Origin: Pelomyxa schiedti
Lineage: Eukaryota; Protista; Evosea
Assembly (NCBI GenBank): GCA_020536535.1
Contig: JAHLWZ010000873.1
Span: forward strand, 1 to 63,947
Direction: 5' to 3'
Length of the DNA: 63,947 bases
The notes under the pieces are model-generated. The model saw only the letters and a program-made list of their open reading frames with translations. It had not been told where the DNA came from and searched no databases. The position numbers were made by a program, and so were the translations under genes. The stretch's first letter is position 1. Each line of letters opens with the position of its first letter. Below are positions 1 to 63,947 of the stretch, piece by piece.

Positions 1-148
1 GTTCTTTATTGTTGGAAAGAGTGTGAAGTGGTGCGACGGACGCAACAACATCATCCACACCAGAGAAAAGCACCATCCACATTGGGCAATCTTCCAACGA
101 ATTCTAGAAGCAGATCTCCGCAAGCAATTTTTTTTAAAGAGGAATTAA

Positions 149-1700
149 TTACAGTGAGGGGCCCGGAAAAATAGGCTTTTTCAGGAACGAAGCGAAATCA
201 CTTGGCGAGAACGATGGCATCACTGCCAGATTCGTAGCTGTGTGATTCCAGAAGCCAAGATGTTCTTCACACTCGGGTGAGAACCTTGGTTGTCGCACCA
301 GATAGTCCTTGCAGAGAGTCATTCCAATAACATGCACTTCGCTTGATAGCTAAAACATTCGTGAGAATAAAAAAAAAAAGAAGTGAGAGTTTTCAAACCT
401 TAAAGCAGGTGCTGGGGTGCAACGTATAAAATTTGATAGGCATCGTGGCGAACGATATGGCCTCGAAGCAACGCCCTTTGTGCGCCACAAGGCACACGAG
501 TACGAAGCAGCCTGCGCCGACCCCTCTCCCTATTGGGATGTGCACTTCGGGAATTCTGCGCACCCCACCACGAGATGTCGACCCCTCTCGCTCCCCGGTT
601 GCATCGTTCGCTGATCGAAGTAGTTCGTCGAAATGGGAACCGGGGATTGAAGGTGTAACCGCACCCGAGAAGATAAGCAAGCTGACGGAGCGAGATTCAG
701 TATAGCCTTGGGCAAGGTAGTTACACACTGGGTCTGGTAACAACAAACCGCGGGTAGAGTTTTCCCCTCTTGGCTGCAGTGTCATGAATAGTGAAGTGTC
801 TTCTGTTTGTTTTGACACTCTGTGGAATAGGTCTGTTCTTAAGAATAACAAAGGCATCCCGGTTAGGAGAAGTCCAGTCCAAGTCATAACTCCCTTTGTT
901 ATTTTTAAGAACACAGACCTAATATATATAGGAAGATTCATATGAACGAAAGATGTTTCAAGGATCTTTCGTCCATTTGGGGGTAGATTTCCCTCCTGTC
1001 CGCTACCTAAATATTTCCACCTGTTGCTACAAAAACCATCATGTCCGCACTTTTCAAACAAGACCTGATGATCTGTATTTAAAAAAGCTGATTCGTACCC
1101 GATCGTAATCTTCATGGCTTCTTTCCCTTGTTTTTACTTTCTTGATAAGTGTACCTTATCTTTGAGTTGATGCTTACACAGCCGAAAAAGGGGGCCAATC
1201 ATGTTGTTGCACAGTATCCTTTATCCAGCTTCCTGGCAGCAGTTGGGGATAGAAAGATCATCTGTGCTGGAGTGATCGCGTGGTTACCATTCCAGCTAAA
1301 AGGATATTCACAGATTGCCGCACTTATGCTGTGGTTTTGTTAGGAACTGGTTTTTATTCTTTATCTTCCAGCTGTATCTTGGAATTCCTCATGAAAATGA
1401 GGACTGCAATAATTTCTCCAGTTGAGCCACCTTTTACAACATCAACAGTCAACAGACCGAACACGAAAAAGTCAACCGAAGTAAACCCCCTTCGCGGACT
1501 CTTGGTGGGCCCGTGGCACAAGAAAACTGATAGAGGAGACGGCAGACGAACCTCAGAGATCCTCCATCTCTTAATAAAAAAATTGTCCTTCAGATTTAAA
1601 TTTTTTTTTTTTTTTGTCTTTGAGCTTTTGGGACAACTTCGTTGGTGGCAACTTGAGGGCAACACGGTGCCTTTTTTTTTCGTCGTGATAATCGCATTTC
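149..1700 (-). CDS. Hypothetical multi-exon protein (5' boundary uncertain)
   Basis: Long minus-strand open frames (393-1115, 149-337) separated by short GT..AG segments; no family motif recognised. Confidence 0.4.
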
Positions 1701-1776
1701 TTTTGCCTTTGTCGTTGTGATTTTACGGCTTACTAGCATGTAGTTTCTCAGCGCGAACGAACAAAAAGGGGAACAC

Positions 1777-4272
1777 ATGGAACCCAAGTAAGACGCTTTT
1801 CCCTTGTTTTTTTTCCCCATTTTTCTCCAGTAGTTAACATTTTTTGGATTGGCACCAGTAAAAAGCGACCAAGAACAAGTGTGAAGTACAAAGGAATATC
1901 TGAAGTGCTTCGTCCGTTGTTCAAACTTACACACGAGCCTATTTACACCACACCCACAATTCCACCATCGCCCTCGTCGCCGCCATCGCCCCCGCCCAAC
2001 AATAACAGCAACACAACCGCCACCTGCTTCAACGTTTCGTACGTTCCACATGATCCACACAGGGCCCTGGTCACTGACGATACACAGCCCACAAAGCCCC
2101 ATATAAAGCTGGTTGATGGGAGGTTCCTTACTCTGGGAGGTATTTTCCTACTTTGCTCGTACCTAATTTTGGGTGTGGCAATCATGTGGATTCATGGGGA
2201 TACTAGATACTCTTGAGAGGCCTCTGGAGATACGTCTGGTGAATGAAACTGTAAATGGACGTAGCAGTGGACCTCTTGTACTTAGAGTTCTTGAAAAGAA
2301 ACCTTCTTCGTCGTACTGGGAGAGAACCAACACAGTAATACGTATCGAAACCCTCATGACCTACCTAATCTTTTGACCAACTGCATTAGAAACGGCTCCT
2401 GTTAGCAAGTCATCTGGGGATTTGCCCCCTTGGGTTGGTGGGTATCCTGCTAGCTCTGTTGAGCCTCAGTTCTTCATCAATGCACCTTATATGGTCGTGG
2501 GAGGACCACCCCCACCTCCCACACAACCCTCACAGTCTGGAATACAACAACCAACTTCTTTTGAGCTTCCCTCTTCACGTTCTTCAACTACTTCACAATC
2601 CAGTCCAAGTGCATCTAGGACCAGTTCCAAACACCCAGAAAGCAATGTCCCCGCAGCAGAAAATAGCGCAGTCACCCAAACTACCAACGTCCTGAAGGGT
2701 TCGAGCGCAGCAGAATACAAAGAAACAAATGTTCTTCCTCCCCCCACCCAATTGGAGAAAGTAGGCCCTGGCAGCAGCACCAACCAATCTCCATCCTCTT
2801 CAAAATCGGACAGTTCTTCATTGCAGCCACATTCTTCTACTCCTTATGGTTTGTTAATTGGATCTTTAGCGCAGGCAACACCTGCAACCCCAATCAAAAA
2901 TTTGCCAATTGCATCCCAAACAACAACTACTCCACCACCTCCCCCAACATCTTCTTTCCTTTCGTCTTCACCTGCACTTTCCACTCCTGCAACGGTGCCT
3001 AGTAATTCCCGTAGCCATCAACGAGGTGGGCGAAAGAGCAAGCTCACACAACAGAATCAAACACAGCAATTACCCTCTACCCAGCGAGTGCCTTCACCTG
3101 CTTCTGGGCAATCTCTGTGTACAGTTCCCACAAATACAGCAAATCTTATTGCCTCACTTGGTTCCGAATCTCTCAAAGAGGCTGCACCCTCCCTGCATTC
3201 TTCAGCAGTTCTCCAATCACCTTTTGCCACGCAAACCACGACCTCCACATCATCCAGCCTTTCACTGTCTTCTCACACACCACCTCTACCTCTACCTCTA
3301 CCTCCACCTCCCCCATCAACAGCAATGCCTTCTCCTTCAAGAAATGTAAACCAAGTACCCACCCCAAATCCTGTCATGTCTGCCCATGCAGTGCGTGTCT
3401 GGAGAGCTATGACACAAAAGGTCCCCAATTCTACAGAGGTGTCTTGGCAGGATGTTTGTGACTATGCCAACGCCAACTTCTCTATTGACCTATCTAATTT
3501 CAAGCAGCTTGGTGTGCACTCCACTCAACTTACCACAAAACGGCTCACCTCAAAAAGCATGTGGGGACAAAAACACTGTATCCTTGCAGAGATGGCTGAG
3601 TTTAGTCTGTTGTTGGTTTACCTGTGAGGATGTTACCTCTTTCACCATTGATCAGGTAAACACTGAAAACGACATACAATTTTACTGATTTCTATCAAAA
3701 ACAGACCATTCTTGCGTTTTGGGAAAAAACTCCGTACCACCGTTTTTCTTTTAAATTTGTCTTTCACCAATTACTAGATGGTTCCACGGTTTTGTAGGGA
3801 AAAACCAAGCAGAAAGAATTATCAAAAAGGCTCCTGCGCCTGCAACCCTTCTCCGCTGCTCACAGACGGCCTACGGACTATATGTCATTGACATGCACTG
3901 TCCAACTGTATGTCTTTCCTTTACTGGTACCACTCTCCTAACCGGTAATAGGGAGTATTCCATTCAAGAATTGCCCGGCACACCAAGAGTGACTGGTGGG
4001 TCTGGGTGGGTGAGAACACACCGCACCTTGCCGCAATTCCTGCTGATATCGAGTGGAACTCTGGCTACTACCTTGTTGCCGATGACTCCACTTTGTATCC
4101 CCAGACTACCAAGCCGACATTGGAAGCACTGGTGCTGGAAACAATTCTTCCTAAGATAGGCGGCAGCACTGTTACTATGTGCCCTAGAGCGCCTTCATCT
4201 GTGGCAACTTCCAAGAAGGTAGAAAGTGCCAACGAAGAAGGGGACCCCGAATCCAACAAAACAAGTTCATAA
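1777..4272 (+). CDS. STAT-like protein: basic N-terminus, beta-rich domain, long P/S/T/Q linker, helical linker and C-terminal SH2 domain
   Basis: Spliced start MEPN|KKRPRTSVKY; after the intron near 3735-3778 the frame reads WFHGFVGKNQAERIIKKAPAPATLLRCSQTAYGLYVID, matching the SH2 W-F-H-G...A-E...(F)LLR-x-S signature; preceded by AVRVWRAMT..EVSWQDVCDY, resembling the STAT/Shk linker. Confidence 0.7.
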
Positions 4273-4317
4273 AACAAATTTCAGTGGTGTTGCATTTTCT
4301 TTCAAAATGTGTTTGTG

Positions 4318-7300
4318 CTACTGAGCCAACCACCGCCGGCAGTTCTTTGAACCACACAGGCATTTGGTTTTCTTCCGCCCACCAACCAACTTCATGCAGT
4401 AGTCAAATGTGAGCTCGGTGAGTGGTGGGATTTCCCTTGCTGAAAAAAACGCGATTCGAGGGAGCTGTTTGTTTTGTCAGTCATTTATGAGATTTGGTCG
4501 AGTACTCTTTTATCCAGGTGGTCTATCCAGAACCAGTATTGCACAAGGTTCGGCTCACAGCTATGATTGAGGAATCGAGCAATGTTCCCACAGCGGTCAG
4601 CATCTATACTTCATGCAGTTAGATACACGAAAACGAATTGAAAGTATACACGAAGGTAGTTGACCCTTCAATATCCAAATCAAAAAGGTAGGATACGTCA
4701 GAGCTGCGCCTACAAACCGAAAATGAGAAGAAGTGTAGGAGGAGGTCTTACTCTTGTGCTTCTTCATCAGTTATTAATTCTCCAATGTATTCCGCCACAA
4801 ACATCCCTTTTGGTATTGTACAAGTTGCTCTCAAACCCCACCCAGTGTGTGGAGTGCGAAATATCTAGTTCAGTACGGTCAGATTGGCATCGAAATGGTC
4901 ACCTCAACTTGAACAGGATACGGCCCTAACTTAAGAGAATTCTGTATGGTGCGAAGACTACATGATTCTGTGCAAGTACAGAAGCTATTACATTCGTATC
5001 TAACTAAACTTATAAATGAAAGAATTAAACATGAGGAAACTGCAAGTACATTGGGGAAGGTGGGGGAATTAGAATCTTGCCAGTGTCGTCAAATGGTTTG
5101 CCTGTGTGTTGGATTTGGTTACACTGTTTTTTTTTTGGAAAGAAAACTTACTGGAAATAAGATTTTCATTTTTGTTTTCTGTCATGCACTGGCAGTTGTC
5201 CAAACATACTCCCTGACAGAAATGGCAACAGGCCACAGCTGCACCCCATGGGACGGAAAAGGAAATCTTGCTCTCTCGTAACCACTGGCAAACGAAAAAA
5301 TTACTTTAAGCCTAATGGAATGAAAATGTACCTCGAATGCATCCTCAGGAAGAGGTGTGTGGTCAATTTCGTTCACTGCTGTCACAGGGATAGGATATAC
5401 TCCGTTGCTGATATCACCTGAGCAACTCCAAAAGTACCGTGTTGGTTGCATTAACAACATGGTACATGAATTCACTGTGCTACAAGGCCCGTTATCAGGT
5501 GGACTCCTTAAGATCGCAGGTTCATCACTTTTTGTTGCACAGACACTTGTTGATGAAATTGGTTCTATTTCTCCTGTACACGAACTTGAACTTGCTGCGG
5601 AATTGGGCACTTGAACAGAGGCCAACCCTGTGGAACTGTCCATGAGAGCATCGCAAGTTTGTTCTGTAACGCTCTCGTTATACACTGGTTTCATCTGAGG
5701 AGCACAAAGTCGTGGCCTTTTTGAAGAAGGCTTTGGTACCAGTTCCAGGCACCCGTTCTGTGCAAACTTGAAAAAGGGAAAGAGAGGGGAGAAGAATACC
5801 TTAATTTGTGAAACAGCAAGGAATAACTCATGAAGGATGACCCCCGAATCTGGCTTGGGGTCTAAGATGAATGATTTAAGTGCTTCTTTACATGTACGAC
5901 CGTCTCGCAGTGATTTCATCCTACAAAATGTACTTTATTTTCTTCTGCTTCTTCTGAGGTACCATACAAAATAGAACTGAACTGTTGCGTGCATGATAAC
6001 TTTTCCAGAGCCTAGAATACATCATCACTATAGTTGGGAAAAAAAGTTACAGGAACACACTGGTAGTAAATTTTCTGCATCGAAATCTTCGATGGGTGGT
6101 TCAGCGGGTCTGTAGTGCGTACTGATACAAGACAATTTCCTTCCAGTGATGGCAGCTAATGACGCAACAATTCCTTTTTTGGGGGTAATGAACGCTAACG
6201 ATATCTGGAGGGGAAAAAACCTGCGATATACACAGGCGGATATGAAAACTGAGCTAGCAGGTTTGACTCCTTCCGTGAGAGATGGTCTTTTGGGGGGTTA
6301 TTTCGGTGATCGACCCAAGTACTGTCGTAGTAAGAATCATTCACGAGATCAATTAGGGTCTGTGGAGCTGACACAGCCTTGAGCAATGCTATGCCCCGTG
6401 ATAATGTGGAGTCGGCACAAGAAGACGTGGAAACCAGAGCACACGGACCAGTGTCGGATGGCAAACATGTATCACGGGCCGGTAGTGGAAGGTCACGCGC
6501 CGAGCTCTCGTCTGTGGGGAGTTGACTTGAGTCCATTTCAGGTGTTGAAACTGTCGTAGAAGTGCTAGTGCAAATTATGCTGAGCGTACTTTCACAAACT
6601 TCGCTGAGTGCACTTGTGCGAGTTGTCTTGGCTGTGATTGTTGCAGGTTCGCTGTCCAACAGTAGATCAGGTTGTATTGTCTTTATAGACTGTGTACCGG
6701 ATGTTTCAACCTCTTCTCTGGTATCAATCTGTGACCCACACCTCGCTGTTTGCGAAGCGACTTCCAAACACACATCAGCACAGAGTTTGTTTTGATTGGG
6801 AAGTTGTGGAAGTTGATTGTCCGCACTCAATCCATTGGCAATGGTAGGAGATGTGCTTTCCTCACTGTCGGTTACTTCAATGAATTCCTCAGGGATCTCT
6901 TCTTCCTCCTCCTCTTCTTCTTCACTGGCATACTGAGTGTTATTGCAATCAGCCTCTGTTTGGACAACACTGTCCGCAGCATTGTTGATAGTCTGGACAG
7001 CAGGAACTTCCGACACAGTAGTAGCATCCGCAGTTCTCACAGGCTCTACTGTGCGCTCAACAATGGCAACTTCCTCATCATCGACGACTCTAACATCATC
7101 GTTTGTTGGGGCATCGTCATCATCTTCAATTATCACGGGAGCTTGGCTTGTGGTAACTCCAACGCTTGCCTTGAGGGACAACCTTTGGAGGACTAAAAGC
7201 TTATTATCAGGAGGTTCAATTTCCTGCTCATCCAGACCTTTAAAGGAGTAAGTTCCAAGGCACGGAGGTGTGCAATGAAAAAGTTAGGATCTTGGATAAT

Positions 7301-7434
7301 CCGTCGACACCGTCATCAATCACAAAGGGTTGGTCAAGTGACCGGCCACGGCTGTCCACAATACCACAACGCTCGCTGCTGTTTGTCATAGGCCAAAGCG
7401 GTGTCGCAACTCCGGAACTGCTGCCCAAGTTCAT
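4318..7434 (-). CDS. SUV39/Clr4/SETDB-like histone H3K9 methyltransferase (pre-SET, SET, post-SET)
   Basis: Spliced: DISNGVYPIPVTAVNEID (pre-SET), Cys-rich pre-SET, SYLFDLD..IDADRCGNIARFLNHSCEPN, LPRIAFFSAREIPPLTELTFDY, post-SET KCLCGSKNCR; long acidic low-complexity N-terminus. Confidence 0.9.
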
Positions 7435-7627
7435 CCCTCTCCTCTTGCTTTCTGTTTTTTTTTTAATTTGCTGTCACCCACTCGGGGTCACCGACACACA
7501 AGTTTAGAATAGAGCAATAGGAGCATAGGAACTGGCCGAAGCCCACACAAGCAGATCTGGAATTAAATTCCGATCACAGATCCACTGATCGTGTCTTTTT
7601 GCCTTCGACACCCGAGCAGGGCGATAT

Positions 7628-10600
7628 ATGGTGTCCCCCCCCAACACCTTTTTTTTTCCTCCCCTCCCTTTTGTTTTAATGCTCCTCGCAATTTTGGCAG
7701 TCAGCAACGAAAAACCTGTCAAATAATGGTAACAATGACGACGAGCTTGGATCTAATACAACGGCAACGGCAACTGCAACTTCAACAACTACATCTAGTG
7801 AGTAGAAGATGAGCCTAATTAACGCCCCTTAATCTACACTAGCATCTATGTGCGAGATGTGCAACAAAAGAGAGGCCACTTTAGAATGTGACACGTGCGG
7901 ATTGGTTTGCACCTAACACTTGTAAAGATCTTCTCACTGATGCGTTCTCAACTTCGTAGTTGTGTGAAAAAGATTCTTCCAAAGTGCATAGGAAAAAGAC
8001 AGGGCCACCACATCACATTCACAAACTACCACTTTCGTCAGATTTCGTTACTGCCTCTAGTTCGTACCACCGTACTGGTAATTGATTTCTCCAAACACAC
8101 AATTTCCAACTTTATAAAGATGAGTCCGCTTGTGTGCTTTGCCACAGTCCACCCTCACAGGCCCTGCAATTACAGGTACTTGCCTTCTATAACATTCAGT
8201 CCTTTACTCTGGCACCAGTGTGGCCACCTTATCTGTAGGAAGTGTGTTGATGCATGTCTTTCGCTAGCAGTCTTATCACACTCTACATTGCTTCAGGAAT
8301 CAAAACCAGCCGCTCTAGCACCCAACCCTAGTGACGGTTCATATGCAGTTCTGGCATGCTCAAGGTGCTCAGTTAAAACATTCATCCCAGTAGAAGAGGG
8401 AGCCAAAGCTTTCAAACAGGCTCCACCTGTCCAAGTCACTCCGGCTGGAAATCCAAAAACCAAGGCATTTCAATACGGAAATGCTCTTTCTTATGGCTGC
8501 CCTTAGGTGTTATGTGATGAATGTAAAGGAACAAAAGAGCAGGAAGAAGCCGTTTATTCATGCACCACATGCGATTCTGTATTATGTAGTCGTTGTTGGC
8601 AGAAGATTCACTCAATCAGGGTCTTTTCCTCCCATTCCAAGTCTCCTCTGGTTCCGATTGAAAGTGGTGGTCGCAATTTTCCACTTATCTCTAAAATGTA
8701 ATTTAGATACCTGCAAAGTTCATCCGAAAAATGCAGCAACACACATGTGTGAAGAATCTGGGGATTTGGTTTGTCGGAGTTGTGTTCTTAACCACATCAA
8801 TAAGGTACATAGTAAAAAAAATTAAACCTGTTAACTTGAAAAGGGTCACAAGCACTTTGAGCTAGAAAAAATGTTGCTCCATAGCCGAAGTATGCTCAAG
8901 GACGATATCAACAAATGTGCTGTGTACAAGGAAATTCTTATGCGCATTCTGGAACAAAAACAAGAGTATCTGAGGAAAATTCAAGCTGTATGTAAACAGT
9001 ACCAGTGTGCAGATGTGGTAATGTTGGGATAGGTCCAGAGAGACCTAGAGAAAATTGAGAAGGCTGCTGAAGTTATAAACCAGATTACATCAAAATACAG
9101 TGTTGAAGCAACACATAAGTGTATTTCCTCACTTCCAGTTGAATAAACAAAATTGATTTTACATTTAGTGTGCGAATTGACCGAGCAGGCTAATGCACTA
9201 TCCTTTCTCTCTAAGCATTTTGCTGAAAGTGTCGCAAAAATCAGCAGTACATTTAATATGCCAATTGAGGAGTTTTTGAGTGCCGCACTTTATGAGTCAA
9301 ACTGCTTCCTGGTTTTGATCCCGACTTTTTTTTTCGCACTAGTCTTACAGATGAAAGGCTGTGGAGAACCTACTGAAAGGGATTCCCAGAGAAAGTTTTT
9401 CTCCTGTTATCCAGTGGTCTGGTTGTAGAATGGATTTGTCTGAGTTCTTGTCCATTATTCAATCACTAGGCAAATGTTGTGGTTGTTTCGTAATCTTTGC
9501 ACTTCCTGATGGAAATTAGTTACCCATTTAAAGCGCACTGGGTCAGAGATTGACTCTGTGCAACCCCCTCACCCCAAACACACTCGACTGGAAACGCCCT
9601 CTCCACATAAGATAATGCCCACAACTTCCTCATCCACCTCACTTACATCGTCGTCACAAACTCCGATACAGACACCTAACACTGCACCTTTAGTGAACAG
9701 TACGCCAATTACACTCCCAAACCAATTACCTGAACCAGCAAAATCCACAACGGTTGCAGTACACAACACCACTTTAATGGACATCATAACACCCTCTTCA
9801 TTGGACACATCTCTTTGTGAGGTCTCTGGGCAACAAGGTGACCCAAAGAACACCAGTATTGACTCCCAGCTCTCTCAGTGTGGAATGAGCACAAATGACG
9901 AATTTCCTTGTCTTTCCCAAACTAGATCATATACGTGGAATGATGATATTCTAGAATCATCGGCTGAAAACACCTGTTTATCCCCGGTGGGTAGCAGTCT
10001 GACAAAGGACAGTGAAGCCAAACCTAGTCACGGGAGTGAGGCTGGTGATATCCAACCTGATGTCAGGATGTCTCAAGATGCATTTGTTGAGAACAATACA
10101 TTTCCACACATTTTCGGGCAAAATTGCTTCCTTGATGTTGATGACTATGAGCCTGACCCTGTTATTGACAGTGGAATAGATCTAGACAGAGGAATTTTTG
10201 ACGATAAAGCCCTCACTACTTCAACATCACTTGAGCCCGAAATAAGACATTGTACGGGAGAACCAGTTATACCTGAACCAGAGCAAGAGCACTGTGATAA
10301 AAAAATGGATGTTCTGGAAATAAAAGCTCCTACTAACAACCCGAGTGAAGAAAATCCCACATCACCAACAGCAACTAAAAGCGTCACTAAAAGGCATTCT
10401 ACTGACTCCCCTACCGTTGTTTGGTGGAGTTCTCTATCCAGTCATTCGTTCGTTAAAATCAGTATGCCAATTCAAGTATAATTTTCATCCATGCCAATTA
10501 ACCAACAGAAAATGGTGATATATATGGCTGGGGCAAAAATGACTTCGGACAACTGGGTTTGGGTGAACAACAGCTTCCCCATCTGTCAACACCCCAGGAG

Positions 10601-11879
10601 ATTGTACTTCTGCATGGAATGAATGTAACTACCATTGCGTGCGGGGCTAATCACACTATGGCCTTGCTTGGTACAAGCTCTTCCAACCTCATCCTTGGCA
10701 TTCACACTTTTAGACACTGGTGATGTCTACAGCTGGGGTGACAACTGCCAAGGCCAACTTGGATTAAATGATTTTACCAATAGGCGGGACCCTAATGAAT
10801 TGACACTTTTTCATGGCAAAAAAACAGTGGCGATAGCTTGTGGGTGGGTTCACACAGTGTCTGTGCTTGGTACAACAGCCCAAATATATTCTTTTTCCGT
10901 TTAAACATTTCTCAGAGTCTGGTGCAGTCTTTTCCTGGGGACATAACAAGTTCGGGCAACTGGGAGTTAACTGTCTTCCCCCAAGCAGCGGTGCGCCGCA
11001 AGAAATTGTATGCTTAAGAGATAGAGGTGTGTCAATTGTTGCCTGTGGTGCTCATTATACAATGGCTGTTTTAGGTAATGATTCTCGTTTGTTTTGGCTT
11101 TCTAATTTTACTTAAAGAAACTGGAGATGTTTTTTGTTGGGGCGCCAACGAGTCTGGACAACTTGGATTAGGTGACAGCTGCCACAGATACACTCCCCAA
11201 CAACTGACACATCTGAATGGAAAGAAGACTTGTGCCATAACGTGCGGCAATTATCACACCATAGCGATGCTAGGTTCACCAGCTGAAACTTTTCTCCCTA
11301 TGTTCTTACTCGTGCAGAATCCGGGGAAGTCTATGGTTGGGGCTCAAACAACAACTGCCAGCTTGGAATGGGAGAAAAACCAGGAACCAACTTCCCAGAG
11401 GAGATGCCTTTCTTGAGCAAAAAGCAAGCCTCATTAATCTCATGTGGTGGATGGCACACTGTCGCCTTGCTGAGTACCCGATTCTTTCCCTTGAACTTTA
11501 ACAATTAACAACCAACACCTTGAATAAAGAATCCGGTTCTATGATTGGCTGGGGTAGAAACAATTACGGTCAGCTTGGGATGTCAGCGTCAGGTGGCCGT
11601 GACAAGTGCATGCCACACACAATTCCGCATCCTCAAAACACGGACAACCAAGGGGACTCCAAGCACACGAAAATCTGCAAAATCGCATGCGGTTTATTCA
11701 ACACTATCGCACTCATGGGTAAGCGTCACCCTCTCATTAGTCAATCAGAACTAAGAAACCGCTCAGAAACCGGCGAGGTCATTGGCTGGGGCATGTGGGA
11801 AGACCGGGATGGCCGTAGAATCTTTGTTAGTGCTGGGCAACGTTTCACTCTTGACAAAGTTGTAACTGCAATGTGGTAA
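7628..11879 (+). CDS. TRIM-like protein: B-box, RING, B-box1, B-box2, coiled coil, low-complexity linker, RCC1 repeats
   Basis: CEMCNKREATLECDTC (B-box); CVLC..CGHLICRKC..CSRC (RING); CDEC..CTTCDSVLCSRCWQKIH; CKVH..CEESGDLVCRSCVLNH; 6-7 RCC1 repeats G-x-V-Y-x-WG-x-N-x-x-GQLG...IACG-x-x-HT at 10510-11870. Confidence 0.85.
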
Positions 11880-12046
11880 TTGGCAACCACCTATTGACAT
11901 TCTCTATCCCCAATTCCCCATCAATTAGCACCCAAACTACGCCATGCCCAAACGCCACCAAAAAAGTAATTTGCCGGCGTTTGAACGCCATCAATTCCGA
12001 TCACCTGTTTTTCAAAAAAAAAAAAAAAACCTTGCTTACATCGTCA

Positions 12047-14376
12047 CTGGCTTCGAGGCATCAATACCGAATATTGGGGAACCGGTACACTGTGGATGAA
12101 GTGCCTCTGGGGTACTCTATTCTCCCTCCTTCTTTATGGATAGTAAGTCATGTGTAAACAAAGAGTGAACAACAATAAAAATTAAAAAAAAAACCCAAGA
12201 GGTGCTTAAGTCTCTCCTTTAACATTGCAAACAGGCGGGGCACATTCTCTGTGGTGTACAGGGGTAGGGATGCAAGGGGCACTGCTGTGGCTATAAAAGG
12301 CAGGTTGTTGGTTGGAGTTTTACTTGTGTTGTAATGTTATAAGACTGTTAGTAGAGTCCTTTCCCTGATACAAAAAAATGTAGCCGTGGACACAAGCCGA
12401 GCTAATTCTGAGCTAATTGAGCAGTTAGACAGTGAAATTGCTGTCATGCTCGCAGTGGAGCATACCAACATAGTAAGATTGTATGACTTTTATACGGTAC
12501 ACTTTCAATTAGACCAAAAACACCCAGTAATGGGACTATATTCTTGCCAGGAAAGCCACTTTTTGTACCTTGTGATGGAATTTTGTGATTCTGGGGATCT
12601 GGCTGGGCAGATGAAAGGTGGACCCTTGGCTGAGGGAAGAGCACAGTATTTCATGAAGCAACTGGGTATCTTTTCATTTCAAACTCAAAGAAGAGTGCAA
12701 AGCAGCTACTAAAATTAATGCGTCAAAAATTCACTAATCAATCACGTTAGCATCGGGTCTGAAGGCACTATGTGCACACAACATTATTCACAGAGATTTG
12801 AAGGTTCCTCTTATACCCATGTTCCCTAACGTGACTTCTTTTTGAATAGCCAGCCAATTTACTTCTAAGTCGGCAGCAAGATCAATTGATTCTAAAAATT
12901 GCTGATTTTGGTCTGTTTTTGTTATTTTATCTCAGTGCTTAATTTTAGTCAGGTTTTGCCAATTTTATTGAGAATCAAAATACTGTACAGAATACTTACT
13001 GTGGTAGTCCTCTGTATATGGTAAGTCTCCTTTGCTGGTTTTGGTTTCTCAGAGGTCTTTTACCAGGCTCCAGAGGTTCTCGAAGCAAATTCCTATAATT
13101 CCTCTGCCGACCTGTGGTCTGCAGGTACCCTGTAGATTTCGTTCATTATTTTCATTGCTTATTAAGGTGTCATTTTATACGAGGTTTCAACCACCGTAGA
13201 TTGGTGGGAAATACCATTTTATCGTAGTCACTTACCTTTAGATGGTTTCTGGGAAAACTCCCTTCAACGCAAGAACTATTCCAGGCCTCATACAGGCCAT
13301 GAACAATGCCATAATATTTTACCCACTGGGGTTGTCTCAGCTATGTTGCTCATTAATAGCTTCCCTCTTAAAAGTACACAATCAACCTGCACGCACGTGT
13401 TTCACATTTTTCCTAGAAGGACCCTAGACAAAGGATGTCTTGGACGAATTTCTTTTCACACCCATGGCTTGGTGATTACGTACCTAAGACTTCACCAGTT
13501 ACCGTACCTTCTCCAATCAACCAACCCATCAGCCTCCCAAAAGTTATTTCTTATATGAATTCTGCTCCACCAACTCCAGCCATACCAACTCTCCTTACAT
13601 CAGCAATACCACCTCCCCCTAACCTTCCATATCCGCACCCCGCAGTGTCACCTCCGCAACTTTCGCCTCCTTTGGTCACTCCTCCTCAGTATCTTCCTCA
13701 CCCCACAATCCTACCTCAATACCGCGTTCCAAATCAGGTCACCTCTCCACCTCTGCCAAAACCTGGGGTAGGCACTTCACCTTCAACTACAAGCATTCCA
13801 CCACACTATTCAATTCCGCCACACCCCCAAATAACGCAGTTAATCATGCAGCCACCACATGGTATTCCCAGTCATTTGCCGGCACAAACTGCCAACACTT
13901 GTATATATACCCCACAACAAGGCTCTTCAGTGGCACCCTCACAATCCTTACCACAACACTATCCCGGACCCGGTTGGTATCCTAGCGTCATACCACCAAT
14001 CCCCAACCACAACACTAACCCAACCATCCCCAACAACTCTCAACAACAATACCCACCCCCTTCCATGTGTGCTCCTCCTCAACCTCAACCTCAACTGCAA
14101 CCACAACCACAGCCTAGACCTGTCTATAACTATATCAATGCAATTAACCAACAACAACCAGCCTCACCACCACCAAGTTACTCGTCCCTTATCACACACC
14201 CTACCTACACCCAGCACCCACAACAATTTTCTCAAACAATTCCCCAACAAACTCCAACTACAGCACATAGCCCACAACAAACTCAAAATCCCACAAATAA
14301 CATTACCAGCACTACACCACCACTTCTTCTGTTGGATTTCAATCCAAGTCCAAATGCCACGAAACTATCCTCATAA
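12047..14376 (+). CDS. Atg1/ULK-like Ser/Thr kinase with Pro/Gln-rich C-terminus (start codon unresolved)
   Basis: LG|RGTFSVVY, VAIK, HTNIVRLYD, LYLVMEFCDSGDL, IIHRDLK|PANLLL, LKIADF|GFA, TYCGSPLYM|APE, ADLWSAG, RMSWTNFFSHPW (ULK-type). No in-frame ATG found upstream. Confidence 0.85.
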
Positions 14377-14423
14377 AAAAATTTTGGAATACTATGTGTA
14401 GCCAATTGGTTACACAGATGACA

Positions 14424-17418
14424 TTACGTTTTTTTGGTGGTCGTGGTTGTGGTTGTCGACTTCTTTTTTTTGGATTCAGTTTTGTTGATGCCGCTGTGTT
14501 TGTGGGCATCCTTCCTGCTCATCTTGCTGTGGTCACGGCAGCCCTTTCCGCCCTTTGGGAATGGATGTGAGTGGTTTTGTAAGAGTGGGTAAAAGTTACC
14601 TCCCAGAAGGAACCTCCCTTGCCGGAAAAATCGCTTGAGCACTTTGAACATTTGGTGTTTGAAGCTGTTTGTTCTGAACTACAGAATCCACATATCACAC
14701 GTGAGGCCCACTGTTGTTTCGTTAGGCTACTTGGAAATGAATGGAAATTGAGTACCTCCGCAACGTGATCGGAGTGTGTGTCATGGCATTGGTCACACGG
14801 CCAAGCTCTACCACAACATGGGAAGCGAAACCACCTGAAACTGTGCCCATAGTGCTTGCATGTTCCCTGAAAAGAAATTTCCAATCAGCAAATTAACACG
14901 TAGAGTGGAAATGTACAGTTTCTGGAAGTGGGCTCCCCAACTTAATGGCAGCCGCTTCCCTTGGATCCCGTGGTGCCTTTTTACGCACTACAATTGGAGC
15001 CTCAGGTGCAGCTTTTATTTTGGTGAATGTCACCCTGAAAACAGTTAGTTTCACTGTTTTTATTGCTTAAACTGGAAAATACCGGTCAATAGTAAAAGAA
15101 AGGTGTGCAAAACATTTACGACAAACTTCAGTGGCGCTTATCCCAAAAGGCTTATTCTTAAATAGAACTTCTTCAGTGCAACCCAGGCACACTGCAGAAA
15201 AAATACTACTCTGGTGCACTTCCAGGGGAGAACACACCTTACATACAGGTCATTGCGTTTGTTTGATAAGTTACTATACCTCGTTATCAATGTATCCAAT
15301 AACAGATGAGGATTCATGCACTGGTTCAGGTCGAAACAGGACATGAATTTCACAATGGCACTTTGAACACTCAACTGAATAAATTCAGCCGAATGAGGAA
15401 ATAGCAGCCTGGCAACATACTTGTCACTTTTTTAGATGGTCGTGCTCGGAGTTCAGCTTGTTGCCGGCACCGTGAACACAACACAACAAGTGCCAACTCT
15501 ACACACGACATAATGCCTATGCCACTATTTGCTTGTGGTGAGAAACATAAAATAGGTGTAGATCCACCTTAAAATCAGCTGGGGGATCTTGAGTTGGGTC
15601 CCTCTGTGAGCAGTAGCACTAGAGAAAGTTCCTTGAATTGGTGCTGGTGCTTCCTGTTCTTCCGCCGATTCACTATCGGATTCCACATTTTCCTCTTCAG
15701 AATCAGATGCCACTGGTGGTGGGCTTTGCCTAAGATATTATTCAGTCAAGACGGTATCAAGATTGAAGGTATCAACTTACTGTGGAGGAGGTTTGGGTGC
15801 AAATTCGGCTGGAGGTTTTGCAAGAGGCTTGTTTGTGGGTACAATTACTTGGATACCATGTTTGAAATCCTTTTCTGAATTTAGACCGTACTAAAAAGGG
15901 AAATAATGCAAACATTTGTGATAACTTTGTCAACCATAAGTTTTTCTAAATTAGCCAGCATCCACCGTAATAGTCCTTGGATCATCACTGGCTTTCCTGA
16001 GTATGCTTGCTTTGCTCTTCTCACAACTGCATCAGTGATGTTCCTTTGAACAAATGAGTTGACAACAACAATAAACTCTTCCTTCTACCTGCCAACTTTT
16101 AGAGGTATATTGGAGTTGAGGAGATGAAATAAACAAGGGTCATTTGGGTAGCTCGTTGGCAGCTCAACACGCACAATCAATTTGTTGCCGTCAATATCAA
16201 AGGGGAAATCAGAGGGAAGAGGAAGGGCAAAGACCAGTTTCACAGGAGGAGAGAGACTGCAGGGAATCAATGGACAAAAGGTCAAATATGTTAAGTACCA
16301 TTCTATTTTGCAGTTTTCCCTGTATTGTTTAACAAGATCTGCAATTTCTCCTTCCCAAGGGTATTTTTCCTGTTACTTTGGTGAACAGAGGACTTCAAAG
16401 AAAGAGGAACTTACAACAACAGCTTTGGGTTTGAGAATACTAGCAAATTCCTGGTTGGTTGGGGGCCGAGTAGTGGCTAATACTGCAAGCCCACCCACAA
16501 GGGAACCGTTCATATTTTGTGCTACAATTTCTGCGTCATCCGGTTTTTCAGTGCAGATGATAGCACAACCAGTGCTTTTTCCACTTTTAGTCCCAATAAT
16601 CCTCACTTCTGTCCTTGGTACAGTAGGTGAGTATTTACTCACTGCAGGCGATATTATCTTCACTGTTTATTTTACAGATTGGGGAAAGAGAGTTCTTACG
16701 GTATAATATGGGTTGTTTTGATAACAGTTGCAACAAATTCACTTTCTGTCAGAGTCCTGGGAAGCCCAATAAAGAACACCATGTGCCTTTGAGCAGCTGT
16801 TTCCACTGGAGATGAACTAGCGCCCCCACTAGCTGAACATGAAGAGCCGTTAATGTCAGGAACCACAGTACCCTCTGTGGGAGTAGAGTGCGTTGAGGTT
16901 ATTGTTGCTTGATTTGATTCAGTTGGTGTAGTTGTAGAGGACGATTCGTTCACCCCTTGAGGGGCTGGAACCGTTGGCGTAGGGTGAGACTTATAAGTTA
17001 TAAACGTGTTGAGCTTGGGCTTCGGATTTGAGCTTAGTGGATTGTTGATGACAGCAGAAGCTTGTGGCACAAACACTGCCGCGTGTGGGGACATAGTTGA
17101 AGTGGGGGGTAGCGTCCGAGGTTGGGGCTGGCACTGCATTGGAGCAGGGGAGTGGCAGGAGCCAACATTCGGACCGACTCTAGGGGTTGGAGACACGGGC
17201 ATCATGTTGGGCCAAGAAGAGACAGGGGAAGCGTAAGTGGGGTTAGCTGCTGGCTGAGTGTTGAACGAGCACTGATACTGCGGATAGTAGTAAGGCGTCG
17301 CAGTTGGCTGCGCGTACGACGCGGGAAACGGCTGGTATTGCTGGGCAACATTATTACCATACGTGACTGCATATGGGGAGTAGAAAGGGGTTGCCGAAGG
17401 AAAGTTGGCCTGCTGCAT
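14424..17418 (-). CDS. PAM2-like motif, RRM, RWD-like domain and CHY zinc finger protein
   Basis: MSPHAAVFVP (PAM2-like); VFFIGLPRTLTESEF..KSTGCAII..AQNMNG (RRM); PSDFPFDI..VELPTSYPNDP (RWD/UBC-like); GTCKHYGHSFRWFRFPCCGRAWPCDQCHD..VICGFCSSEQ..KCSKC..GGKGCRD (CHY). Confidence 0.75.
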
Positions 17419-17751
17419 CCCCTTGCGTGATTTATTTGTTTTTTGATGAAAGCTGAGGAGGGGGCCCAATTTCTGTCTTTGCGGAAGTAGTTGGCCGGCG
17501 GAGTTGTCATTCTGTGTTCGGTGTGGAATTCTCTTGGCTTTGGCAGCTGGGACTGGGGTGATAGAATAAAGGAATCATCGAGAGTTCTATCCGAAGGAGA
17601 TGTTTCTTCAAAAATCAATTGCAATGTTTTCCCCTTTGTTCACATCTATTTTTCAAGAAGTTGTTGGTGCTACGCCACCGAAGGTTCACTGTGCATACCA
17701 AGGCAACACCGGATCTACGACACTACAACACCACACCGCTGTAGTTGTGAC

Positions 17752-18459
17752 ATGGGGAACTTCATCGTAACCATACTGATGGAATCGCCGTACTTGTGGG
17801 CGTGCACGGGGTTGGCCTTGTGCATTGGCCTTTCGGTTGTTGGTTCTTCTTGGTATGGTTGTTTCTCGTTTTTGCGCCGTTTTTTCACACGCGTTTTTGA
17901 AGGGGTATTTGGACAATCGGCACGGCTACCTTGGGTGTATCTATTCACAAAGGCAGATTAGAAACTCGTAATTTGGTTAGGTGGGTCTTTTTTTTTAATT
18001 TTTCATTTCTTGTGATTTATCCATGGTTTGAGTTTTACTGCAAGTAGTAACCTTTGTTACCAGTATACTGTTTTGTGAAGCTCTATCCATTTACGGCATT
18101 ATCGTATCTATCATCATGACCACAAAAGCACAAACCCAAGCATGTTGGCCAATTGCTGCCAACGACTACATGGCTGGTTACCAAATGTTTTCAGCCGGTC
18201 TTATCACTGGCTTCTGCAATATGCTTGCTGGGTAAGTTTTATCTACTACAATACACAGCCACACTTCCTTTTCCACTTACGACACACAAGATTTACACTG
18301 GGAATTGTGGGCAAAGGCATAGCCGTCTCCACAGCGGCTGTTGCCACTCTGTTTGTGAAGTTGTTGATTGTCTTGATTTTTGGCGAAGTCCTTGGATTGT
18401 ATGGCATGATTGTGTCACTTATTGAGACAGGCAATGCCTCGTTTACCTCATGTGCGTGA
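17752..18459 (+). CDS. VMA16: V-type H+-ATPase proteolipid subunit c'' (Vma16/ATP6V0B-like), 4 exons
   Basis: SPYLWACTGLALCIGLSVVGSSWGIW..RNLVSILFCEALSIYG matches Vma16; the last helix FVKLLIVLIFGEVLGLYG is subunit-c-like. Confidence 0.9.
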
Positions 18460-18498
18460 ATAAAAAAAACACCAGTGGAAAAATAAGATTCTTCCTCT

Positions 18499-21400
18499 TC
18501 AAAACACAACAACCGTTTGGAACTGTAGAGGTACATTAACAGGGAACACCAGCATAGTCCCATTCACATTTGCTTGTACATCTAATTTGCGAAATCACCT
18601 TACTGAAATAAGATAACTACATACAATATTCAAAGTCCGAAGGGGTCGCTGCCGTGGGAAGTTGTACAGTGTACACTTGTCTTCCCTGACTCACAAGGGA
18701 CATAGCGTATTCCAGGAAACTTTCTGGAATGTGTTTGAGTGGTATTTATGGTGAATTGAAAAAACAAACCATCCTCCCCGAGAAGCCGCATGAAGAGTGA
18801 AAGTTCAGGAGGCGTGACTTGTGGGGCACTTAGTACCATGGCACTCAGTTCAAATTGTTCTGTAGCAAGCATGGTGTCACGTGGGGTTGGTATAATCAGC
18901 CGAGGAGTGCTGCCAAGATATGTGGAAGACGGTACTGCATCGGGTGGAAGATCGGAATACGAAGCATTACACGAATTTATGTAGATACTGTTCCTCCAAG
19001 CTGAGCCACACATTTCACTCTGGTCACCACCGCATGGCATATCTTCATAACAATGCTAAGAGATGAGATGGAAAGATGGAATTTACTGCACTCAGAGTCA
19101 TCAACGCGGCCGTATTCGCCAAAAGAGTCACCACAGAAGCAGTAAGTGGAATATTGAAGACCATAATACTTGTAGGGGGGTGACCGTAGGATTGCGCATG
19201 CATATGAACACATCAAAACGGTCATGGAAGCGTCTGAGAAACTATATCCATCAAGGTCACGATCGGAGGAGTCAATATAGCAACCCAGATACTCACTAAA
19301 GAAAGAATAAGAAGAATGACATGGAAGAAAAAATTTCACCTTGGTGAGGGTTCAGAACAACCACTGAGGATTCCAGCAAGTATGGCACCAGGAGCACCAA
19401 TTGCTAACGGTGTGTTATGCTGCTCCATGTTCTATAATAAGGATTTAATAAATAAATAGACAAAAAGATGATGTAAGGGAACCATGATAGTACCCAGCTC
19501 TCCTGTGCTGGTGACAGTTGCTTGAAGATTCGTCATCATACTGTTCCATAAGCCTACCATTTCCACCCGAATTGGTAGTGCGGTGTCAATTGCCACTTGT
19601 TTTCTTATGTCTGGGTTGTCAATTGCCAGAACAAGGTTTAATGCTGCCTCAAGTTGTGCCCAGGCACATTCAACGTGGGCCATATCACGCATGTAGTAAA
19701 AACTATTAAGCCAGTAATCGAAATTATCCAAATAAACTATGTCCTGAAATGTCCCATTACTTGAGGAACAAGTAAGGGAGATGGAAGTCACTGTAATCTG
19801 CTCTCTTAGGGCCGTTAGCTTATCAACAAAGTCGTATTCTTGGGCTACTCTATCCCATAACTCAGAGTTTGGCACCATTCCACCCGGCCCGTTGGTCCAA
19901 GTTGCCGGAGTTGGCAGATCTAATTGGCACTTAGCCTTAAAAGCAAAGGGAAACTTAACTCACTGAAGCTGTCAATCGACTCAAAAATTGAGGCAATGCT
20001 TGGTCCTGCATCGGGGCCAAACTGACTTACAGACCAATCATTCCAAAACATTTCTGGTGTGAGAGAGGTATCCCAAGTAACTTGTGAAAGTGCACTGATC
20101 GTGGGACTTGTAGCTACCGTTCTCCACATTATTCCAGGAAGACCCTCGCACCCATATGACAAAGCATCTTTTGCGTGTTCAATAGTTCTTCTCGATTTGA
20201 GTTCTTTCGTGGTAAAATGAAGATAAACCTTGATACCCATAGCTGTGGAGCAGTAAGTGAGGGGTCATCTTCCATCCAAGGGATATCCCATTTTCTATGG
20301 TTTTTCACATCTGCATAAGCGGGATCTACAGCACTTTTTCCAACCTGTTGATCAATGGAACTCAAAATGTATTCCGAAGGAAGAACATCATCGAAGTAAG
20401 CTCTGCCACGACACAGTCAAAATTCCAAAATAAAAGAAAGAAGGAACCTGTTTGGTGAGGGTCCTAAAACCCATCCACATGTAGCCAGTTGGAAGGTGGC
20501 ATTGACAAGATTCCTTGCAGTAAAAGCATCGTTCATATCTTGTACTGCCTGCTGTACAATTGTATCATTTTGTTGATAACTGAGAAGGTTCAGAAAACCA
20601 ACTAGCAATTATTGCTTACTTGGACCATTCCCAATCTTCACTTGTCCACACCCAGTAATAGTCAATATCATATGTCTTACTTATTCTGTCAAATATTCCA
20701 GAATAATATGTGACAGAATCGATAGACTGATCTGGTTTTGCCAGTGGAGTTTCGGTTCCGACACAAGTTTTGAGTTGTAAGGCATGAGCATAGGCAAACG
20801 ACTGGCTGAGTAAGTTTCCAGCACTATTAAAGACGGTATTATCATCCGCATTGGTTGTTGGAACTGGGCAAAAAGCACCAGTATTGATGTTGGAAAGGCC
20901 TTGTGTGCAATCACTGGAGTAGAGGAGTGCACTGCCATAACTGAAAACGGGAGAGTCACACCAACTACCCGGAAATTGTTGAACTACACACTAATAATTG
21001 CTTGTTGTTTTGGGTAAATAACCCCAATCTCCACGCAAGGAAGTCATGTATGAGGTGGGATATGATACCTTCACATAATTAAAATGAGAAAGTTTGAGGG
21101 TTGTACTTTACCTTTACAGTCCCATCAGAATTGAAATCACTATCAGTACCAACCCATACAGTTGGTTCATAAAGTGGGTAGGTATGTAGTCCTATAAAAT
21201 TCATTTTCATCTTGGATATTTGGGTTGCATGGTGGTTGTACTCCTGGAAAAAACGAAGTTTTGAGTCAAAAAAAGCAGCAGGAGGATGAAACCTGCACAC
21301 CCCACCAGTCTGGTCCCTCAGGAAAATCATGAAACGGTTGCAGACCGCGAACATCAAAATCGGGTGAGAGATATACTTTGTCAAACAAGGGAATTTCCAA

Positions 21401-22133
21401 TTGTCTTTGAATTGGAATAACATCTTGAAGCCAAATGAATATCAACGCATTAGAAAAGTAATATAAAGCGTACCCCTATGAATGTCAAAATGGACTCCCA
21501 AATATTCAATAAAAGTATATGCAGCATATAATGTACCAGTGTACCCAAGGCCAAGTCCAACTGTTATATCTGCTGTCTGTTTTTGTTTTAGATGAGGGTT
21601 TGGTTTAATTCCCTGACATTAAGGTATGCCTCAATTTACATTTCAAACAAGAAACCAAGTTAAACCAAAATCTTATCTTCTCCTATCTTCGACTTTCTTA
21701 CCTTTCCAGAACTGCCCAGAGAAGGAAAATGGCACGTGTGCAAAATATGCTGCCCACGATCTTCCCGCCCACCCGCATTCAGTGTGTCAAACACCCCGTC
21801 CCTCACGCAGCATTCCTCCACGCGTGCTGCAAGCCTGCCTCCGCGCCCGTGGATCCCTGACTCCGTTGTGAACCACACCCCGCCGCCATCCAGCAGGTCC
21901 TCCGGCGTGGAAATATCCGGCAGTGTGCCTGTGGCGGGACGTGTCAATTGTGATCCACTACCAACAACAAGGAAGTGTCCTCTACCTGATGAGGCGTAGA
22001 TGTACCTCCGTATCTGCTTCGCTGCCAACGAATGGTCCTTGTCATGCAAGATGATCACTTGTTCAGGCAATGCCGCAGACACGCAGTAGCATAAGGCAAA
22101 GCACAAAACCGCAACGACCCTTCGGTAACACAT
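18499..22133 (-). CDS. Secreted glycoside-hydrolase-like protein with a WSC domain
   Basis: Signal peptide MCYRRVVAVLCFALCYCVSA; QPFHDFPEGPDWW, KMKMNFIGLHTYPLYEPTVWVG, QLATCGWVLGP, WDIPWMEDDP, GIMWRT; WSC domain YLGCYIDSSDRDL..CSYAC..YYGLQYSTYCFCG..C..PCGGDQSEMCG. Exact GH family not assigned. Confidence 0.65.
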
Positions 22134-22327
22134 AGATCGATCGATTTACTAGAAAAGCGAGGAGATACGAGATAAGAAAAAGAAGCCTTTTGTTTGTAGT
22201 GTTGAGAAACACTTCAATTACTGGTTTTCTTTACACAACAGTGTGGCGTTGCCTTGGGGAACAATGTACAGGGCAACAGCGCATCCACACTAACTACTAC
22301 GCGTTCGTCTTGATGAGGCAGCCGCAA

Positions 22328-22750
<423 letters not shown>

Positions 22751-22976
22751 CTTCTGGTTCTTGTTGTGGTAATTGCTTGTCGCGCACGTGCGGCTCGGTA
22801 GTGTTGTGTTTTTTTTTTTAATTTGTAATTTAATATTTTTTTTGTTTTCTTGTTTTTAAAGCGGGGACATTAATGCAACAAAATTAAAAAACTGCTCTCT
22901 CATTGGTCAGATTTCGGGCACCAATCCGAAGAAACAAAAACAAAAAAAACCCCGTACTCTTTCGTGGCTGTGCAAG

Positions 22977-24470
22977 ATGCATCGCTTGTTTGTTGGGTCG
23001 TGTGTGCGTGGAAGATCTCCTGTTGTTGGTGGGGGCCTAGATCTGTCTGAGGGCATGTGTGTCAGTGTTGACATTAACGGCACAATATCGTCTGTTAGCG
23101 CGGAGAGCGATTTGATCGAGAACGACGACATCGTCGGCGCTGCTCTGCGTAACAGCGCGTCGTGCGGCGGCGTTTCTTGCCACGAGGGTGTGGAAGTGCA
23201 CAGGCTGAGAGACTGCGAGTTTTTGATGCCGGGAATGATAGACCTGCACATACACGCCCCTCAGTACGCTTTTTGTGGCTGCGGGGTGGGATTGCCGCTT
23301 ATAAACGATTGGCTGCCTCGATTCGCGTATGCTACTGAAATGAAAGTTGCTAGGGATGCTACTTTTCGGGATGCCGTCTACAACGGCGTGGTTTCCTCTT
23401 GCTTGGCACACGGTACCACACTAGCACAGTACTTTGCAACAACGGACGTGAGCAGCACTACAACATTGTCGAGGATTGCGTGCAACCGTGGGCAGAGGGC
23501 AATTATTGGTGTGGTGAGTATGGATCAGCTGGGTCCTCCTGGTTACATATCCGAAACAACTGAGGGGTCCTTGCAGGATGCCCAGGTTTCTTGGTGAACT
23601 TCATGCGAGAAACATTAAGTTCATATCATTCTCCCTTTTTTCTTACTATTTCTAGATGTTCCTGAATGAGTTCGACCTTTCATCACCGAGGAACCTTGTT
23701 ATTCCTGCCGTTACACCCAGGTTTGTTCCGTCGTGTACATCGGAACTACTGCGTGGACTTGGGTCACTAGCAGCGCGGTACAACACCCCTCCAATTCATG
23801 TGCAAACGCACGCCGTCGAGAGCATAGACGAAGTGGCCTACGTGGAGAAACTATTGCATGACCGCGACATTTCCCTCCTCATGCAAGCCGGACTTTTACG
23901 AAAACCCTGCACTCTAGCACACTGTGTGCACCTGCAACCCAATGAAGTCAGAATGTTGGCCACCACTGGCGCGGCGGTCGCGCACTGCCCCCTATCCAAC
24001 TGGTACTTTGCCGGCGGAGTACTGGATGTGCTGCACCTACTCAGCAATGGTGTCAATGTTGGACTGGGCACAGATGTTGCCGGAGGCTACAATCCCTCGA
24101 TGCTGTCAGCAGTGCGCTCCGCAGTTATTGCCAGTGGTGGGAGAATAGACATTGGCGGGGCCCTGTGGCTAGCAACTGAAGGCGGGGCCAGGTCACTGGG
24201 CATGGATGACACACTAGGCTCTCTGCAGGCAGGAAAGCAGTTTGATGCCATTGTGGCCTCTGTGGTGCCCAACACCGGGCAACGAACCGGGGCCATTGAA
24301 GTGTTCTCTGGCTATGACACTAGGCTGGACTTGGTGAATAAGTTCCTGCACCTGGCAGACGATCGTCACATCAAAGAGGTGTGGGTTGATGGAAACAAGG
24401 TCTCTTTCTGTTCCCCACTCTTTTCGAAATTTGCGGCCAATAGGAGGAGCGATTGCGAAACGGAAAGTAG
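22977..24470 (+). CDS. guaD: Guanine deaminase (amidohydrolase superfamily)
   Basis: PGMIDLHIHAPQY, GTTLAQYFAT, VTPRFVPSCT, HVQTHAVES, LAHCVHL, HCPLSN, GLGTDVAGG, GKQFDAI, DDRHIKEVWVDG; two short introns. Confidence 0.92.
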
Positions 24471-24604
24471 AAATTTCGAAGAGATCGAGCTATTTAACCG
24501 ACAAAAAAACAAGAAGACAAAAACAATAAAAAAACAACTAGGAACCAATCAAAGAGATCTGTTAGTGCGTATTTGCGACACGACACTACCACAAGAAGAA
24601 GAAG

Positions 24605-25021
<417 letters not shown>

Positions 25022-25254
25022 TTCACTGTACCTTGACGAGTTCTTGATGAGGCCAAATCAAAATTTTGCCACTCTCAAATACAACAACTCACTCTCCCTG
25101 CTGTATTTTTTCTTTGTTAAAAAAAAGAACCACCACACGCATAACATGCCTCTGAGAGGCATGAGGATCCTCATCTCTTGTTGTTCAGATGCTTAGGCAA
25201 ATTTGAAAATCCATCGATCAGAAAAGAAAAAAAAACCAAGGAACAAACAACAAC

Positions 25255-26043
25255 ATGACGGCTGCGGCTGAAACTGCGAAGGTAATACCTACAACCGACG
25301 TCGCCAAACGCGTTTGTTTTACGAGTGCACTCAAGTTGGTGTAAAAGCTCGACCTCACCGAGGACCAAATTGCCGAATTTAAAGAAGCGTTTTCCTTGTT
25401 CGATCGCGATGGCGACGGCAACATCACTAGTGCTGAGTTGGGTACCGTGATGCGTTCCTTAGGTAATCTTCTTTTTTCTTTATATTTCCTGAAATAATGT
25501 ATGCGTTCAGGTCAAAACCCTACTGACGCTGAACTTCAACAAATGATCCGTGATGTTGATGCAAGTACACATTTCCTGCTAATCCTCCTCCCTCTTTCAT
25601 TTAGTTATGCACAACAAAATTAACAAAACAATCCACACGAACGATAGACGGCAACAACCAAATCGATTTTACTGAATTCCTTACGATGATGTCCAAAAAA
25701 ATGAAGGACGAAGACAGTGAAGACGAAATCCGAGAGGCTTTCAAGGTTTGGGTTCTTTCAAACTTGAAGAAACACAAAACTTTAATTTTCAGGTATTTGA
25801 CAAGGATAACAACGGTTTTATTTCCGCGGCGGAACTCCGCCATGTTTGTTTCCCCTATACTATTTATATTTACGTTCCCTTACTTCTTTTGTTTTCCCCT
25901 CCCTCTCGTTTCAACAGGTGATGACAAACCTCGGTGAGAAGCTATCAGAGGCAGAGTGTGACGAAATGATAAAGGAAGCTGATGTTGATGGTGACGGGCA
26001 AATCAACTACGAGGAGTTCGTTAAGATGATGCTTTCAAAGTAA
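25255..26043 (+). CDS. CAM: Calmodulin (5 introns)
   Basis: [122 protein letters not shown]. Confidence 0.97.
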
Positions 26044-27738
26044 ATCATCAGTCTTGCCCTGTACTGTTTTGAAGTAGATATAAAATACTTCCTTGTTTGA
26101 ACTTTCTTTATGATTGGGACCCTGGTAAAGGTGGGTCCCCTGCAGATGAAATGCAGGGAGGTGGGAGTGTGCAGGAACCGGATGTTTGTGCTCGACTTGT
26201 GCCCTGGATAGTATTGTAAGTGTCGCAGCTCCAATAAGAAGGAACAAACCAAGGCCTGATACCACCGCATAGGTTTTTTGGTGGGCACACTACGGGTACG
26301 GGTTGTGCACTCAAGAATATTAGGCTGGGGCCAGACACGCACTCTCCCGACTTCCACTAAGAAGGGAGTTAGTTGAGGGGTGTTACTTAGGTTCACTGTG
26401 AACTTGGATCTTTGACATTATAAATCGCGATTTTACCCAACTCTGCGGTGATGGCTTTCTGCCACTTAAGTGAGAGATTAGATAGCAAAACAAGTGAGTT
26501 CTCTGGGAGTTTATGATTGAAATTTATCAGCCTAAGGATAAACCATAGAAGAACTCCATTTCTTGCAATGGCCTGACTTCAAATTGTCTTAGAAGTTCGA
26601 GCAGTTCCTCTTGTTCTTGTTCCGACTTGTTTCATGTCTTATTGCTATCATTGTATAGGCAACTACTCACCTGGGACCTCAGAAGTTGATGCAAATGAGT
26701 TACTTCCTCTGAATTTATTGATAGAAATTCAAGATTCTGCCTAAGGTGCCCAAAAAAATCTGCTACATGTTGCTTAATGGAGTTAGTGTACTAAAATACA
26801 GGTGCATGAAAACCAGTAGTACTGTATGCCTTTCTTTCCAGTCTTGGTCAACTCGTGAAAGGTACGAGCTGGGTACTTCGGGAATAGTAAGTGACGGGGG
26901 TGAGTGTTGACAGATATTTCTCACTGCGTCGGCAACGATGTTATCAATTGGTTGGCATATAGAATGCTCTAAAATAAATCAATCAAACTGTAGGCTCTTC
27001 AGGGTAAGTGTTTACTGTCATAAATAGATGAAAAGCTCCACTTAGGGAAACCGTATTGTACACAAAGCTGCATTTGTTAGAAGATGAGAGGGAGGAGAGT
27101 TGTCACCTTATTTAAGGTCTTTCGGAAAGTGGGAAATGGAGCATCCGCCTTATTTATGAGCAGTACTCGGTCACACACTTGTATTGACATACTTGCACAT
27201 ATTTCACTCCATTCTTTAATGTCCTTTCCAAAAATTAGTTGGTCTGTTATAAAACGGTATGATAACAGTTAATACCGCTTGAGCTTGGTCACTTCTCACA
27301 ACAACCAATACTGACGAATAGTTGTTAAATATCCACTTTTTGCTTGGACCTTTTAGCTAAAAAGAAAGTCAGGTACTGTTAAAGGGAGTGGACAAACTCG
27401 CCTCAGAGATAGGAACATCCACAAGTTTGATTATAACCCTCTGTTGTTCAATTTCCCGCAACATCGACTGCACATTGACGCCTGAGCAAACAAAGGATTA
27501 CAAACACGGTGACCAAAAGAGAGCAACAACCTTCGCTGCGGGTGTAAGTGCTCCGCCAACAATCGTGAACATATTTCATTACTAGGGAAGATTTTCCCGC
27601 TGCAGGAGGTCCCACAACCTGATAGGTATAAATATGAGATCCCGTGCCCGCGCAATGTTTCTAGTGTCTCCAGCAAGGCACCAATACCATAATCTTCAGC
27701 TCTATATCATCGTCGAGTGACGAGAGATGCGTCATCAT
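26035..27738 (-). CDS. Divergent Ras/Rab-like GTPase with a helical extension and C-terminal transmembrane segment
   Basis: LKIM|[17 protein letters not shown] (G1), [11 protein letters not shown] (degenerate G3), VLLINKAD (G4); C-terminal [20 protein letters not shown] hydrophobic helix. The 3' exon structure is tentative. Confidence 0.65.
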
Positions 27739-27967
27739 GCAAGATGTGCCACAGAACAACAAAATGAGGTTATATGCCAAAAAAAAACTCCTGCGACAGA
27801 CACCGCTGACACATTAAATGATCTGCCACCCCAATATTTGGCGCATCTTAAACAAGAATTCACCCCCCGCGTTGGCTCTGGCAAACAAAAAGTACTAGGC
27901 CAAGGGCCACACTTTCTGATTCGCGAAGTCTCACGTCTCTTCGATCCCAAATTGGTTTCGCCACATT

Positions 27968-28040
27968 CTGCTCGGCAGAGTGCCAGCGTTCTCACTGGCC
28001 AAAGCGCAGGCCCACCTGCAACAAAACACCCTGAACCTTA
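27968..28040 (+). repeat. Degenerate direct copy of the MYND-encoding last exon (31007-31078)
   Basis: ctgctcggcagagtgccagcgttctcactggccaaagcgcaggcccacctgcaacaaaacaccctgaacctt versus ctgctcggcagagtgccagcgttcccactggccaaagcacaagccaacctgcaacaaaaaaccctgaacctt. Confidence 0.9.
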
Positions 28041-28107
28041 CCACCTCCTCGATGTCAGTCCCAATTTTCAACTGGAACACTTTTCTCTAAGTACCGCAAA
28101 AGTGGAG

Positions 28108-31073
28108 ATGATGGACCCACAGGGACTAGAAGCGACATTAAAGCTACTGCAAGACGTGATGTCAATTGGGGACGAAGAAGAATGCCGGAACAGCTTGGCA
28201 ATTCTAAGCGACGCAATTTCCCAGGGCAGCTCTCCCGGTAGTTTGAATTTTCAGCACAGTGGGAGCAACGCCATGACTTTTTTTTTTTTTTGTTATTGTT
28301 GTTGTGCGTGGCGTTAACAGTTGGTCGTAACAAGATCGCCGCGACTTTTTCCCCTCCCGATCTGAAGTACTCCGCGACCACGATGAGTCACTTGCTGCTT
28401 TTAATGTGGATGAGAGGATGAACCCAACCCCCGGTTGAAGTTTTCCGCTTCGTCTATGTCACTTGTTCCTGCTCTAGATGATGTTCCGACTCACTCACTT
28501 TCCCCCCCCCCCTCCCCCTCCCACACAAAAAAGGTTCCGAGCGGACATCGATTCTGAGTGTTTCGGAAATGCCACACAAAAGGTATTCCAGCATCATTCT
28601 GTCCGACATGCACCCGTCGTCGCTTCCGTATTTCAACAAAGTTATTGGGGGAAAAATCATTGCCCGTTGTTTCAAGACTTCAAGCACCACGGCCCTGTCC
28701 ACTGTGTTTGAGTACGCCTTCCACTCTTCACACTTGTCATTTATTCTCGACGCGTCATTAATCTTCTACACAGAGATGACCAAGGAAGTGTGTGCAGGTT
28801 GTCTGTTTACAATCTTACAAAAAGCACTGGAATCTTCCCACCAAACCACAGCAAGTATGGCATCGGCACCAAAGTCACCATTTTGCACCCTTGGTACAAG
28901 AGATTCTTTGATGGGTGGCCAGGCCTTCGTGTTGATGATCCAGAAACTGTGTTCTTTGGAAAGACCTGTGATCAGGTGTTAAACGAACACAATCGGTTGC
29001 TGGAAACTCCGCAACAACACATGGAAAAGGCAATTGCCCTTGAAGCCACAGGGAATTCAAAAATGGTTGCTCGGGATTTCAACACTGCTCTATCCCAATT
29101 CAGATCGGCTCTTGATCATCTTGTGGAAATTCCCCCGGTTGAACACATCCACCCTCTTCAAGAACCTATGGCTACTTTGGAGATACTCGTGCCCTCTTGT
29201 CAAGAACTTATTGCTCGAATTTCTTCCAGTGCCGCTGAAGCGTGTCTCGCACTCAAAAGGAGGCACCTCTCTGTATTCTATTGCAGGATTGCCTTGAAGT
29301 TTGATCCACTGTGTGCGCACGCACTATCCCTGCTCAAGTTGGTGCTTCTCAATATCGGGGATCACTATATTCTACATAAGTGGATACCGCCTGCAATATT
29401 GCAAGCTGATAAAGCAGTAGCAGACTTGGACCAGTATGCCCGCAAAGTGCAGTCACACCTCACTCGCCCGACTTCCAATTTCTGCGGGCCACTGGAATTT
29501 TCCACCATTCCTGGGCCAAAAGAGCGTGGGTTAATTGCCAAAGAAAGGATCCCAAAAGGTTCCATCCTTCTTGTGGAGGATCCTTGTATTGTGACACACA
29601 GGGAGAACGACGGTGTTCTTGAAATGCCCCTCGTGGAAGAAATAATTGCGCAGTTGAGGAAACAAGATGACCCTCTTCTTGATGTGCTCAGATGGTTGCA
29701 CCCATGTGGCAATATTCGTGGACTTGCGGTGGATAAATTAGACTTGCGAGCTATTCAACTGAAGTGGGGTTTGAATAATACCACTGGCCTCACTGTGAGT
29801 GATATTTGGTTGATAAAACAAATTTGCAGGTCAAATTGCTTTTCTACTCAGAACAACTTCCACGCGGAGACACTCTGCAACAAGGGATCTGGATTATATT
29901 TTTTGGGCTCGGGATTCAATCACAGCTGTCTACCAAATGCATTCTGGTTCGTAACAGGTGATAAGTTGGTTGTAAGAGCAACAAAAGACATTCAATCTGG
30001 GGAGGAAGTTACTATCAGTTATAGAGAGCTCGAGCAAAACAATTTTGCAAGACAAAAAGATCTCAAGGTGAACCGTGGATTCACATGTGCGTGTGAAAGA
30101 TGTACATCTCAGCCGGGTTCCCCAATTTGGGACATGGAATGTGGAATGATGGCTCAACGTTGCACTCACTGTGCCCGCATACTCAACCCAGACAACCTCA
30201 GTTCAGAGTTTCCACGTTACCGCTGCAACATCTGCAATATAATGGCACCACACCTTGCCGAGGAGCTAGAAGGACAGAGAAAGGCATGGACACAACTTTG
30301 GCGTAGTGGAAGAGATAGCGAACTCGTTGATTGTATGGTGAATAAGGAGGAGGTACTAAAAAAGCAACTGGGCCCCCATCACGCATTTTGGCTCACCTTC
30401 TGCTCTATTATGGGTGCTGCAGCCTCAAGATATGCAAGTTGTTGTGAGAGCCTTCCAAAAGTACTTGTACTTAGTGCACTGACAGGCCGTGTATGTAAAA
30501 CGGTACTGGAACTCCCCTGGGTTGAGTACTATTCTCGCCCCACAGTTTTTCCTGTAGCAATGCGTGGTGCTCTGGCGGCAATTCACACAGGGGACATGTC
30601 AAACGCCAAGAAGTTCATCGAAAGAGCATACTGGATATTTTCTTTCACAGAAGGAGGCTCCATGGATGACTGCGTGCGACATGCCTTCAGTTCCGGAACT
30701 GGTGGACACACCATGGAGATGGAGCTATTTCGGCAAGTAGCCTCCACTGTTGATGTGTCGAACGCAATCCCCCCGACAGCACAACAGCCACCCCCAAGTA
30801 GCAATAATGGCATTACCAGTCCTTCACATCCACCGGCACCCTCACCCTCACCATCACCATCACCATCTCCTCCCACACAGCACACATGCGCCGTATGCCG
30901 CAAAATGTATGCACAATCACCCACCCCTCTTATCACCCTAATTTGTAGCTGACCATTCTACACACAGTTCCTCCAAATACTGTTCACGCTGCCACCTGGT
31001 CTGGTACTGCTCGGCAGAGTGCCAGCGTTCCCACTGGCCAAAGCACAAGCCAACCTGCAACAAAAAACCCTGA
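28108..31073 (+). CDS. OB-fold-like, TPR, SET and C-terminal MYND zinc finger protein (SMYD-like)
   Basis: [29 protein letters not shown]; TPR helices; [49 protein letters not shown]; [34 protein letters not shown]. Confidence 0.85.
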
Positions 31074-31181
31074 ACCTTCCCACTCCCCGAAGCCGGCAGA
31101 TCCAGCTGATCTGTTGGTTGGACTAACTAAGAGGCAATCACAAATTTGTGTCTTATTCATCATAAGTTCTTTTTTTTGATT

Positions 31182-33387
31182 ATGGCTTCGACTACAGCAC
31201 CGTATGTCAACCTCCCAGTGTTTCTTATTTTGTTGGTGACTACAACGACTCCCATAAGTGTGGTTGATCCGGCCAGACGAGCCAAGGTGGAGGCGGCCCT
31301 CTCGAAGTATGAAGGGGTGGGCACTGCGCAGACGACAGAGTTCCCGTCGTTGATGATTTGTCACGACAAGCTCATTCCTCAAGGTGTGAGGGAGATACCG
31401 ATTGTGGGAGGGGTTATGTGTGGGTCTTTTGGATTTTAGGTTTTGGGAACTAGTGAAGTCCAAGTATTGTCTGAGAATACTTTTGCAGGGTCATTTGCTG
31501 AGAGGCAGGCTGAATTTTTGGCTCCCAGGAGAGAGGAAGTTGTGGCCCTGGCAAATGCATTCAATAGTCACCACATTGGAATTGTTTCACATTTTTACAT
31601 GGATGCAAGTATTCAAGGCTTGCTCACTGCTGTTTCTGCTTTTGAGGCAGAAAGTGGAATTTTGGCGGGTGGAAGTGTGTACATTGCGGATTCCTTGGCA
31701 ATGGGTGATGCTGCTGTATGTGATGTTGCAATCAAATACTTTCTCAGGTAATGTGGCAGATTCGAATGGCCAAAGCTGGGAAGAGGGTCATTCTTTGCCT
31801 TGGTGTGGATTTTATGAGTGAGAATTGTAGAGCTGTTCTTGATATGAATGGTTTCCCAAACGTCCCTGTTTTCAGGCTTTGTTTGGATCCAATAGGTGTG
31901 TCTCAAGTGAACCGACTTCAGTAACATTTTCAAACAAGGTTGCTCCCTTGCCACTGCCGCCGAGAAAGATACTTACTTTGAATGGCTTTCTACTGAAGCT
32001 CAACAACACCCCAATTCAGCACACGTTGTTTATATTAACACAAGTCTGTTGACTAAGGCAAAAGCACATGCTATTGTTCCCACCATAACATGCACTTCCT
32101 CAAATGTTGTTGAGACAATTTTGGAACTTTCTGCGGAGGTTCTGCTATCCTCATATCATTCAATTACCTTATTTTTTCTTCTCTAAAAAAGAGCCCAACT
32201 GCTCATATACTGTATGGGCCGGATTCCTACATGGGCAAGAACTTGCAAACACTGTTTAAGCATATCTCTCAATCGCCAGAAGAGGTTTCCACACAATTAC
32301 ATCCCAAGGTATGCGCCTTTGAGCTTCCCCTAAACCCAATTTACTGCTCGCAGCACACCAGAGAAACGATCAGAAATCTAGTTGAGAACCAATTCCACTT
32401 TTATAACGGTGGTTATTGTCTTGTGCACCACATGTTCGGCAGTGAGGTTGTAAATAGGATCAAGAGCATGTACATCACTGGATCCGAGTCTGATGCTTTC
32501 TGTGCTGCTCACCTAGAAGTTCCAGGTAACTATGTAACTTGCGCAACTGAAAAAACTCAATACACAAGGTGAAATGTTCGAAATTGCTATTCAACAGCAG
32601 GCCCAAGGAAAGGGGGTCGTTGGATCCACATCCAACATTTTGGATTTTATCACTAAGGTTTCAAATTTTTTTTAGGAAGATCGTAATCTAGCATACATAG
32701 AAAACAGAGGAGGCCATTGCAGCTGGAACCCCATCAAAAATTCGTTGCATTTTAGGAACCGAGTCAGGTGAAACAAACACAAAGAAAAAAAAACCCTAAC
32801 ACTATTGTAAGGAATGACAACCTCCATTGTGAGACGAGTACAAAGCATATTAAAAAAAAGGCCAGAATCTGGTGTTGCGGTTGAAATAATTTTCCCTGTG
32901 TCATCTCAGGTTTTCAAATGCATTCCCTTCAAAGTACTTGGAGCTCACCAACGACAAGGCAATAACCACATCTGATGACCCATCGTTACCTGTGATCCCG
33001 GGTGTATCTTGCGGAGAGGTAACGCTCACCTATTTTTATTTCGTTATTATCCTTATTTGCTTTGCAGGGTTGCTCCCTTGCTGGCGGCTGTGCATCATGT
33101 CCGTTCATGAAAATGAATACACTGGAAGCACTCAAAGATATGGTCAACAAAATAGCCAATGGGGGTACCACACCCGTTCCATCTTTCCCAACCCCAAACT
33201 AACAGAATTCCAAATAGATTTAAGCACCCTGGAGAGGTACAAGCCCAACAACTACAGCGGACTCATGGTTGGTTCTCAGCCGGTGGTTGCATTAGGTACA
33301 ATTCCAATTGAATACATGCGGGCCTTCCAGCACTCCCACCACATGCCCCCTGCTATGATCCAGAGGGTCACTTCTGGCTCACATTAA
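31182..33387 (+). CDS. nadA: Quinolinate synthase, plant-QS-type NadA domain without SufE fusion
   Basis: FPSL..GSFAERQAEFL, GIVSHFYMD, IADSLAMGDAA, LGVDFMSEN, CSLA, HVVYINTSL..TITCTSSNVV, YGPDSYMG, CLVHHMF, AHLEVPGEMF, VVGSTSNILDFI, LGTESGM, EGCSLAGGCASCPFMKMN; three cluster-ligating Cys present. Confidence 0.92.
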
Positions 33388-33657
33388 CAGCTATGACCAA
33401 GGGTACAATAGAAGAAACAACCACAAACCACAAGGGACTGATGCTTCTGTATTTTGATTTTCTAAAGAACTGTGCCCTTGTTTACTTGTGCTCTGTTTCT
33501 GAATTGGTGCCATTGGTTGGCGTTTTTAAGTTCGCGAGTACAATTCACAGATAAGGCAATCTCAGTGTTTTTTCTTGATTTCTCGGTTTGGAATCACACC
33601 TGTTTTGGGCCTGGCCTTTCGGCAGAAATTTCGAAAATTTGTTGTTTGTCAAAAAGG

Positions 33658-35665
33658 ATGGCGTTGCTCGACGGCGAGTTTTTTGAGCTTGTGGATTCAA
33701 GGACTGTGGAAGGATTTGTGTACCAAGTTTGTCCCTCGTTTTGAGTGGCATTAGTTGCCTGCCTCTTTGCCATCTTTTTTTTGTTTTTTTTTTTATTTTG
33801 GCACACAATAATGCTTAAATATACTAACACTCCTACGTTGAACAGGCGTATAGACCGTTGTATCCTAGATCTACGATTGTGTTGTTTAGCGAGGTTCAGG
33901 GGCAGCCAGTGGCTGCATTCACTGTGATCCCACGCAACTGTAACTCGGTGCTTACAAAAAGGACTTGCCCCCCACCCGTGGCTATACCCCCTTACTGCGG
34001 TATTGTTTTTATTTTTTCGGTTTGTTTTGGAGTGTTAAACTTGTCATTAGGGAGTGCGAGCTACTTTCAAGAACTGTTGAGTGCAAATAACAGGGAGTTT
34101 GATTTTGTTATATCAAACCTCACGCATTTTGAAGGCCCACAGCCCGGGTAAGTGGCAGTTCCATTTGTTCTTCCTTTGACTTTATTACTACCCAGATTTA
34201 TCAACTTTAATGTACTTCACACTGCACATCAAGTACGTGAAGTTGACCCTGGACCAGCGTGGGGAGTAAACCAAGTGAATGAACTCAAGCCAAGCGAATC
34301 GTGCGACAACCAACCAATAATTCCCATTCTCAACAACTTAGGTACCGTATCGAGTGTGATCAACGGACAAACAGATCGATGAAATTGGTAGGTGTGACCA
34401 AGAGTACATCAACAGGAACTAGTGAAGCTGTTACTGTACAGGAAGATGAGCAACGGGTATTTATAAGGATTATCCTTTCCTATTTTTTCGACTTAAGCAT
34501 TGAACGTAGAGCAAGCAAACAGGTGAAGCCACACAGGGAACGTACTTCTACTTGTCCGTTGTGGGCACATCAGCTATTCCTGAAATGGCCACTTTATTCC
34601 AAAGTACTGACTGGAAATGCGTTGAAGTATTTGTTCGCAAAATTCCCGTGGCCCCTCCAGCAACAACACCCCACACGCGACCAAGAGCAAGACAACCAAC
34701 AGGAGACAGCGATCGAGACAGTACGTTATACAGAAGTGAAATGGAGGAGTGCAAGGCAAGACGCCAACGCGGAGAGCGCTCAAGGTCAAGGTCTAATTCA
34801 CCAGAAACTCTTCACAAGGAAAAACGCTATCAGGTCAGTCATCCTTTCTTTGGGAATTTCTTTGACTGAAAGAACTAGAAAAAAAGTAAAGCTGTTAGCC
34901 AATCCCGCAGAGGGAGAGGCGGGAGGGGAGGTGGTGTGTCCTCTCGAGAAAGCACAACGACATCTACCTCATCAGCAGAAAGGAGTTTCAGTATACCTGA
35001 CGATGTAGTCAATTCTGCTCAGGTGTGCCAGATCATTTCCCCTTGCATTCTTATGCTTTAACAGGCTGGAAATGTAGTCTCGGGATCAAGGTACACCCAA
35101 AACTTGGTAGTTTTCTCATTTGTTTTAGGATTATTGCCGTTAATTCTGTTGAGACTGGGCAGCAATATAATTTCGACACCCCAGGAGGTAGTCATTCACA
35201 ACCCTTTCCCTCTGTTTCTCAACTCTTCTACAGAACTTTGTATCCTTGGTCTTTCCATTTGGACCGGTAATAGATGCGGGGTATTTTAAATGCACTGAAC
35301 CTATTTTCAGGGATGCACCTTGAACCACTTCTTACAAATGTACAACTGAGTGGGATTGTTGAAAGCCTGCTCAATGAGTACACCACCAATGCGAACGCTT
35401 CCATTTTAGCTACACTAAAGAAGCAGTTTCCCTCGGAAGAATGTGTTATCTGCCTTGGCCCAACTCCCGGTTAGCCTTTTCTTGTCAATTTATTTCTATT
35501 ACCCCTACCACATATCAAGTCTCTTAACCCTCTTCAGATACCGTGTTCATACAATGCGGACACCAGTGCTGCCACATGGCATGCATATCAGGTGGTGCAC
35601 CCACTGTCCTCTGCCCACTATGCCGAGGTAGAATTATTGCCAAAGTACTCAGTTCCACTCTGTAG
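33658..35665 (+). CDS. Protein with unknown N-terminal domain and C-terminal RING finger (putative E3 ligase)
   Basis: Spliced ORF from MALLDGEFFELVDSR; C-terminal ECVICLGPTP|DTVFIQCGHQCCHMAC..LCPLCR. Confidence 0.75.
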
Positions 35666-35913
35666 CCCAAAAGGTTGGCAACATACAAAAAACCAAAATC
35701 ACAGTTGTGGTATCGAATTCCCCCAAAACCCTTGTCGAGTGTCATCAAAAAACCCAACACGGAAAAAACAAAAGAAAAAAAGTCCAGATAACGGCGAATT
35801 AAATTACGAAAGTTTTCATAAAGAAAAACTTTAATAACCCAACTCTCGAACCGGGTCTCACCGTCACCGTCAGCAAAACAACAAAGCAACAGAGCACCAC
35901 CAAGGCAACAAAT

Positions 35914-37076
35914 ATGACAAGCAGCGAGGAGCAGCGCAGGACGTTGCAGGGACTTTTCCCTGTCGCGTCAGAGTCGCTAATTGTTGATGTACTCAACCAA
36001 GCTGGGGGCGATTTGGAGGCAGGAGTAGAAAAAATGTTGCAACTTCATCAGGTGTGCATTGCATTATGGGACAGTTTCCTCGTCCTTCTCCCCCCCCCCC
36101 CCCCCCCCCCTTTTTTTTTTCATTTTAANNNNNNNNNNCAAAGCCGAGCTCAAAATCAAGAAGGCCGGAGGATGTTGTGTTCTGACCGCATAAGATATAC
36201 TTTCCTTTTTGTCTTTTTTTTTATTTTAATGTTTTGGGTTTGGAGTTATTCATAAGTACAACATTTTTCCCTATTTATTTGTTTTGAAGGGAATTTCAAC
36301 TCCTCACCTGGATGAGCCTCACCCTACATTGCCATCACTCGCCACCCCTTTGACTACTCCTCCATCAAGCATAACTAAGGAGGTTCCAGTGAAACCAGTA
36401 ATGACAATACCCCCTCCACCACCTCCTGCTGTTTTCTCTTTTACTCCTCTGGAGACACCGAACCTCATTCTACCTTCTATACACACTTCGGCAGCAACAA
36501 CTACACCATTGCCGAGTTTCACTCTGCCAGCACCACTGCTGACAACTCCCCCATCAATGCCAACAACCACAGAAACACCTGAGAGCCTTGATCCCTCTGC
36601 GGTTGACGTGGAGTCAATGAAGAGAAGAATTATGGACCAGCAGCAAGAAATTGAGACTCTAATGTACATCATTCATGAAGCGGAGTCTACACCAGAGCTA
36701 AGGCAAAGACTTAATGCATGGCTGGTTGATGCTCGAGCTAACCTAGCATGGCTTCAACAACACAGGTATGCTTTTATTCACACAATATCCACTTTGCTCA
36801 TTCTCTTTCAGTGCCGATTACGTTCCTCCAATCAAATCCGCTCTTGGTGCCTGCAGGTCTTTTCCCTAACAAGATACAAATGTGAATAACATACTAACAA
36901 CATATTGCAGGGACAAAGTGGAAGAAACTACACTGGTTCAGCATTTACTACTCAAGTTTGCTCAATCCAGGAGGCCAGCACACCCTACAACTACGCCAAC
37001 AACTCCCCCTCCTCCTGTGGTACCCACACAACTTGAACAGGCAGAAAATACTACTGTTAGCCACTCACATTCATAG
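35914..37076 (+). CDS. CUE-domain protein with Pro/Thr-rich linker and coiled coil (first intron contains an assembly gap)
   Basis: TLQGLFPVASESLIVDVLNQAGGDLEAGVEKMLQL is a CUE (FP...LL) signature. Confidence 0.7.
36129..36220. other. Scaffold gap (10 N) followed by a copy of the RPL27A 3' end
   Basis: N at 36129-36138; 36139-~36220 is identical to 39037-~39119. Confidence 0.9.
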
Positions 37077-37247
37077 ACACTGTCTGTCATACATAGAAAA
37101 TCCACATTTGACTTTTTTGTAAAGAAAAATAAAGTGGTGTTTACATTGAGACAAAAGTAAAAATATTTGTGTTTTTAAGCTTCGTTTCTTTTTACAATGC
37201 ACAAACCGGAGTGCCGAAAGAACCATTAGGCAACCTTTTTCCAATTG

Positions 37248-37953
37248 TTAAAAGAGTGTGAATGAAGAACGGAGAGTACATACTGAAATTGGGACAATAA
37301 CCAGCACAAGCCCAGTCAGTGCTAACAGTACACCAACGGTAATCACAACAACACGCACAATACCGCCTCCGCCTCCCCCTCCTCCATCACTATGATCGGA
37401 TTCCACCTTGAATTTCTTCCTTGTGAGGCGCTCTAAGTTTTCAGCCACAGTGTCTTGGGAGTCAGATTGATTATACTGGCGTAGCTGCTCCCGCACTTTC
37501 TTGATCCAAGCGGCGGGTATCTGGTGCTTGTTGACAACGTACTGCAGTGAATTGTGATCCATAAGGAGCACAAAACAGTCCTGCACCTCCCTATCCAGCA
37601 TGGTATAACTGCACAAAGCCAAAGAATCACGGTTTAATGAACACGCTAAGGTGAAAATGAAGAAAAGTACATAGAAGTGAAAGCAGAGGAATTCTCCTCT
37701 TCACATGCGATCAAGAACACTGTGAATTCTTGAACAAAAGGGAAAAGAAAAAGCATTCATACATACACGTGGTCTTTGATTTTGGTCTCTTGTCGTTTCG
37801 AAACTGCGCGTCGGCATTAGATCCAAACGCAGCAATTCCCTCGTGACCGTGTTTGTACACATAGACGCAATCGAAACCAGCCAAATCGTGCAGCGCATCC
37901 TCGAAATACCCACGCAAAGTCGGGTCGTCACAATACACCGTAATACCCGCCAT
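37248..37953 (-). CDS. Hypothetical C-terminally membrane-anchored protein
   Basis: ATG at 37953, two short introns, poly-Gly followed by hydrophobic IVRVVVITVGVLLALTGLVLVIVPISV. Confidence 0.55.
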
Positions 37954-38304
37954 ACACGCTTCCTCTCCCGCTCAAATCTCTCAGATCTCAAGATCTCTCG
38001 GGGCCCTTGTGCCTTGGTGTTCTTTATTGATTTGTTTTCGGGTTGTGTATCGGTTGGGGCGTCGTCTCCGTTTCGATTAGAAAGTTAGAGGAAAGTGACA
38101 TCAGATCTCATGGGCTATCAGTCCAAAAGACTGAGACTGCATAGGACAGATTCGATTCAGTTGAGGAAAATTACGTCACCTGTTATTAAATCTTTTTTTT
38201 TTTGCCCGAGGTGATAGAGCTATCACAATTTTTTTTTCTTTCGTTCCGGAACACCTTTCATCCCCTACTGCCGTCAGAGCAGCTCGTGTCCGAGTAGTGC
38301 AAAA

Positions 38305-39091
38305 ATGGTGTGTCGCGGTGTCGTTTGTGAGATCTGTGCTTGAAGTTTCGTTCTCGCGGTTTTTTGTTTTTTTCACACTCGTATCGTATCGTATCGTTTC
38401 GTTTCGTGACCGTTGTCGTTTTGTGCCGAGGTTATCGTGTACCTGTTTTTTTGACAGTTTGTAGGTCTCCCGCAAGAAGAAGACAAGAAAGGACAGAGGC
38501 CATGTGTGTATGGGTCACGGACGTGTTGGTATGCATTTATACTGCAACACAAGACAGCGTTTTTGGGTTAATTGGAATGTATAGGCAAGCACCGCAAACA
38601 CGCAGGAGGTCGCGGTAACGCCGGTGGTCAGCACCATCACCGAACACTCTTCGACAAATAGTATGTTTTATGCTTCCCTCCTAGCCCTACTGACTCTTTT
38701 TTTTTCCCCCTTTTTTGCTTATGTTTCACACAAGCCACCCCGGATATTTCGGAAAGGTTGGTATGAGATTTTTCCATTGGACCGCCAACAACAACTTCCG
38801 ACCACACATCAACGTGGAAGCATTGTGGACACTTATCCCGGAAACTGTACGCAAGGGATACAAGAAGGGTGACCCCGTCCCAGTCCTCGACGTTACATCG
38901 AAGGTACACCTAAAATCTGACAATCAATATCTGCTTTACGGGGTTATGTAACTTCTTTCCAGGGATACTTCAAAGTTTTGGGCAAAGGAAAACTCCCCAA
39001 GCAACCCCTCATCGTCAGAGCCAAGTTCTTCTCCCGCAAAGCCGAGCTCAAAATCAAGAAGGCCGGAGGATGTTGTGTTCTGACCGCATAA
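38305..39091 (+). CDS. RPL27A: 60S ribosomal protein L27a (uL15), 4 introns
   Basis: M|[21 protein letters not shown]|[26 protein letters not shown]|[11 protein letters not shown]..|[42 protein letters not shown]. Confidence 0.97.
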
Positions 39092-39298
39092 GATATACTT
39101 TCCTTTTTGTCTTTTTTTTCTTGCCTTCCTTGCTACACCCAATCAATCACCCCACCCCTCTGGAAACCAGAACAAAGTTTTTTTTTCTCCAAACTCTTTC
39201 CCCAAACCCAGTCCCTGTTGCACGGCAACAGTTGTTGTGGAACACCAAACAAGACGAACTGTGGCCGTTCAAGGGACACACCCGCAGCATCTCAGATA

Positions 39299-40975
39299 AT
39301 GGACCGAGGGATGGCGCCGGGGGTCGGGGTGGTTGGGCTGCACGAGGGCGCTACGATGGTAGTTGCTCTGGCGTCGGGGAGGGTGCCTCCGCGGTCGGCG
39401 GTGCTCGCGGCGGCGTGCGACCCAGACCCGGGCAAGGTGGCGGCCGCGGCGAGGGCTGCGGCGCGGGCTGCCCGCGGCGACGACGCGGCGGCCGTGGATG
39501 GGGCCAGGAGCGAGGCCAGGGCGAGGCGCGAGAGGGCCGCGAGGTCGGCGGGGCGCCGTGTCAACTGGACAACCTCGTACAGTTCCCTTATTGCCTATTA
39601 TAAACAAGGAACTGTATATCTTGTATACCTATTTTTCCTTGCACTTTGCCAATGAAAATAAAACTCACAACACCAACACTTGGTATAGGTATGAGGAGAT
39701 GTTGCGTGATGAACGAGTTCAAATTGTGGCTATATACACACCTGATCATATGCATGCTCAGCACATCGTTCAGGCATTTGCAGCAGGAAAACATGTATAG
39801 CTAGTTGTAGGAAATGGATGGAAGTTAATCGTGAAAACAATAATAAATAAAAGGTTGTATGCGCAAAGCCACTTGTCAACTCTGTAGAGGGAGCAAGGAA
39901 ACTTGTTGCACTTCTCGATCATCCAAGCTGCAAACTTCTCGTTGGACAAAGTACCAGATTCTTTGAACCTTTTCAAGTACTTTCCATTTCTTTTCCTCAC
40001 ATGAATCACCTTTTTACAGCGACAACGTCGAGCGTGAGTGCTAGTGTTTCATTTGGCGTTTGTCAAACACTGGAACAGGTTCGAAAGTGGTCACCTTGGA
40101 GAGATTGAAATGATTGACGCCCATTACATCCACAGAATGGATTGGTTTTATGAAAAATCCGATTGGTCTAAATCAAAGAATTTTGATTGGGTAAGAACCA
40201 ACCATTAAGAGCCTTCAACACTTACCAGAAAAAAGGTGTTTGGGGGGCTTTCACACCCTCTTGATCTCGTGTGCTGGTATATTGGCAAGATAAAAGAGGT
40301 GTCAGCAGTAGCTTCAAAATCTCACCTTGCCAAGAAATACGGTGTCGAAACAAAAGATGTACTTTCGTCCTTCCAGCCCCACACCTTGTTGGCAACTCAC
40401 TACTTAGATCTATGTGGCACATCTTGTCAGTTTCCAAGGCAAAATTGCTCGAGTTATGGGCCATTATGGTCTTAAAGAGCTTCCCTCAGCACGAAACTCC
40501 ATCGAATGTGTTATATATGGATCCCGTAATACAAGCATGGCCCAGTACCATGGTATCGTTAAACCTCTTTCTCCTCAGAATTGACCACTTGAATAACAGA
40601 TATGGGTTATTATTATACACAGGATGACGGCACGGAAGTGAAAGAGGACCCACTCTACGAAAAGCGGAGCTTCTACTTTAACAATGAGGTTGGCCTCCTT
40701 GTAAAGCTCTGAAACCAACTAATTGGTGATTCCCACCTTTCCAAAACCTCCAGGTTCATGGGATGCACTATGGGGAATTTGCCAACTATGTAGACTATTT
40801 TTCCAAGTTCCTTCAGAATCCCTCAGAAAGTGGCTACTCCCCCAACCTTCGGGAAGGATTGGAATTGTTCTGTGTGATGGAGGCACTAAGATGTTCTGCC
40901 AACAATGCAGGTACCGTTGTTCAGGTGGACAAAATTCGTTGTGATATTGGCTTGAAAACTGTATCCCGTTTGTAG
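39299..40975 (+). CDS. Gfo/Idh/MocA family oxidoreductase (bacterial-like)
   Basis: GVGVVGLHEG, YEEMLRDERVQIVAIYTPDHMHAQHIVQAFAAGKH|VVCAKP, VGQSTRF, GLSHPLDL; 7 introns, includes a 14-nt microexon. Confidence 0.9.
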
Positions 40976-41023
40976 TGTAAAGAAAAGAAAACTGACTTTC
41001 TTTGTATTTTTGGTAATGGGTTC

Positions 41024-42626
41024 TTATAACATTAGTGATGTGAAGGAGGGCAGTGGTGGTATTGTTGGCAGTGTAGGTATTGTGGAAAGGAGTTCGTCCA
41101 TTGTCTTGGATTGGCCAATAATTCGGTAGTATGCACAAGAATGCGCCAGTTGGAGGATTTGCTTAATGCTGAGGTTTTTCTCCTTCTTAAGGACCATTCC
41201 TGCGATAAGCCCACCTATTTCTTTGGTAAGTAATTTTCTACAAGAAAGTGTTGAAAGTATACCAAAGAACGAGTCGCCAGCCCCCGTGGTATTTGGTTTG
41301 GAAGAAGAATCAACTACAAAAGAAGGGCAGAAAAATATAGCACCAGGAGAGAATAATTCTGTGGCTTCGATGTGTAACAACGAACTCAAATGCTGAATTT
41401 GAGCTGGATTTTGTGTCACAAATACAACAACACCATATTTTCCAAGTGTGATACACACAACAGTAGCTCCCATCTGAGCATGGTTAATGTAATGAAAGAA
41501 ATGAGATTCTTCATGCCTTCAATAGATCAAATGCACTTTTTTCCACCCACTCACGGGTCATTAATTCTTGAGGATTCTCGGATACCTTCACGAATTCTGC
41601 ATGTCTGTGGCAAATGTGTGCTGCCTCTTCTATGTTGGCATGGAAAACATCCTTTACAGTGTAAAAGAGCGGCATTCTGAAAATAGCAGACTTACAGTCC
41701 ACGGCATAACTGGTTCAATTACACCAGGATCGCCATTTGCTCCGTTGACATCAAAACTAGTGATTAAACCACTAGCTCTTGCTGACCGGAGTAACTCTGC
41801 TAGGTTTTCCCCTCGCAGAGATTTGGTTAGGTGGGGATACCCGTAATGAAACCACTGGTAGCTTCTCAAATCAAAGCCTGACTGTTTATGTTAAGAACTC
41901 TTCACGGCTTGTATCTTATTAACTTAAAATTTATTTTAATTTTGATTGTCGATACATCTGCTGGTGGGAACATATTGTACTGATCGAGAATAGCAACTGT
42001 TCCAGGACAGAAATATGCCCCTCGTCTGCCATCCTTGTAAATTGGCAAAGTGCTCAGTGCTGTATTTACCTTGTTTGTAAAAGTGGAGAACAGTTAACAA
42101 CAAAAGGGAGTCTGCGAAACCAGGACATACATGGTGATTTGTCTGAACCCAATGAGTGTTGATTCCTTCTGAGTTCCACTGGTCCAGCAACATTTTGCCG
42201 TGTGGATCGTCTCCAAGCACAGTAATGGCATCAACTTCCACTCCTAAAGAAAACAAGGAAAAGCATAATATTAGCATTGGATGGTAACCAAAGTGCTGCA
42301 GGAAAGAATGGATTACAAAAAGGCACACCAAGAGCTGCCAACACCTTCCCAGTATTTGACACACTGCCACCAGCCGTCCACTGGACAGAATCAACAAAAC
42401 CTATACTATACAAACCCAATTAAACCCCAGCCAAATATAACATAAAAAGTTACAGCCAAATATAACATAAAAAGTTAGTTTACTACGTATCAAGAAAGAA
42501 ACGAACCCACCTCTCAGGAGTCTGGAGAATATCAGAACCACGTAGCATTAGATCCACACAAGCCAACCCTGCCGAAACCACTCGCGGTCGTGGTCGCCCC
42601 CTCCTCGAACTCTCAGTCTCCGTCAT
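41024..42626 (-). CDS. PfkB/ribokinase-family carbohydrate kinase
   Basis: VVSAGLACVDL, TAGGSVSNTGKVLAALG..LGDDPHG, TSFDVN, FHANIEEA, VVCITLGKYG, NTTGAGDSF. Confidence 0.9.
42428..42477. repeat. Intronic 25-bp tandem duplication
   Basis: cagccaaatataacataaaaagtta x2. Confidence 0.85.
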
Positions 42627-43384
42627 TGGTGACAGTACTCCCCTGCGTGCCCACTTGTTGAATCGTCGAAAAGTTCCCTCTTTGCTTCGTGGAAGAGGGA
42701 ACCCAGTCCTCAGGTTCTTCCTCATCAAATGGTCCCTCCCCAAAATCAGAGGAATGGTGACTGACTCCAATGTAGTTCTGTTGTTGATGCTGGTGGTTGC
42801 CCAGTGGGAACAAAAATTGCCTCGCATTCAAAGGCCGTGTTACCCTTTGGGGCTTTCCATTTTGGTTTGGAGGCGCCCAAGCTCTTATTAAAACACATTT
42901 ATTTGAGTTGCCTTGGGTGTTTGTCTTGCAGTCTTCACGTAGGACACCTGCACCATCACATGAGATGCTGCCTCATCAGGGAGTTGGATGGCGCTCATTG
43001 GTAGGCATTTGTTGGCCGTTCATTGGCGCCACAACACCTGCCGAGTTCAAAAAATGCTGTGAAAGTGATGAATCCAAAATCGAGAGAGTTGACGTGACTG
43101 CCCCAGATGTGCCTGCAACCATCAGGCGTAATCCAACTGTTTGTTTTTGGGTTCCAAGTTAGTGTTGGACAGTAAACTACACAAAATAATTTCACGTAAG
43201 CACTGGGCCAGTGAGCTGGCCACCTATCCCACGTAGCAAGTCTGACTCATGTATTTGTGATCTGAGGTGAGTATGGAGAACCAACCAGACTTATGGTTAC
43301 GGCAGCGGCGCATTTACTGTGTCAACGTGCATTTTTTCCATTTCAAAAAAAACATATGGCGGCGAGAGTGCAAAATCTTTAAAA

Positions 43385-45123
43385 ATGAACATGGGGAGGT
43401 GCCGTCGTAAGTGGGTGCTGTTTTTGTTTTTGTTCGTCTCTATCCAGGCTTTACTTTTCATTTTCACTGTTGAATGGTATCAAGCGCACCCCTTTTTTTC
43501 TTTTTACCTCTAACAAAACCAAGGGCTTTTTGGGGTCAAAATAACTTTGCACCTGCTAGTCCTAGTAGAGAAATTATTGGTGCAAATGCTTCCGTTAATG
43601 GTGTTCACAACATTGCGAAAAAGGAGCCCAATGCCAACGAGGGTCTCCTCTCAGTCGAGGTGACCTCTTCAGCGCACTCTGAAGCCAGTTGCATTGTGGA
43701 CTCACGTGAAATATGTCACTCCATGGATGTGGTCTACACTTGGGTCAATGGGACCGACCAGAATCATGTCGACCTCTTGAGTGTAATACTTCACATTTTT
43801 ACTGGAAACTTATGATTTGGGCCTTAACTAGAAATTCACTAGCAATTTCCATAGCAGTAGATATAGGGATTATGGTTTCCGACAGTGCATTTACCATTAC
43901 TCTCCATTCCCACTTTTGATAGGTGTTCTTCGATACTCCATGCGATCTGTGGAGGCCTTTTTACCCTGGGTAAGGAATATTGTTGTGGTTACAGATGGAC
44001 AAGTATGTCCTTTGTCCACTTGAACCAAAAAATTAAAACAAATACTTCAGGTTCCCATTTGGTTGAACCTGTCAGCTCCAAATTTACGTTTGATCACACA
44101 TTCTCAGGTATTCTGATGCAGTTCCGTGCGTTCCTTATAATAAAGCAGATATTTCCTAGTACACATTATCTTCCTACGTTCAACAGCAAAGCAATTGAAG
44201 CCAACCTCTACAATATTCCAGAAATATCCCCTTGCTTTTTATATTGTAACGACGACATGTTCATTTCCAAAGCCACTGATCTCGACATGTAACCGTTCCC
44301 AATTCGAACTACTAATTAATACAGATTTTTAGGTTCATTAACCCTCTTTCCGGAGCCATACAAGTACACACATCATCACACTATCATGCTCCTATGGTCT
44401 CAAAACTGGAAAAATCACTGTGGCATCGAAGTATAGCATATTCTAACGAAGTCTTCAACAAGTACGCCATTTTTTCGTGGTATCCCTAAGTGCTCTCACA
44501 GGAAATATCACGCGCAGTCCTTTGAAGTTGTGAGTCATCCCTACCCTTCACATATCTGTTATTTCTTCAGGAAAGATGTATCGAACATGTAGAAAAAATG
44601 AGTCATTTCGATTGACACAGGTGAAGATATTACAAAAGATACACAAATACTGGGAAGAAGAATACTATGAACTGATGGCTCACCGGTTTCGCACTGACAG
44701 TGACATTTCTACCACTTTCTTGCATGCAAATGCACTTGCCCCACCCCGCCTTGGGTCATACCTAACTTCAAGAGCAGGTTGCTCTCGAGGAATGCGGTGG
44801 TGAAGAAACGCATGATGGAGGACTCTATGGCACATGGACAACAAATTTAACAGAAAATCAGGAGTTCTGGGATTCAGTCAGCCTAAATTTCACAACACAC
44901 AAAAACTCTAATGCCTCCAAAACAAAACAAAAAAACCACAAAATAGATTTGGGAAGATGAAACCACCATCCCCAATGTCGTGTGCCTTAATGATGCTCTT
45001 GGAACTGACCCCTCACCTGAGGACTTGGACCAGGCAACCAACCAACTCGATACCCTGATGAGCACAATCTTCCCTTACCCATCTGCATTTGAGTCTATTG
45101 AGCCAGAACAAGACACGATGTAA
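43385..45123 (+). CDS. Stealth-family hexose-1-phosphoryl transferase, type II membrane protein
   Basis: N-terminal TM; CR1 MDVVYTWVNGTD; CR2 [49 protein letters not shown]; CR3 HRFRTDSD; CR4 VVCLND. Confidence 0.92.
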
Positions 45124-45157
45124 TTTGAAAGGACTCTAATACAATCCAATACTTTTT

Positions 45158-46653
45158 TTACAAACCAAAACCTGATATTTCTCTTAGTCTCGTTACTGCC
45201 TTTACAACCACTCCTACCACATAGTCCACCTCTTCAAGGGTTGTGAAGTGACTCAGACTGAACCGGACCCCAGTGTGTGCCAGTTCAGCAGCACCCGCTG
45301 ATGCCCCGTCGCTGTTGGTTGCTGCAGACACCATTGTGGAAAGAGCCTTGAGGGCTGGGCTGGCTTCAAGAGACTCTGATGCACATGCACTTCCGGTTGA
45401 TGCCGCAACACCATTGGTGTCCAAGTCCCACAGCAATGCCTCGCCTTCAACACCACGGAAGGCTATCAGAGAGGTATTTGGTGTGCGGAGGTGCCGAGAA
45501 CCCACGGCATGGGTATGGGGAACTTGTGCCAAAATGGCATCCTCAAGCCTGTCACGCAGTGTCCGCACATGATGGCTTTCAACTCCTGACTGAACTCTAG
45601 CATTTGCTAAAGCCAGTGCCACCCCAAGTCCCACCACTCCAGGAACATTGATAGTTCCAGAGCGTAGACCGCCCATCTGCTCACCGCCATGAAACAATGG
45701 CGGCGATAGCATAGTGAAGTCTCTAGCATAAAGGGCACCCACTCCAGTTGGGCCATGAAATTTATGTGCAGAGAGTGTCAGGAAATCCACTCCGGTACGT
45801 GACACATTCACAGGCAATTTCCCAACTGCTTGAGTTGCATCTGTGTGGAATAGCCCGCCTGCACCTCTTACCATATTAGCTAGGTCTGCAACAGGATTAA
45901 TGAGGCCCGTTTCATTGTTTGCCCACATTATAGATACCAGCGCAACCCTTTCAGGGTGCATGTTTTTTTTTAGAATATCTAAAAAGAAAAACTGAGTCAA
46001 GAAGAGAGGAAACCAGTGCGTACCAGGTGTTACTATCCCCTCGCTGTTTACTGGCAATCTGACAACTTCAACCCCAGGTTGGGTAGAGAGCCAATCAAAT
46101 GCGCGTGCCACAGAAGGGTGTTCAACCTGCGATGTGATGTACTGATTCCTTTTTGGTGCCCGCTTTTTTGGAGCCTCGACTGCAGAAGCTAATACAGGGG
46201 ACACATTTGATAACCTCCAGTATGTACTCTGAAGTGTGTTATAAATAAAACAAGGGCCCTAATAATGATTTATGAAATGCGCTTGTCGTGCCTATAAAGT
46301 ACACAATGCACAAGCGTGCAATTAACAAATATACGCATGCACACTTTTATGACGTGGTTGTTGCCTTCGGTGGAGCCACTGTTAAACAACACAGTTGCCC
46401 TCTTCACAGCCGAGTCCACGCCCAGCGCCTTCCTCGCCGCCGCCGACGCCTCCACCACTGCCGAGTGTGCAGCCCTCCCAAACCCGTGCAGCGAGTTGGC
46501 GTTACCATACGCCGGAACGGCGCCGATGTCGCCGGTGCTGAGATCTTTGCTGTTGTTGCCCGTCTTCACAGGGAACATGAACGGCATCATTGCCTTCGAC
46601 ACAGCAGGATCTACCATCGTAGTAGCGTTGTTGTCCATATACACCCGCATCAT
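45158..46653 (-). CDS. nifS: Cysteine desulfurase NifS, epsilon-proteobacterial type, no N-terminal targeting extension
   Basis: MMRVYMDNNATT, YGNANSLH, GSTEGNN, VEHPSV, SIMWANNETG, FHTDATQAVGK, LSAHKFHGP, RSGT, GVEGEALLWDL..ASTGSACASESLEA, ELAHTGVRFSLS. Confidence 0.93.
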
Positions 46654-46773
46654 TCTCGGAGGCTTGCCTGTTTTTTTTTTTTTTACTGAAAGTGCCTCGC
46701 GTTTTTCCCTCAGCTTTCACAGTGAGAAAATCGCTGAAACGACAAAGAAACAACACGTTAAGGTACCCAATCA

Positions 46774-49700
46774 TCAAAATCGTGATTTCTTCTTTACAAC
46801 GTTTTTACGAGTAAGGCGAGTAGAACGTGTTTGTCTGTGGATGGGTGGATTGATATCTACAACCTCGTCCTCTGATCCAGGTGAGTTGGCATCATTGGCC
46901 TCTGTGGATGATGAAGAGGGCGACGAAGATGATGAAGGTGACCGCGATGGTGATGTCTGTGGTGAGCGTGATTGTGTTTGTGTTTGTGATGGAGAGCGAT
47001 GAGGGCCAGGGTGTTGGTGTTCTTGTTTCGGTGGGATTGGGACTGGTTTTGGGGTTGCTGTTGTTGGTGAGTGTGACAGCTTCGACCGTTTGGGTACCGG
47101 AATTCTGAGGATTTGTTCGTATTCCACCTTGGGTGCTATTACTGTTGTTGGTGCTGGTGGTGGTTGCGTTTGCGTTTGCGGCTGGGTTTGTGATCCTGGG
47201 GATGGCTCTGGTTTTAGTTTGGGTGTTGGTGACCGTTGTGGGGGTGCAGGTTTTTGGAGTGGTTGTGCACTTTCTTTTTTGGGCGAAGTTGTATGGGTAT
47301 TGTTACTGAGGGCGGTATTTCTGTAGCGCAGAGTTTTATCCAATGAGCTATCTTCTTGAGGTACCTGCCAAACATGATCAGTGCAAACAGAAACTGAGGA
47401 AGAAAGGAGAGGATACCGAGCAGTTGCTGAACTTTTTATCTGGATTTAGGTGGCAAAACCATTGTTCTGGGAGAACAGCATTTTTATCTGGGTGTCTTCT
47501 CCACTTCAAACACCGATTGCATTGGACCCACATGTGGTCAGCAGCCCTACTAGCGGAATCTGGCAAAAGTGGCTCATAGTTTGGCTCATTCTCTTCGAGG
47601 AATTCCTCTACCTAGGAACTTTATGAGAAAAAGCTTGTAAGTCTGATTTCATACAGCTTGACTTAACCAGGTCTCCAGTGATAGAAACACCCCATCCTCA
47701 TTGAACCCCTGCTTGTTATTGAGGGGCTCGAGGCTGTTTGCTTCCACAACCCCTATCAAACCATTGCCTCGTTCAAGATACGAAGCTTTGGACTCCAAAG
47801 AACCAAGTTTAGTGTCTATTTGAGTAGGTGAGAATTTGATGACAACGGAACATGGGAAAGCCTACATGAGGAGACTAACCGGTTCCGCCAGTATAAATGG
47901 AACCCAGAAAGCCCTAAATCTTTATCCTCGGTATTGTATCTGTTGGTTTAAATGGTTGGAAATGTCAGGAAGCAAAAAAGACCATACCCAATAGTCAAGT
48001 TTCCCACTTCGGGGAAAGGCACCTTTAATATCTTTGCTTTCTCCAGGCCTGTGTTGACAGGTTTGGTTTCAACTGGTTTTCCACAGATGTGCAGATTTGA
48101 CACTGGGGTCAAGTATAGGATTGAGCAGTATTTTCTTAACGAGTAATCAACTGGAACCTTTTGATCCCCTAACTTGTTTGGTTTATTTTTGTGTCAGTTT
48201 TGTTTACTAATGATGGGAGAGTGGTTTGTACCCCTCTTCTCTTTGGCATTTGCTTTCCATGGATTGGTCGGAGCTGAATGTCGCTCTCTTCAGCAACATA
48301 CATAAACTCCAGTTGGCTTGGATCAGCCAAACTGTGACGCAAATTAAATAGCATAATGCATGTACCAGTGAGTGCTTGGAAATTGACCCCCTTTTTGTAG
48401 TTAGCTTTGTGCTTTTTTGTTGTTCGGCATTTTACATTTGACACCGAAACAATCTTGGAAACTAGAATTCCGAGATGAATATGACTTCGCACCGGAGAGA
48501 CCTTGAAAATATGTGAAAAATATTCCTGTGCCTGCTCCTCAGGTTGGTACTCTGGGTCCGGACTCATTGTGCTCCGCCTGTTTAACTCTTACAAACAAGA
48601 AAAATAAATATAACGGCTTACTTCAACGTAATTATTGGTGTAGTCACACAATTTGAATTCTGATTTAGTGTCGTGGATAGTATTCCAACCGATATACTTT
48701 CCTTGGACATGGTTAATATCAGGGCATCAGATGCCAGTCTCATTGCCCCTAGCTTGTGTCACGGCAATGCAAATTAAATTGCAATAACCAACCAGTTTTA
48801 AAGCCGATTCCAAATCGGCCTATATGTGTTTGGTCATTTGTTTGATCATGTCCAAATTGCAGTAAACCTGGTGAGGAACGGGGAGAGAGATTTAGCCTGC
48901 AACTAACGATTACGTGGCGCTCATACAAAACATTTCTTTGCGGGTCATCCCGCGGCCATTATCAATCACCAATATTGCAGGTTGTTCAAACTCCTCACTC
49001 CAATTAACATGAATTTGCTTTGCACCCGCATCAACGGAATTGTCAATCTGGTGCAATTTGTTATTCACCTACTTAACAAGAAGCAAGCCAATATACCAAT
49101 TCAGCCAAGGCCCCAAGAGCCCATTTGTGTGTTGTTCTTGCATTTGATTCCAGGAACGATGGGTGAGCTGATAAGGAACTAAGAGCAAGTTACGAGGTGA
49201 GAAAAGTCCCAAAAACATACTGTTCCAAGGCAGGTTGGAAAAAAACCGTCAAAGAATCACCTGGAGCAAGTGGTTGCTTTGGGGGGCAAAGATAGAACTT
49301 GCCACAACCAGGGAATGTGTGAACTAGATGCTGAAATTATGTTAGTTCACCCTCTTATAAATTATAATATTACTTTGGGAATTTCTCTTGGGGTTTGCGT
49401 AGGGCCAGTGTGAAATAGGAGGTAACGTATAAATTCAAAGAAGTGTACTCGTTCGTCAGGCGAGGAAGTGGCTGCAAGTTTTATCTGAGATATTCCTTGC
49501 TTAAAACAAAAATCACAATGGGTGCAGTTACATACAGTTATGCTTTCTTTCATGTCTGATGGTGCCGCATGTGTCACATCAGCATCGTAGAATCGGAATT
49601 CTGTAGGCCTACATTGATTGCATTTAAACTTAAGAATGAGAAAAAGGAAAGACGTAGGTACAGGGAATATGCAGGGTTGGTCTGGATATCCAGTGGACAA

Positions 49701-51130
49701 ATGAGCTGATTGTTCCAGAACAGTTTCTTTGTGACTACTGACACAGCAGTCGAACCAGGACCACTAGTACAGGCAGAAGTAGACCCAGAAGTATCCTCAT
49801 GCAGGGTGACAGGCAAACTCACTGGTAAAGGTGTGGGTGCAGCTGCAGTTATGGGTGTGACTGATGGTGTTGGCGCAACTGCAGGTGTAGGAGCAGGCAC
49901 TGATGGGATTAAGGGTGTCGGCGTGACCGTGGGTGTGGGTGTGGGCGCTGGGGTTGGCGTTGTTATTGGTATTGGCGCTGGTGTTGGTGTCGGTACTGTT
50001 GTCGGTGTTGGTGTAGGGATAACTATGGAAGCGATTGAGGGTGACGAAAGACGGGGAGAGACTGGCCTCACAACCACAAAGGAGGATGATTGTTGTGAAG
50101 GTGACAGTGTTCGAAGGGGTGCTAATGCCACTACAGGTAAAGACACTACGAGTGGAGGTGTTGATACCCCTTGGAAAGGTGTTTGTGTCTGTTGTAGTTG
50201 TTCTTGCTGCTGTTGCTGTTGCCTCTGTTCTTGTTGTTGTTGTTGCTGGTGTGATTGCCTCAAATCTTGTTCCGGCTGGTACATATTTTGTTCTGCCTCT
50301 TGCGCTTGTTGGTTCTGTGGCTGGTAAGAGGCCTGCCTCGACGTAGGCTCCTGAGACCACTGGGACTCGCGTGGCCTTGGAGAGTAGTGCGGCCGTGATG
50401 GCCTCAAGAATGGGCGATCCAGCAGCTGGTGCTGCAGCACAGGTGTAGTGTTGATGGTTGGGCTTTTGTAAATTGATGGTGTGGGGTTAGAGCTATTGCT
50501 ATTGACATTGTTATTGGCGTGATCACGCTCCTGGTAATGACTCCCTTGGCTAGTATCACGTTCGTTTTCACGTTCACTGCGGTAATAATTGCGGGAATAT
50601 TCGCGGTCGTGGGTGCGCCCATAATCCCGGTCTCTATCACGGTGGTGGCTGTGCTCATAGTGGCGCTCGTGGTCGTGAGAGTGATGGTGGTCGCGATCAC
50701 GGTCCTTGACGGCGCCGTGCACAGCCGCCGGCATCGGGGTGTTGTAGCTGCCCCATAATGACGGCGGTTTGCCAATGGCCTCGATGCGCAGCGTAGCCGG
50801 CAGGTGGGGAATAAGACTGGGGCTCGGGCTCGGGCTCGGCGCAGCAGCGGAGCTTATGCGAGACGACGACGGCGTGGGGCTCGTGGGGCGCGGCGGCTGC
50901 GGAGGCTGGGGGTGCGAGACCACCATGAAGGAGGAGGAGGAGGAGGGCGCGCGCGGCGCCGGCTGCGGCGGCAACGGCGTCGGCGACGGCGTGGGCAGCA
51001 GCGGCGCGTAGGGCTGCGGGTCCCAGCCTGACCTGAAGCAGCTGGCCGTGCTCGTGTAGTAGGGGTGGTTGCTGTTGCTCATCATCCGAGCCATCGCCGA
51101 CGTCCCTGACCTGTCAACGTGTCGATACAT
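46774..51130 (-). CDS. MORC: MORC-family GHKL ATPase with CW zinc finger and long low-complexity N-terminus
   Basis: HPSFLESNARTTHKWALGALAEL|IDNSVDA, VIDNGRGM, IGRFGIGFKTG|AMRL, TGTCIMLFNL; CW domain WVQCNRCLKWR..WFCHLNPDKKFSNC. Confidence 0.9.
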
Positions 51131-51354
51131 TTGTGATCTCGTATGTGTTTTAATTGTCTTTCGGGGGTTGTTGTTTGCGTGCGTTTGTTGTTTCTCGGTC
51201 TGGTTTGTTTGGAATAATGAAACTAGCGTTGGTTGTTGTGTTTTTAAAGGCACTTTGGTCTACTCTTGCGAGACCCGACAAATTAAAAAAAACCTCGTCG
51301 GGGACCAGTCCTGATTTAGCTGCCGTTTCTCATAAATAGACAATAAGGTAGGTT

Positions 51355-53467
51355 CTATAGATAAGCAAAGGAGAAGAAGCCCAGGTCTGTGGGCTCACCG
51401 TCGCTGTCAGGGTTTGGTGAGGGTGAAGTAGTGGGTGGTAGTGCTGCTGCGTTGGCAGTAGATGTTGCTGGTGATGAAGAAGCGGTGGTGTTGGGCGTTG
51501 TTGGAGGTACCTCTGGGGTCGTAGTAGTGGTGCTGTCGGAAGGATGTGATGGGGGGATTCCCATCCACTTGCTGGATACGCTTGTGGCAACCGCCAACCA
51601 ATAGGATAGGTAGTCCGTGCAGACGCGTTCTACGGCGGATTGCAGTGCGGATTTAAGTGCCTCAGAGAAAAACGAGAGAAGCCAGTTGTAGCAAAGCGCA
51701 GCTATGCTTGATGCAGAACTCTTGTCCACCACAACAGAAACAGTCCCAATGTTCACAGTTACGTTCAGCAACTTGAACACTGGAGCAGAAATGTGACCTT
51801 GCAGTGATCCTTGCCCTCTTACAAGCTCCATTGTTGCACCAAACGTAGAGTCCTTCACTTCTGCATTCGCAGTTCCAGAATCACCAATGCCGTGTGCTGA
51901 AGAGAACTCCCAAGCGAATGAACTTACCTTGACTCCCCAATGGGGAACGTGTAACACGACAATTCCTCTTGCCATGTCACAGTCCAATGTAGCATCTGAA
52001 AGATTGCAGTCAAATCCACCTAAAACCACTGAGTGCATTGCGTAGATGACATGCCCCAGTCTTGGATGTGCAACGTCACCAGAGATTTTACCAAGGGAAT
52101 CTTCAGGAAACATCAAGCCAGAGTCCAACACAAAAACTTCGAGGAGTGTGTGCTTCAACTTTTCCCAGCCCTTCTTGAGGATTTGGTAGTTCCAGTCAGT
52201 TGCCAGCTCCGTGTGCAATGCGTTGAAGTTCGTAGTGACTGACACTGCATGTTCACTACGGAGGAGTACAGTAAGATCCCCGAATGTTGTACGAAGGGCG
52301 TCAGTAGAATGCTGATGTTGGTCCATGGTAGTATTACGAACTGTTTGGAGGGCGGCAATGCATTCTGTTACTTCCTTGGCGCCCATTATCTCAGCAAAAA
52401 GCGGCGGCATCTTGGATTTTGGTTGCTGCCTTACTCCAACAAAGAGGGACCATAAGTGGTACAAAAGCTCTCCCAGCTTCCAGTTGTATGAACTTGTTTC
52501 TATTGTTTTTATTAGAAATCATATTTTGCAGGCTGATGCATACCGGACATCATACGCGTGAGAGTTGCCGTGATAACAACGACTCCTAGGTTCGCCAAGG
52601 CGTCAAGCAGCATTTCTAGTTGGCTTTGAGATATTTTCAACTTGGCAGCAAGAGGCATTAAGGTCTTGGATGCATCATCTTCCAGTGCTGCATGACCCTT
52701 CAGTAAAGAATCAAAGATAAAGCAGTGAGAAAGAACTGTAGTTGTACCTTGCGAATTCCCTCTTTAGCTGATTTTTGCCAAGCTTGAAGATCCAATGCGG
52801 AAAGAGCTGTAGAAATTTTCAACACTAGTTGGTCTATTTGAGTGCGACGCACAACAACACTTTCATTATTGCTTCAATGCGAAACAAAGGAAATGTTAGT
52901 ACATGAAATACCAAATTAAAAAAAGTACCTTAAGATTGACTCTAGCACGCTTGACGATAACTCCAAGATTTCTTTCAAAGCGCTCCCTTCCTCCAATCTC
53001 ACAAGGTTCTCAGATTTAGTTTCTGTGATGACGAGTTTGAGATAAAAAGGGGAGAAAGGAAGTCAACTTTCAGGTTGGGTGCCTGTCTCTGCCACACCAG
53101 CACTTGATTCAACCGCAGCGGCGGAGCTTGTAACCTCAGCATTTCCAGGAGTCTCCGAAGTCGCTGTTGTGTTGGAAGCCGACGCCTCCGCCTCGGCTGC
53201 CTCGGCCTTCACTGCTTCACGAGCTCTCTCCAGGGATTTCGCCACAATGCCTTTAGCAGCGGATAACAACTCCCTAGAGCCAGCCAAGGCCACATCCAGT
53301 TTGCTCGTGGATCCGCGGCGGCCCGCTTTCAGCCTCAGGATCTTCATTTGTTGCACAACCTCGTACACCTGGTTAGCCACCTCCCTCGTCCTCCCGTCCA
53401 GCACCACCATACCACCGCTCGCCGTATTAGCGACACCGACCCTGCTCGCACTACTACTAGCACTCAT
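51355..53467 (-). CDS. Helical N-terminus plus BPI/LBP (TULIP)-like C-terminal domain, putative lipid-binding protein
   Basis: Alternating beta pattern with FAWEF..DSGTANAEVKD and a closing helix YNWLLSFFSEALKSALQSAVE typical of BPI-like folds. Confidence 0.55.
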
Positions 53468-53656
53468 TTCTTTGTGCAATTTCTGAGATCTAGCAAGGGG
53501 CACGGCCCAAGACGCTCGTACGAAGGTTTTTTTTTGTTTTAATTGTTTCGGATGTCCAAGAGACATAAGGGGAGATCCCAGTGACACACGACCCCTGCTC
53601 CCTTGCGCTTTTCCTGATCAGATCTAATTAATTAACCTGTGCAACTGCAGTTCGGC

Positions 53657-55177
53657 ATGAAACCTGTGCGGAGAGCGAGGTGAGTGACGGCAAGATGTGT
53701 GCATACTACACATATTAATACATACGACCACGTCTGTGTTGTTTTTTGTTTTGCCGTTTCGTTCGTTCCCGGGAACGGCCGATTAAATATTGCACAGAAA
53801 CAAGGCGCAACAAGTGGCACGATTACTTTCACAAGCGGCTACTCTCGTGGATGAGGGCGATGCCGACGGCGCTACAGAGAAATACGAACGCGCACTTAAA
53901 ATCGACCCGAACTGCACAATTGCGATGGACGGCCTCGGGGAGCTTAGGGCGTCGATAGGAGACGTGGATAGAGCGAGAGAGCTGTTTGTAAAGAGTATTC
54001 AGAAAGCACCTGATAGCGGCGCCAGTAAATACTTCAATCTTAGTCAGTTGTGTGATTCGGAGGGCGAGGCATTGCAGTACCACCGGAAGGGAATCACAAT
54101 TTTATCTAGAGACCTCACTATGGTAAATGAGGGAAAGGTAATGCCCCCATCTTGCTTGCATTTATATGTAGCGCGGAAGAGTCAAAAGTTAAACAGACGT
54201 GCTCATTTTTTTTTCCCCCCCAGTTGCCTGGAAATGCAAAAGAAATGACCGAGACATTATGTTCAGCCTATTCTAGTTTCGCTGAACTGTTTTTAAGCAA
54301 CAATTAGTGTGGCATCCGTTCCAAAACTTTGTTATCTGACGAAATCAAGTGGAACTGAAGAGGAATGTGAAGAAATGCTAAGAAGAGGTTTAGTGCTAGT
54401 TCCGACTCACTACGAACTTCTACAAGTGTGGCTATTTGACATCATGAGTTACATTCTTCTCACCTATGCTCAGACCTTAGCAAGCCTTCGAATCACACAA
54501 AGCCGACAACCTGAAGCTCTCGAGCTGTTGAAAAACAGCTATTCACAGTGGTCTAAAAAAGGTTTCCCTTGTGCCTTATTTGCATTCCTTTTGCACTAAG
54601 CATGCATTTTCAAGTCTAGACCTTGAGGATTGGCCAACTTATGCTTTTTGCCATAATACAGCGAAAATGTTCGTAGAGTTAGGAGAGCATCGCTCCGCCA
54701 CCGATATTCTTGAAGGAATGCTTGAATTGGAGGTTTTTCTTTCTTTTTTCTTGTGGCTATTCAAGTGACGATAAACATAAGGACAACATAGCGGAAGTTT
54801 GGCATTTACTTTCCTTAGCCTACAGTTATTTTGATCTTCCCGCGGCATTTGAATCCTTAAAGCGCACACAAGAGGTTTCTTTCCCCCGCTGCACTGCAGC
54901 CATCACTTTCCCCCGCTGCACTGCAGCCATCACTTGACCAAAGTTGTAGCTAATGACCCGATTGGAAGAACCTGATGAAGAGTTAGAAGCGGAGGTTGCG
55001 TCCCTTGTGAAAAGATTGACAGAGCTTGACCCAGACGGCAAGATAAAAGCAGAATGTGATGAACAAGAGAACGAGGAAGAAGCTGCTGTTGATGAAGATG
55101 ACGACGACGCAGGGCCAGTTGATTCAGACAAGGAAGAGAGCGATAGTGAGCCAGACAGTGACGAGGAGCTCACTTGA
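53657..55177 (+). CDS. ACL4: Acl4-like TPR assembly chaperone of Rpl4
   Basis: TPRs; APDSGASKYFNLSQL..EALQYHRKGI, LCSAYSSFAELF, ELLQTLASLRITQSRQPEA, PTYAFCHNTAKMFVEL, EVWHL; acidic tail. Confidence 0.8.
54880..54933. repeat. Intronic 27-bp tandem duplication
   Basis: tttcccccgctgcactgcagccatcac x2, each copy with an internal gctgca-c-tgcagc inverted repeat. Confidence 0.9.
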
Positions 55178-55341
55178 TAACACTTCTCCAAAGTGACACC
55201 TTTTTGGCTCTATGTAAAGAAAGAAAAAAAGAAGCCCATGTGGGCACTACAGTTCATGTGTGGAAATTTTTCTTCCCCTTTTTCTGATTTGGGTTCTGTT
55301 TGTTGTTTGACCAGAAATTACAACATTAATTTCCGAGAGGG

Positions 55342-56483
55342 CTAGTGGTGATCAGGAGAGCGTGGGTGGGAGTGTGATTTGGATCGAGGGGCCTCAGGTG
55401 CAGCACCTGTTGAACTTGTGGCTGAGGAAGAACTTTGTGCCTTGCGGTCTGGTGATGGTTGTCTAGGGGCCGGAGGGGAGTGTGATCTTCTGGGCGAATG
55501 GGAGCGTCTTGGTGGGGAGCGGCTGTCTCTGCGGGCCGGCGACCTGGTTCTTTGCCGCGGGGAGCCGGGAGAGCGTGAGCGAGAGCGGGAGCGTGACCTG
55601 GAGCGAGAGCGGGAGCGGGAGCGGCGGGGCGGGGACCGGCTGTCTCTGCGTGAGCCTCCCCATCTTCCATTGCTGCCAGAGTTCCCTGATGGGCAGTTCC
55701 TTGCTATGTGTCCTTCATTTCCGCAGGTATAGCATTTGCCAGAGCCGCCGGGTCCTATAGGAGAGTAAGGGTTTTTTTGGTTGGAGGGATGAACAATGTA
55801 GGGTGGTGAGGAAATTTTATGACCTCGGTCCCATCAATGCGATGAACATATTGTGCAAACACCAATGTGGAAATGTGATGAAAATGAAACACGAGATTTC
55901 AGTCATTCACGAACTGGAGTGTGATGCAAAACTTTGCTGATTGCAAGCAAGGAGAACAGAAAAGAAAAGAAACAGGAGATGCTCCTCGAAGGAGGTAAAA
56001 AAAAAGAATGAAAACAAAGAAGGGAAAAGAGAGCAAAAATCAAAAGAAAAAAAAAGAAACCCCTATTGTGCCCAGAAACGGATCTTCCGTGGGCCCACTG
56101 TACTGTAATCCTAGCACCATGAAGAGTGGACCCATCAAGATCGTGGATAGCATCTTCAGCGCTCCTCTTATCCCTCAGTTGCACAAACCCGTAACCTATA
56201 AATCACATTTACCAAGGAGTGGTAGGTTCGTTTGGTTTTTGTGCAAAATAAAGCGCAACTAACGTAACAAAAAGCGAGAAGGGAACAAACCTCGGCCCGA
56301 AATGATCACGCATTTTTCTATCTCCCCAAAGCGACGAAATGCCCCCTCCAATTCTTCACTTGTGGTACCGTAATCTAGCCTCCCTGTGGTAAAAACGTTA
56401 CAAAAAAAAAAATAATAATAATAAAAGAAAAAGGCGTATCCCACGCACGTTACAACACGCAACATACCAACAAACAACGACAT
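55342..56483 (-). CDS. SR splicing factor with RRM, CCHC zinc knuckle and RS domain (SRSF7/RSZ-like)
   Basis: MSLFVG|RLDYGTTSEELEGAFRRFGEI..GFVQLRDKRSAEDAIHDLDG..ITVQWA; KCYTCGNEGHIARNC; RSRSRS repeats. Confidence 0.92.
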
Positions 56484-56725
56484 GATGTCTGTAAACGACA
56501 AGAGATCTACGGGTAGGCTTCTTGGTTATTTTTTAGTTTTGCTTATTTTGACAAGTTGGCTTGATGTTTCTACTCCAGCAACTGCCACAACATTTCACGT
56601 TCCACGAACAACAAAAAATTTTCCATCAAAGAAAAAAAACGCATCTATTACCCTGTGCGACACAGCAAGTCCCCGATCTATTCAATCTCTCAATCAATCA
56701 AACAATCACACACAGTCAGTTGAAT

Positions 56726-57918
56726 TCAGTGTGAGGAGAATCCATTGTCAATGACGAGGCTGTGACCCAGTACACCCTTGGACCAGCCAGACAAGAGCCA
56801 AAGGGCAGAGTTGGCCACGTCATCATCACAGAGGTACTTGCCAGTGGGAAGGTGTGACTCAAACTCACGTGCCACGTCGCTGCATGACTGTCCTGACCTC
56901 TGTGAAATCGCTGTTTTTTTTTTTTGGTTAGTGGCCATAAAAGGAAAGGGAATTTGCGAAGGAATTCTATACTTCACATAATAAAGGCTCGAGGAAGAGA
57001 AAGAGATAGAGAAAGGGAAAGGAGGGGTGGGTACCGGCAACAAAGTTCCTGAGAGAATCACTGTCTACTGTTGGTCCCACGTCCAAGGTATTGATTCGGA
57101 TCCCGCAGTTGGCATACTCAAGGGCTGCGGACTTGGAAAGTCCTTCTACTGCCATCTTGGTCATGATGTGCCTTGGGAATTCGTTAACTCATTGTGAGGA
57201 GGAATCAGAGAATAATACGGTCCAAGGTACGGAATTGGCCTCTGCGTGAAGGTAGATGACACATTGACAATGGTTCCCTTCTTGTTTTTCATCATCATCT
57301 TGATTTCAGCTTGCATTCCCCATATCTAGGCAATGTAAAGAAAACACTCACAAGTAATTTCCTCGGCCAGAGCTGAGGAAACACACCACTCCCCAGACAT
57401 TGACAGAAAGTGCTTTCTCAAAATCTTCATCTGTAAGTTCAGCCAAAGGCGCAATGGAAGGGTGCTCAGTTGCTTCTCCAGCGCAGTTCAGTGCACAATC
57501 AAGCCTTTGTGTGTATTAGAAGGTTTTAGTACGTATCTAGTTCAAGGAACCTGTCATGTCTCTCAGTTATCGTGTTCATCAGATTTTCCCAGCTCTCCTT
57601 CTTGGTCACATCCTTTACAAACAAGTCAGTATTGGGAGTCATCATTCAACAAAAAAATGCAAACTATGACAAAGTCCTGAGGTAGAAACGTAGAAAAAAA
57701 AACCAGCCAATAATAAGACATAGCCAACACACAGTGTGAACATAGCAAGCTCTTCCAGGATGCGTAGAATTGAGCTCCTCCACCAAAGGATCCATGTTGC
57801 TCCTCGACGCCAACACCACACTGGCTCCATGCCTCACCAACAACTTACTGGTCTGAACCCCAAGTGGGCAACTGGCACCAACAACAAGAACCACATTCCC
57901 CTCAAACTCCCTTGACAT
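56726..57918 (-). CDS. Short-chain dehydrogenase/reductase (atypical)
   Basis: FEGNVVLVVGASCPLG, RLDCALNCAG, GTIVNVSS, TKMAVEGLSKSAALEYANCGIRIN, GHSLVIDNG. Confidence 0.88.
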
Positions 57919-58095
57919 GTTTATTCCGCGTTTGTTTCCTCCTCCTAGAGCTCTTATTATGCAACAATAAACACCTTGTTCTGCCACTTGGTGGGGCCAT
58001 TTGCACCACAGTAACCCATCATCACCACAAAGAAAAAACTTTTCAAAAGCCAAATGAAAAAACAAATTTGATTGGTTTTCGAAACGGTTCCGTTT

Positions 58096-61000
58096 TTACA
58101 CCCTCAGGCTCCGCGTGCCCCAGGATACATCGTCAAAGTTGCACACTGAGTAGATGGGCACAATGACATACCTTGGTGTGTGGGTTAATGTGAGGAGTGG
58201 TATAAATGGGTGTGGCTTACATCACTGGTGTCATCAGTAACCAACACACGGGTGCTATCACGGACAGAACGGACACCCACTGCCTGTGTATGAGTGCCGC
58301 GGATACAATGATGGCAACCTGCAATTATGTTAATGATTTGAGTTACCTAGCTTCACATACCCAGGAAACTATTACAACAAGCTCAATCCAGAATCGAATC
58401 AGAAACATCTTAAAGTTGAGAACAATGCCGAGTATCATGATTACGATAATGCAAGCCCCAATAAGAGCACTGAACACTGCGTTAGTAATGTTACAACAAT
58501 ATTGGCTCTCCTACCTTCCATGAAACCACCAGTACAACTTCTCAGCAGAAGTAGTGAGCGATAGCACAATCAACAAGATTACCCAGAGAACTACAATACC
58601 CAGAACAATGGGGGGATACACTCCCATCTCTCCTCCGATCTCAAAAAAGAGCATGAGCACAGCTGTGGGTAATGTCAATGAGCTTCCCAATTCTATTGCT
58701 AAGGACAGTAGCAGTGGAATAGCCATTGGTCTGCGCACGTGTGTCACCAATATTGTCTTTAAAACTGTCAGAGTGGCAGAGGGGATGGATTTAAATGCGA
58801 ACCATATTGACGAGTGTTGAGTTGATCCACCTCCGCCTCTGCTTGATTAAATTGACTAAGGTTGCGGGCACATCCGTTCGAGCAACGGCATTGGCACAGT
58901 ACCCGGTATCCCACCCAGATTGTATAAGCAGTGTAGTTAGAGTTCTGTCTTCCCCAAGATCCAGTTGGTTCTTCTGCCACACCTCAAGAGGAGTAAGAAG
59001 AAAGTAGGATGAGAAAGCGTCTTTTACTGTCAGAGATTCACTGAGATAGTCATTGAGAACAAATTCAAGTGCCTGAGGCCTTATCACACAGAAGGCACCA
59101 GGTAAACAGGTTACCTACGCCGAATGGTGCATTAATTACTAAAAAGAGAAGGAATCAAGTTACCATTCCAAACCAATTTTCAGCTGTCTTTGCCAGGAAT
59201 TGATTGCTCTTGTACTCAAAATACTGGGTTAAAGCTAATGGATCTTTCTTCCATGAAAGGACTTCAATCTGAGTGGAGTGGTTTGTAGAGTGGGAATCAG
59301 GAATAGTGGTTCGAGAGGCAACCTCCCCACAAGCCCCACCCATACTCTCACGTTTGGTGAGAAATTGGTACAGCTTCTTGAAATTATTGCGAGAATGCTC
59401 CCACGCGAACATTGTGTCAGAGTCAACGAACTGAAGATAATGTCATTCAAGGAAGACCCAACTCTAACACACACAAATATGGCATCTGCAGTCTTTTTGG
59501 TAACTCCTTGGTCCATGTACTCAAAGAATACTAGTAATGTACAGTTGTGACCTCTTAAAAGGATTGATGTTATTGACAACAATACCTTGGTGTGAGTGCC
59601 TCTTGCCAGCATTTGTGTGTTTAAGGAGAACAACAAAAGGAGAACCGCGCACAGTTTGTCCTCTGTATACCGCCATTTTATCCGGCATTATCTTTATTTC
59701 GATAAATAAAAGGAAGATAGTGGTACCCAATAGGTGTACCGTTGGATCCCATTTTGCCAAGTCGGGCACGAACTTTATTGTGCCCTCACTCGGGTCGATA
59801 ACAATGTTATCTGGGGTGATTCCATGGAGTCGTGAAATGAGGAACTTTGCGGCTTCACACTGTTGCTCATCAAAAACTCCTTGGTTTAGGACTCAATGAC
59901 ATGCATATCCCACCATTTCTCTACAAACCTTCTCTGTCAAACCGTCCGTCAACAATAAAAACCAGTTGTATATAACGAGCAGAAAAAGGGAGATTGGAGA
60001 GTTCAAAAGATCGAACACCAGCTTCAAGTTCATCATTTTTTTCGTGGTGAACCGTGATGCACGCAGTTACGAGGATAGGATGATCTAGAAACATATTCAA
60101 TTTTAGCTGAGCTACATCGGTTATAGCATCGTTCGTTTTTAACCTTCGTACACCTGGGATCCACAAACAGAACAGTACTGACTGCCCATGACTTCTTGGT
60201 AGTTGCAGGTATGGCAAGAAACTAAATCCTTTCAATGAGATGAAAATGATGACCATAAAGAACACATACACTTAGGTGCTGAAATATGCCAAGTTCGTGC
60301 TGGTGGTTTCCCTGGGTCCTCAGGGTCTACAGATCGACTCGGGGCTCTCCGCACATGAGGTTTGCATCCTTGCATCAATGAACCAAAGATAAACTTTGGG
60401 AGAGCAGAAAGAACGATGTACATCAAAAAAATTCTGGAATGGGCTTGTTGGTGAGCTTGCTGAATTCGGAGAGAGGAGTTACATTTGAACAAGAATTGAG
60501 GGTGCCAACTGCATGACAACCATAAAGATAACGTTGGACATCAAGAATATAGCGAACAGCTTCATTTTAGTCTTGTAGGCAGAGAGTTTCCACTGGTCAT
60601 CAGCTTTTGTAGAATGTCCAGGTAAAATTGGTGCCAACTCAATTGCAGCACGTTGTGCAATTGATGGTTGTTGGTTGGGATCCCCAGATAACTCACTCTC
60701 ACTGTTCAGTGCGGTGCTAATATCATCAGTATCTTCCGTTTGGCTATTACCATCTTGGTCATTCTCCAGGCTCCTTGGTTCAAGTTCTCCTTCTGCAGAG
60801 ACTCCACCACCATCGGAAAAATCGTCCGCATCACTGCTCTCAATAGAAGAAGTAGCCTCAATAAGATCATCACTGCCCCATTGCATTTGGTTCGCTTCAC
60901 TCCCAGCCTCTTCTGAGCCGCTGAATAGCACCTCCGGCCTCACTCCTGCGTCGTCGAGCCCGCGTTGCAGGGAATCTCCATCGCGATGTCCCGCAGTTTC

Positions 61001-61309
61001 GTCCTTGTCTCCTGCAGTGGAACCGGCGTCGTACGGCGCGTCGCTGCGTGATCCAGGTTGACTTCCATTGGCCTTTTCTCTTGCGCCGCCTTCGCCTTCT
61101 TTCACAGTCACATCGTAGTAATCATCCGCGGCGGTTTTCCCACTCACATCAGCATTCTTCGTCACCACTCGCGCGGCGTCGTCGCCGCCGCCGCCGCTTC
61201 CAGATCTGGATCTAGATCCGCGGCTCGCCGCGCGCGCCGTGCCACTCTTGTCGCGACAGCCACCATTCCTCCTCCCGGATGACCGACTACTTGCGTTGCT
61301 GTTGCCCAT
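58096..61309 (-). CDS. CHS: Chitin synthase (GT2)
   Basis: LLKHTNAGKRHS, FVDSDT, GGACGE, QYFEY, TCLPGAF, LGEDRTL, TDVP, QRRRWIN, multiple TM helices, C-terminal NFDDVSWGTR. Confidence 0.95.
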
Positions 61310-61964
61310 GGCCCACCACTTGTTGTTGTCTGCCTGGGCATTGTCTTTGCGCAACGCCAAAGTCACAAGTTTTTACTTTTTTTTTGTTTTCCCCTTCCTC
61401 ACGTACCAACTTGGCTCTGGGCTGCAATGAGCCGGGGCGAGACAAGCTTGGTCAGTCGGACTGGGAGACTTGCGGTCGTCCAGGATGAGGGTGACAGGGA
61501 GTGCCAGTGCTGTGCGGTGTGGAAAGGGAGTGGAGTGAACTCGCGTGTTCCATGTGCCACTCTCGCGAGAGGGAGGTGTTGTGTTGGTTGTGTTGGTTGT
61601 GTGTGGGTGTGGGTGTGGGTGTGGCGTTTGGGGGGTATGTCCTGGTTTGTTGACATCTTGAGAGCCGTGTATGATCCATCTATCAAGAGCAGACTCCCGC
61701 ATGAAACAGATTCCCAGAAGCCATAGCCACATTTGCGCACGCCTGTGGCACTGTGCACGTCAGTTCAGTGTGCGGCTTGGTCGCTTCTATATTTCCGCAT
61801 TGTGCACCTTGTGGGTGGTGTCGTTCAGTCGTTCAAGTATAGAAGCAGCTTATCTTGGTGTCACTTAATGTCTGGGCATGCTTCCCAAACGCTGAGAGGG
61901 ACACAGCCCAACTCCATCCGGCAGGGTGAATGTGAGAACGGAGCCAGGGGTGAGAAATGTTCAA

Positions 61965-62032
61965 GTTTGTGCACTCTGATTTCCCTACCCACACTTGAAT
62001 ATCCTTGGGTGGGGAAATCAGAGTGCACAAAC
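61965..62032. repeat. Long inverted repeat / hairpin (21-bp perfect arms)
   Basis: gtttgtgcactctgatttccc (61965-61985) pairs with gggaaatcagagtgcacaaac (62012-62032); further pairing (accca/tgggt) towards the loop. Confidence 0.9.
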
Positions 62033-63947
62033 ATTTTGTCCTTTCTGATGTTGACTCTTTGATAGACTCAAGAACCAATCCTATGTAGTGAAAGTAAAGA
62101 GTGACTGTAAGATATTTGGTCTTAAAGAGAGGGGAAAAACCATAATGTGAAACATTCAATTCCTAAGTATCTAGTAACTCCTCTCTTCCTTTCATGAATC
62201 TGATCTTCATACGGCTGTGTAGTTACCTCTAAATTAAAGAAAAAGAGGAGTGGTTAATTACACAGGCGCATGACCAATTTGAGGAGAAGATCCACAAACA
62301 CTTCGCTGAAAAGATCAAAGCAACTAACAACCTGCATCACTTTATATCTTTCAGCCTTGATGTATCCCTCCAATAAGTCTACATCCTTGCCAATCTTTGA
62401 TAGTTGAGGTATTAAATCGTGTCCCTATTGTCATGAAAGTCAGTTACATCGAGTATGTGAAGGAAAAAGCTTTGTAATTAAACAAACCTTAGTACAGTCC
62501 AAAATATTGATGGCAGTGTGTTTTTGGGGTAAGTATACAACCTCCGGCGTAAATTGATGACCTCGAAAATTGTCATCCATATAGTGGACTCGAAAAAGTA
62601 GTAACAATGCACCAGTTGAGGAAGTCCCACTGTCTTTCATGAGGGTGATGCTACACAAGGTTCACAGTTCTCCAGATGTAACTTTAGATGCGTAGTTGTG
62701 TTTTGGTAGAAGTAGGATGTGAAGCAGCTGTCTCTTTCGTTAATCCAAAAAACCCAAAACCTAGGTAAGGCAAGTTATTGTCAACTGACACTGAAGATGG
62801 AACTTTGCTGATTTGAAGTGATTGTACTGTGGTTGTTGATGACACCCTCTCCACCCTCTCTAAGTGAACTCGGTGACTGCAATGGCAGGTGTAATGCTGA
62901 GGGTGGCCTCAATGTAGCCACAAGTGGAGGAGGTGTTAAAGTTTGTATGGACGGGAAGGTCTGGGTGTAGAAGCCAAAGGGGAACCTCCACGATGGCGTT
63001 TGGTACTTTGTGATTGAGATGAAACTTGGGACCCTTTGTTGTTGAATTGCAAATAGTACCTGGTATTTGTTATTCGTCGAATAGTCCACACCTTTGACTG
63101 ACGTGTGGGGAAACACAAAGGAAATTCAGAGGCCAAAGGAATCGAAGGAACACAAGCGGGAAGACCGACTTTTCGCTGTCCAAGAGGGGCACCAGGCCCC
63201 TTAATGGCGGATCTGTCCGCATCAGCCCCCGTGAAGGCACCACTCCAGAAGTTTGTGTGAAATACAGCATCACAGTTTGTGTTCTTCCTCCTCCTTTCCT
63301 CGAATTTCTTTTTTATTTTTTTTTTCATCAGTGCTTCTTTCATTCGCTGCAAACATCATAACTCGAGAAATTGCAGCTTTTCGGTGTCTAAAGCAATCAC
63401 CGTCGGCCTGGTGGACCGGATAATGGGAAAAACTAAAAATAGAACGAGCTAAAATTTCTGCTACGTATCTTGTGCTATATCCCGGCAGAGTTTTTTTAGG
63501 AAAGACAAATTTCGGTAGGTCCTATGTGGGTAAATAAAAAAAACACCAGACCATTGTGTTTCTAAAGTTTAGGTTTTGTTGCTAATCACAACAGATTCGA
63601 TTAGATCGGTGTACATCGAATTCAAAGAATAAGAGGTGATCGAATCGATTACGGACGTAACAGCAACAACTCAGTGCGGACATGGAACGTTTTCACACAC
63701 AAGTGAAGGAGTGTCTTGCACAAAACATCAACCAAGGAATGCAATCTTTTTCGCTGCAGCAGGGTCTTCAACGTCGGAAGACGTTGCAGACACTAAACAG
63801 TGTTGTTCATTTGTTGGGTATGCTATAATTGATGGCCCCACTGTTGTGTGTCGTGTGTTGTATTTAGGTTACTGCTATGTCTACCCAAAACATACATCAT
63901 ACAAAAATACACACATTCAAATCGGCCCTGTGTGTGTGGTTGGATTT

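What the first reader, a model, noticed from the sequence alone, without database searches (positions are those of the whole stretch)
17752..18459. V-ATPase c'' proteolipid with two proton-binding glutamate motifs (c''/c hybrid)
Seen: hairpin 1 has the c''-type site ILFCEALSIYG (GAA at 18077-18079) and hairpin 2 has the subunit-c-type site LIFGEVLGLYG (GAA at 18385-18387). Known: eukaryotic V-ATPase proteolipids carry one essential Glu per four helices. Yeast Vma16 ends FVKILVIEIFGSILGLLG (Ser at this position) while Vma3 ends FVGMILILIFAEVLGLYG. One carboxylate per hairpin is the ATP-synthase arrangement and gives a higher ion/ATP ratio. Inference: this subunit adds a proton site to the ring; if present in several copies it would change the coupling ratio and could favour low-cost pumping or reversibility in an anaerobe. 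The Lys in GIVGKG is also atypical. This is my best candidate for an undescribed system here.
Basis: partly seen in the sequence, partly recalled or inferred. Interest (0 to 1): 0.8.

Follow-up and report, generated by a model that had tools for sequence, protein, structure and literature searches.

The report
V-ATPase c'' with extra c-type glutamate
An anaerobic amoeba's proton-pump rotor subunit (V-ATPase c'') carries a second, c-type proton-binding glutamate that would fill the usual gap in the rotor ring. Its relatives and a few other protists share the change, and no paper describing it was found in the library searched.

Summary
Window 17752-18459 (+) is a four-exon gene of Pelomyxa schiedti. 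Its 171-aa product (P0001, misnamed at NCBI) is a four-helix V-ATPase c'' (Vma16/ATP6V0B) orthologue.

- **Both glutamates are real.** It has the universal c'' Glu (E65, FCEA). It also has a Glu (E148, LIFGEVLGLYG) in exact register with the proton-carrying Glu of c subunits.
Canonical c'' already has a second Glu one helical turn earlier (xEIFxS). Here that residue is Leu, so the second Glu is in a new register, not an addition.
- **It is not an error.** A second paralogue, Mastigella, Rhizomastix and an environmental archamoebid contig share the motif, with many synonymous differences around it.
- **It is rare.** About 7 of roughly 125 scorable c'' cluster representatives have it, including Pygsuia and Carpediemonas. 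The anaerobe Sawyeria is canonical.
- **Origins are unresolved.** Trees favour at least three gains, but one origin is not rejected (AU p 0.10).

Most likely E148 is an extra proton site that closes the "0-glu" gap of the c-ring, giving n+1 protons per turn. This is inferred from sequence and homology only. A structural role, or a pairing with the co-occurring Lys124, remains possible. I rate it a new variant of a known kind, of moderate to high interest.

The parts
17752..17852 (+). exon 1 (Met1 to the first two bases of Trp34): N-terminus and most of helix 1. There is no extra N-terminal transmembrane helix, as in plant c''.
   Evidence: model helices
17853..17902 (+). intron 1, 50 nt, GT..AG
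17903..17980 (+). exon 2: end of helix 1, luminal turn, start of helix 2
17981..18063 (+). intron 2, 83 nt, GT..AG
18064..18231 (+). exon 3: helix 2 with the c''-type site (FCEALSIYG), the loop, and most of helix 3
18077..18079 (+). GAA, Glu65: the universal c'' carrier carboxylate (yeast Vma16 E108 equivalent)
   Evidence: invariant in alignment A2
18232..18290 (+). intron 3, 59 nt, GT..AG
18291..18459 (+). exon 4 with stop codon: end of helix 3 (GIVGKG), cytoplasmic turn, and helix 4 with the c-type site (LIFGEVLGLYG)
18313..18315 (+). AAA, Lys124: Ser in canonical c'', Asp in c. It co-occurs with the c-type Glu in Archamoebae and Pygsuia only.
18373..18375 (+). TTG, Leu144: the position of the conserved second Glu of canonical c'' (yeast E188 equivalent), lost here
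18385..18387 (+). GAA, Glu148: a carboxylate at the position of the carrier Glu of c and c' subunits (Ser in canonical c'')

Best explanation
The gene encodes the c'' proteolipid of the Pelomyxa schiedti V-ATPase rotor ring, a four-helix subunit. Besides the carboxylate that every c'' has on its first outer helix (E65), it has a second carboxylate (E148) on its second outer helix. E148 sits at the depth and register of the proton-carrying Glu of c subunits, inside a c-like motif (F-x-E-x-L-x-L-Y-G on both helices). The usual c'' Glu one turn earlier has become Leu. In known rings the shifted c'' site leaves two adjacent glutamates on one side and a roughly 36 A stretch with no glutamate on the other, the '0-glu' transition. 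E148 lies on the first helix of that stretch. The ring would therefore carry one more proton site (11 instead of 10 per 3 ATP if the ring is c9c''1) and have no glutamate-free gap. Expected consequences are slightly more protons per ATP at a slightly lower maximal gradient, removal of the slowest rotation step, and loss of one proposed brake on proton leak through free Vo. Shown: the gene model, c'' orthology, residue identity and register, conservation, and rarity. Inferred: that E148 faces lipid and subunit a and carries protons, the ring composition, and every physiological consequence.
For: - c'' orthology by sequence and fold.
- E148 aligns without gaps with the Glu of this genome's own c subunits, and with E65 in the hairpin-1 versus hairpin-2 alignment.
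- E65 and E148 are each mid-helix, in helices 55-81 and 135-163 of a confident model.
- Three substitutions relative to the c'' consensus (S to E, A to V, F to Y) all move towards the c consensus.
- The motif is invariant across two paralogues, Mastigella, Rhizomastix and contig L008 despite many synonymous changes.
- The stator is canonical: three subunit-a genes all keep the essential Arg motif.
- The c genes have a single site, so the extra site is specific to c''.
- The trait recurs in Pygsuia, Carpediemonas and four unnamed eukaryotic lineages. A careful tree without the trait columns needs 4 changes, and 0 of 200 bootstrap trees show one origin.
- Literature frame: one lipid-exposed Glu per proteolipid, asymmetric ring, 10 H+ per 3 ATP (PMC10003446). 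The 0-glu gap between the c'' Glu and the next carrier is estimated as the slowest step and a cause of Vo autoinhibition (PMC7541076).
Against: - There is no experimental or structural evidence for this protein, and no ring model.
- Canonical c'' already has a Glu one turn away. From my memory of Hirata et al. 1997 (not retrieved here) that Glu is dispensable, so a Glu in this helix need not carry protons.
- Lys124 co-occurs with E148 in two lineages and sits about one turn above it. It might neutralise E148.
- With one c'' per ring the change in ratio is only about 10%.
- Read-level support for expression in this species could not be obtained.
Confidence: 0.5

Rival explanations
1. E148 is not an extra proton carrier. 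The conserved, non-essential second Glu of c'' has merely moved one helical turn (position 144 to 148). It keeps whatever structural or assembly role that residue has, possibly charge-paired with Lys124. Ring stoichiometry and coupling are unchanged.
For: In Archamoebae, Pygsuia and P0041 the gain at 148 goes with loss of the Glu at 144, giving L/M at 144 and E at 148. Lys124 appears only in sequences with E148 and sits about one turn above it on the neighbouring helix.
Against: Carpediemonas, P0103 and P0037 keep the Glu at 144 and add E148, so they carry three Glu and the change is not a simple relocation. Most dual-Glu lineages lack the Lys. The whole motif converges on the c-type carrier site, and the register is exactly that of c. 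A mid-membrane carboxylate on an outer ring helix must pass the subunit-a Arg on every turn.
Confidence: 0.3
2. The dual-site c'' is present in several copies, or forms most of the ring. That would give an A/F-like rotor with a carboxylate on nearly every outer helix, a much higher H+/ATP ratio, and possibly reversible (ATP-synthesising) operation in these anaerobes.
For: There are two c'' paralogues in the genome against two c genes. Methanogen double-hairpin c subunits with two sites are an established precedent (bioRxiv 10.64898/2026.10.01.756066).
Against: Every solved eukaryotic ring has exactly one c''. Normal single-site c genes are retained. There are no data on stoichiometry.
Confidence: 0.1
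3. The finding is an artefact: a sequencing error, a mis-spliced model or a pseudogene.
For: None found. The NCBI product name is wrong, but its protein sequence matches the model.
Against: The gene has clean GT-AG introns and an intact frame. The same residues occur in a paralogue, in two transcriptomes of related genera and in an environmental contig, with a purifying-selection pattern.
Confidence: 0.01

Closest known systems
V-ATPase subunit c'' (yeast Vma16, human ATP6V0B, plant VHA-c'')
   Same: It gives the best sequence and fold match. It shares the FCEA carrier Glu on the first outer helix, the FVK motif and two ATP-synt_C repeats. Like plant c'', it is a four-helix form without the extra N-terminal helix.
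   Different: The consensus last helix is xEIFxS..GLFG. Here the Glu one turn up is Leu, the Ser is Glu and the Phe is Tyr. Lys replaces Ser in GIVGSG.
V-ATPase subunits c and c' (Vma3/Vma11, ATP6V0C)
   Same: The last-helix site LIF-x-E-x-L-x-LYG is in identical register.
   Different: c has no Glu on helix 2. The overall sequence and fold are closer to c''. The motif was not copied from this genome's own c genes, which read LIFSEALALYG.
Duplicated double-hairpin c subunits of methanogen A-type ATP synthases, with one ion site per hairpin
   Same: Four helices with two carboxylate sites, which raises the number of ions per rotation.
   Different: These are prokaryotic homo-oligomeric rings of near-identical hairpins. 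Here the subunit is a eukaryotic c'' orthologue, presumably a single subunit in a mixed ring. The resemblance is in how it works, not in family membership.
Acetobacterium woodii hybrid c-ring (4bem)
   Same: A mixed ring in which one special subunit changes the site count and spacing.
   Different: There the special subunit removes a site from an F-type Na+ ring. Here it would add a site to a V-type ring.

Membership tests
V-ATPase c'' proteolipid (Vma16/ATP6V0B) | Two ATP-synt_C hairpin repeats forming a four-helix core | tested here: met
   PF00137 matches twice, 80 bits. The model has four long helices, pLDDT 93.9.
V-ATPase c'' proteolipid (Vma16/ATP6V0B) | Closer to c'' than to c or c' in sequence and structure | tested here: met
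   The exons hit c'' chains best. Foldseek TM is 0.89-0.92 to c'' against about 0.82 to c. It sits within the c'' set in the trees.
V-ATPase c'' proteolipid (Vma16/ATP6V0B) | Carrier Glu on the first outer helix (FCEA; yeast E108) | tested here: met
   E65, codon 18077-18079; invariant column in alignment A2.
V-ATPase c'' proteolipid (Vma16/ATP6V0B) | Last helix without a Glu at the c position (Ser/Gly/Thr), with a Glu one turn earlier (xEIFxS) | tested here: not met
   Here L144 and E148. The canonical pattern is found in 192 of about 225 scorable relatives. This is the variant feature, not grounds for exclusion, because orthology is clear.
V-ATPase c'' proteolipid (Vma16/ATP6V0B) | One copy per ring, contacting subunit d | not testable with these tools
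   This needs a purified complex or a structure.
V-ATPase c / c' proteolipid (Vma3/Vma11) | Single carrier Glu on helix 4 and none on helix 2 | tested here: not met
   The helix 4 Glu is present, but helix 2 also has one. The genome's true c genes on C93 and C820 fit the definition.
Two-site double-hairpin c subunits of archaeal A-type ATP synthases | One carboxylate per hairpin in a four-helix subunit, of archaeal or bacterial K/c lineage | tested here: inconclusive
   The two-site criterion is met at sequence level. The lineage criterion is not: NCBIfam prokaryotic K-subunit models score far below their cut-offs, and the nearest relatives are eukaryotic c''.

The most novel reading that the evidence does not exclude
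Several lineages of anaerobic protists (Archamoebae, breviates, fornicate metamonads) independently rebuilt c'' into a two-site subunit. This abolishes the universal asymmetry of the eukaryotic c-ring. It raises H+/ATP and removes the glutamate-free gap, so the pump works at a low cellular phosphorylation potential, possibly without Vo autoinhibition or reversibly.
Probability: 0.15. Interest if true: 0.8.

Novelty: new variant of a known kind. Interest (0 to 1): 0.58.

Why it matters
Reviews and structures describe eukaryotic V-ATPase rings as carrying exactly one carrier glutamate per proteolipid. The c'' site is out of phase, which creates an asymmetric ring, a fixed ratio of about 10 H+ per 3 ATP, and a glutamate-free gap proposed to be the slowest step of rotation and a brake on leak through free Vo.

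A naturally occurring, conserved c'' with a c-type glutamate on both outer helices is a ready-made test of those ideas. It predicts an n+1 ring without the gap. If the association with anaerobic protists holds on wider sampling, it would also be a rare case of bioenergetic tuning of the V-ATPase coupling ratio in eukaryotes. Until now such tuning is known from archaeal and bacterial rotors.

Tried and rejected
2. **Literature.** Searches for E188/Glu188 of Vma16, for V-ATPase proteolipids in Archamoebae or protists, and for Pelomyxa V-ATPase found nothing relevant. 'Not described' therefore rests on a library that lacks most subscription journals. The dispensability of yeast E188 is from my memory only.
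3. **Word-index protein searches.** The exon-4 open frame with a region, P0001 alone, and a profile of dual-Glu sequences gave few hits or were swamped by fungal c''. The c'' of Entamoeba, Mastigamoeba, Giardia, Trichomonas and Blastocystis were not identified, so the taxonomic range and the anaerobe link are under-sampled.
4. **ESM Atlas look-up.** It gave only generic proteolipid clusters.
5. **Contexts of the unnamed dual-Glu proteins.** The organisms remain unknown. A parabasalid origin for P0155 is only a guess.
6. **Recombination or gene conversion with c.** Rejected: exon 4 is still c''-like, and the genome's own c motif differs.
7. **Single versus multiple origin.** Unresolved. Single-clade AU p is 0.73 on a quick 84-row tree and 0.098 on a careful 49-row tree. 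The careful tree's starred branches force at least 3 changes.

Procedure note: tool searches were done exon by exon by reference, and then with the identical database protein P0001. The exons were joined only inside one script, to test identity with P0001.

Full report
**1. What is in the sequence**

Window 17752-18459 (+) holds a four-exon gene: 17752-17852, 17903-17980, 18064-18231 and 18291-18459. Its three GT-AG introns are 50, 83 and 59 nt long. I first searched the exons one by one by reference. A word search with the stop-free frame around exon 4 then returned a database protein of 171 aa, P0001. It comes from a 63,947-base contig of Pelomyxa schiedti, which is this window. Joining the exons inside a script, only to test identity, gave exactly P0001. 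All later full-length work used P0001. NCBI calls the protein 'C Jun amino terminal kinase interacting protein', which is wrong.

**2. What it is**

- Exon 3 and exon 4 each hit V-ATPase c'' chains best in the PDB (citrus, human, rat, bovine, yeast). c and c' score clearly lower.
- Pfam finds two ATP-synt_C repeats.
- An AlphaFold model built on 50 relatives is confident (pLDDT 93.9). It has helices 13-50, 55-81, 92-132 and 135-163.
- The model superposes on human and yeast c'' at TM 0.89-0.92 (rmsd 1.6-2.0 A), and on c at about 0.82.
- There is no extra N-terminal helix, as in plant c'' (PMC10003446).
- The genome (52 Mb) has four proteolipid genes. Two are ordinary c genes on C93 and C820, with no Glu on helix 2 and LIFSEALALYG on helix 4. 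Two are c'' genes, this one and one on C171 (P0004).
- Three subunit-a genes all keep the essential Arg motif.

**3. The two glutamates**

E65 (GAA 18077-79) lies in FCEALSIYG and is invariant in c''. E148 (GAA 18385-87) lies in LIFGEVLGLYG.

PDB alignments show the canonical last helix as IVEIFGSAIGLFG (human) or VIEIFGSALGLFG (plants). Canonical c'' therefore has a Glu at the position that is Leu144 here, and a Ser at the position that is Glu148 here. The second Glu is therefore in a new register, not simply added.

E148 aligns without gaps with the carrier Glu of this organism's own c subunits. It also aligns with E65 when hairpin 1 is aligned to hairpin 2. Both lie mid-helix. Relative to the c'' consensus, the three changes (S to E, A to V, F to Y) all move towards the c consensus. 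The exon nevertheless remains c''-like (FVK, best hits c'') and differs from the genome's own c motif. This is convergence, not recombination.

**4. It is not an error, and it is under selection**

The same motif, including Lys124, is present in four further sequences:
- the C171 paralogue;
- the Mastigella eilhardi transcriptome (P0002);
- the Rhizomastix libera transcriptome (P0003);
- a 35% GC environmental contig (L008), whose last exon I read directly.

Over 45 codons of the last exon, the window and L008 differ at 25 synonymous and 7 non-synonymous codons, with the site invariant.

**5. How common it is**

An exhaustive phmmer search of P0001 against 1.84 billion cluster representatives returned 150 best hits, essentially all of them c''. 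In the alignment, the canonical E / E / S pattern holds in 87 of them.

A Glu at the c position occurs in seven representatives:
- P0004, the Archamoebae cluster;
- P0031, Pygsuia biforma;
- P0106, Carpediemonas membranifera;
- the unnamed metagenomic P0041, P0037, P0068 and P0103.

Adding 113 further c'' from a profile search, 192 of about 225 scorable sequences are canonical.

Named canonical taxa include Dictyostelium (the closest aerobic relative sampled), Populus, Cyanidioschyzon, Babesia, many fungi and animals, and the anaerobic heterolobosean Sawyeria. That the named carriers are all anaerobes or microaerophiles is my own background knowledge. With three or four lineages and one counter-example it is a lead, not a result.

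A careful tree without the trait's own columns needs four changes. Well-supported branches force at least three, and 0 of 200 bootstrap trees show a single origin. Pygsuia sits with canonical sequences. However, the AU test does not reject a single clade: p is 0.098 on the careful 49-row tree and 0.73 on a larger quick tree. The number of origins is therefore open.

**6. How it most likely works**

Established frame:
- Each proteolipid has one lipid-exposed carrier Glu, on helix 4 in c and on helix 2 in c''.
- This gives an asymmetric ring and 10 H+ per 3 ATP (PMC10003446).
- It also produces one roughly 36 A transition with none, between the c'' Glu and the next carrier.
- That second transition is estimated as the slowest step, and is proposed as one of two causes of autoinhibition of free Vo (PMC7541076).

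Inference for this protein:
- E148 sits on the outer helix that opens that gap.
- A ring with this c'' would have n+1 sites (11 if c9c''1; 3.67 instead of 3.33 H+/ATP) and no glutamate-free stretch.
- Expected effects are modestly cheaper pumping at a slightly lower maximal gradient, smoother rotation, and a weaker intrinsic block on proton leak.

None of this is measured. My confidence is about 0.5.

**7. Rivals**

- **(a) One-turn relocation.** E148 is a relocation of the conserved second c'' Glu. I recall that Glu as dispensable in yeast (Hirata et al. 1997), but I could not retrieve the paper. E148 may be paired with Lys124. Lys124 occurs only with E148, in Archamoebae and Pygsuia, and sits about one turn above it. 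Against this, three lineages keep the earlier Glu and add the new one, and most carriers lack the Lys. Confidence about 0.3.
- **(b) Several c'' copies per ring.** This would give an A/F-like rotor. It is possible in principle, since methanogen two-site double hairpins are a precedent, but nothing here supports it. Confidence about 0.1.
- **(c) Artefact.** Refuted by the evidence in section 4.

**8. Limits**

- Literature searches found no description of a c'' with a c-type second glutamate, but the library is incomplete.

**9. Verdict**

This is a new variant of a known subunit: rare, conserved within Archamoebae, recurrent elsewhere, and mechanistically interesting because it removes a supposedly universal asymmetry of the eukaryotic c-ring.

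Noticed in passing
window 17752-18459: The NCBI product name for this gene's protein (P0001) is 'C Jun amino terminal kinase interacting protein'. Sequence and fold show it is V-ATPase c''. The paralogue P0004 is named 'V-type ATPase, C subunit'.
   Followed up: yes
G000 contigs C693:115135-118097, C829:7986-11003, C1027:15872-19022 (loci L014-L019): There are three separate V-ATPase subunit-a genes in this genome. All keep the ASYLRLWALSLAH motif with the essential Arg.
   Followed up: partly
L008:378-900 (ENA ERZ28594648 scaffold_90264): A 900-base, 35% GC metagenome contig carries an intron-split c'' gene of an uncultured archamoebid-like organism. It has the same GKG and LIVLIFGEVLGLYG features. 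The gene caller stopped at the intron (P0006).
   Followed up: yes
L009-L012 (ENA ERZ250393xx, Logan ERR14244250), gene at 6001-6504: A very divergent dual-Glu c'' (P0155) lies on compact, intron-poor, 31% GC eukaryotic contigs up to 128 kb, next to a Cpn10 gene. The organism is unknown.
   Followed up: partly
proteins P0007 (1139 aa), P0038 (631 aa), P0148 (1017 aa): These are giant proteolipids with 5-9 matched hairpin stretches. In P0007 and P0038 each carries a Glu in an LAEALAIYG-like motif, reminiscent of the 13-hairpin Methanopyrus c subunit.
   Followed up: no
window 16696-17469 (-) and 18630-19339 (-): The flanking open frames are a Pro/Gln/Ser-rich protein upstream and a Cys-rich frame downstream, both on the opposite strand. 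They show no evident functional link to the proteolipid gene.
   Followed up: no
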